Source: a virus | Lineage: Duplodnaviria > Caudoviricetes | DNA: 38,623 bases | Virus record (IMG/VR): IMGVR_UViG_3300033407_000061 | Location: 1-38,623 of that record | Strand: one strand, 5' to 3' | Shown: in pieces, positions 1-38,623 of the stretch | How positions within the stretch are numbered: the stretch's first letter is position 1 | Layout: each line of letters begins with the position of its first letter | Translations under genes and position numbers: made by a program | The notes under the pieces: generated by a model | The model's input: the letters and a program-made list of their open reading frames with translations, nothing else | Databases searched by the model: none | What the model was told of the DNA's origin: nothing

Positions 1-115
1 CAGGCCACAGTCAATTGGCCACCGCAAGGTAGGAGCGTCAACTATGAGACGTCTCTGAATGTATCGACTCATGTGTCAGATACAAGCCTACAGCCTTGTG
101 CTGTGGGTCATTGAC
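1..115 (+). mobile_element. Right half of 297-bp IS200/IS605-type non-autonomous element (MITE-A), cut by the window start
   Basis: Identical to the reverse complement of 32136-32250; ends CAAG-CCTACAGC CTTGT GCTGTGGG-TCATTGAC (right-end hairpin and TGAC cleavage motif). Confidence 0.85.
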
Positions 116-205
116 TGTCATCCCCGCAAATTCAGGGATCTTAACAGAGAAGAAAGCAACCACGTTGCTGTCTCCGCATAGTGCTCTATAGCGAGTGATT
201 TCCAT
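116..205 (-). pseudogene. N-terminal fragment of a small phage protein (SpoVG-like, tentative) interrupted by MITE-A
   Basis: AGGAG RBS, then MEITRYRALCGDSNVVAFFSVKIPEFAGMT runs straight into the element end; a probable C-terminal part lies at 38415-38497. Confidence 0.5.
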
Positions 206-384
206 GAGTTCTCCTGTGAAAATATAATTATGACAGAAAACTAAAGAGTTTACCAGTATTACTGGCAATAAATTCAATTTTCAAATACACTGACAAGTGA
301 AATCATTAATCGCTAGTCTTGCGTTATAGACATGATTTCAAAACCGCGTAACCCGACGCTCGCAACGTCACAAATGGAAAACTT

Positions 385-1113
385 ATGACCGAAGCTGAAA
401 CATCAGGCGTAGAACAGGAGATCGCCACTCCAGAGCATCAGGACATGGGTGAAGCTCATGAGCCGCAAGAGCAGAACGAAGCCCCTCAAGTGGTCGAAAG
501 CGATCAAGAGAAGAACTTCAGACAGCTCCGTGAGGCAAATGAGCGACTACGGCAGAAAGATGAAGAGCGTGATCAGATGATGTACGCGATGCAAAGGCAA
601 ATGCTTGAGCATTCTTCGCAAAAGAAGCAACCCGAAAAAGAGCCTGAGGTGGACGAATTAGCTGGGATAGACCCGACTGATTGGCCAACCGTGAGCCAAG
701 CGAGACGAATAGCTCGCCAAGAATGGGAAGCTTTGGAAGCGGAAAAGCACAAGAGGGAAGCCCCGAATCGTGTGAAAGCCAAACTCTCCGACTTCGACTC
801 CGTGGTTACAACAGAAGCGATGAAACAACTGCAGGCATTAGAGCCTGATGTGTTTCGTGCTCTTGGTTTCATTGGTGATGAAGAAGCTCAGGCGGTTGCG
901 GCATACAAGTACATCAAGGCGTACGTGCCCAAGGTGCAAGAGGCAGCGGAAGCGTCGAAGCGGATTCAACAAAATGCCAACCGGCCTAAAAGTCTTAGCG
1001 CGACAACAGGTGGAAGCCCATTGTCACAGGCGGGAGCATTTGAACAGGGGCTAACCCCTGCTCTTAAAGCTCACCTTTTAGCTGAAATGAATGAGTGCGC
1101 GCGTCGAGCTTAA
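385..1113 (+). CDS. Capsid scaffolding protein (probable)
   Basis: 242 aa, acidic, helical/coiled-coil; directly upstream of the major capsid gene. Confidence 0.7.
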   Translation: MTEAETSGVEQEIATPEHQDMGEAHEPQEQNEAPQVVESDQEKNFRQLREANERLRQKDEERDQMMYAMQRQMLEHSSQKKQPEKEPEVDELAGIDPTDWPTVSQARRIARQEWEALEAEKHKREAPNRVKAKLSDFDSVVTTEAMKQLQALEPDVFRALGFIGDEEAQAVAAYKYIKAYVPKVQEAAEASKRIQQNANRPKSLSATTGGSPLSQAGAFEQGLTPALKAHLLAEMNECARRA

Positions 1114-1145
1114 AATAATGTCTGCTCTAATCTAAAGGAGCAGAA

Positions 1146-2831
1146 ATGGCCATCACAACAAGTAGTGTCCTACCAGCACCGGTTAAAGCTTGAATTGAGC
1201 CGGTATAAAACTTGAGGTGATTACTTGGGAAGCCTAAACATAAATCCTAGCCTATGCTATACGGTTATAGATACAGCATAGGAGGAAATATGCAGGGTAA
1301 CCAGAGGCAAACGCTTCTAGCATATGCAGCAGGTATTTTAGACGCAGATGGATGCTTCATGATAAGCAAACACAAAAGAAAGACAAAGACAAATAGGAAA
1401 TATTCCAATGTGGAAAAACTTTCCCCTACATATATGCCAACAGTGAAAGTGGCTATGGTAGAGTCTGAAGCAATCGATTTGTTGATCCATGAGTTAGGAT
1501 ACGGTAAGCATAATTTAGAAGGCGCTCGGAAAAGTAGACCGAATAATAAGCCGATTTACCATTGGTATCTTCGTGGGGCAAAAAAGGTGCTCCCATTTCT
1601 CGAGGAAGTCACTCCTTATTTGAGAGTGAAGACAAAAAGGTCAAACTTCCTTAAGAAATATTGTGAACGAATGGTAAATGTTAAAAATGTCGGCTTTAGA
1701 GGTCTAACTGATCACGAGCTAGATTATCGAGAGGACTCTTATATAAAAATGAGGGAGCTCAATGGTAATAAAGTAGCCGCAACGACTAAGTCCTCGAGAC
1801 CCGAGAGGGTAAGCGATAGTCTAATCTCATAGGAAACTATGAGAGGGAAGGTTGAAGCGCCATCCCCGCCGCCGTAAGGTGGTCAGTAGGCCCTAACTAG
1901 GCCGAAAGTAATAGATAGTCAACAGAGTTTTAGCTTTAAGCTACTGTCCGTACCAGTGCCGTATATGATCCACAAGATTCCTGCGATGCTTAAGCAAATG
2001 CCAAGGAATGGCGGAACAGATTTACGAATGCGTAGGTACAATCCTCTTGCGACTGCTACAGTCCCATTAGGCAATTCCGGGATTTACCCCCCAGCACAAA
2101 CCCTCTCAGCGATTGACATCGATGCCAAGATGGATTTCTACGGCACTTATGTTGTACTCAACGAACAGGTTACCCTACAAAACCAGGACCCTGTATTAAA
2201 CGAAGCTGCCAAGCGACTTGGTGTATCACTAAGACAGACCGAAGACGAACTAACCAGAAACATGCTGGCAGCTACGGCTTCCTTCATCAACTGCGTGGGC
2301 GGTACCAACGGTGACAACCCAACTGAAATAGCCCGGTCAGACATTGACGAGGTCATCAAGACGCTTGCCACTGCCAACGGTGCAACTATCTCCGATTCAA
2401 TTGATGGGGAAGATAAGTTCGGTTCATCTCCTATTCGCGATGCTTACTTTGTCATGGCGTCGACTCAACTTATTGGAGATTTGGAGAATGTCACAGGCTT
2501 TATTGCCAAGTCTCAGTATCCAAACCAAGATAAGGTGCTTCGGCCAGAATGGTGCTCGATTTCCAACACTCGTTGGCTTTTGAGTTCTATCGGATCTTCT
2601 AATGCTAATGCTTCCCTCAATGGTGCAACCGTTTTCAACTGCTTCGTAGCAGCGATGGAAGCGTACGCATGTATCGAGCAGGATGATTATAGCGCTCAGT
2701 TTATCTATCGCCCACCTATCTATGATGGACCGCTAGCTTTGAACGCCTCTGTTGGATACAAATTCGCAGAAGTACCACGCATCACCAACGATGCTTGGAT
2801 TATCAACCTAAGATGCACCCTATCAGTATAA
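1146..2831 (+). CDS. Major capsid protein, N4-gp56 family; spliced join(1146..1183,1919..2831), 316 aa
   Basis: AAGGAG RBS; exon 1 MAITTSSVLPAP(V) joins in frame to QQSFSFKLLSVPVPYMIHKIP...MPRNGG..LRMRRYNPL, typical of this capsid family. Confidence 0.9.
1184..1918 (+). ncRNA. Group I self-splicing intron (735 nt) in the major capsid gene
   Basis: Exon ACCGGU pairs with internal guide GCCGGU, giving a U.G wobble at the 5' splice site; terminal G1918; P7 GACTA/TAGTC (about 1784 and 1817); removal restores the reading frame. Confidence 0.9.
1290..1832 (+). CDS. Intron-encoded LAGLIDADG homing endonuclease (single motif)
   Basis: LAYAAGILDADGCF motif; GGAGG RBS before ATG 1290 (ORF track starts at 1254). 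Confidence 0.88.
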   Translation: MQGNQRQTLLAYAAGILDADGCFMISKHKRKTKTNRKYSNVEKLSPTYMPTVKVAMVESEAIDLLIHELGYGKHNLEGARKSRPNNKPIYHWYLRGAKKVLPFLEEVTPYLRVKTKRSNFLKKYCERMVNVKNVGFRGLTDHELDYREDSYIKMRELNGNKVAATTKSSRPERVSDSLIS

Positions 2832-2841
2832 GGAGGAAATT

Positions 2842-3807
2842 ATGAGCGAACAACTTATTGCTTCAGGCTCCTTCACATCAGATGGAGCAGCCCACAGCAT
2901 CGCCCTACGTTCGGATTTCGATATCTTTCGAGTGTGGAACCAAACGCAGGCAGCGACGACTCAGACAACGGGTCGTGGATGCAAGTTCGAATGGCAAAGA
3001 GGTCTCGCGGCTGGCGCAGGATTCATGTTTACTAAGCAGAATTCATCAAATGCGCTCGACTTAGAGTTTATCACTACTGGTGGATTCACTCGTGTTGACC
3101 AATCTAGCCAGGTTTTAGGTGCAGAGCAAGCGACATCCGGTACAGACGTAACACAAGCAAATCCAGCAGTTGTGACGGTCACAGCACACGGCTACAGCAA
3201 TGGCGATCGCGTCCGTATCTACGGAACGACTGGCATGCTGCAGATCGCAGGCTATGACTTCACTATCGGCAGCGTAAGCACTAATGATTTCGAACTTTCC
3301 TACCTGGATAGTTCTGGATTCGCAGCGGTTGCTACAGCTGGTTTTGTCCGTAAAGTCCCTAACAATCCTATTTATTCTCCACAGGCTAACCGTATTACGG
3401 CGATTACTGCAGCGAATCCTATGGTTGTTACCCTAGCGGTTACACACGGCCTGTCTGTAGGTGAAAAGATCCGTCTTTTTGTCACTTCTGATTTCGGAAT
3501 GACAGAGGCGAATGGTCTTTTAGGTGAAATCACAGCAGTAAGCACCGTAAACAACACTGTCACTTTGGACATTGATTCTAGCGGGTTTACTACTTTTGCT
3601 TTCCCAACTTCAGCGGATGCAGCATTGGGTGTTACACCTGCTCACATCGTTCCTGTTGGTGATGCAACGTCTACCCTTGCGGGATCAATGGATAACACTG
3701 CACAAATCGTGATGGAACTTGGAGCTGGAGCCGATGGCCCAGCTGGTAGCACCAGTGACGTGATCTACTGGGAAGCCCTAGCTAGTAGATACACTCTAGC
3801 TGAGTAA
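2842..3807 (+). CDS. Virion structural protein with two FCCH-like beta-barrel repeats
   Basis: ANPAVVTVTAHGYSNGDRVRI and ANPMVVTLAVTHGLSVGEKIRL repeats; follows the capsid gene; AAGGAGG RBS. Confidence 0.65.
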   Translation: MSEQLIASGSFTSDGAAHSIALRSDFDIFRVWNQTQAATTQTTGRGCKFEWQRGLAAGAGFMFTKQNSSNALDLEFITTGGFTRVDQSSQVLGAEQATSGTDVTQANPAVVTVTAHGYSNGDRVRIYGTTGMLQIAGYDFTIGSVSTNDFELSYLDSSGFAAVATAGFVRKVPNNPIYSPQANRITAITAANPMVVTLAVTHGLSVGEKIRLFVTSDFGMTEANGLLGEITAVSTVNNTVTLDIDSSGFTTFAFPTSADAALGVTPAHIVPVGDATSTLAGSMDNTAQIVMELGAGADGPAGSTSDVIYWEALASRYTLAE

Positions 3808-3813
3808 ACCTAT

Positions 3814-3845
3814 AAGGAGGGGGACAGAACGTCCTCCTCCTTATA
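3814..3845 (+). terminator. Putative intrinsic terminator hairpin
   Basis: AAGGAGGGGGAC-AGAAC-GTCCTCCTCCTT followed by a T-rich tract, right after the stop at 3807. Confidence 0.5.
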
Positions 3846-3879
3846 TTAAATAATTGATAAACCAGAGTGGAAAAATACA

Positions 3880-4320
3880 ATGAGCAAAGACAAAGAGCCG
3901 GTAAAACTGTCCTTATCCAAAGATACGGACAAAAAAGTTTCCGAAAAGCAAGAAACTGTCCGAATGGCACCTCTTGAAGAGGCAAAAGTAACGGCAAATT
4001 GTGACGAAGACGATCATGTTTACCGCATGTGGAAGGAAGAGAGTCGCCTTGTTAAGGGAATCTTCCGATTCCGTGAGCCTGCAGGTGGAAACGTACAGTT
4101 TTATTTCAGAAAGTACAAGTGGGATCCGACCCAAGAATACATCATGCAAGATGGCGAAGTGTATGAGGTGCCCCTCGCTGTAGCTAGACACCTAAACGCT
4201 AACTGCAATTATCCGATTCACTCCCATATCCTTGGTGCTGATGGCAAACCAACAGTAGATACCAAAGGCCGAGTGAAGAGCCGAATGAATTTCGAAGGCT
4301 TGGAGTTCGCAGTTGCTTGA
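3880..4320 (+). CDS. Hypothetical protein, head module
   Basis: 146 aa ORF within the structural operon. Confidence 0.7.
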   Translation: MSKDKEPVKLSLSKDTDKKVSEKQETVRMAPLEEAKVTANCDEDDHVYRMWKEESRLVKGIFRFREPAGGNVQFYFRKYKWDPTQEYIMQDGEVYEVPLAVARHLNANCNYPIHSHILGADGKPTVDTKGRVKSRMNFEGLEFAVA

Positions 4321-4747
4321 TATACCGCGTTATATTTCTTTTAAAAAGTTCGGCGGGAATTGGGGGTTGCTGGGATCCAGCGACAACCCAGTCGAACTTT
4401 TAGGCAATAGCGCTATTTGGGACTCTATAGACAATATTTGGGTTGATGTAAATAAAAGAGGCGAGGTTGTCATTTCAAAATATAATGACGACCACTTTAA
4501 AATGCCGAATTTAAATAAATTGTGTGTAAGAAGGGTGTACTCGCAGACTTGGATTTCTTACTCTTCGAGTCTAGATCAGGACGAACTTTCCATTAGTGAA
4601 TCTTATTTTAAAGAAGTTCACAAAGATATGGTTCGCCTGGCGATTCTTTTAAAAAAAGATGTCCCCGCCGAAGTTGTGTCCGAGTATAAAACTGTATTAC
4701 CAAGTTTAAACTATCCCAAAGATGATTTTTTACAAAATGAAATCTAA
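4313..4747 (+). CDS. Hypothetical protein (AT-rich, moron-like)
   Basis: 144 aa ORF with TTG start; visibly lower GC than its flanks. Confidence 0.5.
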   Translation: MLDIPRYISFKKFGGNWGLLGSSDNPVELLGNSAIWDSIDNIWVDVNKRGEVVISKYNDDHFKMPNLNKLCVRRVYSQTWISYSSSLDQDELSISESYFKEVHKDMVRLAILLKKDVPAEVVSEYKTVLPSLNYPKDDFLQNEI

Positions 4748-4823
4748 AGTCATGATTAAATTTATATTGATAATCTGCTTGATAGTCGTTTCGTATTTTA
4801 CATTTTCAACTTTTAACTTGCTA

Positions 4824-4930
4824 ACCAAATATCCCTAGCACAAGGCTAGTGGTTTAATGAAGACGAAAAAACCTTTAAGGAGCGGGAATTCCCCCGGCGG
4901 TACAAGACCGGCGGTACCCTTCCCGTCAAT
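4824..4930 (-). mobile_element. MITE-B copy (about 110-bp IS200/IS605-like element)
   Basis: CCCTAGCACAAGGCTAG hairpin...TTTAAGGAGCGGGAATTCCCC...TTCCCG; abuts ACAA-TG (TTGT on the minus strand). Confidence 0.75.
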
Positions 4931-4933
4931 ACA

Positions 4934-5182
4934 ATGGAAAATATTACAAGAGACGAAGCAAAAAAACGCATGCGATTAGACTGGTGCAAATATTGTGATC
5001 AAAAGGAATTGCTCGCAGCTCTTCTAGAAGATGATATCGAAAAACTGGATACATATCGTAGATTAAAACAGAAAGTTGACAGTTATAATGCCGAAATGGA
5101 GGAATCTATTGATTCCTCGGACGAAGTTACTTTTTTGAAAAAAGTGATCGAATACAGACCTCCAAACATTTCAGGGGATTAA
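4934..5182 (+). CDS. Hypothetical protein
   Basis: 82 aa ORF starting at the MITE-B boundary. Confidence 0.55.
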   Translation: MENITRDEAKKRMRLDWCKYCDQKELLAALLEDDIEKLDTYRRLKQKVDSYNAEMEESIDSSDEVTFLKKVIEYRPPNISGD

Positions 5183-5216
5183 AAACGGAGAACAACACAA
5201 GTATCACGGTGTAAAA

Positions 5217-6191
5217 ATGAGCAAAAGCACACTACTACAGATCAAAAAAAAGACCAGGAGACTAACAGCAAGCCCCTCACCAAATCAGCTAAGTGAAGCA
5301 GATTTGGAGGAATATATTGACACTTTCTACGAGCAAGACTTCCCGGCAGCCTTGAAGCTTTGGAATACTCATAGCAAGTACGAGTTCTTCACGATACCAA
5401 ATGAAGATCAATACCCGTTTGATACAAGCCTTTATCAATCCGTCCTTCCTCCTGTCTATATTGATGGTCTAGAGGCTCTCTATTCCCAGTCACGAGAAGA
5501 GTTCTTCAACATATATCCAAAGCTGAATATAGAGCAGAATGCGGGACAAGGAGACGGGACAGCAGGACCGTATTCCTTCACCCTTAGTCAGCTACCCGTC
5601 CTTAAGCGAGCGGTAACAGTTTACGCAGCGGATACCACTGGGGGGACGCAATCAGCAAGTGACGTGCCAGATTCTCCAACAAGCGCGACAGGCACATGGA
5701 TAGACAACGTAACAGGAATAGCCCTGGCAGGAGCTATTAATTACGTGACGGGAGTAAGCACCATAACCTTCACGACAAATATAGCCTCAACAGAAAGCAT
5801 TAACGCGACATTCTCCCCTTATACAGGGAGCAGGCCAAGCGCAATGCTGTTCTTTAAGGATTATTTCATCCTTCGGCCAGTACCAGACAAAGTATATCGT
5901 GTTTCCATGGAGGTTTACCAGACCCCTTCACAGCTGCTAAGTTCCTCTAACCACTCAGATGCTAACACACCGGATATAAGTCAGTGGTGGCAGTACATCG
6001 CGGCAGGAGCAGCAATCAAGATCCTAGAGGATAGGCAAGACATCGAGAGTATAAAAAACATTTTGCCACTATTCCAAAAACAAGAAGCTCTTATCACATA
6101 CAGAACGGCTACGCAGCAAGCACCTGAAAGAACAGCGACGATATTCACTAATCAAACTGGTATTAGTAGCCTAGGATTTGGAATTAAATAA
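5217..6191 (+). CDS. Head-tail adaptor / tail tubular protein A-like
   Basis: N-terminal LLQIKKKTRRL, LRPVPDKVY and WWQYIAAGAA motifs; position after the capsid genes. Confidence 0.65.
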   Translation: MSKSTLLQIKKKTRRLTASPSPNQLSEADLEEYIDTFYEQDFPAALKLWNTHSKYEFFTIPNEDQYPFDTSLYQSVLPPVYIDGLEALYSQSREEFFNIYPKLNIEQNAGQGDGTAGPYSFTLSQLPVLKRAVTVYAADTTGGTQSASDVPDSPTSATGTWIDNVTGIALAGAINYVTGVSTITFTTNIASTESINATFSPYTGSRPSAMLFFKDYFILRPVPDKVYRVSMEVYQTPSQLLSSSNHSDANTPDISQWWQYIAAGAAIKILEDRQDIESIKNILPLFQKQEALITYRTATQQAPERTATIFTNQTGISSLGFGIK

Positions 6192-6961
6192 TGGTTTATA
6201 AACCTAATATCCCACAGCCCACAGACTTCATATCCCAATCACAGAAGGACATGATTGGAAACTTCGAAACTACAGATTCAATATGGGGACAAGCCCCTAC
6301 GGAGCAAGAAAACGTAGGAGATCACGTCCCGTTAACCAATGCTAAATTAGAAGATTTGGGTGCCCATAAGAAGTTAAGTCTACCAGAGCAAGCGGTTGAA
6401 CCAGCTCCTGGGGTGAATGAGATAACATTATTTTCAAAAGACACTTCTGCAGTTTCAGAACTCTACTACAGAAGAGATGGAGACGCAGCAGGAATACAGC
6501 TTACTTCACTAGGTGGTATTATAATCGGTGGTCTTGTCTTACGGGCATTCGTGATATTTGATTTCGAAGGAAACATTATGGAAAGAGAGGAGCTTGACAG
6601 TGAGGGAAAGACGATCAAAGTGCCTCTCTCTTACAATGTTTCTAGCGTTACTCCTAACCAGCCACTAGTGCAAGGCAAAAACATCTACGGAGATTGGAAT
6701 ATTAATTATACAAACAATCTTCCAACAGCGGACTATATATGGGATTATCGAGCCTTTGTAGATTTAAATTTTAATCCGTTTGGCTTAAGACTAGTCCAAG
6801 CACAACCTTTTTCTACAGCAACATATTCCGCGGCAGTTTCAACAAGTCATTTTAGGGCCTTCAGCACAAATATTGCCGGCAGTGGAACCTCAATATCACC
6901 AGCAGGACCAGTAGTCTTAAGATTGCAAAGAATGATTTTTCAAGCATACACCGTGGCATAA
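6191..6961 (+). CDS. Putative virion protein, paralog of 6971-7600
   Basis: N-terminus YKPNIPQPTDFISQSQKDMIGNF resembles YDPDKPQPKDILSVSQADLLENF; TAATG coupling to the upstream gene. Confidence 0.6.
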   Translation: MVYKPNIPQPTDFISQSQKDMIGNFETTDSIWGQAPTEQENVGDHVPLTNAKLEDLGAHKKLSLPEQAVEPAPGVNEITLFSKDTSAVSELYYRRDGDAAGIQLTSLGGIIIGGLVLRAFVIFDFEGNIMEREELDSEGKTIKVPLSYNVSSVTPNQPLVQGKNIYGDWNINYTNNLPTADYIWDYRAFVDLNFNPFGLRLVQAQPFSTATYSAAVSTSHFRAFSTNIAGSGTSISPAGPVVLRLQRMIFQAYTVA

Positions 6962-6970
6962 GGAAATAAT

Positions 6971-7600
6971 ATGACATACGACCCGGACAAACCTCAGCCA
7001 AAAGATATATTGTCAGTCAGCCAAGCCGACTTACTAGAGAATTTTCAACAGCTGAATACGCAGTTTTCAGTAAATCATGTCGCGTTGGACGATACGACAG
7101 GTGATGCCGGAAAGCACAAATTTGTAACGCTAGTGGAGCAAAGTACTGTTCCAACGACCAAAGCAGATGAGTATCTCCTATTCTCACAGGATGATGGAGG
7201 AACACCAGAGATTTACGCTAGGCCAGAGTCCAACGGGACAGCATATCAATTAACTAAAGCGGGGGCATTATATTCGGGATTGATTCCTGTTGTAGCAGTC
7301 AATTTTGATGTTAATGGAACACCACAAGGAAGCTCTCTCAACGTGGCAAGCATAGCCAGGCCAGGTGCATCAGGCAGATATGTGATTACCTTTACAAACG
7401 CATTGCCGGACGCGAACTACTTTTGGAGTGTGAGTGGATTTGACAATTCGTCTAACCCGGTAATATCTCAGGTTACTAACAATAGCACCTATTCCACAGT
7501 GGTGACAGCCTCGACGATCTCATTCGATTTCAAGAATCAAAACAGCACATTGATAACAGCATTGACAAGAGCAAGCGTTATCTGCTGGAGGATCCAATAG
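6971..7600 (+). CDS. Putative virion protein
   Basis: 209 aa; C-terminal GRYVITFTNALPDANY beta-domain seen in tail-associated proteins. Confidence 0.6.
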   Translation: MTYDPDKPQPKDILSVSQADLLENFQQLNTQFSVNHVALDDTTGDAGKHKFVTLVEQSTVPTTKADEYLLFSQDDGGTPEIYARPESNGTAYQLTKAGALYSGLIPVVAVNFDVNGTPQGSSLNVASIARPGASGRYVITFTNALPDANYFWSVSGFDNSSNPVISQVTNNSTYSTVVTASTISFDFKNQNSTLITALTRASVICWRIQ

Positions 7601-7642
7601 TGAGTACGAACAAAACTTTAAGGAGCGGGAATTCCCGTAAAT
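7600..7642 (-). mobile_element. Internally deleted MITE-B copy
   Basis: GTACGAACAAAACTTTAAGGAGCGGGAATTCCCG, then ATAATG of the 910-aa gene. Confidence 0.7.
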
Positions 7643-7645
7643 ATA

Positions 7646-10378
7646 ATGGGAAAGTATGTACCGACAGCAATCACATATCAAGACAGTGGCCTTGTCAGGG
7701 ATAGGGATGCTTTCGTACTTTCTGATGATGCCTACACAGATTTAGAAAATATCTATCAGTGGAGAGGAAGGCTACGCAGGAGACAAGGGTACGATACACT
7801 AGCTAGATTGCGACGACTCTACTCAGCAATTACCTACTTCGATTCTTCAGCGTCTCCTTGGTCCTTCAACGTCCTTACCCTATCAGGTTATATCAGCGCT
7901 ATAGATATTAGTAGTTCACCAACGCTTGTAATCACGACTCCTGTTCCTCACGGTCTTTCAAATGCCGATAATGTGGTATTTACTGGCGTGGGAGGAACCA
8001 CGGACCTGAATGATAACACTTACGCCATAGCAAACATCACGGCGACTACATTCGAAGTGTCACAAGCCTCAGCAAACGCCTTTACCACGGGCGGTTCCTG
8101 GATGTCAGACCGCTCTCTCTCCGTGCTAGAGCCTGGCGCATCTGTAGAATGTGGGAGTTTTAGCTTGGTAAACGATACAGCAGGGACACCAGAAACAATA
8201 ACAGACGATGGACAGGGAGTTCTTACAGGTACAATAGCAGCCACAGGAACCATTAACTACGCAACGGGAGACGTAACCATTACAGGAGCGGTAGGATCTG
8301 TGCCAACTACTCTGACAATGGGTTATTTCCCTAGTCTTCCTGTTATGGGACTTCCTCAACGTGAGCTGACAGACATTAACGCCGAACAGACTATCGGCTT
8401 CGATACACGCTACACCTACAAGTTCAACAACACCTCTGGAAAGTTCGACGAGCTATCTCCTCCAACAATGTGGTCTGGAACAGATTCTAATTTCTTTTGG
8501 GCAACGACCTACTGGTACTCAACTGACAAGGCTCAATACTTTTGGACATCCAATTTCTCTGGAACAGGAGGAGACCCTATACAGATTTATGATGGGGTAG
8601 ATTGGTACGACTTTGCTCCTACGCTTGGTGGTGGTGATCTCATGACGCAAGCACTGATGCTAATCCCTTACAAAGGACGCATGGTAGCCTTGAACACGAT
8701 GGAAGGAACAAGTCTAGCAGCTAGCTTTAACTTTGCTCAAAGGGCACGATGGTCACAGAATGGTGCTCCTCTATCGGCCGTCACGTCTGGTACAGCTCCA
8801 ACAGCAACTGTGGAATGGCTCTCTAACGTAAAAGGAAGAGGGGGCTATGTTGATGCTCCCACCAATGAAAGGATTGTATCAGCTAACTTTGTTAGAGACC
8901 TACTCGTTGTGGGATTCGAGCGTTCCACATGGGCACTCCGTTACACCGGGAACGAAATCCTTCCCTTCGTCTGGGAGCGAATTAACAAGGAGCTGGGAAG
9001 CGAGTCTACTTTCAGCATGGTTGCTTTTGACAGAGGAATCCTAGCAGTCGGAGATAAGTCCATCAATTCGTGTGATGGTAACTCAGTTGAAAGGATTGAC
9101 GAGGCTATCCCTGACGAAGTGTTCAACATCCATAATAATGGATCAGATGGGCCTCTAAGAGTACACGGAATACGTGACTTCTACGAGCGTCTTGTGTATT
9201 GGACTTTTCCAGATGCGGAGACGCAGGCAACTTTTCCTGACAGACTTCTAGTTTTCAACTACCACAACCAGACATGGTCAATATTCAAGGATTCGTTTAC
9301 ATGCTTTGGAACATTCCAGAGATTCAACGACATCACATGGGCAGATCTGTTCGACCAATCATGGGATGAGGCAAATTATAGTTGGGTGTCAGCGAAGCTA
9401 CAGAGTCAGTTCCCTAATATCATAGCTGGCAATCAACAAGGTTACGTCCTTAATCTTAATCAAAAGGTTTCCAACGGCGATAGTCTATACATAAGCGATA
9501 TCACTGGTGGAGCGACAATTGTTTCTCTACAAGTGCTAAACCATAACCTGACATCAACAAAACCAGGTGAAAAGGGGCCGACCGAGTACATTAAAATCAG
9601 CGGTGTTGTTGGAGCAGGAGCAGACGAGCTAAATGGTCGGGTATTCGCTGTTCAAGTGGACGATGCTGACAATATATTTCTATGGACGAAGCCAAGAACA
9701 GCCATAACAGCCATAACGCAGGCTACACAAGCGGTTGTAACAGCTGTGAACCATAACTTCAGTGTCGGACAGCATTTCTACATAGACAATGTCACGGGAA
9801 TGACTCGAATCAATGGATTGAATGGCCTTATCGTTGCTGTTTCTGGAAACAACCTAACCATAGACGTAGACACATCAGGATTTGCAGCCTATACAGGGCC
9901 ATCAGGAGAGATACAAAACCTAGACGCGAAAGTTATAAATCAGTTGGTAGCAGCAGGCACTTATCTAGGGTGTGGAGAGATTGAAAGAGTCATGGGCTTC
10001 ACAGCAACATCAAAGAAATTCAATTTCCTAGACCAAGGAAAGAAGACATTCATTGGTCATCTAGACTTCCTAACAGACGTAACCTCCGACGGGGAAATTG
10101 CCGTTGATGTGTACACAGACTACAACGACTCAAATCCTGTAAATGACGTACAAGACGACTTTTTCAACAATACATTCTCGACTCAGATAGAGCAGTTTGG
10201 GCAGGTGGGAAAAAGTAAGGAATGGCATCGCTTCTATTGCCCAACAGATGCTCAATTCTTTAATTATAATTTGACAATGACCGAACGAATGATGTTCACA
10301 CCAGCCATCACTAGTAGCAGCGTCCTAATAGATGCGATAATCTTGTGGTCTGAAGTGGGAGGAAGGCTAATTGACTAG
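7646..10378 (+). CDS. Tail nozzle / DNA-stabilisation protein (tubular B / P22 gp10-like) with FCCH-like inserts
   Basis: 910 aa, beta-rich, RARWSQ motif; lies between the adaptor and the ejection genes. Confidence 0.65.
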   Translation: MGKYVPTAITYQDSGLVRDRDAFVLSDDAYTDLENIYQWRGRLRRRQGYDTLARLRRLYSAITYFDSSASPWSFNVLTLSGYISAIDISSSPTLVITTPVPHGLSNADNVVFTGVGGTTDLNDNTYAIANITATTFEVSQASANAFTTGGSWMSDRSLSVLEPGASVECGSFSLVNDTAGTPETITDDGQGVLTGTIAATGTINYATGDVTITGAVGSVPTTLTMGYFPSLPVMGLPQRELTDINAEQTIGFDTRYTYKFNNTSGKFDELSPPTMWSGTDSNFFWATTYWYSTDKAQYFWTSNFSGTGGDPIQIYDGVDWYDFAPTLGGGDLMTQALMLIPYKGRMVALNTMEGTSLAASFNFAQRARWSQNGAPLSAVTSGTAPTATVEWLSNVKGRGGYVDAPTNERIVSANFVRDLLVVGFERSTWALRYTGNEILPFVWERINKELGSESTFSMVAFDRGILAVGDKSINSCDGNSVERIDEAIPDEVFNIHNNGSDGPLRVHGIRDFYERLVYWTFPDAETQATFPDRLLVFNYHNQTWSIFKDSFTCFGTFQRFNDITWADLFDQSWDEANYSWVSAKLQSQFPNIIAGNQQGYVLNLNQKVSNGDSLYISDITGGATIVSLQVLNHNLTSTKPGEKGPTEYIKISGVVGAGADELNGRVFAVQVDDADNIFLWTKPRTAITAITQATQAVVTAVNHNFSVGQHFYIDNVTGMTRINGLNGLIVAVSGNNLTIDVDTSGFAAYTGPSGEIQNLDAKVINQLVAAGTYLGCGEIERVMGFTATSKKFNFLDQGKKTFIGHLDFLTDVTSDGEIAVDVYTDYNDSNPVNDVQDDFFNNTFSTQIEQFGQVGKSKEWHRFYCPTDAQFFNYNLTMTERMMFTPAITSSSVLIDAIILWSEVGGRLID

Positions 10379-10886
10379 TAACTTTGAACCAGCTGAGACA
10401 CAAGGCCCATTTGTACCTCCTAATATCATTATTCCAGATGATTGGAAAGAGGCGCAGCTGGCCCTAACCAATTACCTAATCAAGGTAGCTGAAGCCGTCA
10501 ATGCTCGCGACATTGGGCAGTATCAAGACGCCAACGTTAGTGGGGGAGTTAACATCTCCGACACAGTGACAGGGCAAGCCTGGTATACAACAGGAGACGC
10601 CAATAAGTTTCGCTACGGCTCAAGGACAGTAGTAAAGATGGGAACCCTTGCAAATGCAGGAGCCACAACGGTTGCTCACGGTATAGCTGTGACCTCAAAC
10701 ACGGTTTTTACTCATATATGGGGAGTAGCTAATAACCCAGGAACGCTATCCTACCCACTACCAAACCCTGGAATAGATTCCGTCTCTGTGGAAGTAAACG
10801 CGACAAATGTAATCGTCACATCGACGACAGATTTAACCGCATTCACGGACTGTTTTGTGGTATTAGAGTGGGTCGATAGTGTATGA
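10371..10886 (+). CDS. Putative tail protein
   Basis: 171 aa, TTG start with GGAGG RBS. Confidence 0.6.
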   Translation: MTSNFEPAETQGPFVPPNIIIPDDWKEAQLALTNYLIKVAEAVNARDIGQYQDANVSGGVNISDTVTGQAWYTTGDANKFRYGSRTVVKMGTLANAGATTVAHGIAVTSNTVFTHIWGVANNPGTLSYPLPNPGIDSVSVEVNATNVIVTSTTDLTAFTDCFVVLEWVDSV

Positions 10887-10913
10887 TAAATATTAAATTA
10901 CTAGGAGGATACA

Positions 10914-11429
10914 ATGGCTGACTGGATGGGTATATCAGGTGGTTATAATCAATTAGGGACTCAGAACAACCAACAACAACAGCTTTTTTCACAGCTATTG
11001 AGTGGATTGGGTGGTGCCCAAGGGTCTGGCCTCGAATGGTTACAGAAGATTCTTTCAGGAGATGAGGGAGCATTTGCGGACTACGAAGCACCCTATAAGC
11101 GACAGTTTGAACAGGAAACAATGCCAGGTATTGCCGAACGCTTCTCAGGAATGGGGACAGGAGGAGCACAAAGCTCTTCTGCAATGAATAACTCCATGGC
11201 ACAAGCGGGTGGTGAACTCAGCCAGAATCTAGCTGCTCTTCGTGGTGGCCTCCAACAGAATGCTATGGGAATGCTTCAAGGAATGATGGGACGGGGATAT
11301 CAGCCTACATTCGAGAACGTCTACCAGCAGCCAACTGCAGGAATTATCCCAGGAATGATTCAAGGTGCAGGTCAAGGGACCAGCATGTACGCAGGTATGC
11401 AGGGGCTCAAATCAATGGGGATTTTCTAA
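10914..11429 (+). CDS. Putative DNA ejection (pilot) protein
   Basis: Gly/Gln/Met-rich; first of three helical proteins after the nozzle gene; AGGAGG RBS. Confidence 0.55.
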   Translation: MADWMGISGGYNQLGTQNNQQQQLFSQLLSGLGGAQGSGLEWLQKILSGDEGAFADYEAPYKRQFEQETMPGIAERFSGMGTGGAQSSSAMNNSMAQAGGELSQNLAALRGGLQQNAMGMLQGMMGRGYQPTFENVYQQPTAGIIPGMIQGAGQGTSMYAGMQGLKSMGIF

Positions 11430-11430
11430 A

Positions 11431-12945
11431 ATGGTAACAACGATTACACCAAGAGATATCGGGGGCGACATCGGACGCAGCGTCGGCGGTGGATTCGGTG
11501 ATGCCATGAAGATGCTTACCCAAAGGCAAATGCAACAGGGAGGTCTCGATCAGCTACAGAAAACTCTAAGAGAGAAGTATCAAGAGCAAGTAGAAGATCC
11601 TGAAACCGGAGAGATTTCGTATAAGCAAAAAGCTAATATTGATCCTCTTGAAATGATCATTGATATGCAGAAAGGAACTGCCGGGATTCCAGGGCTTTCG
11701 CAGTCATTCACTGAGAATTTAGCTCCATTGCTATTAAAGCGAGCACAAAGCCAGGCATCCACAAAAACAGCATACGGGGATGTCGAACAGGAGGTGTTCC
11801 CAGAGGGAACGAACCTACCTCGCGCGCTAACGGATAAAATAACTCAACTATCTAATGCTGCTAATAGACGTAGAGGCGAGTTCGATGCTATGGGTGAAGA
11901 CCTCATGGCTGTCGTCCCTAAGTTTGGCGAGCAAGCTCCTGCGTATGGAGTGCCTTCTCTAGCTGAAATGGCTAAAAGCTCACAAGAAATGGCGGCTCTT
12001 GGAGCTTCCCCAAGTGAGATATATGCGGCTCAACAGCAAAAGGTGCAACAGGGATTACAATCATACAAAGCCGAAAGGCAGGGCTGGGAAGACAAGGTTA
12101 AAGAATTCTCTATGGCTAGAGGATTAGAAGATCAACAACTCAATTTCCTAAGTGGACCTGATCAAAAGGGTGGCCGAATCGGGGGGTGGCTAGCCGATAA
12201 CAAGATAGATAATTCTCAGTTTTGGCATGACCAAGGCTATCGTGCCTTCCAAAACGAGAAGAAGAAGAATCCTGGTTTTACCGATGAAAAACTATGGACC
12301 GATTCCAAAGCACACCTGGATAACCTAAAGAATCTCGAAGCTCGTGGACGTAAGGAAGCAACTAAACCCTGGATAATTCCAGGTTTGCAGGACAAAAAAG
12401 CTCGCGACTCCTTTCAGAACTCTAAGAAGTTTGCCGAATCCTATTACAAGATGGCAGGAAATACTCCTGAAACAAGAGAGCGAATGAAATCCATTCTAGC
12501 AGATAATGGTTGGGATGAGGATTACGTTTTATCAATCGCACAACCGCCCTCGAAGGAGTTGGAAAGCTGGTTCGATTCATTACCGAAATTACCGATTAGC
12601 GCAACTGCTATGTCTGTTGGTCACGCAGCTGAAATAGGCAAAAAACAACAAGCTGTTATGGACACCATAATGGATACGGTTAGCGATCTTGTTGGTGATC
12701 GTCTTGTCGAAGATGGGCAACAAGCTCGCAAACCAATGATTGGAACAACGGATAGCCTCCTTCTTCTAAGAAACAGACTAGTTAGAGAAAAGAACATGAA
12801 CAAGTTCCAAGCAAACGAGGTGATAAAAGAAATCGGAAATAGAGGGTTTTTGTCAGATCCACAGAAATCAGAAATACCACTGTTGGGGCAGAGCATTAAA
12901 ATGATTCCAATGTATGACATCTTCACAGATGCGGTGGAGAGTTAG
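11431..12945 (+). CDS. Putative DNA ejection / internal virion protein
   Basis: Helical, about 504 aa from ATG 11431; N-terminal IGRSVGGGFG. Confidence 0.55.
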   Translation: MVTTITPRDIGGDIGRSVGGGFGDAMKMLTQRQMQQGGLDQLQKTLREKYQEQVEDPETGEISYKQKANIDPLEMIIDMQKGTAGIPGLSQSFTENLAPLLLKRAQSQASTKTAYGDVEQEVFPEGTNLPRALTDKITQLSNAANRRRGEFDAMGEDLMAVVPKFGEQAPAYGVPSLAEMAKSSQEMAALGASPSEIYAAQQQKVQQGLQSYKAERQGWEDKVKEFSMARGLEDQQLNFLSGPDQKGGRIGGWLADNKIDNSQFWHDQGYRAFQNEKKKNPGFTDEKLWTDSKAHLDNLKNLEARGRKEATKPWIIPGLQDKKARDSFQNSKKFAESYYKMAGNTPETRERMKSILADNGWDEDYVLSIAQPPSKELESWFDSLPKLPISATAMSVGHAAEIGKKQQAVMDTIMDTVSDLVGDRLVEDGQQARKPMIGTTDSLLLLRNRLVREKNMNKFQANEVIKEIGNRGFLSDPQKSEIPLLGQSIKMIPMYDIFTDAVES

Positions 12946-12946
12946 C

Positions 12947-14794
12947 ATGAATCCGTTTACCACCGCTCAAGCATTTGGTCACAGTGCAGAAGATATCTTA
13001 AAGTTTTCAGCCAATGCTATCCCAGGTTTGGAAGACAAAATCAAGTATGCGCTTGCAGCTGGTTACGCTGCGGATGAAGTTCTGAAGTTCTTACAGAATT
13101 CGTTCCAGGGTAAGATTCCAAAGTCTATGACAAAACGGAGTAGTGGAGACGACAGATCTGCTATCACAAAGTCAATGGGGCCTCACGAACCTGATCCCGT
13201 TATGCAAATGAAAGCCTTTGCAAAGCAGAGGAACATCGGAGATCTCCTAGATCCAGGCCGCCTTGCCTTGACAGCTGGGGGAGCAGCAGCTGGGTTTGCT
13301 ATGGGTGGGCCAATGGGAGCGGCAGCAGGAGCCTATGGTGGAAACGCAGCCCACGAGGAAATGCTCAAGAAATACGAAGAGCATATTCAGGAAGGTGGAC
13401 AGATGAGCTTTGAGGATTACCTCAAGAGCCTCATGAAAGGAGGGGCCAAGGGGGTAGGCGCATATGCAGCAGCAAGCCAAGTTCCCAAGGTGCTCGCAGC
13501 TTTACAAGCAGGAAAAGCAGAATCAGGGGGAACAGACTCACCAGCAGGACAGATTGAACAGGGACAAGCTCAAGCCGCAGGGACTTTACAAGCAGGAACA
13601 CCACAAGACCTTCAAGGAATGGGGCCAGAAGAAAGTTTCAAAGCGCTAGAAGCGGAAAATCTAGGCCTGTTCATGCAAAGATATGGTACAAAGCTCGTTC
13701 AGAAAGACTTTATTGATTATCTCAGGTCTCAAATAGGAAAAGCTAAGTTCAAAGCGCTCGGAGACAAGCACGGAAGGCCAGCAGAGGAGATAGTCGGGCA
13801 AGCTTGGGAGTTTATCCAAGCAGGATCGCAACAGCCACCAGAAGGACCGCAAGGAGTTCAACAGCCTCCTCAAATACAACAAGGCACCCCAACAGAGCAA
13901 AGCGTAGAAACAGACACTCTAGCAGAGATGGCAGGCGGTCCAGGTGTAGCAATTAATTCGTTAGATGAAAGTGTAAATCGCGATGTAAAGCAGCTTGACA
14001 TTGGTGAGAGAGATGAGAGCTTCCTTGCCGATATATTCCACAATATATTTGCAGAACCAGAATACCCAACAGCTCCAAGCGACAAGAAACGAACGGTCGC
14101 ACCTTTGGCGAACGCTCTCAAATCATCAAATGTGCGTGGTGGACAGTGGGATAGTCAAACCGGTGAGATGCGTATAATATTCCAACCGACAGAAGGCACC
14201 CCGGAAGGGGGAGCGGTTTATACATACCCCAACGTCGATAAAAAGGCATGGGAAGATCTCACAGGCGGTAAAGCCACACCTCTCACAGAAGGATCAAATA
14301 TATTTGGGTTCTGGGATAGAGGGAAAAGCAAGAGTATCGGAGCGGCATTCAGTGCAAAAATTAAAAAGAATGCTGATAATTACCCTCCAACTAAGCTGGC
14401 AGAAGAGAACATAACTGTAGGCGAGAATCAAATCAGAACAGCCGACAGAGTTTTCATGGTATCGGACCTATTTGCACCATTCAAAAAAGTAAGAATGGAT
14501 GGACGTAGAAAGATGAAATCATCCGACCTTAACCAATGGGTAAAGGACTATGCAGATTACTCATCAGAAGATATATTTGAAATGATTGAAATGGTTGAGG
14601 AAAATCTTAAAGGCGAACTGAAAAACTACCCATCCGATGCTCGTTTAAAGAAAGAAATAACCTCTAAATTCGGTGTTACATTCAATCCAACTGAAAAAGA
14701 GAAAGAAAAGCTTGCAGCGAAAGAAGCTAAGAAAAAAGAGCAGCTAGCTAAGAAGGCAGCTCGAGAAGCAGCGAAGAAGAGGAAAAAAGGATGA
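12947..14794 (+). CDS. Putative ejection protein with a KTSC-like domain and Lys-rich tail
   Basis: Gly/Ala hydrophobic segment; SSNVRGGQWDSQTGEMRIIF...VYTYPNVDKKAWEDL...SIGAAF fits the KTSC pattern. Confidence 0.55.
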   Translation: MNPFTTAQAFGHSAEDILKFSANAIPGLEDKIKYALAAGYAADEVLKFLQNSFQGKIPKSMTKRSSGDDRSAITKSMGPHEPDPVMQMKAFAKQRNIGDLLDPGRLALTAGGAAAGFAMGGPMGAAAGAYGGNAAHEEMLKKYEEHIQEGGQMSFEDYLKSLMKGGAKGVGAYAAASQVPKVLAALQAGKAESGGTDSPAGQIEQGQAQAAGTLQAGTPQDLQGMGPEESFKALEAENLGLFMQRYGTKLVQKDFIDYLRSQIGKAKFKALGDKHGRPAEEIVGQAWEFIQAGSQQPPEGPQGVQQPPQIQQGTPTEQSVETDTLAEMAGGPGVAINSLDESVNRDVKQLDIGERDESFLADIFHNIFAEPEYPTAPSDKKRTVAPLANALKSSNVRGGQWDSQTGEMRIIFQPTEGTPEGGAVYTYPNVDKKAWEDLTGGKATPLTEGSNIFGFWDRGKSKSIGAAFSAKIKKNADNYPPTKLAEENITVGENQIRTADRVFMVSDLFAPFKKVRMDGRRKMKSSDLNQWVKDYADYSSEDIFEMIEMVEENLKGELKNYPSDARLKKEITSKFGVTFNPTEKEKEKLAAKEAKKKEQLAKKAAREAAKKRKKG

Positions 14795-14931
14795 CAAAAG
14801 ATGCCTTTCCAAAGGCTCTATTCCTCAAAGAATTAGAGCAATTGAAAAAAGACGAAATGAAAATATTGTTGAAAGTCCTCAAGCAGCACCACAAGCGACA
14901 AGTCAGCAAAAAGAAAACAACTAAAAAGTAG
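14791..14931 (+). CDS. Small basic hypothetical protein (46 aa)
   Basis: ATGA overlap with the upstream gene; MTKDAFPKALFLKELEQLKK... Confidence 0.4.
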   Translation: MTKDAFPKALFLKELEQLKKDEMKILLKVLKQHHKRQVSKKKTTKK

Positions 14932-14991
14932 AGTACAACCATTTTTTTTTGTATTCTAAAATTACATTAACCACATCATAGGAGTTGTCTG

Positions 14992-16473
14992 ATGGGTATT
15001 GAAAGAGATGGACAAGATCCGCAGGGATACGTCGGAATTAGTCCAATTAAAAATCCAAGTACAGTAGTAGCCAAACGAGCACCAGGATCAGGAGATCGCC
15101 GATATAAGATCGGTACACCCTGGATAGATAGAACTGCCGCCTCAGTATATTTCCTTACAGATGTAGCAGCAGGAGCAGCGAATTGGGCAATTGCAGCTCC
15201 AGGAGCGTCAGACGTTGACACCCTGACGGGTGACACTGGGGGGCCATTGAGTCCCACTGCCGGAAACATGAATATCCTTGGTGGCACGAACATGGCTGTC
15301 GCAGGGGCTGGTTCAACTTTGACCTTGAATGTTGATTCAGCAAGCACGTTTGCAACGTCTGTAACATCTCCTTCAATCGTTGGTACAACATCCGTTACGT
15401 CTCCAATTTACACCACCGCGGCAGCTGACACAAACATCAATTCAGCAGCGGGTCAGGACATTATCTTGCAGATGGGTGATGCGGCAGCAGCCAACAAGAT
15501 TTCGTTCGAAGATGTAGCTAGCGTTGAAGTTGCTAGTCTTGATTCAGATGGAGCACTGACAGTCGTTAGCATGGATGGTGTGATTGGTTCGGTTACACCT
15601 GCAGCCGGAACGTTCACTACTCTTACAGGTACAACCATTGATGGTGTGATTGGTTCGGTTACACCTGCAGCAGCGACGTTTACTACAGCAGTCGCAACAA
15701 CAAGTTTAAGCTCGCCTATTTGGACAAGCACCGGCGCAATGGCACTCAACATGCCAGCAGGTGCTTTTGATCTCACAGTTAAACTAGCCGATGCAGCGGG
15801 AGCACAGAAACTAAGCATCACAGACTCAGCTTCATCAGAGATTGCTAGTCTTGATTCTGATGGACAGTTGAATTTACTTGCTGGTGATGCTGTTATTACC
15901 CGGTCGTCTGCTTCTGCTGATGTTACGGTACAAGTAACAAACTCCGACAACACAGCTGCCGACTCCGATGCTTTCTTCGAAGCAGCTGTTGGTGGAACTA
16001 GTGGTGGCAACGCTGGTATTCGCTTCCAGATCTCTGGTGGTCAGAACTACTCAATGGGAATTGACAACGCAGACAGCGACAAGCTCGTTATCTGTGCTGA
16101 CAACGACCTCGGGACTGACGTACTAGTGAAAATGGACGAAACAACAAAGGATTTCGAAGTCTTCCAAGGTAACCTTGTAATCGGTGCGGTTGCTAAGCAG
16201 CTACAAATGAATGGTGGTGCGGTAACCGATTTCATCGGACAGGCCACTCTATCAAGCGGTGTCGCTACTGTTTTAAACACAAATATTGCAGCAGGCGACA
16301 GGGTGTTTTTGACTCGATCATCTACAAATAGTTCAACTGGATTAGGAGAACTAGTGGTTACAATCAACGCCTCAACTAGCTTTGTGATTACATCAGTAGA
16401 TGTAGCGGATGGTTCAACAACTATCACAGCAGATACGTCTATTGTTGATTATTTCATCGTAAGACAGAACTAG
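14992..16473 (+). CDS. Tail fibre/spike protein 1
   Basis: Thr/Ala/Gly/Ser-rich beta protein with repeats IGSVTPAAGTFTT; AGGAG RBS. Confidence 0.7.
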   Translation: MGIERDGQDPQGYVGISPIKNPSTVVAKRAPGSGDRRYKIGTPWIDRTAASVYFLTDVAAGAANWAIAAPGASDVDTLTGDTGGPLSPTAGNMNILGGTNMAVAGAGSTLTLNVDSASTFATSVTSPSIVGTTSVTSPIYTTAAADTNINSAAGQDIILQMGDAAAANKISFEDVASVEVASLDSDGALTVVSMDGVIGSVTPAAGTFTTLTGTTIDGVIGSVTPAAATFTTAVATTSLSSPIWTSTGAMALNMPAGAFDLTVKLADAAGAQKLSITDSASSEIASLDSDGQLNLLAGDAVITRSSASADVTVQVTNSDNTAADSDAFFEAAVGGTSGGNAGIRFQISGGQNYSMGIDNADSDKLVICADNDLGTDVLVKMDETTKDFEVFQGNLVIGAVAKQLQMNGGAVTDFIGQATLSSGVATVLNTNIAAGDRVFLTRSSTNSSTGLGELVVTINASTSFVITSVDVADGSTTITADTSIVDYFIVRQN

Positions 16474-16565
16474 TCAAATACCCCTAGCACAAGGCTAGGG
16501 GTATTGTGAATACGAGCAAAACTTTAAGGAGCGGGAATTCCCCCGGCGGTACCCTTCCCGACAAC
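16473..16565 (-). mobile_element. MITE-B copy at a gene junction
   Basis: GTCAAATACCCCTAGCACAAGGCTAGGGGTATTG...TTCCCGACAAC followed by ATAATG; excision leaves TAATAATG. Confidence 0.8.
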
Positions 16566-16568
16566 ATA

Positions 16569-16904
16569 ATGGCATCAACCAACAAAATAGAACCGAACGT
16601 AAGACACACTTTCAACAGTGCTAGCCTGACAGGATCCTACCAGAGCATGAGTGCTGGTGGGTTTTCCTTCGATTTAGCTGTCTATAAGGCCTACAACGGT
16701 GGAACGACAGACGTAGACGTCTCATATGATGGTGTAAACGATCACGATTTCATACCTGCTGGTGGAACATTTATATTAGATATTCAATCTAACAAGGAAG
16801 GCGATAAGGCAGCATGGCCAAAAGGAAGACAAACATTTCTTAAGGGTACAGCTGGAACGGGAACAATCTACGAAACAGGCTATTCCATCAAGAGGGCGCA
16901 ATGA
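16569..16904 (+). CDS. Small virion protein (hypothetical)
   Basis: MASTNKIEP...; the ORF-track start at 16506 lies inside MITE-B. Confidence 0.6.
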   Translation: MASTNKIEPNVRHTFNSASLTGSYQSMSAGGFSFDLAVYKAYNGGTTDVDVSYDGVNDHDFIPAGGTFILDIQSNKEGDKAAWPKGRQTFLKGTAGTGTIYETGYSIKRAQ

Positions 16905-19264
16905 GTCAATTATTTCGTGGGGCAGCTGGTGGTGGGGCTTTGGGGAATGTCACTGGAACACCTCCAACTACCGACAATGCGATTGCACGGTATGATGGTG
17001 TAACGGGTCTCATAATTCAAAATTCCGATATCATAATTGATGATGACGGAAATCTAGATGCACAGGCCACCTTTACCGGAAGCACCAAGTTTTTCCTACT
17101 CCAAAATAATGATAATACCGCTGGATCATCTGCTAAAATCTCTCAGTTGGTCGGCGGAACATCGGCAGGGGACGTATATGATGAATTTTCTATTGGTTCA
17201 ACTCGTTCTTATGCTTTTGGCGTGGACAATAATGATAGTCAGACGTTCAAACTAACAACAGATGCAGCAGCAAACGTCGATCCATCATCAGGAACCACAC
17301 TGATTGACATCACCTCAGCTGGGGAGATTTCCTTTCCGTCGGCGACCCTCACACAACATGGAGTCTTAGTGGTTGGGGCTTCTGGCCTTCTTGCATCAAC
17401 CGCAGTTGGAACATCTGGCGACGTACTCACATCAAACGGTGCAGGGTTAGCTCCAACATACCAGCCACCAACAACGGGAACGGTTACTAGCGTCTCGGGA
17501 ACTACAAATCGCATTAGCTCGACAGGCGGGGCTACCCCAGTCATTGACATTGATGCTGCTTATGTCGGTCAAACATCTCTTACAACACTTGGAACGGTAA
17601 CGACCGGCACATGGAACGGCACCGCCGTAACGGTGCCATTCGGAGGAACAGGTTTAACAACTCTTACCGATCACGCCGTAATTATAGGAGCCGGAACATC
17701 GACGCCTTCGTTCGTTGGCCCTGTATCGGCTACTGGTGCGGCATTAGTATCGAATGGTGTGGGGAGTGACCCTGGGTTCACTTCCGCAACCTACCCACTA
17801 ACATCTACAGCGAATGAAATTCTTTATTCGAGTGCAACAAATACAATAACAGGCCTCGCCTCTGGTAATAATGGTGTATTGATTACCAGTGCAACAGGTG
17901 TCCCCTCGGTTCTTGCAGCAGGAACGACCGGCCAAGTGCTAACAGCTACGACCGGATCACCTCCATCATGGGCAGCAGGAGGTGGGACGGTTACGAGCGT
18001 ATCAGGAACTACAAATCGCATTAGTTCAACAGGTGGCGCAACTCCAGTTATTGACATCGATTCAGCGTATGTTGGTCAAACATCTCTTACAACTCTAGGT
18101 ACAGTCACCACAGGCACATGGAACGCTGACGTGGTTACGGTACCATTCGGAGGAACAGGGCTCGCCACTATTACCGACCACGGAATTATGCTCGGTAGTG
18201 GCACTGGTGCGGTAACCCCTACGGCAGCGCCCGTAGATGGACAGCTTCTAGTAGGTGCAGCATCTGCCGACCCAAACCTGATTACGTCTTGGATGCAACA
18301 AGGGAACAACTGCTGGTTTTGGAACCTTTCTTTTACACATTCAGCAGGAACTCTAACCCTAGCAGGTGCAGACGGAACAGCCCTTAGTACCACAAATCCG
18401 GGCTATGTATGTATGCAATCTAATGCAACAGCAGGTCGCCTGGTTCTGCATACGATCACCGCAAACGACACGCTTACAGTTTCGGATATGACTGACAATC
18501 TTTTTGGAACTACAAATGCTATCGCTTGGGGAAGTAGTATGCCATTATTTGTTGGATTTACATCAGATAGTACAGACGCTAATCTGGAACCCGTAATTTG
18601 TCGACTGCCACATATGGGGGTAACACCAGCATCAAGCGCGAATATGGGCGACCCTTCTTCGGCAAATGCCGACTTAGAAAGCTCTATTTTCTTTTTTAAT
18701 GATGTTACTGAAGGCGATTATCAATCCATGCAGTTGGGGCTAATCGGTTCTTTGACCGCAACAAAAGCAGTCACGACAAATGCTTGGACATTAGACGCAC
18801 TTACGAATCAAGACGGTGTGGGACAATGGAATGATAGTCGAGCTTTCACATTTCCAGTATCTCAAAACGGAGCCGGTACGGGAAAATATTTTGCACAAGA
18901 TGCAAATACAGCGCCTGCATTTAGTACGAATTCAGCAACTTACTTTCTATCAAGGGATGGGAGAGTGAGGTATCAATATGCTGGAATAACTGTTACGACA
19001 TCGGGAACTGGAATAAGTGTTTTAGAAATAATTATACCATTATTCAGAAATGCATCCCATGCAAATGAACAAAACCCAGTAAAATTCTTCGACAATAGTG
19101 CATCAACAGTACGAATTGGAATTGCTTCAACGAGAGGAGGAAATGCTCACAGAGCGGACTTCTTTATTAATGGGCTGGCAACGGGTGAGGTACTGCAACA
19201 GGATGTGATAACAACCGATCAAATATATGTTACCTTCGATTACGTGGCAACAACAACAGCTTAG
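16901..19264 (+). CDS. Tail fibre protein 2
   Basis: TDNAIARYDGVTG, GTWNGTAVTVPFGGTG and GQVLT fibre motifs; internal duplication. Confidence 0.8.
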   Translation: MSQLFRGAAGGGALGNVTGTPPTTDNAIARYDGVTGLIIQNSDIIIDDDGNLDAQATFTGSTKFFLLQNNDNTAGSSAKISQLVGGTSAGDVYDEFSIGSTRSYAFGVDNNDSQTFKLTTDAAANVDPSSGTTLIDITSAGEISFPSATLTQHGVLVVGASGLLASTAVGTSGDVLTSNGAGLAPTYQPPTTGTVTSVSGTTNRISSTGGATPVIDIDAAYVGQTSLTTLGTVTTGTWNGTAVTVPFGGTGLTTLTDHAVIIGAGTSTPSFVGPVSATGAALVSNGVGSDPGFTSATYPLTSTANEILYSSATNTITGLASGNNGVLITSATGVPSVLAAGTTGQVLTATTGSPPSWAAGGGTVTSVSGTTNRISSTGGATPVIDIDSAYVGQTSLTTLGTVTTGTWNADVVTVPFGGTGLATITDHGIMLGSGTGAVTPTAAPVDGQLLVGAASADPNLITSWMQQGNNCWFWNLSFTHSAGTLTLAGADGTALSTTNPGYVCMQSNATAGRLVLHTITANDTLTVSDMTDNLFGTTNAIAWGSSMPLFVGFTSDSTDANLEPVICRLPHMGVTPASSANMGDPSSANADLESSIFFFNDVTEGDYQSMQLGLIGSLTATKAVTTNAWTLDALTNQDGVGQWNDSRAFTFPVSQNGAGTGKYFAQDANTAPAFSTNSATYFLSRDGRVRYQYAGITVTTSGTGISVLEIIIPLFRNASHANEQNPVKFFDNSASTVRIGIASTRGGNAHRADFFINGLATGEVLQQDVITTDQIYVTFDYVATTTA

Positions 19265-19286
19265 GTGTTCTAAAAGGAGTAAACCT

Positions 19287-19544
19287 GTGCAACCAGAAGA
19301 CATGAAATCCATCGATGAGATGGAACAAATGAAATTGAATATCAAAGGTAGCTGCTGCTTGTCTGGAGATTATCAAGTGTGGGAAGTACTGCAGGCTTTG
19401 GTTATGAATGATGGTCCAAAGCTAGATGAAATGCGCAAAAGATACCAAATGCTTGAGAGTGCTTACAACAAATTCGTTGAGGACGTAGATAGTGGTGACG
19501 AAGACCTAAAGAATATCGCTATCAATTCCTTTAGGAGACCTTAG
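19287..19544 (+). CDS. Hypothetical protein (possible fibre chaperone)
   Basis: AAGGAG RBS before GTG 19287; lies between fibre genes. Confidence 0.45.
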   Translation: MQPEDMKSIDEMEQMKLNIKGSCCLSGDYQVWEVLQALVMNDGPKLDEMRKRYQMLESAYNKFVEDVDSGDEDLKNIAINSFRRP

Positions 19545-19547
19545 TCC

Positions 19548-21647
19548 ATGAGAAAACTCGGAATCCCACCAGAAAATCTACAGCCAAACAGATATGTAGG
19601 TCCAAAATCAAATTTAGTTCCTTGCGTAGAAGCAAAAAGGAGACCTACTGTTCTTGATCGTACTTATCCGCTATTGACGAACTGGCGTGTTGGTTCTAGT
19701 CCATCCACGGGATCCGAAGGTGAAGTCTGGCAGTTAGTAAAATTTGAGACGTCTCCAGCCGGAGATGCCACATGGAGGAGATTAGAAAATACATCTTCAG
19801 GAAGTGCAATTCTCACAGCTACTGTGGATGCAGTAACGGGACCAGGGGTTAATCCTGTAGATCCAGATGGAGTAGGAACTATTTCTATACTTGGTGGTAT
19901 TGTAGCCAATCACACGGTTCCTGTCGAAACACACACGAGAGCACTCAATACATTTACAGTCGAAGCTCAAGTAGCAACAGCAAGAACAGGCGCACCAGGA
20001 AATGCACTGGACGCTGGTATGTGTTCGTTTGATGATACAGCCTTCACGGTCGATGCTAATGGATATGTCGCCTTGGTTGGCGGTCTTGGACCAGCAATAG
20101 ATAATATTGGAGTAGATGATTTTACTGGCCCAGGAACGCAACCAGTAGCACCAAGCGGTGCTGGGTTAGTGACCGTCAACGGATTAGCTGTAGCAGCTCA
20201 TAGCATCCCTTTAGAGACCCATAGCAGAGCTGTAAATAAATATAACATCGAAATCCAGGTAGCTAGTGACAGAACAGGCGCACCAGCCAACAAAAACGAT
20301 GCTGGTATTTGCTCTTTCGACGACACTCAATTCACAGTCGATACTAATGGATGGGTAACCCTCAGCGGTGCAGGTCTTATGGTGGACACCATAGGCGTTC
20401 AGGCTACAGCAGGTACGGGAGTCGATCCTGTAGTCCCAACAGCTGCTGGCCTCCTAACGGTAAATGGAGCCGCAGTCGCAAACGCAGCGATCCCAGTACA
20501 GTCGATCAGCCGAACACCAAACGAGTACAATGTTGAGGTACAGGTAGCCACAGCATTAGCTTCGGCTCCTGGTGATAAGGATGATGCCGGCCTTGTTTCA
20601 TTTGATAATGGAGAATTTGCAGTTACGTCTCAAGGATATGTCACACTGATTTCCCAACAGTGGCAGCCCGTTAGGAACGGTTTTGTTAGAAACTTGGGAT
20701 TTACTTATTCAGCAGGGGTATTCTCTATAACATCTGCAGATGGGAGTGCGCTCAGTGCGACAAATCCAGCCTATGCACTCCTGGGAGATAAGACAAATCC
20801 AACATTGTATAATCTCTATACGATCGAATCGGGATGGAGTTTTACTGATGATGCTGGAGCAAGCACAATCATTGGAAACCTATTTGGGATGACGACAGGA
20901 ATTAATTTCCTTGCTAATAGACCATTCTTTATCTATTTGGTTGCAAACGATGACGGTGCAACCCTTCAAGCCATGATTTCTGACAACCCCAACGCATCCG
21001 CATCGGTCGCTTCAGGAAACATAGGTACACCTTCTAGCGCAATAGCAGATGCACAGGGAGATTTTTGGTCATTCGATAACGTGACCACCACGGCATATGA
21101 TTCTAATCCATGCCTTAATATTGGTGTCATCCGGATGCAGTTTACAGGAGTAGACGATTGGACAATCCAGACGTTAAGTTCTAAAGACGGCGTGGGAAGA
21201 TATCAAGAAGAAACAGATTGGCAGATGCACCCAGGACAGTTCGGAGCAGCTAATACAAATACTATTTTTAATAATGCTGGAACGGTCCCGACCTACGATC
21301 CGGGCGCAACCAATGTGATGAAATACCGCATCGATCGGAATGGATGGGTGACATGTTATCTTAATTTCAATCAAAACAATGCATCGTCAGGAGCACAATC
21401 CTTATCGATTGCCCTACCATACGAGCAGTTCCAGGTTGGAGGGCCATTGACATATCCCGTAATAGGATATTGGTTAGACGGAGGAGTGTCTAAAATGGTC
21501 GGCGGAGCAATTACAGATAATACTAGAAATTTAACTAGCTTCGTGAACGATGGGGGCTCGGCAGTGTTGACAAATAACTCATTTGCAAGCGGTGATGCCC
21601 TACGGATGCAATTTTCATACCAAGCGTTTGATTCGAATGCAATATGA
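19548..21647 (+). CDS. Tail fibre protein 3
   Basis: Three ~95-aa repeats ending AG..SFD...F.V...G.V.L; C-terminal domain paralogous to fibre 2. Confidence 0.75.
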   Translation: MRKLGIPPENLQPNRYVGPKSNLVPCVEAKRRPTVLDRTYPLLTNWRVGSSPSTGSEGEVWQLVKFETSPAGDATWRRLENTSSGSAILTATVDAVTGPGVNPVDPDGVGTISILGGIVANHTVPVETHTRALNTFTVEAQVATARTGAPGNALDAGMCSFDDTAFTVDANGYVALVGGLGPAIDNIGVDDFTGPGTQPVAPSGAGLVTVNGLAVAAHSIPLETHSRAVNKYNIEIQVASDRTGAPANKNDAGICSFDDTQFTVDTNGWVTLSGAGLMVDTIGVQATAGTGVDPVVPTAAGLLTVNGAAVANAAIPVQSISRTPNEYNVEVQVATALASAPGDKDDAGLVSFDNGEFAVTSQGYVTLISQQWQPVRNGFVRNLGFTYSAGVFSITSADGSALSATNPAYALLGDKTNPTLYNLYTIESGWSFTDDAGASTIIGNLFGMTTGINFLANRPFFIYLVANDDGATLQAMISDNPNASASVASGNIGTPSSAIADAQGDFWSFDNVTTTAYDSNPCLNIGVIRMQFTGVDDWTIQTLSSKDGVGRYQEETDWQMHPGQFGAANTNTIFNNAGTVPTYDPGATNVMKYRIDRNGWVTCYLNFNQNNASSGAQSLSIALPYEQFQVGGPLTYPVIGYWLDGGVSKMVGGAITDNTRNLTSFVNDGGSAVLTNNSFASGDALRMQFSYQAFDSNAI

Positions 21648-21835
21648 TGAGGAAAATACTGGTAAAATTAGCTATTGCCATTCTGATTACTGGCAGCCTC
21701 GTAGGTGGGTGCTCTTACATTAATCGGAAAGCTGGCCTAGAAGATGATTGGTTCGGAGAAGAGCTTTTAGAAGATCATATTGAAGTGCAAACCGGCATTC
21801 GTATAGACTTGACCCCTTCCAGTAAGGAAAAGTAG
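21644..21835 (+). CDS. Small lipoprotein
   Basis: Basic N-terminus, hydrophobic helix and lipobox-like LVGGC. Confidence 0.6.
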   Translation: MMRKILVKLAIAILITGSLVGGCSYINRKAGLEDDWFGEELLEDHIEVQTGIRIDLTPSSKEK

Positions 21836-21877
21836 CCCGGAGAGGAAAATGGAGGTAAACCCCTCCAGGCTGTGGGG

Positions 21878-22810
21878 TCATTGACCTTCGCTAATCTTCC
21901 AATAGCCGATAGCATCCTTGCGGTAGGCTTCTGGTTGAAATTGAGCTGCTGCATCAGGGAAATGTTGTGCCATATCAGAATACAGCTTCTTCCAATCTAT
22001 AGAGCCATCACGCCTGATGCGAGTAAGTTTCACACCATACCCCTTACAATTACTATCATCTGAGAAAGAGACAAGCTTTTCTTTATAAAACTTTTCTTTC
22101 TCGTTGAACACCTTAGCCATTTCAGCAGCAGCCTTCCACTCACGAGCTGCGTGCTCGAACTCAGGATCGGTAATTTGTATGAAGTCTTCTTCTGAGTGAG
22201 CCGGTTCTTCCATCTCAACAAGGCATCGATAGAAATTGGCTATCTTTGGGAGGATTTCAGCAATGTATTCCTCATCGAATGGAACATCTACAACGACCAT
22301 TTCATCTTTGTAATATGACGCGTAAAAACAGAGCTTTGTTCCGCTGCAAAACATTTGCCACTGCACTTGCGAAAAATAATGATCTGGTACGTTCCCCATC
22401 TCAGCAATTTGATGATCAGCCATCCCAGGACATTTGATCTCTAGAATGCAACCACCAGCATAATCTCTGTCTATACCATCTAAGGAAGCGGAAGCCCACT
22501 CTAGCTCGGGATGAGTAAGAACCTCGGCAACAAAGCAGGCTTTACGTTGATCATTAAACAGATCACGCACAAAAGGCTCAAGATCACGCCCCCTTTGCAT
22601 AGCCCAATTGTCTTTGATCCCATCCAAAAACCCCACCTTCCGCTGCCATAGCTGAAGGGGAGTTGCCCACTTGATTTTGCCTAGGATACAAGCGATGTCG
22701 GAGGCTCCGATATGGGAGTTCCTCCATGTTTTCCATTCGGCCGATGATTGATCTTGTGGTATGGTCATTAAATCCTCTATTTGTTCATGTTGTGAGTGGT
22801 TCCAAATCAT
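21878..22810 (-). CDS. YqaJ / lambda-exonuclease family recombination nuclease
   Basis: EWKTWRNSHIGASD, ASLDG, LEIKCP and QVQWQM motifs; true start may be slightly downstream. Confidence 0.92.
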   Translation of the reverse strand: MIWNHSQHEQIEDLMTIPQDQSSAEWKTWRNSHIGASDIACILGKIKWATPLQLWQRKVGFLDGIKDNWAMQRGRDLEPFVRDLFNDQRKACFVAEVLTHPELEWASASLDGIDRDYAGGCILEIKCPGMADHQIAEMGNVPDHYFSQVQWQMFCSGTKLCFYASYYKDEMVVVDVPFDEEYIAEILPKIANFYRCLVEMEEPAHSEEDFIQITDPEFEHAAREWKAAAEMAKVFNEKEKFYKEKLVSFSDDSNCKGYGVKLTRIRRDGSIDWKKLYSDMAQHFPDAAAQFQPEAYRKDAIGYWKISEGQ

Positions 22811-23094
22811 CCTGCTAACCCTGGTTTTTCTGTTTCGTGTAATGCTGAGTTGATAGAATCAGTAATATCCCACAGGTTATTATCATCATTTAGAAACATT
22901 TCATATATATCGTCTCGTATCAGCGATGAGAAAACCAATGCATCACGTTCGCTTTCAAAGCCGTGCAAAATGTGCTTGTAGCTATCAATGCATAGGTAAA
23001 CTTCCCAAAAGTCTTTCGTTTTCGACGGGAAGATATCAATTCTATTTGCGTTGGCCAAGATGTACATTCCCCAAGGGGTTTTGAGTCGTAGCAT
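22807..23094 (-). CDS. Hypothetical protein
   Basis: AAGGAG RBS before ATG 23094 (MLRLKTPWG...); ATGA overlap with the YqaJ gene. Confidence 0.55.
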   Translation of the reverse strand: MLRLKTPWGMYILANANRIDIFPSKTKDFWEVYLCIDSYKHILHGFESERDALVFSSLIRDDIYEMFLNDDNNLWDITDSINSALHETEKPGLAG

Positions 23095-23244
23095 GGAATC
23101 TCCTTGAGTTCTATTGCCGCTTTGTTGTAAACTACCAAAGTCCCTGCCTCTACAATCATGGAAGATTGTGGAAGCAGGCATCCGAAGGAGTTGTTGACTC
23201 CAATTGCTTGGCTGCACGAGGTCCAATTCGTCAGCCGAGTTTTT

Positions 23245-24075
23245 TTACTTACCATCTGTCTTGGCATCATTCTTTTTACCCTGTTTGTCGATGCAAGCTT
23301 GGGCATATCCCCTACAGGCCACGAGCTGTACCTTTGTGATATTGCGAAGATTTTCTACGCGACACATATTCATTAGTTTGTCACGCAGGTCTGTGTGGCC
23401 ATTGATGTAAGCATCTAGCTTCTCCCACTCTTCTTCAGAGATAGCAGAGTCAGAGGGCTCAACGAGTTTTGGCGTAGCCTTTTCGAGTTTTGGCGCAGAA
23501 GATTCGACTTTTGGCGAAGGCGCTCTCTTATCTGCTTGCTCCATCTCCTCAGCGGCATAAAGTCCGCTCAAGTCGGCTGGAAATGCACGACGAAGAGCAC
23601 GAGCCTCGGCGCACTTTTCGATCATTACATGCGGCATCTTGCCCCAAAGCCCTTGGCCCGTACTATACTCTCTAATAAGGGCGGTAGCACTGATATCATG
23701 CCAGGTACCATCGGGCGTCATTTTTTTCACGTACACCTTTGCCCCTAGGAGCGATCCTTTGGCGCAGTAGAGGAACTCAGTATCTTTACCCGGACTATAC
23801 TTGCCGGTACGCTCTGCAATCAGCCTGAAGCCATCTATGCCCGTCTGTACGCACATGTGCCCACCACGCTTGATTGCGTAGATCTGCTTAGAGAAGCAGT
23901 CTAATCGAGTTCGCACACATTGATAGAGGAAGATACTCAGCTCTGAATCGGTTAGGCCTGGTGCAATAGTTGAACGAATGATATTCACTTGATCTGCTGT
24001 AAATTCCTTATCAGCATCCACGCATAGTGGGTTAACGATCTTTGATGGTCTTGATATTTCTACTTCGGTTCCCAT
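23245..24075 (-). CDS. bet: Phage recombination protein Bet (RecT/Redbeta single-strand annealing protein)
   Basis: KQIYAIKR, QTGIDGFRLIAERTG, WGKMPHVMIEKCAEARALRRAFP and GLYAAEEM motifs. Confidence 0.92.
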   Translation of the reverse strand: MGTEVEISRPSKIVNPLCVDADKEFTADQVNIIRSTIAPGLTDSELSIFLYQCVRTRLDCFSKQIYAIKRGGHMCVQTGIDGFRLIAERTGKYSPGKDTEFLYCAKGSLLGAKVYVKKMTPDGTWHDISATALIREYSTGQGLWGKMPHVMIEKCAEARALRRAFPADLSGLYAAEEMEQADKRAPSPKVESSAPKLEKATPKLVEPSDSAISEEEWEKLDAYINGHTDLRDKLMNMCRVENLRNITKVQLVACRGYAQACIDKQGKKNDAKTDGK

Positions 24076-24132
24076 GTTACTTTCCTTGTTTTTGTAGTTC
24101 GTATAGATCTGCTTCATCGAATCGTCGAGGTG

Positions 24133-24165
24133 TAACCCCCTGGCTTTAGCCAGGGGGTGGTTTAC
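24133..24165 (+). repeat. Solo IS200/IS605 right-end-like hairpin (third family)
   Basis: CCCCCTGGC-TTTA-GCCAGGGGG-TGGTTTAC perfect hairpin adjoining the stop codon of the Gly-rich ORF. Confidence 0.5.
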
Positions 24166-24411
24166 TTAATAGCCCGCGATATTGCTGTCGGCATCGGCCG
24201 CGCCCTCGCCGTTGCCATCGCCTGCGCCAGAGCTGCAGCCTTTGCCGCCGCCAGAGCCGTTTCCTGAGCCGTAGCCGTAGCCGAAGCCGTAGCCGAAGCC
24301 GTAGCCGAAGCCACAGCCGTTTCCTGAGCCGAAGCCGTAGCCGAAGCCATTTTCGGAGACGTCGCCCGCGCCAGAGCCGTAGTCGAAGCCATCTCCATCA
24401 AGATTAAGCAT
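24166..24411 (-). CDS. Gly-rich repeat protein (GxG repeats), 81 aa
   Basis: MLNLDGDGFDYGSGAGD...GYGFGYG; its start overlaps the end of the DUF6948-like gene. Confidence 0.6.
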   Translation of the reverse strand: MLNLDGDGFDYGSGAGDVSENGFGYGFGSGNGCGFGYGFGYGFGYGYGSGNGSGGGKGCSSGAGDGNGEGAADADSNIAGY

Positions 24412-24724
24412 TTTCTTCGCCCCACGCACTCCAGATTGGAATGCCCTCAATCGAGAGGCGGGCTTGATCCGAACACGGAATAATCTCAGTTGCCTCCGTA
24501 AGCGTGATTTCGCTAACGGCGCATGGGACCTTACACTTCTCAGGGTATCGGACACCTCGAACAGAAAGTTCGTTTAGTGTTGTCGCTCCATTCCAATACC
24601 AGATTCTGCGAGCATTTCTAAGCACAACTTCTTTGTTGTCGCGAGACAACAAATAGCCTGCATGTACTCCTGCGGAATATGTGCGAACAACTACGTATGT
24701 TAGATCTTCGAAAGTCATTTTCAT
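24404..24724 (-). CDS. DUF6948-like phage protein
   Basis: YVVVRTYSAGVHAG...LRNARRIWYWNGATTLNELSVRG...EIIPCS; AAGGAG RBS. Confidence 0.75.
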   Translation of the reverse strand: MKMTFEDLTYVVVRTYSAGVHAGYLLSRDNKEVVLRNARRIWYWNGATTLNELSVRGVRYPEKCKVPCAVSEITLTEATEIIPCSDQARLSIEGIPIWSAWGEENA

Positions 24725-24736
24725 TTCTCCTTTTTT

Positions 24737-24818
24737 GGGCTTCCCCGTTGGTTGTGGCATTATTATGCCAGATTCCAACATTATCCACAATGCATTTCTT
24801 CTGTGAAAAATAAAAAAT
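24737..24818 (-). promoter_or_regulatory. Putative leftward early promoter/leader, duplicated at 33241-33320
   Basis: About 80-bp imperfect repeat; on the minus strand TTCACA...GATAAT, upstream of an RBS in both copies. Confidence 0.5.
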
Positions 24819-24833
24819 ATTCAATTGTAAAAA

Positions 24834-25133
24834 ATGAACGCACAGGACATAATGGAGGGAACCAAGGAGGTTGCTATGATTTTAAGAGATTGGCTGCTTA
24901 AGGAGGGATTGCTTCCTTACCAATTTGCACGCATTGCAGGATTTGCTCCTGCAACAATTTACAAGAGCCTCAACGGATCCCAACGCCTAAGCGCTAGATT
25001 AGCTGTGGTTATAGAGCAGGTAACAGGCGGTGAGGTCACTAGAACTGAGGCTGTATGGCCAGAGGATCACATTGAGATAGACGAAAATGGAAACGAGCGA
25101 ATGCTAGCGGTTCCAAAATCAGTAAAAAAATGA
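24834..25133 (+). CDS. Cro-like HTH transcriptional regulator
   Basis: LRDWL...QFARIAGFAPATIYKSLNG...LAVVIEQVTGGEVT; divergent from the early operon; start may be 24876. Confidence 0.75.
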   Translation: MNAQDIMEGTKEVAMILRDWLLKEGLLPYQFARIAGFAPATIYKSLNGSQRLSARLAVVIEQVTGGEVTRTEAVWPEDHIEIDENGNERMLAVPKSVKK

Positions 25134-25393
25134 GTTGGCTTGTCCGCAACGAAATTTCACATTATCGTTAGCAGCCAGTAGAAAAACGAAAGCCACTGAT
25201 TGTTGTCAGTGGCCTTCTTAGAGAGATTCTGCATGTCAGCTGAATCAGTACTAATGTAACAAATTGGTCTGATTTAGGAAAGTGTAGAGTCTCCAAAAAA
25301 CTTAACTTGGAGACATTTCCTTGAAATCGAATGTGATACTCTATCATAGCCGTTCATTGCAATCAATCTCCAATCATTATTTGGAGCAATTGA

Positions 25394-26338
25394 ATGTCAC
25401 TACCCACACCAAACTACACCCAGGTCCCCAACTTCATCATTGATGAGATGATGGCCAAATTGTCGCATAGCGAGTTTAAGGTCGCTATGCTCATCCTCCG
25501 CCAGACGGTAGGTTACCATCGTCGCGAGGCCTTCATTAGCTACACTAAATTTGAGACAACGTGTGGTGTGTCCGCTCGATGGGCTCTTAAGTGTACACAA
25601 AAAATGGAAAAGCTCGGATGGATCGAGGTGGTTCACGGCGACAGGAACACCGCCAATATCTACCGAATCCTCCTCAAACCTGAAGAACAAAATACTACGG
25701 AACTCAGTACCCTACCCCCCAAAGAGGTACGGAACTCAGTTCAGCAGGGTACCGAACTCAGTTCGGTAGGGGTACGGAACTCAGTTCCATCAGTAAACAA
25801 AGTAAAAGAAACCTCTAAAGAAAAGGACAATGTCTTGACGGTGCCCTCATCTGCAAATGATGGGAATAGGAGGCTTCAAGTGGATCGCTTCATTGGAAAG
25901 CTGAGCCCTGAGCAGCGTAAGGTGCACGACCAGATCGTCAAGTTCAAGCCGCAGTGGGGCATGGCCCCGAAGTCAAACGATGTCTGTGCCTGGTTCCTTT
26001 CAAATCGATGGACCTCGAAGCAGGTGGCCGAGGCCTTCATGGTCTACCGGCAGGATGCCGCTGAAGCTCATTCAAAGGGCCGCAGCATTGATAACATGGG
26101 TGGTGCCATAGTCGCAGCCATCAAGAGCTCTCGACGCCCCAAGAACGCCGCATTTGAAGCAAACAAGAATCTAGCCATCGCATCCGCCAACGGAACTGAC
26201 GGCATGGAGGCCATGGATAAGTACGTAAAGTTCAGGATTGGCAACGACGAAGTTCAGCTTAACTACGACCTTCCGATGCAATCGTTCGCGAGCACGCTGT
26301 CGGAATACAAACTCAAAACACAAATGCAGTACGAGTGA
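25394..26338 (+). CDS. Replication initiator protein (lambda O-like N-terminus)
   Basis: PNYTQVPNFIIDEMMAKLSHSEFKVAMLILRQTVGYHR; internal iterons. Confidence 0.8.
   Translation: MSLPTPNYTQVPNFIIDEMMAKLSHSEFKVAMLILRQTVGYHRREAFISYTKFETTCGVSARWALKCTQKMEKLGWIEVVHGDRNTANIYRILLKPEEQNTTELSTLPPKEVRNSVQQGTELSSVGVRNSVPSVNKVKETSKEKDNVLTVPSSANDGNRRLQVDRFIGKLSPEQRKVHDQIVKFKPQWGMAPKSNDVCAWFLSNRWTSKQVAEAFMVYRQDAAEAHSKGRSIDNMGGAIVAAIKSSRRPKNAAFEANKNLAIASANGTDGMEAMDKYVKFRIGNDEVQLNYDLPMQSFASTLSEYKLKTQMQYE
25696..25786 (+). repeat. Four iterons TAC(G/C)GAACTCAGT - probable replication origin
   Basis: Copies at 25696, 25728, 25750 and 25773, followed by an A-rich tract, inside the initiator gene. Confidence 0.8.
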
Positions 26339-26350
26339 AATAAGTTTTAC

Positions 26351-26396
26351 AGTTCGTCCCGAAAGGGCGAACTGGAAGGTCCCGAAAGGGCGAACT
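26351..26396 (+). repeat. GAAA-tetraloop hairpin plus direct repeat GTCCCGAAAGGGCGAACT
   Basis: AGTTCGTCCC-GAAA-GGGCGAACT, with a second copy 23 nt later. Confidence 0.6.
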
Positions 26397-26579
26397 ATTA
26401 AAGAATCCCATGACCCAAAAATAGGAGAAGGCAATGCAGACAGCAATTTTCATTGGAGGCATGGCTACATTCCTTGGATGCAGAGCAAGTCTTCATTACA
26501 TCAGTTGGAAAAGAGCAGGAATCGATTTAACGGCCATTGCAGCGTGTTACATAGCAGTCCTGTGTCTATGGAGGTTCCT

Positions 26580-27008
26580 ATGAGCGTTATGCTCGCCACA
26601 GCTCTTGTATGCAGTCCTGATGCCTTTGAAGTGGACAATGCTGCTAGCCAAATGACACATGCGTACCAAATGAGCCTATCTGCTCAAGAACGGGATCGAA
26701 TTTGGAGAGAGTGCCACTTCGCCGTTCAGAAGATGAATCGAGAGATGGAACAGGCAGAGCGGGAAGCTCGCCAGATCACAAATGTTGACATCAGAGAGGC
26801 AACGATTGGAGCCATCGAAGGCGCGGTTTGTGGTCTTAGCGGCTATTCACCTTACACAGTCGTTGTGGGCGGTTGCTTAGGTGCTCTAGCTCGTATTGGC
26901 GGTGATTCTTACAGACACTTTGCTAGATCTAAAGACCATGTTCGAGATGCTGAATCTTACGCCAGGATTGCAGACGCTCTTCAAGAGAGGCTCTGGAGGG
27001 ATCAGTGA
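26580..27008 (+). CDS. Hypothetical protein (coiled-coil plus Gly-zipper hydrophobic segment)
   Basis: GGAGG RBS before ATG 26580; GAIEGAVCG...VVGGCLGALA. Confidence 0.6.
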   Translation: MSVMLATALVCSPDAFEVDNAASQMTHAYQMSLSAQERDRIWRECHFAVQKMNREMEQAEREARQITNVDIREATIGAIEGAVCGLSGYSPYTVVVGGCLGALARIGGDSYRHFARSKDHVRDAESYARIADALQERLWRDQ

Positions 27009-27068
27009 TCCAATTTACAGAATTTTGTAGATCTTTGAAGAACGTGAGATTTCAAGAATTTTAAGGAT

Positions 27069-27119
27069 AGGGACATTTTAGGGACATTTTAGGGACATTT
27101 CAGGGACATTTTAGGGACA
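27069..27119 (+). repeat. Five tandem 11-bp repeats AGGGACATTTT
   Basis: Copies at 27069, 27080, 27091, 27102 and 27113 (last partial); intergenic. Confidence 0.85.
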
Positions 27120-27170
27120 AACGCCGTAAACAACTCGCCTGAAAAGACCATTTGTGCTAAAAACTATAGT

Positions 27171-27497
27171 ATGATTTCACGATTGAAACACAAGTTCGGC
27201 GCGATAGAAACCAAGAAGGATGGGATCCGATTCCCAAGCCGATTGGAAGCACGGTATTACGAGCACCTACTCATGATGAGGAAGTCGGGTGAGTTGTTGG
27301 AATTCCTGCGCCAGCCTTTGTTCGACCTACCAGGCAAAGTGACCTATAGGGCCGATTTCATTGAGTTCTGGAAGGATGGCACTGTTCGAGTCGTAGACGT
27401 GAAAGGAATGCCACCGACAGAAGCATTCCGCATCAAGAAAAGAATGGTAGAAGAATTATATCCTCATTTCAAGATTGAAGTGGTAAAGAAAATTTGA
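27171..27497 (+). CDS. DUF1064-family PD-(D/E)xK endonuclease
   Basis: KFGA...DGIRFPSRLEARYY, YRADF and VVDVKG motifs. Confidence 0.85.
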   Translation: MISRLKHKFGAIETKKDGIRFPSRLEARYYEHLLMMRKSGELLEFLRQPLFDLPGKVTYRADFIEFWKDGTVRVVDVKGMPPTEAFRIKKRMVEELYPHFKIEVVKKI

Positions 27498-27510
27498 ACA
27501 CGGAGACACG

Positions 27511-27753
27511 ATGTACAAAGTAACGATCAACGGCAACGAGAAAGAAGTCCAAGCACAGGGCCTTACAATCGACAAAGGAACTATAATCTTTTTTTGCGAT
27601 AAAGAGTGTACACAGTCAAAACTCGTGGTAAACTCTGGAAAGTGGGATTCAATCGAAGTAGTAGGAGACTCAGATGCCCTACAAATCAGAAAAACAAAAA
27701 GCATTCCTCAAGATCACCAAGCCGGAAGCAGCATTCCCGACAACGATGATTGA
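27511..27753 (+). CDS. Hypothetical protein
   Basis: 80 aa ORF with GGAG RBS. Confidence 0.6.
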   Translation: MYKVTINGNEKEVQAQGLTIDKGTIIFFCDKECTQSKLVVNSGKWDSIEVVGDSDALQIRKTKSIPQDHQAGSSIPDNDD

Positions 27754-27890
27754 TCTCTTCGATTCGGTGAACTACTTGACAATTTAACAATTTAAATTTA
27801 CAGGTAGTCAAACCGCCCCATTTAGACAGGGGGAGGTTCAACGAAATCAGGTAAAATCTGGAGGATTGTAATGCAAACATCTAATCACGA

Positions 27891-28136
27891 ATGCTGCTGC
27901 TGTGGTTGAATGGCGTCCTGGTAGATGGTTCTATTTACTCAGGCTATACTCAAGCGCCAGGAGATGATGCCGCACACTCAACGGGGGTTGTGATCATAGA
28001 GGTCAAGGCGAACGATGTGTTAAAACTTCGCAACACATCTATCAGTGATGTCAATCTAAACCCGGCGATTGGAGGTTCGGTTTTCCCGATTTCAATTTGC
28101 TCTGTATTGGCAAAAAGCCTAAGGCTTCTTCCCTAA
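27891..28136 (+). pseudogene. C-terminal fragment resembling a BclA/C1q-like jelly-roll domain
   Basis: LWLNGVLVDGSIY...IIEVKANDVLKLRNTS pattern; no N-terminal part and no clear RBS. Confidence 0.4.
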
Positions 28137-28201
28137 AGCCAGCTTCCTAGATGGATTCTCAAAAAAACAAGGCTAGTAGTCTCCGTCGTGCCTTACGTTT
28201 T

Positions 28202-28226
28202 CCCTGCCAATGCAGGGTTTTTTTTT
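28202..28226 (+). terminator. Intrinsic terminator
   Basis: CCCTGC-CAAT-GCAGGG followed by a long T run. Confidence 0.75.
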
Positions 28227-28245
28227 AATTAAAAAAAATGTACAA

Positions 28246-28294
28246 AAATACGGGATAGTATTAAAAAATATAAATACGGTATAGTATTAAAAAA
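28246..28294 (+). repeat. 23-bp direct repeat AAATACGG(G/T)ATAGTATTAAAAAA
   Basis: Copies at 28246 and 28272 in an AT-rich intergenic region upstream of the packaging operon. Confidence 0.6.
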
Positions 28295-28370
28295 CTTAAC
28301 CGAAAGAAAGCTCGTAGGCGCGTATTTGCAACGCCGGTACAAGGCACGTCGCTACATCATGGGAGGAGAA

Positions 28371-28595
28371 ATGACCTGGATACTACACAAGGGCAATCGC
28401 AAGCAAATGTACAACACGGATATGTCAGAATCTATCCATGTTGGCCAGGTAAACGAAACAGGTGGGTGGGCGGTAATAGTCTGGTTCAACAATTTAAAAG
28501 TATATCTAGAATATCCAAGCGAACAGGAAGCAAGACAAGCGTTCGGATATCTAATTGAATCCATCAAGAGGGGAGACAACCTCGCTCATATATGA
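28371..28595 (+). CDS. Hypothetical protein
   Basis: GGAGGAG RBS before ATG 28371 (MTWILHKG...). Confidence 0.6.
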   Translation: MTWILHKGNRKQMYNTDMSESIHVGQVNETGGWAVIVWFNNLKVYLEYPSEQEARQAFGYLIESIKRGDNLAHI

Positions 28596-29245
28596 AAACG
28601 AACGCCCCCGAATGGCACCTCGAAAAGAGAAAGCTTTCAAAGCTCAAAGACTACCCATTTAACCCTCGTATATTATCAGAAGAGGCAGAAGAAAAGTTAA
28701 AACAGAATCTTCTTAACTTTGGAACCATTGATCGCCCCTGCGTAACTATTGAAGGAATGATTATAGGAGGGCACCAACGTACGAAGGTGCTTAAAAAACT
28801 TGGGATCAAAGAGCTGGAAGTCTGGGTGCCGGATCGTGAACTGTCTGGCAAAGAGATCTCTCAACTTAATCTATCACTAAACAAGATAGGGGGAGACTTC
28901 GACATTGAGATGGTCATCTCCCTACATGATCCTGAGTTTTTGAAAGATGCAGGATGGACAGAGGACGAAACAAAAAATCTTTGGAATGAACCTATTGGAG
29001 ATGAAAGGATAGAAGGAGAGGAAGTACCACAAGCGAGCGAGCCAGAAGTAGATGAGGACGAACTCAAAAAGAAGATGGAGACGTACCTCGAAAATACCAT
29101 CCGGCAGATTGTCTTATACTACGACGTAGATACTCACAAGAATGTGATAGAAAGATTAGAGCGAGTAAAGAAGGAGTGCGATCTCGAAGACAACAGCGAG
29201 GCAGTCCTGCGACTACTGGAGCTTTATGAAAGCCAAGCGACCTAA
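28592..29245 (+). CDS. ParB/Srx N-terminal domain protein
   Basis: LKDYPFNPRIL, IIGGHQR and LNLSLNKIGGDFD motifs; upstream of the terminase genes. Confidence 0.85.
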   Translation: MKTNAPEWHLEKRKLSKLKDYPFNPRILSEEAEEKLKQNLLNFGTIDRPCVTIEGMIIGGHQRTKVLKKLGIKELEVWVPDRELSGKEISQLNLSLNKIGGDFDIEMVISLHDPEFLKDAGWTEDETKNLWNEPIGDERIEGEEVPQASEPEVDEDELKKKMETYLENTIRQIVLYYDVDTHKNVIERLERVKKECDLEDNSEAVLRLLELYESQAT

Positions 29246-29331
29246 TGAGGTGACGGCCTACATTTTCACGAGGGGAAGACCCGAAAAGCAGAAGACCTTG
29301 CGTGAGCTTCCTCACCACCAAATGAGAAAAT

Positions 29332-29790
29332 ATGACAGCTAAAAACAAAGCAGGAAAGCCAGCAGCCAAGTCTGGAAATAGCACTGGGAACCCACCAGCA
29401 ACAGGCAGACCATACAAAGTATTAGATGCAGAATTATTTGAAAGGCTCTGTTTTAGTATCTGCACATACTCAGAAATAGAAGCCATGATGAAAGCGGATA
29501 TGTCTACACTTCAAGAATGGTGTAAGCGTACATGGGGAAAAACTTTTTCTGAGAAATATAAAGAATTTTCTGAAGGTGGCAAGGCTTCACTAAGAAGGAC
29601 GCAGCTGAGACTAGCACAAAAGAATGCCGCGATGGCCATCTGGTGTGGTAAGCAGTACCTGGGGCAGCACGACAACGACAAGGGCCAAGGCGACGCAATT
29701 AGCCAAGCAGCACAAGCACTTATAGGAGCAGCAAACTTGTTGTCACAAGGAGATGTAGTTGAAGAACCCCCTCAGCCAGAAGCAGATTGA
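29332..29790 (+). CDS. terS: Terminase small subunit
   Basis: TGRP motif, HTH, GKASLRRTQ...AMAIWCGKQYLGQ; overlaps the TerL start. Confidence 0.8.
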   Translation: MTAKNKAGKPAAKSGNSTGNPPATGRPYKVLDAELFERLCFSICTYSEIEAMMKADMSTLQEWCKRTWGKTFSEKYKEFSEGGKASLRRTQLRLAQKNAAMAIWCGKQYLGQHDNDKGQGDAISQAAQALIGAANLLSQGDVVEEPPQPEAD

Positions 29791-32029
29791 ATCCTATAGA
29801 GCTCCTAATGCCAGACTAAATATGTGGGAGGGTAGCGTCCGTTCAGGAAAGACTTTTATTTCCATTATTCGTTTCATGAAGGCTATACAGGACGGTCCTC
29901 CTGGAATAGCAATGATAATAGGTGTTTCAAGGGACTCTATTCAAAGGAACATATTAACGGAGCTATGTGCGCTTGTCGGTGCGCCTTGTCCTACGCCTAA
30001 GGCTGGACAAATAACACTCCTGGGTAGAACGATCTTCCTTGTTGGTGCAAACGATGAGCGAGCACAACGAAGAATACAAGGCTCTACGCTAGCTCTGGCC
30101 TACGTTGATGAGATGACCCTCATTCCTCAGGGATTCTTTAAGATGCTCCTGTCCCGTCTCTCGGTCAATGGTGCGATGCTCTTTGGAACCACAAACCCCG
30201 ATAGCCCATTTCACTGGCTGAAGACAGACTTCCTCTCGAAGATAGACCTAGACATGCAAGTACATCACTTCCAGCTAGAAGATAATCCATCCCTAAGTGA
30301 AGCGTATGTCAACAACCTAAAAAAAGAATATACAGGCCTTTGGTATAAGAGGTACATCAACGGAGAGTGGGTACTAGCGGAAGGAACGGTATACGACTTC
30401 TTTGATGAGCAAAACCACGTCATTGATCTGCCCCCAGGTCAAGCAGAGTATTACATCATTGGGGTAGACTACGGAACCGCAAACCCTACAACTTTTAGTT
30501 TAATAGGGTATAGTAAGAAACTATGGCCTAATATTTGGCTAGAAAGAGAGTACTACTTTGATAGTAAGAAGAAAGGCCATCAAAAGACGGACACCGATTA
30601 CGTTGAAGACCTAATCAAGTTCATTGGTGAAAAAGTAGTACGTTGTATTTACGTAGATCCTTCCGCAGCCTCCTTCAAATTGGAGATGATGCGACAGGGG
30701 CTAGGAGGTGTGATCGATGCGGATAACGATGTCATCAACGGTATACGGTTCCAGAGTAAGCTCCTCTCGAACGGTACGTACAAGATTTGTCGCTGCTGCT
30801 CTAATGCTATACGAGAATACCAGACGTACAGATGGGATGAGAAAGCCTCACTCAAAGGGGAAGACAAGCCAATTAAAGAGCATGACCACTGCTTTGTAGC
30901 CGGTACTCCGGTTATAACGGAATACGGAGAAATTCCGATTGAGAGAATTGAAGTAGGTAATAAGGTTCTCACCCGTTCGGGTTGGAATCAGGTAGAAGAG
31001 ACATTCAAGCACGAAGCGGAAGTGTCAGAGTTTGAAGTTCTGGGACAGAAAATAACATGTACACCGTCACACAAATTTCTCACTGGCCAAGGTTGGAAAC
31101 AGATTAGCAATATGATAAACTCCGATATTCTATTTACAGAAGTTGGGGAATTACCATGGTTGAAGACATCGAATTTGAGGGAAGAAAATACCGGCGTTAT
31201 CCAGAAGCTAAAAGACGTTCTCAAAGGGTGTATTTTAAATGTGGATACGGAAGTAGATTGCTTCATAGAGACATTTGGGAGCACTACAATGGAAAAATTC
31301 CCAAAGGAAGCCATATTCATCACAAGGACAACGATCCCCTCAACAATGACATTAGCAATCTCGAATGTCTATCACGTTCTAAACACCTTTCCTATCATGC
31401 GAACAGCCTTACGGAAAGCCAAAAAGCAGATAGAGATGAAAGATGGTTATCGTATCAAAAACGAGCCGCAGAATGGCACGGAAGCAAAGAAGGGAGGAAA
31501 TGGCACTCTGATCACGCAAATGAAATGTGGAGTAAAAGAGAGCCTATCACACATTCCTGCGAAAAATGTGGAAAGGCTTACCAGTCCATCAAATCAGGAC
31601 TCACTCGATTTTGTTCAAATAACTGTAAGTCACAAGCAAGACGAGATAGCAACGTTGATCGTGAGAAAAGATATTGTTCTTTCTGTGGACTGGAGTTCGA
31701 AGCAGATAAGTACAGTCGAACAAGATTTTGCTCAAAGTCCTGTTCTTGCAAATCCTCTTGGGAAAAGAGAAATTTACAATATACATGTGCAGAATGAACA
31801 CGAATACTTTGTACATAAGTGCCTAACACACAATTGCTTGGACTCGCAGAGGTACGGGCTCTATACGCACTTTCGCGGCGTGCTTAACAACGAGTCTGCA
31901 AGCGCAGACATGGATAAGATCTATGCAGATGTCGTTGGATTAAAGACAGACCTACCCGATTTTTTCCAAGTTAATCAGTACAATCAGCATCCTGTTCCAC
32001 AGGGAGCCCCATCGGGATTTTACGGGTGA
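29759..32029 (+). CDS. terL: Terminase large subunit, PBSX family, containing an intein
   Basis: Walker A GSVRSGKT, Walker B YVDE, TTNP, GVDYG, DPSA; DH/CLDSQRY nuclease motif split by the intein. Confidence 0.95.
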   Translation: MKNPLSQKQIESYRAPNARLNMWEGSVRSGKTFISIIRFMKAIQDGPPGIAMIIGVSRDSIQRNILTELCALVGAPCPTPKAGQITLLGRTIFLVGANDERAQRRIQGSTLALAYVDEMTLIPQGFFKMLLSRLSVNGAMLFGTTNPDSPFHWLKTDFLSKIDLDMQVHHFQLEDNPSLSEAYVNNLKKEYTGLWYKRYINGEWVLAEGTVYDFFDEQNHVIDLPPGQAEYYIIGVDYGTANPTTFSLIGYSKKLWPNIWLEREYYFDSKKKGHQKTDTDYVEDLIKFIGEKVVRCIYVDPSAASFKLEMMRQGLGGVIDADNDVINGIRFQSKLLSNGTYKICRCCSNAIREYQTYRWDEKASLKGEDKPIKEHDHCFVAGTPVITEYGEIPIERIEVGNKVLTRSGWNQVEETFKHEAEVSEFEVLGQKITCTPSHKFLTGQGWKQISNMINSDILFTEVGELPWLKTSNLREENTGVIQKLKDVLKGCILNVDTEVDCFIETFGSTTMEKFPKEAIFITRTTIPSTMTLAISNVYHVLNTFPIMRTALRKAKKQIEMKDGYRIKNEPQNGTEAKKGGNGTLITQMKCGVKESLSHIPAKNVERLTSPSNQDSLDFVQITVSHKQDEIATLIVRKDIVLSVDWSSKQISTVEQDFAQSPVLANPLGKREIYNIHVQNEHEYFVHKCLTHNCLDSQRYGLYTHFRGVLNNESASADMDKIYADVVGLKTDLPDFFQVNQYNQHPVPQGAPSGFYG
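30890..31834 (+). other. Intein (315 aa; TerL residues 378-692)
   Basis: Block A CFVAGTPV, block B CTPSHKF, blocks F/G IYNIHVQNEHEYF...THN followed by C; spliced TerL is 441 aa. Confidence 0.92.
31156..31797 (+). CDS. HNH homing endonuclease with C-terminal Zn-finger repeats, overprinted inside the intein in a different frame
   Basis: LHRDIW...IHHKDNDPLNNDISNLECL...H, plus CxxC...FCSxxC twice; offset +2 from the TerL frame; GGGGA upstream of the ATG. Confidence 0.88.
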   Translation: MVEDIEFEGRKYRRYPEAKRRSQRVYFKCGYGSRLLHRDIWEHYNGKIPKGSHIHHKDNDPLNNDISNLECLSRSKHLSYHANSLTESQKADRDERWLSYQKRAAEWHGSKEGRKWHSDHANEMWSKREPITHSCEKCGKAYQSIKSGLTRFCSNNCKSQARRDSNVDREKRYCSFCGLEFEADKYSRTRFCSKSCSCKSSWEKRNLQYTCAE

Positions 32030-32072
32030 TAGTTAATCCCTAGTCCCTGTTTGGGGTATACTCTCTATTCTT

Positions 32073-32552
32073 TCACGGTCCCTTAGTTCGTATGAACGGT
32101 GCCTGAAAGCTGCCCTGCCGGATCTCAAGCCCAAGGTCAATGACCCACAGCACAAGGCTGTAGGCTTGTATCTGACACATGAGTCGATACATTCAGAGAC
32201 GTCTCATAGTTGACGCTCCTACCTTGCGGTGGCCAATTGACTGTGGCCTGCTCTACAGACGCTATACGCAGTAGAGAGATGCCCACTACTGTGGGAATAC
32301 CCGAATTATCGGGAACAACTCGTCTTAGGCTTTCCGCTTTCCCATATTGGGATGCCAGCCTCGGAGTTGAAGAGAAATTACAGCACGATTCATCCTTTAG
32401 CACAATGCTAAAGGTTTTCTCGTGTCAATTTCATAATTGGCGACACGGTTTAGATCGATCGGCGGCACCACAGTCTCCTGGCCGTACACCTCCAACAAAA
32501 GGTCCCATGTCACGCATTCAATTTTTTCGATCTGCTCTTTAGCAAGACCCAT
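32073..32552 (-). pseudogene. Truncated ImmA/IrrE-like metallopeptidase N-terminus interrupted by MITE-A
   Basis: Precise removal of 32136-32432 gives MGLAKEQIEK...VVPPIDLNRVANY-LGLEIRQGSF...; no HExxH remains. Confidence 0.55.
32136..32432 (-). mobile_element. Full MITE-A (297 bp)
   Basis: On the minus strand TTAT, then GAAATTGACACGAG-AAAA-hairpin ... CAAG-hairpin-TTGAC; no target duplication. Confidence 0.9.
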
Positions 32553-32573
32553 ACGATTCCTCGTGTCAATTTC
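32553..32573 (-). mobile_element. MITE-A left-end remnant with the hairpin deleted
   Basis: TTAT, then GAAATTGACACGAG-GAATCGT; the hairpin between the two parts is missing. Confidence 0.6.
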
Positions 32574-32608
32574 ATAAGCCTTGGGGATAAGCCTTGGGGA
32601 TAAGCCTT
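32574..32608 (+). repeat. 13-bp tandem repeat ATAAGCCTTGGGG (about 2.7 copies)
   Basis: Copies at 32574, 32587 and 32600, adjoining the left-end remnant. Confidence 0.7.
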
Positions 32609-32671
32609 ACGAATGTAAGAAATATTTTCAGCCAAAAACTTTTTCGGAGAATTATAAAGAATTTTCTGATT

Positions 32672-32769
32672 GCCACCGCAAGGTAGGAGCGTCAACTATG
32701 AGACGTCTCTGAATGTATCGACTCATGTGTCAGATACAAGCCTACAGCCTTGTGCTGTGGGCCATTGAC
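32672..32769 (+). mobile_element. MITE-A right-end fragment (98 bp)
   Basis: Matches 18-115 except one base; ends CATTGAC. Confidence 0.85.
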
Positions 32770-32856
32770 TTAAAATCTAAAACTTTTTTTGTTTTCTTCG
32801 AATGCTTTAATAGCCAGCTCTTTTGCATCTTGCCGAACATCTTCGCTAGTTCCATA

Positions 32857-33153
32857 GTCAATGACCCACAGCACAAGGCTGTAGGCTTGTATCTGACACA
32901 TGAGTCGATACATTCAGAGACGTCTCATAGTTGACGCTCCTACCTTGCGGTGGCCAATTGACTGTGGCCTGCTCTACAGACGCTATACGCAGTAGAGAGA
33001 TGCCCACTACTGTGGGAATACCCGAATTATCGGGAACAACTCGTCTTAGGCTTTCCGCTTTCCCATATTGGGATGCCAGCCTCGGAGTTGAAGAGAAATT
33101 ACAGCACGATTCATCCTTTAGCACAAGGCTAAAGGTTTTCTCGTGTCAATTTC
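32857..33153 (-). mobile_element. Full MITE-A (297 bp)
   Basis: Near-identical to 32136-32432 (left-end loop CACAAGGC vs CACAATGC); TTAT target; interrupts a small minus-strand ORF starting at 33224. Confidence 0.9.
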
Positions 33154-33388
33154 ATAAATTCATTATCCTTATTAACAAAACCATCTTCATATATGTAAAT
33201 TGTACGATATTCTCTGCTTTTCATTTTTCGCTCCATTTGTGGGCTTCCCCGTTTGTTATGCCATCATTATGCCAGATTCCAACATTACCCACAATGCTTT
33301 TGTTGTGAAAAATGAAAAATCTGAGAAATCTAAATAAAATATATAATTATTTTAAGTAATCTAGTATGATGTAAGCAACCAGGAGAAT

Positions 33389-33465
33389 TTAATGAATACG
33401 AACAAAACTTTAAGGAGCGGGAATTCCCCCACCGGTACAAGACCGGCGGTACCCTTCCCGACAAC
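33389..33465 (-). mobile_element. MITE-B copy (right-end hairpin lost) in front of the portal gene
   Basis: TGAATACGAACAAAACTTTAAGGAGCGGGAATTCCCCCACCGGTACAAGACCGG...GACAAC followed by ATAATG. Confidence 0.8.
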
Positions 33466-33468
33466 ATA

Positions 33469-35541
33469 ATGGTTTTGTATAGAAACATGGTAGATGACAG
33501 CTACTACAATGAGTCTGACCGCAGTAGAACCGTCAAACAAATGATGGACCACACCTATGCTCAATCTATCACGATCAATCAATCCTTTTGGTCAGAAGCT
33601 GACATCGATACTCGATTCAAAGTAGGCGATCAGTCCCTGTGGGATGATTACCATGGCAGCCCTCGCACTTTCCGCAACAAGCAGTATTATTTCAATCGTA
33701 TCCGACGGGTATGTAACCTGATTACAGGATTCCAGAGGCGTAATCGTAAGAGTACGATAGCAATGCCAGTGGAACACAATGATGATAAGGCAGCATCGCA
33801 GTGGTCAAAGCTTCTGTTTCACACGATGAAAGGGGCAAACTGCGACGAAATGATTAGCGAAGCATTCGAGCATGGTGGCGTGACCACTGGGATGTCTTTA
33901 CTTAATACATGGATCGACTACTCCAAGGACCCCGAATCGGGAGATATTCGTGTCGACCACGTCCCATATAACGCATTCCTAATAGATCCATACTTTCGTA
34001 AGAAAGACCTTTCAGATTGTAACTACCTATGGCGAAGACAGTGGTTGGGGAAGGAAGCAATCAAAGCTATCGTTCCTGAAAATATGGTAGGTTTTGTTGA
34101 CTCTATGAAATCTAAAGAAAACAGAGACGGCAAGTTCCAGTTCATGGCGGAGAGCTATAACCAGGGCAGCGATCTCCTAACCTACGATGAGTATTGGTAC
34201 AAGGACATGCGTAAAGCGGTGTTCCTGATTGATACCCAGTACGGACTCACAAGGGAATGGACGGGAGAGGATGAGCAACTGAAGCAATTTCAGAGTGAGT
34301 ACCCTTCCCTAATTGTCAAAGATATCACGGTCCCAACTGTAAAGCTGGCGATTGTAGTAGATGGAGAGATGGTATACAACGGAGCTAATCCTCTAGGAAT
34401 AGATCGCTATCCTTTCGTCCCCTTCCTAGGGTATTACGAGCCTAATATTCCCTATTTTCCTTGGAGAGTACAAGGGGTAGTCCGCAACTTGCGCGATGCT
34501 CAGTACCTGTATAACAGGCGCACGATAATAGAAATGGACATCCTTGAGAGTCAGATTAACTCAGGATTCAAATACAAACCTACAAGCATGGTTAACCCTC
34601 GCGACATCTTCATGGAAGGTCAGGGCAAGGGCATAGCAATCAAGCAAGAAGCGGATATGAATGATGTTCAGGAGATACAGCCCGGACAGATTCCTCCCTC
34701 TATGATGGCATTATCTGAGAAGCTTGGTAAGGAAATCCAAGAGATCAGCGGCGTAAATGAAGAGCTTCTGGGGTCAGCAGACGACGACAAGTCCGGGATC
34801 TTATCCATGCTAAGGCAGGGAGCAGGGCTCACAACTCTTCAAGTCCTATTTGACCAACTCGATTCTAGCCAAAAGCTACTCGGCCAGGTCTTTCAGGAGA
34901 TTGTACAAAAGAATTATACATATGGAAAGATTGCACGAATTCTCGGAGAAGAGCCTGTTCCAGAGTTTGAGGACAAGACTTTCCTCAACTATGATATTCG
35001 TATTGAAGAAGGGATTAACACTTCTACTCAACGGCAAATGGCATTTGTTCAATCTCTTCATATGCGTGAGATCGGATTACCTATACCTACTAAGTACATC
35101 TTGGGCTTGGCTAATGTACAAGATAAAGACAAACTTGATGAAGCTGTTGAAGCTGAAGAACAACAGCAAGCTCAAGCTCAGCAAGCTCAGATGCAACAAC
35201 AGATGGCAGTCTTTCAAGCACAAATCGAAGATCTACAAGCTAAAGCGGTCGCCAACCAGGGGCTGGGAGTGGAGCGGATGTCCAGAGTCCAGGAAAATAG
35301 AGCCTTGGCGCTTGAACGTCTCAGCCAGTCTAAAGAGAATCGCCAGCAAGCTGCTCTCGCAATGGCCAAGACTATGAAAGAGCTGCAAGGAATAGAAATC
35401 GAACAAGTGCAGCAATTACTACAAATTATACAGGTGCTCAAGGAGCAGTCAGCAGAAGATCCAACAGAAGCAGGCCCCCAAGCAGAAGAACAGAGTGAGC
35501 AGGCCAAGATGCCACAGGCGTTTGACCTTTCTATTCCCTAA
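33469..35541 (+). CDS. Portal protein (P22-like)
   Basis: 690 aa; FNRIRRVCNLITGFQRRNR, YPFVPF, GVVRNLRDAQYLYN; Gln-rich C-terminal coiled-coil barrel. Confidence 0.9.
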   Translation: MVLYRNMVDDSYYNESDRSRTVKQMMDHTYAQSITINQSFWSEADIDTRFKVGDQSLWDDYHGSPRTFRNKQYYFNRIRRVCNLITGFQRRNRKSTIAMPVEHNDDKAASQWSKLLFHTMKGANCDEMISEAFEHGGVTTGMSLLNTWIDYSKDPESGDIRVDHVPYNAFLIDPYFRKKDLSDCNYLWRRQWLGKEAIKAIVPENMVGFVDSMKSKENRDGKFQFMAESYNQGSDLLTYDEYWYKDMRKAVFLIDTQYGLTREWTGEDEQLKQFQSEYPSLIVKDITVPTVKLAIVVDGEMVYNGANPLGIDRYPFVPFLGYYEPNIPYFPWRVQGVVRNLRDAQYLYNRRTIIEMDILESQINSGFKYKPTSMVNPRDIFMEGQGKGIAIKQEADMNDVQEIQPGQIPPSMMALSEKLGKEIQEISGVNEELLGSADDDKSGILSMLRQGAGLTTLQVLFDQLDSSQKLLGQVFQEIVQKNYTYGKIARILGEEPVPEFEDKTFLNYDIRIEEGINTSTQRQMAFVQSLHMREIGLPIPTKYILGLANVQDKDKLDEAVEAEEQQQAQAQQAQMQQQMAVFQAQIEDLQAKAVANQGLGVERMSRVQENRALALERLSQSKENRQQAALAMAKTMKELQGIEIEQVQQLLQIIQVLKEQSAEDPTEAGPQAEEQSEQAKMPQAFDLSIP

Positions 35542-35598
35542 TTGGTTTAGGGGTTTATCAACCCGGAGGTAGCCCTCCGATTTACCAAGGAGTAAAAA

Positions 35599-35817
35599 AT
35601 GGCTAAATATTACGGCGACATGAAGTCCAAAAAGGGCAAAGAAATGGTTTCATTCGGTGGCAGAGCCGGTCTTCCTGCTGAAGTGAAGATGAAGGATTAC
35701 CCAAAGGCTGAGTATGGCATGGGTGGGTACAATGATTCACGCGAAGGAATCGATGCACTAGCTAAGAACAACCATAAGCAGGCTATGAAGAAGCCTGGTG
35801 GTCGTGGCCCAGTTTAA
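35599..35817 (+). CDS. Small basic hypothetical protein
   Basis: AAGGAG RBS; 72 aa, directly after the portal gene. Confidence 0.7.
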   Translation: MAKYYGDMKSKKGKEMVSFGGRAGLPAEVKMKDYPKAEYGMGGYNDSREGIDALAKNNHKQAMKKPGGRGPV

Positions 35818-35832
35818 AAGTTCCTCTATTAT

Positions 35833-35906
35833 GTTGTCGGGAAGGGTACCGCCGGTCTTGTACCGCCGGGGGAATTCCCGCTCCTTAAAGTTTTGCTCGT
35901 ATTCAC
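35833..35906 (+). mobile_element. MITE-B copy, opposite orientation
   Basis: TTAT, then GTTGTCGGGAAGGGTACCGCCGGTCTTGTACC...CTCCTTAAAGTTTTGCTCGTATTCAC. Confidence 0.8.
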
Positions 35907-36034
35907 CAAAACACCTCGTTTTAGTATGCTTCTCGGCAAGACACTCGCCTAGCGAGAAACTGTTGTGGCACACTTTGTGTGAACCTGCGTTAAGTCGTAG
36001 GATGTAGAGCGTGTATCGCTAAATTGTTTCCCTG

Positions 36035-36067
36035 AGGGTGTAGGTAAAATCTACACCCTTTTTTTTT
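36035..36067 (+). terminator. Intrinsic terminator
   Basis: AGGGTGTAG-GTAAAAT-CTACACCCT followed by a T run. Confidence 0.75.
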
Positions 36068-36131
36068 GCCTTACAGCTATGGTAAAAAGTGCAAGGGTGA
36101 TAGTATGTAAAAAAAATAGAGAGGTGAACTC

Positions 36132-36698
36132 TTGAAACGTAAGAAAACAGTAGGAGAGGAAGCCATCATAAGGCTGGCCAATCCAGATGACAAACAAGAG
36201 GTCGTTGAGACCCAGAGGGAAGCAGATAAAGAGTATTTTCCTCAGATGGAGATCTGCATCCAGAATCATTCACAATGGGATAAGCCGTATTATATTGTCG
36301 TTCACCAGAAGAAAGAGCGCCTATTAGAGAATGTCATCCGTCGCTACTTCATTGGTCGCCAGTCGATGCCTACTCCCCAGTGGGATCAGACATTATGGAG
36401 ATACGATCCTGGTACAGGAAATCTTCGTTTTATTTGGACACTTCCAGATGAAAATACAGCAAAATGGATGGCAGCCAACCCTAAAGAGCTGTCAGAGAAC
36501 CATCACGAGCTTGTAGGATTCATCATGAGCTTCCTAAACAAGACATTATACAGAGATTTCTACCAAGAATTTCATCAAGGAGAACAAGAATGCGCCTTAT
36601 CGGAATCGTCTTACTTGGACTCAGCCTCACAGGTTGTGCAGGATTCGTCGATCTTGAGTTTGGAGGAGCTATCAAAACCAAAGATCACAACCCAGTAG
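36132..36698 (+). CDS. Hypothetical protein
   Basis: 188 aa, TTG start with GAGGTG RBS. Confidence 0.7.
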   Translation: MKRKKTVGEEAIIRLANPDDKQEVVETQREADKEYFPQMEICIQNHSQWDKPYYIVVHQKKERLLENVIRRYFIGRQSMPTPQWDQTLWRYDPGTGNLRFIWTLPDENTAKWMAANPKELSENHHELVGFIMSFLNKTLYRDFYQEFHQGEQECALSESSYLDSASQVVQDSSILSLEELSKPKITTQ

Positions 36699-36744
36699 TT
36701 TACGAAGACTCTTGTAAAGCAGATTTACATGTGGGGAAAAGGGT

Positions 36745-36960
36745 ATGATTTTGAGTAGAGAAGACGAGATGGAAGCCATCGCAAATGGAGTCGCTCACAA
36801 GTTTGACGGATTGACCACCGGTGAGGCGATGCAAGCGATTAAAAACGGTGTGGAAGTGGCACTTCCAAGTATAGAAATGTGGCGAATCCTAGAAGCTGTA
36901 AGTGACGGGGTAAAGGAGGCCATGTTGGAAATTAATGAAAGCAATACTACCAGAATCTAA
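36745..36960 (+). CDS. Hypothetical protein
   Basis: 71 aa ORF in the operon. Confidence 0.5.
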   Translation: MILSREDEMEAIANGVAHKFDGLTTGEAMQAIKNGVEVALPSIEMWRILEAVSDGVKEAMLEINESNTTRI

Positions 36961-37210
36961 CGAATCGGTAGAAGAAATCAGCCAACTAGCCGTTGGCATA
37001 TTCAGATCTACCAAAGGGGCAAAGCTCGGGTATCTATGCCGTTACTGTGCCAAAGCGCTCGGGGGAGAGTGGCCTGAACACCATGTTGCCACAACGAACA
37101 ATGCACAGTGCTCTGTCTGCTTGCGTGATGCTGGAGTTGTTGCTCCTAGTGACTGGCAACTCAATGAAAATGGCCAGCGGTACAAAGTTTCAATCTTAGA
37201 GTGGGATTAA
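36935..37210 (+). CDS. Hypothetical Zn-finger protein
   Basis: CRYC...CSVC. Confidence 0.55.
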   Translation: MKAILPESNESVEEISQLAVGIFRSTKGAKLGYLCRYCAKALGGEWPEHHVATTNNAQCSVCLRDAGVVAPSDWQLNENGQRYKVSILEWD

Positions 37211-37211
37211 C

Positions 37212-37326
37212 ATGAAAGAAAAAAGTATAGACCTAACATACGTAATCATCCGCACATATTCCGCAGGAGTACATGCTTGAGGGCATTCCAGTCTGGAGTG
37301 CTTGGGACTCCGAAGAAAATGCTTAA
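37212..37326 (+). pseudogene. Internally deleted second copy of the DUF6948-like gene
   Basis: DLTYVIIRTYSAGVHA joined out of frame to EGIPVWSAW..EENA, both matching 24404-24724. Confidence 0.75.
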
Positions 37327-37615
37327 TCTTGACGGCGACGGCTCAGGCGACGGCTCAGGCGACGGCGACGGCTCCGGCTCCGGCTACAGCACAGGATATA
37401 GCACAGGATATAGCGTAGGCTACGGCGACGGCCACAGCAACGGCGCAGGCGATCTTCCGGGCTCTGGCTCTGGCTCTGGCTACGGCAATAGCGCGGGCGA
37501 CGGCTTCGGCGATGGCTATGGCGCGGGAGACGGAAACGGCTTCGGCTACAGCGCGGGCGACGGCGATGGCAACGGCTTAAACTACGGTGGTCAAATACTC
37601 CTAGGACAAGGCTAG
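37319..37615 (+). CDS. Gly-rich repeat protein, array unit 1
   Basis: MLNLDGDGSG...; C-terminal QILLGQG and the stop are supplied by MITE-B. Confidence 0.55.
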   Translation: MLNLDGDGSGDGSGDGDGSGSGYSTGYSTGYSVGYGDGHSNGAGDLPGSGSGSGYGNSAGDGFGDGYGAGDGNGFGYSAGDGDGNGLNYGGQILLGQG

Positions 37616-37699
37616 TGGTTTAGTAAAGACGAACAAAACTTTAAGGAGCGGGAATTCCCCCACCGGTACAAGACCGGTGGCAACACTCTTCCCGACAAC
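37590..37699 (-). mobile_element. Full MITE-B (110 bp)
   Basis: GTCAAATACTCC...GACAAC followed by ATAATG. Confidence 0.8.
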
Positions 37700-37702
37700 A
37701 TA

Positions 37703-37951
37703 ATGCTTAATTTTGACGGCTGCGACTATGGCTCTGGATACGGATCCGGCGACGGCTCCGGCTGCGTCTCTGGCTCTGGCTCCGGCGACAGCAACAGCAA
37801 CGGCTACGGCTACGGCTCGGGCGATGGCTATGGCGATGGCTCTGGCGATCTCCCGGGCTCTGGCGACGGCTCCGGCTCTGGCTCTGGCTCTGGCTCCGGC
37901 TCCGGCTCTGGATACGGCTACGGCTCCGGCTCTGGCTCTGGCTCTGGCTAA
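37703..37951 (+). CDS. Gly-rich repeat protein, array unit 2
   Basis: MLNFDGCDYGSG...; early TAA where the repeat pattern predicts TAC. Confidence 0.5.
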   Translation: MLNFDGCDYGSGYGSGDGSGCVSGSGSGDSNSNGYGYGSGDGYGDGSGDLPGSGDGSGSGSGSGSGSGSGYGYGSGSGSGSG

Positions 37952-37961
37952 GGCTCCGGCA

Positions 37962-38071
37962 ATCAAATACTCCTAGCACAAGGCTAGGGGTATTGTGAAG
38001 ACGAACAAAACTTTAAGGAGCGGGAATTCCCCCACCGGTACAAGACCGGTGGCAACATTCTTCCCGACAAC
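37962..38071 (-). mobile_element. Full MITE-B (110 bp)
   Basis: ATCAAATACTCCTAGCACAAGGCTAGGGG...GACAAC followed by ATAATG. Confidence 0.8.
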
Positions 38072-38074
38072 ATA

Positions 38075-38377
38075 ATGCTTAATTTTGACGGATACGGCTC
38101 CGGCTCACGCTACGGCTCTGGCTACGGCTACGGCTACGGCGACGGCGACGGCTCTGGAGACGGCTACGACTACGGCTCTGGCTCCGGCTCCGGCTCTGGA
38201 TACGGCTACGGCTCTGGAAACGGCTCTGGCTACGCCGACAACAACGGCTCCGGCTCACGCTACGGCTCTGGCTACGGCTCGGGCGATCTCCCGGGCTCGG
38301 GCGCTGGCGAAGACGACGGCGACGGATACGGCTTCGGCTCCGGCGACGGCAATCAAATACTCCTAACACAAGGCTAA
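38075..38377 (+). CDS. Gly-rich repeat protein, array unit 3
   Basis: MLNFDGYGSG...NQILLTQG. Confidence 0.55.
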   Translation: MLNFDGYGSGSRYGSGYGYGYGDGDGSGDGYDYGSGSGSGSGYGYGSGNGSGYADNNGSGSRYGSGYGSGDLPGSGAGEDDGDGYGFGSGDGNQILLTQG

Positions 38378-38401
38378 AGCCTTGTGCTGTGGGTCATTGA
38401 C
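38352..38401. mobile_element. Chimeric MITE-B end fused back-to-back with a MITE-A right end
   Basis: ATCAAATACTCCTAACACAAGGCT-A-AAGCCTTGTGCTGTGGGTCATTGAC. Confidence 0.65.
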
Positions 38402-38414
38402 CCTGTACTGGTTC

Positions 38415-38497
38415 TTACGGCTGTGGATTGTTCTTTTGAACATACTCTTCAAGCGCCTTCATCACACCATTTTGGAATCTTTTTAAGATTTCTTTGT
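38415..38497 (-). pseudogene. Probable C-terminal fragment of the gene starting at 205
   Basis: KEILKRFQNGVMKALEEYVQKNNPQP* flanks the other side of the same MITE-A. Confidence 0.45.
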
Positions 38498-38623
38498 GAA
38501 ATTGACACGAGAAAACCTTTAGCATTGTGCTAAAGGATGAATCGTGCTGTAATTTCTCTTCAACTCCGAGGCTGGCATCCCAATATGGGAAAGCGGAAAG
38601 CCTAAGACGAGTTGTTCCCGATA
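38498..38623 (+). mobile_element. Left half of MITE-A, cut by the window end
   Basis: TTGT, then GAAATTGACACGAGAAAACC...; with 1-115 it covers 241 of 297 nt. Confidence 0.85.

What the first reader, a model, noticed from the sequence alone, without database searches (positions are those of the whole stretch)
30890..31834. Terminase intein with a complete HNH endonuclease overprinted in a different reading frame
Seen: the TerL frame stays open for 945 nt with intact splicing blocks (C1, TxxH, HN/C). Its central ~215 aa contain no endonuclease motif and read like a shadow frame. The same DNA, shifted +2, encodes a 213-aa HNH plus Zn-finger protein with its own ATG and stop, so 642 nt are dual-coded with no stop in either frame. 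Established: intein homing endonucleases are normally in-frame domains, and inteins target conserved motifs (here the DH..D..RY nuclease motif). Inference: a free-standing HNH gene invaded a mini-intein and is translated separately. The intein would splice out the junk translation while the HNH supplies homing, making a two-frame composite selfish element.
Basis: partly seen in the sequence, partly recalled or inferred. Interest (0 to 1): 0.85.

Follow-up and report, generated by a model that had tools for sequence, protein, structure and literature searches.

The report
Terminase intein hiding out-of-frame HNH gene
A phage DNA-packaging gene carries a protein insert (an intein) that likely splices itself out, and the same DNA, read two bases out of step, encodes an intact nuclease that likely spreads the insert; the layout is real and common in related phages, and layouts of this kind are already in print for other nucleases.

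Summary
Confirmed. terL (29759-32029) holds a 315-aa intein with intact splicing residues. A 213-aa HNH/zinc-finger gene (31156-31797) lies inside it in the +2 frame.

It is not an artefact. Of 117 non-redundant loci with this nuclease, 76 have it inside an unbroken terL intein (75 in +2). Outside such inteins, that frame has stops in 28 of 29. Close pairs show purifying selection only in the HNH frame. An 81%-identical terL lacks the intein at exactly this site. Three pairs carry near-identical inteins in diverged terL genes, as homing would give. Many relatives have a promoter-like site inside the intein coding DNA; the window's own is weak. Splicing, expression and cleavage are untested.

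[quoted passage not shown] This scan also found the layout in at least 8 earlier findings on other genomes. What I did not find in print is this family. One I-HmuI-like nuclease occurs at the terL nuclease motif overprinted, in split inteins on either strand, in intron-like inserts, and free-standing downstream. The direction of origin is unresolved.

The parts
29759..30889 (+). terL N-extein (377 aa; ATPase and most of the RNase H-like nuclease), ending in ...EHDH
   Evidence: Pfam Terminase_6N, TIGR01547 above cut-off; 81% and 77% identical to intein-free L068 and L069
30890..31135 (+). N-terminal splicing region of the intein (C1, T58, H61), about 82 aa
   Evidence: pLDDT 96-98 for residues 1-80; best fold match gp41-1 intein; C1 and H61 in 72 of 72 aligned relatives, T58 in 70
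31116..31131 (+). Weak -10-like hexamers (31116-31121 and 31126-31131) overlapping intein codons 76-81; candidate internal promoter for the HNH (inferred)
   Evidence: Family-wide enrichment. The window's own best score is 8, under the cut of 9, and one search found no consensus promoter
31145..31149 (+). Shine-Dalgarno-like GGGGA, 6 nt before the HNH ATG
   Evidence: Sequence; duplex -5.5 kcal/mol against a background median of -1.5
31156..31797 (+). HNH endonuclease gene in +2 frame: HNH core (H55, H56, N64, N68, H77, H81), long helices, two C4 zinc ribbons (C135/138/153/157; C174/177/192/196)
   Evidence: Pfam HNH_3; PHROG 15471 E 5e-36; profile hit to I-HmuI 1u3e E 4.5e-4; model pLDDT 96; conserved columns
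31136..31750 (+). Intein-frame reading of the same DNA: a stop-free filler loop with no function of its own detected
   Evidence: Mostly pLDDT 39-62, one helix at 73; identity to the window 22% in contiguous relatives against 20-22% in relatives where this frame is not translated
31751..31834 (+). C-terminal splicing region (blocks F and G, ending H-N); the HNH stop falls 13 codons before its end
   Evidence: pLDDT 92-98
31835..32029 (+). terL C-extein (64 aa) beginning C-L-D-S-Q-R-Y
   Evidence: L068 reads ...EHDHCLDSQRY without an insert

Best explanation
This is a terminase intein whose nuclease is a separate gene written in the +2 frame of the same DNA; the intein likely splices itself out of TerL, and the HNH is likely made from its own start and likely drives homing into intein-free terL genes. 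Shown: both frames are open, splicing and catalytic residues are intact, an empty allele exists, and selection acts on the HNH frame. Inferred step 1: ribosomes on the terL message read 756 codons, including about 200 codons of filler; class 1 splicing removes 315 aa and rebuilds the H-x-x-D metal-binding motif of the packaging nuclease. Inferred step 2: an internal promoter overlapping the intein's own codons gives a short message from which the HNH is translated (SD-led here, leaderless in many relatives). Inferred step 3: the I-HmuI-like enzyme nicks or cuts an intein-free terL near the site, and repair copies the whole 945 nt. Why +2: stops there arise only from Leu, Ile, Val or Met codons of the HNH, and this protein has half the usual share of them, so only about five codon choices must be right.
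For: Family: 76 of 117 non-redundant loci are contiguous (75 in +2, 1 in +1); the shadow frame has stops in 28 of 29 non-contiguous loci. Recoding null P 0.002; L/I/V/M 10.8% against 21.3%. dN/dS in the HNH frame 0.02-0.28 in the 9 informative contiguous close pairs, with changes mostly at HNH codon position 3; host-frame identity equals the untranslated controls. Empty allele L068. Near-identical inteins in exteins with pS 0.15-0.27 in 3 pairs. Median identity across 57 loci: extein 20%, splicing domain 36%, HNH 41%. Promoter score >=9 in 31 of 66 against 7.4% of 376 controls. GAT in 36 of 43 Asp codons against 18.5 expected; start codon 6 nt after the hexamer in 17 of 42. Cultured phages TJE1, Highwayman and phiCDHM19 carry it in their annotated terL.
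Against: No expression, splicing or cleavage data. The window's own promoter match is weak. No relative of the window's element is closer than about 52%, so the dN/dS and homing evidence comes from relatives, not this copy. Intein profile hits are below curated cut-offs. The I-HmuI match is modest (E 4.5e-4 by profile; Foldseek E 0.17). HNH and splicing-domain identities correlate only weakly (rho 0.36; HNH with extein 0.28). In two of the three homing pairs one member is broken, possibly by sequencing error.
Confidence: 0.78

Rival explanations
1. The intein splices, but the HNH of this copy is silent or no longer homes; it is a recent relic.
For: Weak promoter match; no close relative to measure selection on this copy.
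Against: All conserved catalytic and zinc residues present; SD-like site and ATG at the family position; relatives that lost the HNH core exist (L064-L066), so decay does happen, yet this copy is whole.
Confidence: 0.09
2. The HNH is kept as a helper of DNA packaging (a terminase-associated HNH) rather than as a homing enzyme.
For: All 21 loci that lacked a same-strand intein hit still lie in or beside terminase genes. PMC4422536 raises this idea for brucellaphages.
Against: The two closest terL relatives have no ORF of 100 aa or more between terL and portal and no HNH hit in the stretches held. Identical inteins in diverged terL genes point to lateral spread. Intron-like and split-intein settings are typical of homing enzymes (established knowledge).
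Confidence: 0.06
3. The HNH is reached by a -1 ribosomal frameshift from the terL frame, giving a TerL-intein-HNH fusion.
For: +2 equals -1, and the HNH frame is open for 16 codons before the ATG.
Against: A slippery heptamer in only 11 of 75 loci, none in the window; an ATG or GTG 22-44 codons before the core in 66 of 76; promoter and leaderless spacing.
Confidence: 0.05
4. Assembly indels hide an ordinary in-frame HNH intein, or the insert is an RNA intron.
For: Only contigs were laid; two relatives do look like group I introns at the same motif.
Against: The same offset in 75 loci, including cultured phages; intact protein-splicing motifs and HINT fold; no Rfam match in the window.
Confidence: 0.02

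Closest known systems
Actinobacteriophage inteins with an endonuclease VII-like nuclease 'in reading frame 3' (Gosselin, Arsenault, Gogarten; bioRxiv 10.1101/2025.01.02.630785; abstract, passages and sections 8 and 15 read)
   Same: Same-strand nuclease ORF nested in a contiguous intein, in frame 3 (+2); the paper proposes invasion by a free-standing gene and continued homing.
   Different: The nuclease here is Pfam HNH_3, I-HmuI-like, with two C-terminal zinc ribbons; no endonuclease VII family hit. Their host gene and site are in a figure and supplements I did not see.
Brucellaphage Tb terL intein with out-of-frame HNH (PMC4422536, passages read; NC_019446.1)
   Same: An HNH gene nested out of frame in a contiguous terL intein.
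   Different: Site in the ATPase domain, not the nuclease motif; offset +1; zinc fingers first and HNH last (Pfam HNH); only a 38-column core aligns.
Fractured genes with split inteins (PMC2677866, passages read)
   Same: A nuclease gene between intein halves, its 3' end overlapping the C-terminal half; 11 sense and 6 antisense relatives of this HNH fit this layout (one of the 11, L062, may be a frameshifted contiguous copy).
   Different: The window's intein is unbroken; the published nucleases are GIY-YIG and Vsr-like.
ShiLan methylase insertion with hidden HNH (PMC11855218, abstract and Discussion read)
   Same: Out-of-frame HNH under an open host frame; leaderless initiation proposed.
   Different: No splicing domain there; non-essential methylase host.
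HNH homing endonuclease PDB 1u3e (I-HmuI; its intron origin and nicking activity are recalled)
   Same: HNH core aligns over 71 profile positions; top Foldseek row.
   Different: C-terminal zinc ribbons resembling FCS/MYM fingers (weak hits); not a member by any strong score.

Membership tests
Class 1 intein | Cys1, block B T-x-x-H, terminal His-Asn, Cys/Ser/Thr at +1 | tested here: met
   C1 and H61 in 72 of 72 aligned relatives
Class 1 intein | HINT fold from both ends | tested here: met
   Model pLDDT 92-98 at both ends; 11 Foldseek matches at E<=0.001, all intein or intein-like
Class 1 intein | In-frame insert absent from homologues at the same residue | tested here: met
   L068
Class 1 intein | Protein splicing | not testable with these tools
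   Needs expression
HNH homing endonuclease | HNH motif with general-base His and metal ligands | tested here: met
   HNH_3 above cut-off; H55 invariant and H56, N64, N68, H77, H81 in >=90% of 98; aligned to 1u3e (residue roles recalled)
HNH homing endonuclease | Lateral spread into cognate empty alleles | tested here: inconclusive
   Three pairs of relatives fit; none involves the window copy
HNH homing endonuclease | Cleavage of the intein-free site | not testable with these tools
   Needs an assay
Non-canonical inteins with out-of-frame nuclease (Gosselin 2025), as a layout | Nuclease ORF nested in a contiguous intein, same strand, frame 3 | tested here: met
Gosselin 2025 endonuclease VII-like subgroup | Endonuclease VII-like nuclease | tested here: not met
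   Only HNH_3 at E<=0.01; their sequences were not compared directly
Brucellaphage terL intein-HNH | ATPase-domain site, +1 offset, HNH at the C-terminus | tested here: not met
Fractured gene (split intein) | Stop after the N-intein and a separate C-intein gene | tested here: not met
   Window frame is open; met in relatives
Group I intron with nuclease ORF | Ribozyme core flanking the ORF | tested here: not met
   No Rfam match in the window; Rfam also missed the two intron-like relatives, so this test is weak alone

The most novel reading that the evidence does not exclude
One HNH family that targets the terminase nuclease motif has been caught in every stage between a free gene and an intein passenger: free-standing just downstream of terL, in group I-like introns, in split inteins on either strand, and overprinted in unbroken inteins. 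The overprinted state is the dominant, stable form, not a rare intermediate. In it the intein's own conserved codons double as the nuclease's promoter, often for a leaderless message, so the nuclease is controlled apart from the terminase.
Probability: 0.45. Interest if true: 0.68.

Novelty: new variant of a known kind. Interest (0 to 1): 0.48.

Why it matters
It gives a large natural series for an old question: how inteins and homing nucleases join. The 2025 preprint calls such unbroken integrations extremely rare. Here they are 76 of 117 loci for one nuclease family, and the codon arithmetic explains why +2 is easy. Annotation misses the gene: TJE1, Highwayman and phiCDHM19 list only terL over it, so inteins called 'degenerate' may be active. 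Cultured phages make expression, splicing and homing directly testable. The layout itself would not surprise a specialist who knows the 2015 and 2025 papers.

Tried and rejected
Searching viral contigs with the intein-frame protein found 0 relatives among 3 candidate stretches, as expected for a shadow frame. No RNA holder was listed; this says nothing on expression. No intein-free joint was seen in the four runs laid. RBS-hiding hairpin: the window's SD pairs with an upstream arm, but z is -0.84, and only 26 of 43 relatives gain access in the short message; not supported as a family rule. Frameshift signal: 11 of 75. A single-sequence PDB search of the HNH found nothing; Foldseek had no hit at E<=0.001. 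SPP1 G2P did not appear in the PDB search with L068, so the H400/D403 match rests on motif spacing. Direction of origin: the tree is a quick, unrooted one with 18 of 103 branches well supported; not resolved, and its 'free' label predates my correction. My first class 'no intein' (21 loci) was wrong for 9 of them; corrected. Rfam did not confirm the two intron-like relatives. Two exact patterns from the 300-nt repeat found nothing in viral contigs. Paper searches for this family; none described it, but the library lacks most subscription journals.

Full report
Context. The window is a whole virus record of 38,623 bases, rated complete, with capsid, RecT/YqaJ, replication and P22-like portal genes. 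Its host was not determined. The four runs that hold the stretch are soil metagenomes.

Observation. All coordinates hold. terL is open for 756 aa, with an intein at 30890-31834 and a 213-aa HNH_3 gene at 31156-31797 in +2. Synonymous recoding gives a mean of 4.7 stops in the intein frame and none in 0.2% of 100,000 trials; 0 of 393 segments of ordinary genes have an open second frame. A 26.6x contig spans the locus without gaps, and another study's contigs cover 31090-31600 without gaps.

The intein. A model built on 55 sequences is confident at both ends and poor in the middle. Its best fold match is gp41-1 intein. L068, 81% identical over the N-extein, reads EHDH-CLDSQRY with no insert; L069 (77%) has no Cys there. 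In SPP1 G2P, His400 and Asp403 bind the metal and are needed for activity (PMC2685612, passages). The intein sits between the His and Asp of the same H-x-x-D spacing; this mapping is by motif, since G2P was not a hit. Unspliced TerL would therefore likely lack nuclease activity (inference).

The nuclease. H55 and seven cysteines are invariant in 98 aligned sequences; H56, N64, N68, H77 and H81 are kept in at least 90%. The profile's best PDB hit is 1u3e (E 4.5e-4). The model has pLDDT 96, but Foldseek gives only weak rows.

The family. Searches with the HNH returned 67 viral, 80 metagenome (best 80 of 103) and 6 genome loci, plus 6 phage records I fetched. After dropping the window's own record, 158 loci plus the window had a hit; these reduce to 117 at 95% identity: 76 contiguous inteins (75 in +2 including the window, 1 in +1), 11 split, 9 partial and 21 first called intein-free. 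I then corrected those 21. Six are split terL inteins with the HNH on the opposite strand. Eleven are free-standing just downstream of an intact terL. Two look like group I introns in the same motif (shared core and a resumed terL frame; R and S motifs recalled; Rfam gave no match). One lies before terS. One is an intein that lost the HNH core. Contiguous inteins use at least three adjacent registers in the motif.

Which frame is selected. The shadow frame has stops in 28 of 29 non-contiguous loci long enough to count (range 0-16). Openness in the contiguous class is part of its definition; the evidence is its frequency and fixed offset. Of 21 pairs examined, 9 contiguous close pairs gave dN/dS of 0.02-0.28 in the HNH frame. 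The host frame gave 1.35-2.11 in seven of them, 0.89 in a four-change pair, and was undefined in one; non-contiguous controls gave 1.28-1.70. Two further pairs were saturated, and the window's own pairs gave 0.36-0.41 near saturation. All 74 contiguous relatives are closer to the window in the HNH frame (mean 44%) than in the host frame (22%), and 22% matches the 20% and 22% of split and other controls. Stops in that frame need a Leu, Ile, Val or Met codon in the HNH, and these make up 10.8% of it against 21.3% in window genes.

Expression. An ATG or GTG lies at the expected place in 66 of 76 contiguous loci. A promoter score of 9 or more precedes it in 31 of 66, against 7.4% of 376 control windows taken further downstream; phiCDHM19 scores 12 of 12. 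The -10-like hexamer overlaps the intein's Asp-x-Leu/Ile codons. 43 of 72 loci have that Asp, 36 of them as GAT against 18.5 expected, which the protein cannot explain. The start follows 6 nt later in 17 of 42; the short-spacing group has a median SD energy of 0.2, while 17 of 19 long leaders have an SD. The window has the long form, with GGGGA at 31145-31149, but its promoter match is weak. The promoter idea was prompted in part by an earlier scan note.

Homing. L100/L102, L051/L053 and phiCDHM19/phiCD119 have 0-1 differences in the HNH but extein pS of 0.15-0.27. In the last two pairs one member is broken, possibly by sequencing error. Across 57 loci the extein is less conserved (20%) than the splicing domain (36%) or HNH (41%); correlations between the parts are weak. 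A quick tree needs 14 state changes, but well-supported branches force only 2-3 per group, so the order of events is open.

Comparison. The 2025 preprint describes an endonuclease VII-like gene in frame 3 of inteins and proposes the same origin. PMC4422536 states that an out-of-frame, intein-encoded HNH is in the terL of all annotated brucellaphages; Tb differs in site, offset and architecture. The preprint's supplements were not seen and may bear on overlap with its elements. Five paper searches did not show this family. Eight earlier scan findings report the layout on other genomes; a look-up with this protein's sequence returned none.

Verdict. Real, well supported by comparison, untested at the bench. 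It works like the published out-of-frame inteins and is a distinct, large family of that kind. Interest 0.48.

Noticed in passing
window 32131-32430, 32857-33151, 32672-32769 (inverted, partial), 1-115 and 38500-38623 (minus strand): A 300-nt repeat between terL and portal, also at both record ends. It folds strongly (z -5.2), has no Rfam match, and is multi-copy with diverged versions in soil runs. Not found in the other fetched loci or by two exact patterns. It may be a structured RNA or small mobile element, and may have disturbed the assembly here.
   Followed up: partly
window 32634-32669: A 36-nt near copy (94%) of 29538-29573 from the gene upstream of terL, lying in the terL-portal spacer.
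   Followed up: no
window about 1184-1918: A probable group I intron with a LAGLIDADG ORF (1254-1832) near the start of the major capsid gene, which seems to begin at ATG 1146 (read by eye; no Rfam match).
   Followed up: partly
window 31450 and 31452: Two substitutions in contigs of two other studies (depth under 5): S99P in the HNH, R188L in the intein frame, no stop in either.
   Followed up: yes
L020, L117, L122, L126, L140, L155: Split terL inteins with this HNH on the antisense strand between the halves.
   Followed up: partly
L033:2690-3620 and L075:2245-3150 (Exiguobacterium phage vB_EauM-23): Group I-like introns carrying this HNH in the same terL motif; the GenBank record annotates a truncated terL and no intron.
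   Followed up: partly
L100, L101, L107: HNHs 92-99% alike sit in inteins inserted two codons apart, with swapped N-terminal splicing regions; mosaic exchange.
   Followed up: partly
L064, L065, L066: terL inteins that keep only the zinc-ribbon part of the hidden ORF; likely decay toward mini-inteins.
   Followed up: no
L060, L061: The same HNH family in the +1 frame of a contiguous intein, the one exception among 76.
   Followed up: no
L013, L030, L050: terL genes with a second intein upstream, LAGLIDADG-bearing in L030 and L050.
   Followed up: no

What the first reader, a model, noticed from the sequence alone, without database searches (positions are those of the whole stretch)
32136..33153. 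MITE-A: protein-less IS200/IS605 element with a TnpB-reRNA-like right end, each copy with a different guide flank
Seen: three near-identical 297-bp copies (32136, 32857 and one across the window ends) and right-end fragments ending at 32769 and 38401. Established (IS608 guide rule): the tetranucleotide at the hairpin foot specifies the cut site. Left-end AAAA predicts TTNT (observed TTAT, TTAT, TTGT) and right-end CAAG predicts TGNC (observed TGAC). The right ~120 nt are structured (GTCAAC-TATGA pairs with TCA-TTGAC) and encode QATVNWP, which recalls TnpB C-termini. No TnpA or TnpB is encoded in the window. Inference: the copies could be stand-alone guide-RNA cassettes with five different 3' flanks (TGTCATCCCC, CTTGGGCTTG, TATGGAACTA, TTAAAATCTA, CCTGTACTGG) that program a host TnpB in trans against element-free alleles. 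An IscB omega-RNA on the opposite strand is an alternative reading.
Basis: partly seen in the sequence, partly recalled or inferred. Interest (0 to 1): 0.72.

Follow-up and report, generated by a model that had tools for sequence, protein, structure and literature searches.

The report
Gene-less TnpB guide-RNA mini-transposon in phage
A small phage carries several copies of a 297-base jumping element that has lost its protein genes but keeps the predicted guide-RNA scaffold of the DNA-cutting enzyme TnpB, so a TnpB made elsewhere in the cell would likely keep each copy from being lost; elements of this kind are already described.

Summary
The element is real and the TnpB reading is right. Two full 297-bp copies differ at one base. 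The last 41 codons on the minus strand match the C-terminus of intact TnpB proteins (38/41). The kept part covers the clade's predicted omegaRNA scaffold, including a covarying hairpin and pseudoknot. HEARO/IscB does not match (control). Parent-type 3' ends and element variants share two public runs. Corrections: the 'third copy' is two half-copies with 56 nt missing, and 112 nt of the phage gene between them is absent, so they are probably two insertions. The two right-end fragments lack the pseudoknot loop, leaving three candidate guides, not five. No empty allele or guide target was found, and transcription is not shown. This is a PATE-type protein-less IS200/IS605 element carrying an omegaRNA, a described kind, here in a 38.6-kb phage of unknown, possibly chlamydial, host.

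The parts
32136..32432 (-). MITE-A copy 1, 297 bp (top strand of the element = window minus strand)
32857..33153 (-). MITE-A copy 2, 297 bp, one base different from copy 1 (left hairpin loop)
38498..38623 (+). Left half of a MITE-A copy, cut by the contig end; TTGT at 38494-38497
1..115 (+). Right half of a MITE-A copy, cut by the contig start; holds the pseudoknot hairpin and right end; probably a different insertion from the left half
32136..32278 (-). Predicted omegaRNA (reRNA) scaffold of copy 1, about 143 nt; same at 32857-32999 in copy 2
   Evidence: profile built from 10 tnpB loci without the element matches model positions 6-116, 43.5 bits, E 1.2e-12
32137..32262 (-). Remnant of the tnpB 3' end: last 41 codons and the stop codon, which lies inside the terminal TTGAC
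   Evidence: 38/41 identical to P0123
32231..32248 (-). Conserved hairpin whose loop (GTCAAT, -106 to -101) is predicted to pair with the last six bases of the element (pseudoknot)
32251..32276 (-). 5' hairpin of the scaffold; one compensatory pair change in element variants of two runs
32144..32168 (-). Right-end subterminal hairpin (32144-32164) with guide tetranucleotide CAAG (32165-32168)
   Evidence: sequence
32394..32418 (-). Left-end subterminal hairpin (32394-32414) with guide tetranucleotide AAAA (32415-32418)
32280..32393 (-). Interior between left end and scaffold: an ATG-started stretch that recalls a TnpB N-terminus (not tested) and three short hairpins, one with compensatory changes
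32433..32436 (-). TTAT left cleavage site and predicted TAM of copy 1 (copy 2: 33154-33157)
32120..32135 (-). Predicted 16-nt guide of copy 1
   Evidence: guide length by analogy with PMC8612924
32841..32856 (-). Predicted 16-nt guide of copy 2
116..131 (+). Predicted 16-nt guide of the copy at the contig start
32672..32769 (+). Right-end fragment, 98 nt, without the pseudoknot loop; unlikely to be a guide cassette
38368..38401 (+). 34-nt right-end hairpin fused to a half hairpin of the second repeat family (MITE-B)
32560..32573 (-). Left-end relic without its hairpin, preceded by TTAT (32574-32577)
32433..32552 (-). 5' part (40 codons) of a reading frame interrupted by copy 1; it continues in frame for 20 codons at 32073-32135 when the element is left out
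   Evidence: no family found

Best explanation
MITE-A is a protein-less internal-deletion derivative of an IS200/IS605-family tnpB element that keeps both transposon ends and the predicted omegaRNA scaffold, and it is likely moved by a host TnpA and likely protected by a host TnpB acting in trans. Shown: the two ends, fixed junctions without target duplication, the tnpB C-terminal remnant, the match to the clade's scaffold, different flanks at different sites, and parent-type 3' ends in the same runs as element variants. Inferred steps: (1) a Y1 transposase from the host excises and inserts the top strand after TTAT; (2) read-through transcription from phage promoters crosses the right end, since no promoter was found inside the element; (3) a parent-clade TnpB trims the RNA 5' end and uses about 16 nt of flank as guide; (4) it cuts TTAT+flank, which exists only where the element has been excised or never was, and repair from a filled genome restores the copy. 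The main beneficiary is the element, not the phage.
For: TnpB descent: 2 hits of 74 candidates, both PF01385+PF07282, 90% and 83%; P0121 residues 346-392, E 1.3e-19; 38/41 to P0123. Active clade: RuvC D172, E252 invariant in 125 of 125 aligned proteins and D333 in 124; NCBIfam guided_TnpB 178 bits, cut-off 100. Scaffold: independent profile match starts at 32278, where TnpB homology also ends (32280). Hairpin plus pseudoknot: 97.9% of 143 cells paired, 5 of 11 pairs with two-sided change, 0/500 shuffles reach the covariation score, slid controls 21-47% paired. ISDra2 pairs its last bases with -103 to -105 (PMC10097598, passages); here -101 to -106. Element variants keep short stems by compensatory changes (32254/32273 in X5 and X7; 32342/32350 in X2 and X5; 32344/32348 in X5). 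One X2 contig has 0 substitutions in 99 scaffold bases and 11 in 147 other bases (Fisher p = 0.004, one contig). Mobility: an identical 289-nt stretch with a different flank in another study (X3); TTAT at 6 of 7 left junctions seen. Co-occurrence: X5 holds a 1741-nt contig whose loose end reads as tnpB coding sequence (13x) and element variants (39x); X7 holds both types too.
Against: No stranded RNA evidence. The one RNA run (X11) gave a single 239-nt contig of the parent type, not of the element, and may be DNA. No sigma-70-like promoter inside the element; 3 in the 1.5-kb region against 2.9 by chance. No joint skipping the element in 8 runs (contigs drop rare variants). The covarying stems also occur in intact TnpB genes (QATVNWP in P0176, P0179), so they may be inherited rather than selected in the element. 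One X5 variant breaks the 32344/32348 pair, and the long-range pairs predicted at the left end are broken in four of six variants. The parent's DNA, its left end and its TnpA were never seen whole; the parent-type contigs were read only through 30-base loose ends. The pair counts come from a structure I chose on related sequences, so they are not probabilities.
Confidence: 0.7

Rival explanations
1. Passive hitchhiker: the element is moved by TnpA but makes no working guide. The scaffold is kept only because the deletion was recent or because single-strand DNA structure helps transposition.
For: No promoter found; no element-type RNA contig; hairpins outside the scaffold also show compensatory change; no empty allele seen.
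Against: TnpB homology stops at the 5' hairpin of the scaffold; variants diverge by about 5% outside the scaffold while one contig has none inside. TnpB can trim longer RNAs, so no own promoter is needed (PMC10278001, passages).
Confidence: 0.2
2. The phage has domesticated the cassettes to aim host TnpB at competing phages or at a host gene.
For: Several copies in one 38.6-kb phage that also carries two homing-type endonucleases. Copy 1 lies in a reading frame with no match in 11 related phage loci, so its guide could point at a foreign gene.
Against: The contig-end copies break a gene that is intact in three relatives. Best TT.T+seed matches in 81,096 bases of related phage loci have 3-4 mismatches in 12. 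No hit in 8 related viral records, and six relatives have a short terminase-portal gap instead of this 1439-nt island.
Confidence: 0.07
3. The opposite strand is an IscB omegaRNA (HEARO) with the guide 5' of GTCAA.
For: An iscB element (L015) shares 29 of the first 33 bases.
Against: L015 scores 128 bits on HEARO; the window has no HEARO match at E <= 1. Similarity to L015 stops after the transposase hairpin, which a tnpB-like element (L011) also carries. The interior is tnpB-derived.
Confidence: 0.03

Closest known systems
PATEs (palindrome-associated transposable elements) of IS200/IS605, e.g. the protein-less elements of Geobacillus stearothermophilus (Meers et al., 10.1101/2023.03.14.532601; passages read)
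   Same: No protein gene, both subterminal hairpins, fixed TAM and TEM; the paper says PATEs often encode omegaRNAs that TnpB from other elements must use in trans.
   Different: Here in a phage genome, from a TnpB clade whose nearest named members are chlamydial and cyanobacterial; activity untested.
Stand-alone omegaRNAs of OMEGA systems (as summarised in PMC10691335; passages read)
   Same: Mobilised guide loci without effector or transposase, each with its own flank.
   Different: Those were shown to work in trans; this one has not been tested, and its effector is not on the same replicon.
ISDra2 reRNA/omegaRNA (PMC8612924, PMC10097598; passages read)
   Same: Scaffold overlaps the tnpB 3' end, guide is the flank, predicted pseudoknot at nearly the same distance from the end, TAM expected to equal the insertion target.
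   Different: Predicted TAM TTAT rather than TTGAT; in this parent the coding frame runs through the whole scaffold to a stop inside the terminal TTGAC; scaffold about 143 nt against 116 nt.
IS608 end recognition (PMC3201880; passages read)
   Same: A four-base guide 5' of each hairpin foot specifies the cleavage site; AAAA/TTAT differs from IS608's AAAG/TTAC only at position 4.
   Different: One left junction reads TTGT. The exact cross-pairing register and the IS608 right guide are recalled, not read.

Membership tests
IS200/IS605 PATE | Subterminal imperfect hairpins at both ends | tested here: met
   32394-32414 and 32144-32164
IS200/IS605 PATE | Fixed target 5' of the left end and no target duplication | tested here: met
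   TTAT at 6 of 7 left junctions seen, TTGT once; flanks differ; leaving out copy 1 restores an open frame
IS200/IS605 PATE | No transposase or nuclease gene inside | tested here: met
   297 bp
IS200/IS605 PATE | Ends shared with an autonomous or tnpB-carrying element | tested here: inconclusive
   Right end met at protein level and in run contigs; the parent's left end and TnpA were not obtained
IS200/IS605 PATE | Mobilised in trans by TnpA | not testable with these tools
   Indirect only: identical element at different sites
TnpB omegaRNA (reRNA) | Derives from the tnpB 3' end and right end | tested here: met
TnpB omegaRNA (reRNA) | Pseudoknot between an upstream loop and the last scaffold bases | tested here: met
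   By covariation only; element 5/5 stem and 6/6 pseudoknot pairs
TnpB omegaRNA (reRNA) | Transcribed and processed to scaffold plus about 16-nt guide | tested here: inconclusive
   One unstranded RNA contig, of the parent type
TnpB omegaRNA (reRNA) | Directs TAM-dependent cleavage | not testable with these tools
   Needs a bench assay
IscB omegaRNA (HEARO) | Match to Rfam RF02033 | tested here: not met
   None in the window at E <= 1; positive control L015 128 bits. One search had no ringing control and adds nothing.
IscB omegaRNA (HEARO) | iscB gene or remnant downstream | tested here: inconclusive
   PF14239 no match, but no control rang; the interior is accounted for by tnpB

The most novel reading that the evidence does not exclude
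The phage uses these cassettes as an effector-free RNA-guided weapon. Phage transcription makes three or four guides that load the host's TnpB and cut element-free alleles in co-infecting sister phages (marker exclusion). Copy 1 sits in a captured foreign reading frame, so its guide would aim the host's own nuclease at the intact original of that gene in the host or in a resident element.
Probability: 0.1. Interest if true: 0.7.

Novelty: new member of a known kind. Interest (0 to 1): 0.3.

Why it matters
It gives a clean test case for whether gene-less IS200/IS605 elements on a phage are maintained by a host TnpB in trans. It also supplies an uncharacterised TnpB clade (about 390 aa, intact RuvC) with a predicted TTAT TAM and a naturally trimmed scaffold. 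If the guides act in mixed infections, phages could gain RNA-guided homing without encoding any nuclease. As it stands it is one more example of a described kind.

Tried and rejected
IscB/HEARO reading: my first guess from the GTCAA start; dropped. DNA pattern scans of viral contigs gave only chance hits in unrelated coding sequence (5 loci; 18/22: 1; 34/40: 4) or nothing (14, 92). Genome scan: 2 Corynebacterium loci, unrelated beyond the hairpin. Metagenome scan: 13 loci; 4 were the window's own contig, L015 an iscB element, L011 a tnpB-like element (by eye, not scanned against a family library), and the other 7 looked like chance or terminator-like hairpins; part of that output was cut. blastn against phages and plasmids: nothing meaningful. 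phmmer of the 88-aa frame against 50% representatives: 4 hits in long multi-stretch proteins at 33-38% identity, none TnpB-sized; taken as spurious, not followed up. Direct search for the parent in viral contigs: 0 of 179 candidates; closest plasmid and phage TnpBs are 42% or less. No chlamydial genome could be searched. Host not established: portal relatives carry no organism names and the best annotated phage portals are 23-25% identical. The frame split by copy 1 recalls the N-terminus of ImmA/IrrE-type proteins from memory; four searches did not confirm it. Copy 2's flanks do not give one convincing frame. No TAM+seed self-target in the window. In one search I used the second of two possible ends for L055, which scored 4/6 pseudoknot pairs; the nearer end would pair 6/6; L055 is not. 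Depth in X1 (95 inside the element, 27 in the phage) fits three or four copies but is not a copy number.

Full report
Setting. The window is the whole held record, a 38,623-base virus contig classed as linear. It encodes a P22-like portal, a terminase with an intein and an HNH nuclease, a capsid gene with a weak group I intron match, RecT and YqaJ. The host is not established. The parent TnpB clade's nearest named member is chlamydial (P0308, in the cluster of P0172, 68% to P0121), followed by cyanobacterial proteins at 59-64%.

The observation. Two 297-bp copies lie at 32136-32432 and 32857-33153 and differ at one base. Right-end fragments end at 32769 and 38401, and a hairpin-less left-end relic lies at 32560-32573. 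On the element's top strand the left junctions read TTAT, TTAT, TTGT and TTAT (relic); three more left junctions in other contigs run through TTAT (X1 and X2, X5). TTAT makes up 0.35% of positions in the window. The right end is TTGAC with different flanks in X2, X3, X5, X7 and X11. IS608 uses a four-base guide at the foot of each hairpin (PMC3201880, passages: AAAG guide, TTAC and TCAA sites); AAAA with TTAT fits it. The full pairing register is recalled.

The third copy is not established as one copy. The contig begins and ends inside the element and 56 nt are missing. Both halves lie in one small leftward gene; in three related phages 38 codons separate the matching points, in the window 2 nt. 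Two insertions 112 nt apart, either unassembled or later recombined, explain this best (inference). X1 also shows a joint from a right end into the second repeat family that the window lacks.

Which strand. The end motif alone cannot decide: an iscB element (L015, 29/33 identical) and a tnpB-like element (L011) carry the same hairpin type. The protein search decides. The 88-codon minus-strand frame hit 2 of 74 candidates, both TnpB; the last 41 codons are 38/41 identical to P0123 and the stop codon lies in the terminal TTGAC. The clade keeps its RuvC residues in 124-125 of 125 aligned proteins. HEARO scores 128 bits on L015 and nothing in the window.

The scaffold. Seventeen viral loci encode more distant TnpB relatives (33-61%). 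A sequence profile from 10 of them, without the element, matches 32136-32278 and 32857-32999 over model positions 6-116 (43.5 bits); tblastn homology to P0121 ends at 32280. So the element keeps the clade's conserved region from its 5' hairpin to the end. In 12 of the 17 loci plus the element, a 5-bp hairpin and a 6-bp loop-to-end pairing hold in 97.9% of 143 cells, with two-sided changes at 5 of 11 pairs; a motif-anchored count on 16 loci plus the element gave 85/85 and 97/102. The loop lies at -106 to -101, close to the -103 to -105 pseudoknot partner of ISDra2 (PMC10097598, passages). The two fragments lack the loop, so three flanks, not five, are candidate guides. Element variants in other runs show compensatory changes in two short stems, but one variant breaks one of these pairs, and the long-range pairs near the left end are not kept. 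The stem variant of the element also occurs in two intact TnpBs, so it may be inherited.

Partners in trans. The contig has no TnpA or TnpB. Runs X5 and X7 each hold element-type contigs and parent-type contigs whose loose ends read as tnpB coding sequence; the X5 one is 1741 nt long. This shows co-occurrence in a sample, not in a cell. X3 holds a 289-nt identical stretch with a different flank, which points to recent movement.

Mechanism. By the published model TnpA excises the top strand, leaving TAM plus flank, and TnpB guided by the flank cuts that joint so that repair restores the element (PMC8612924; 10.1101/2023.03.14.532601; passages). TnpB trims the 5' end of longer RNAs (PMC10278001, passages), so read-through could supply the guide. 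Copies 1 and 2 lie downstream of an 89-nt duplicate (83%) of the region in front of the phage's leftward genes, and the contig-end copy is on the strand of the structural genes. No promoter was found in the element. The only RNA run gave one unstranded parent-type contig over the right end and 54 nt of flank: a hint at most. All these steps are inferred.

Against a benefit to the phage. A conserved gene is broken. No element match was found in 8 related or control records (seven phage records and one plasmid). Six relatives have a short terminase-portal gap where the window has a 1439-nt patchwork. No guide has a TT.T-flanked seed match better than 3 mismatches in 12 in 81,096 bases of related phage loci, and no element-free joint appeared in 8 runs.

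What is known. Protein-less PATEs that often encode omegaRNAs, and stand-alone omegaRNAs shown to act in trans, are described (10.1101/2023.03.14.532601 and PMC10691335, passages). Homing against co-infecting phages is listed as an expected mode in a review (PMC13565253, passages). I read passages only, no supplements; extended data of the preprint may hold closer examples. Searches for a report of this family found none: Chlamydiae+phage+TnpB gave 2 unrelated listings, IS605+MITE+TnpB+guide gave 0, and searches listed none on it by title or abstract start. Earlier notes of this scan describe several like elements in other phages; they are unchecked and not evidence, but they suggest the setting is common.

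Verdict. Real, correctly read as TnpB-derived, with three corrections. New member of a known kind; interest 0.3.

Noticed in passing
window 4823-4933, 7597-7645, 16473-16570, 33388-33468, 35828-35914 (-), 37589-37702, 37961-38074: A second repeat family (MITE-B, seven copies, some truncated) with a related hairpin at one end and TTAT on the opposite strand at the other in five copies; six copies end directly at an ATG, including those of the portal and the 910-aa tail gene. Its hairpin end resembles that of the tnpB-like element L011 (28/31).
   Followed up: partly
window 1254-1843: Weak group I intron match (26.8 bits, E 0.006) overlapping an ORF that looks like a LAGLIDADG endonuclease by eye (no Pfam hit), just upstream of the capsid ORF.
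   Followed up: no
window 29759-32029 and 31156-31797: Terminase with an intein, and an HNH endonuclease ORF in another frame inside it.
   Followed up: no
window 32030-33468: 1439-nt island between terminase and portal, short in six relatives: holds a duplicate of 36 nt of the ORF at 29332-29790 (32634-32669), a duplicate of the region at 24727-24815, a short tandem repeat at about 32574-32610, and a reading frame of unknown origin.
   Followed up: partly
window 37277-38377 and 24162-24555: Three tandem Gly/Ser/Asp/Tyr-rich ORFs separated by MITE-B copies, with an inverted relative at 24.2-24.4 kb next to a DUF6948 gene.
   Followed up: no
L015 (whole locus): Complete iscB element with a HEARO RNA (128 bits) whose two end hairpins carry the same GCACAAGGC core as MITE-A, so one TnpA type may move both iscB and tnpB elements.
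   Followed up: partly
window 32174 onward, run X5: A related subfamily swaps the hairpin next to the right end while keeping its pairs (loose end in three contigs; read by eye).
   Followed up: partly
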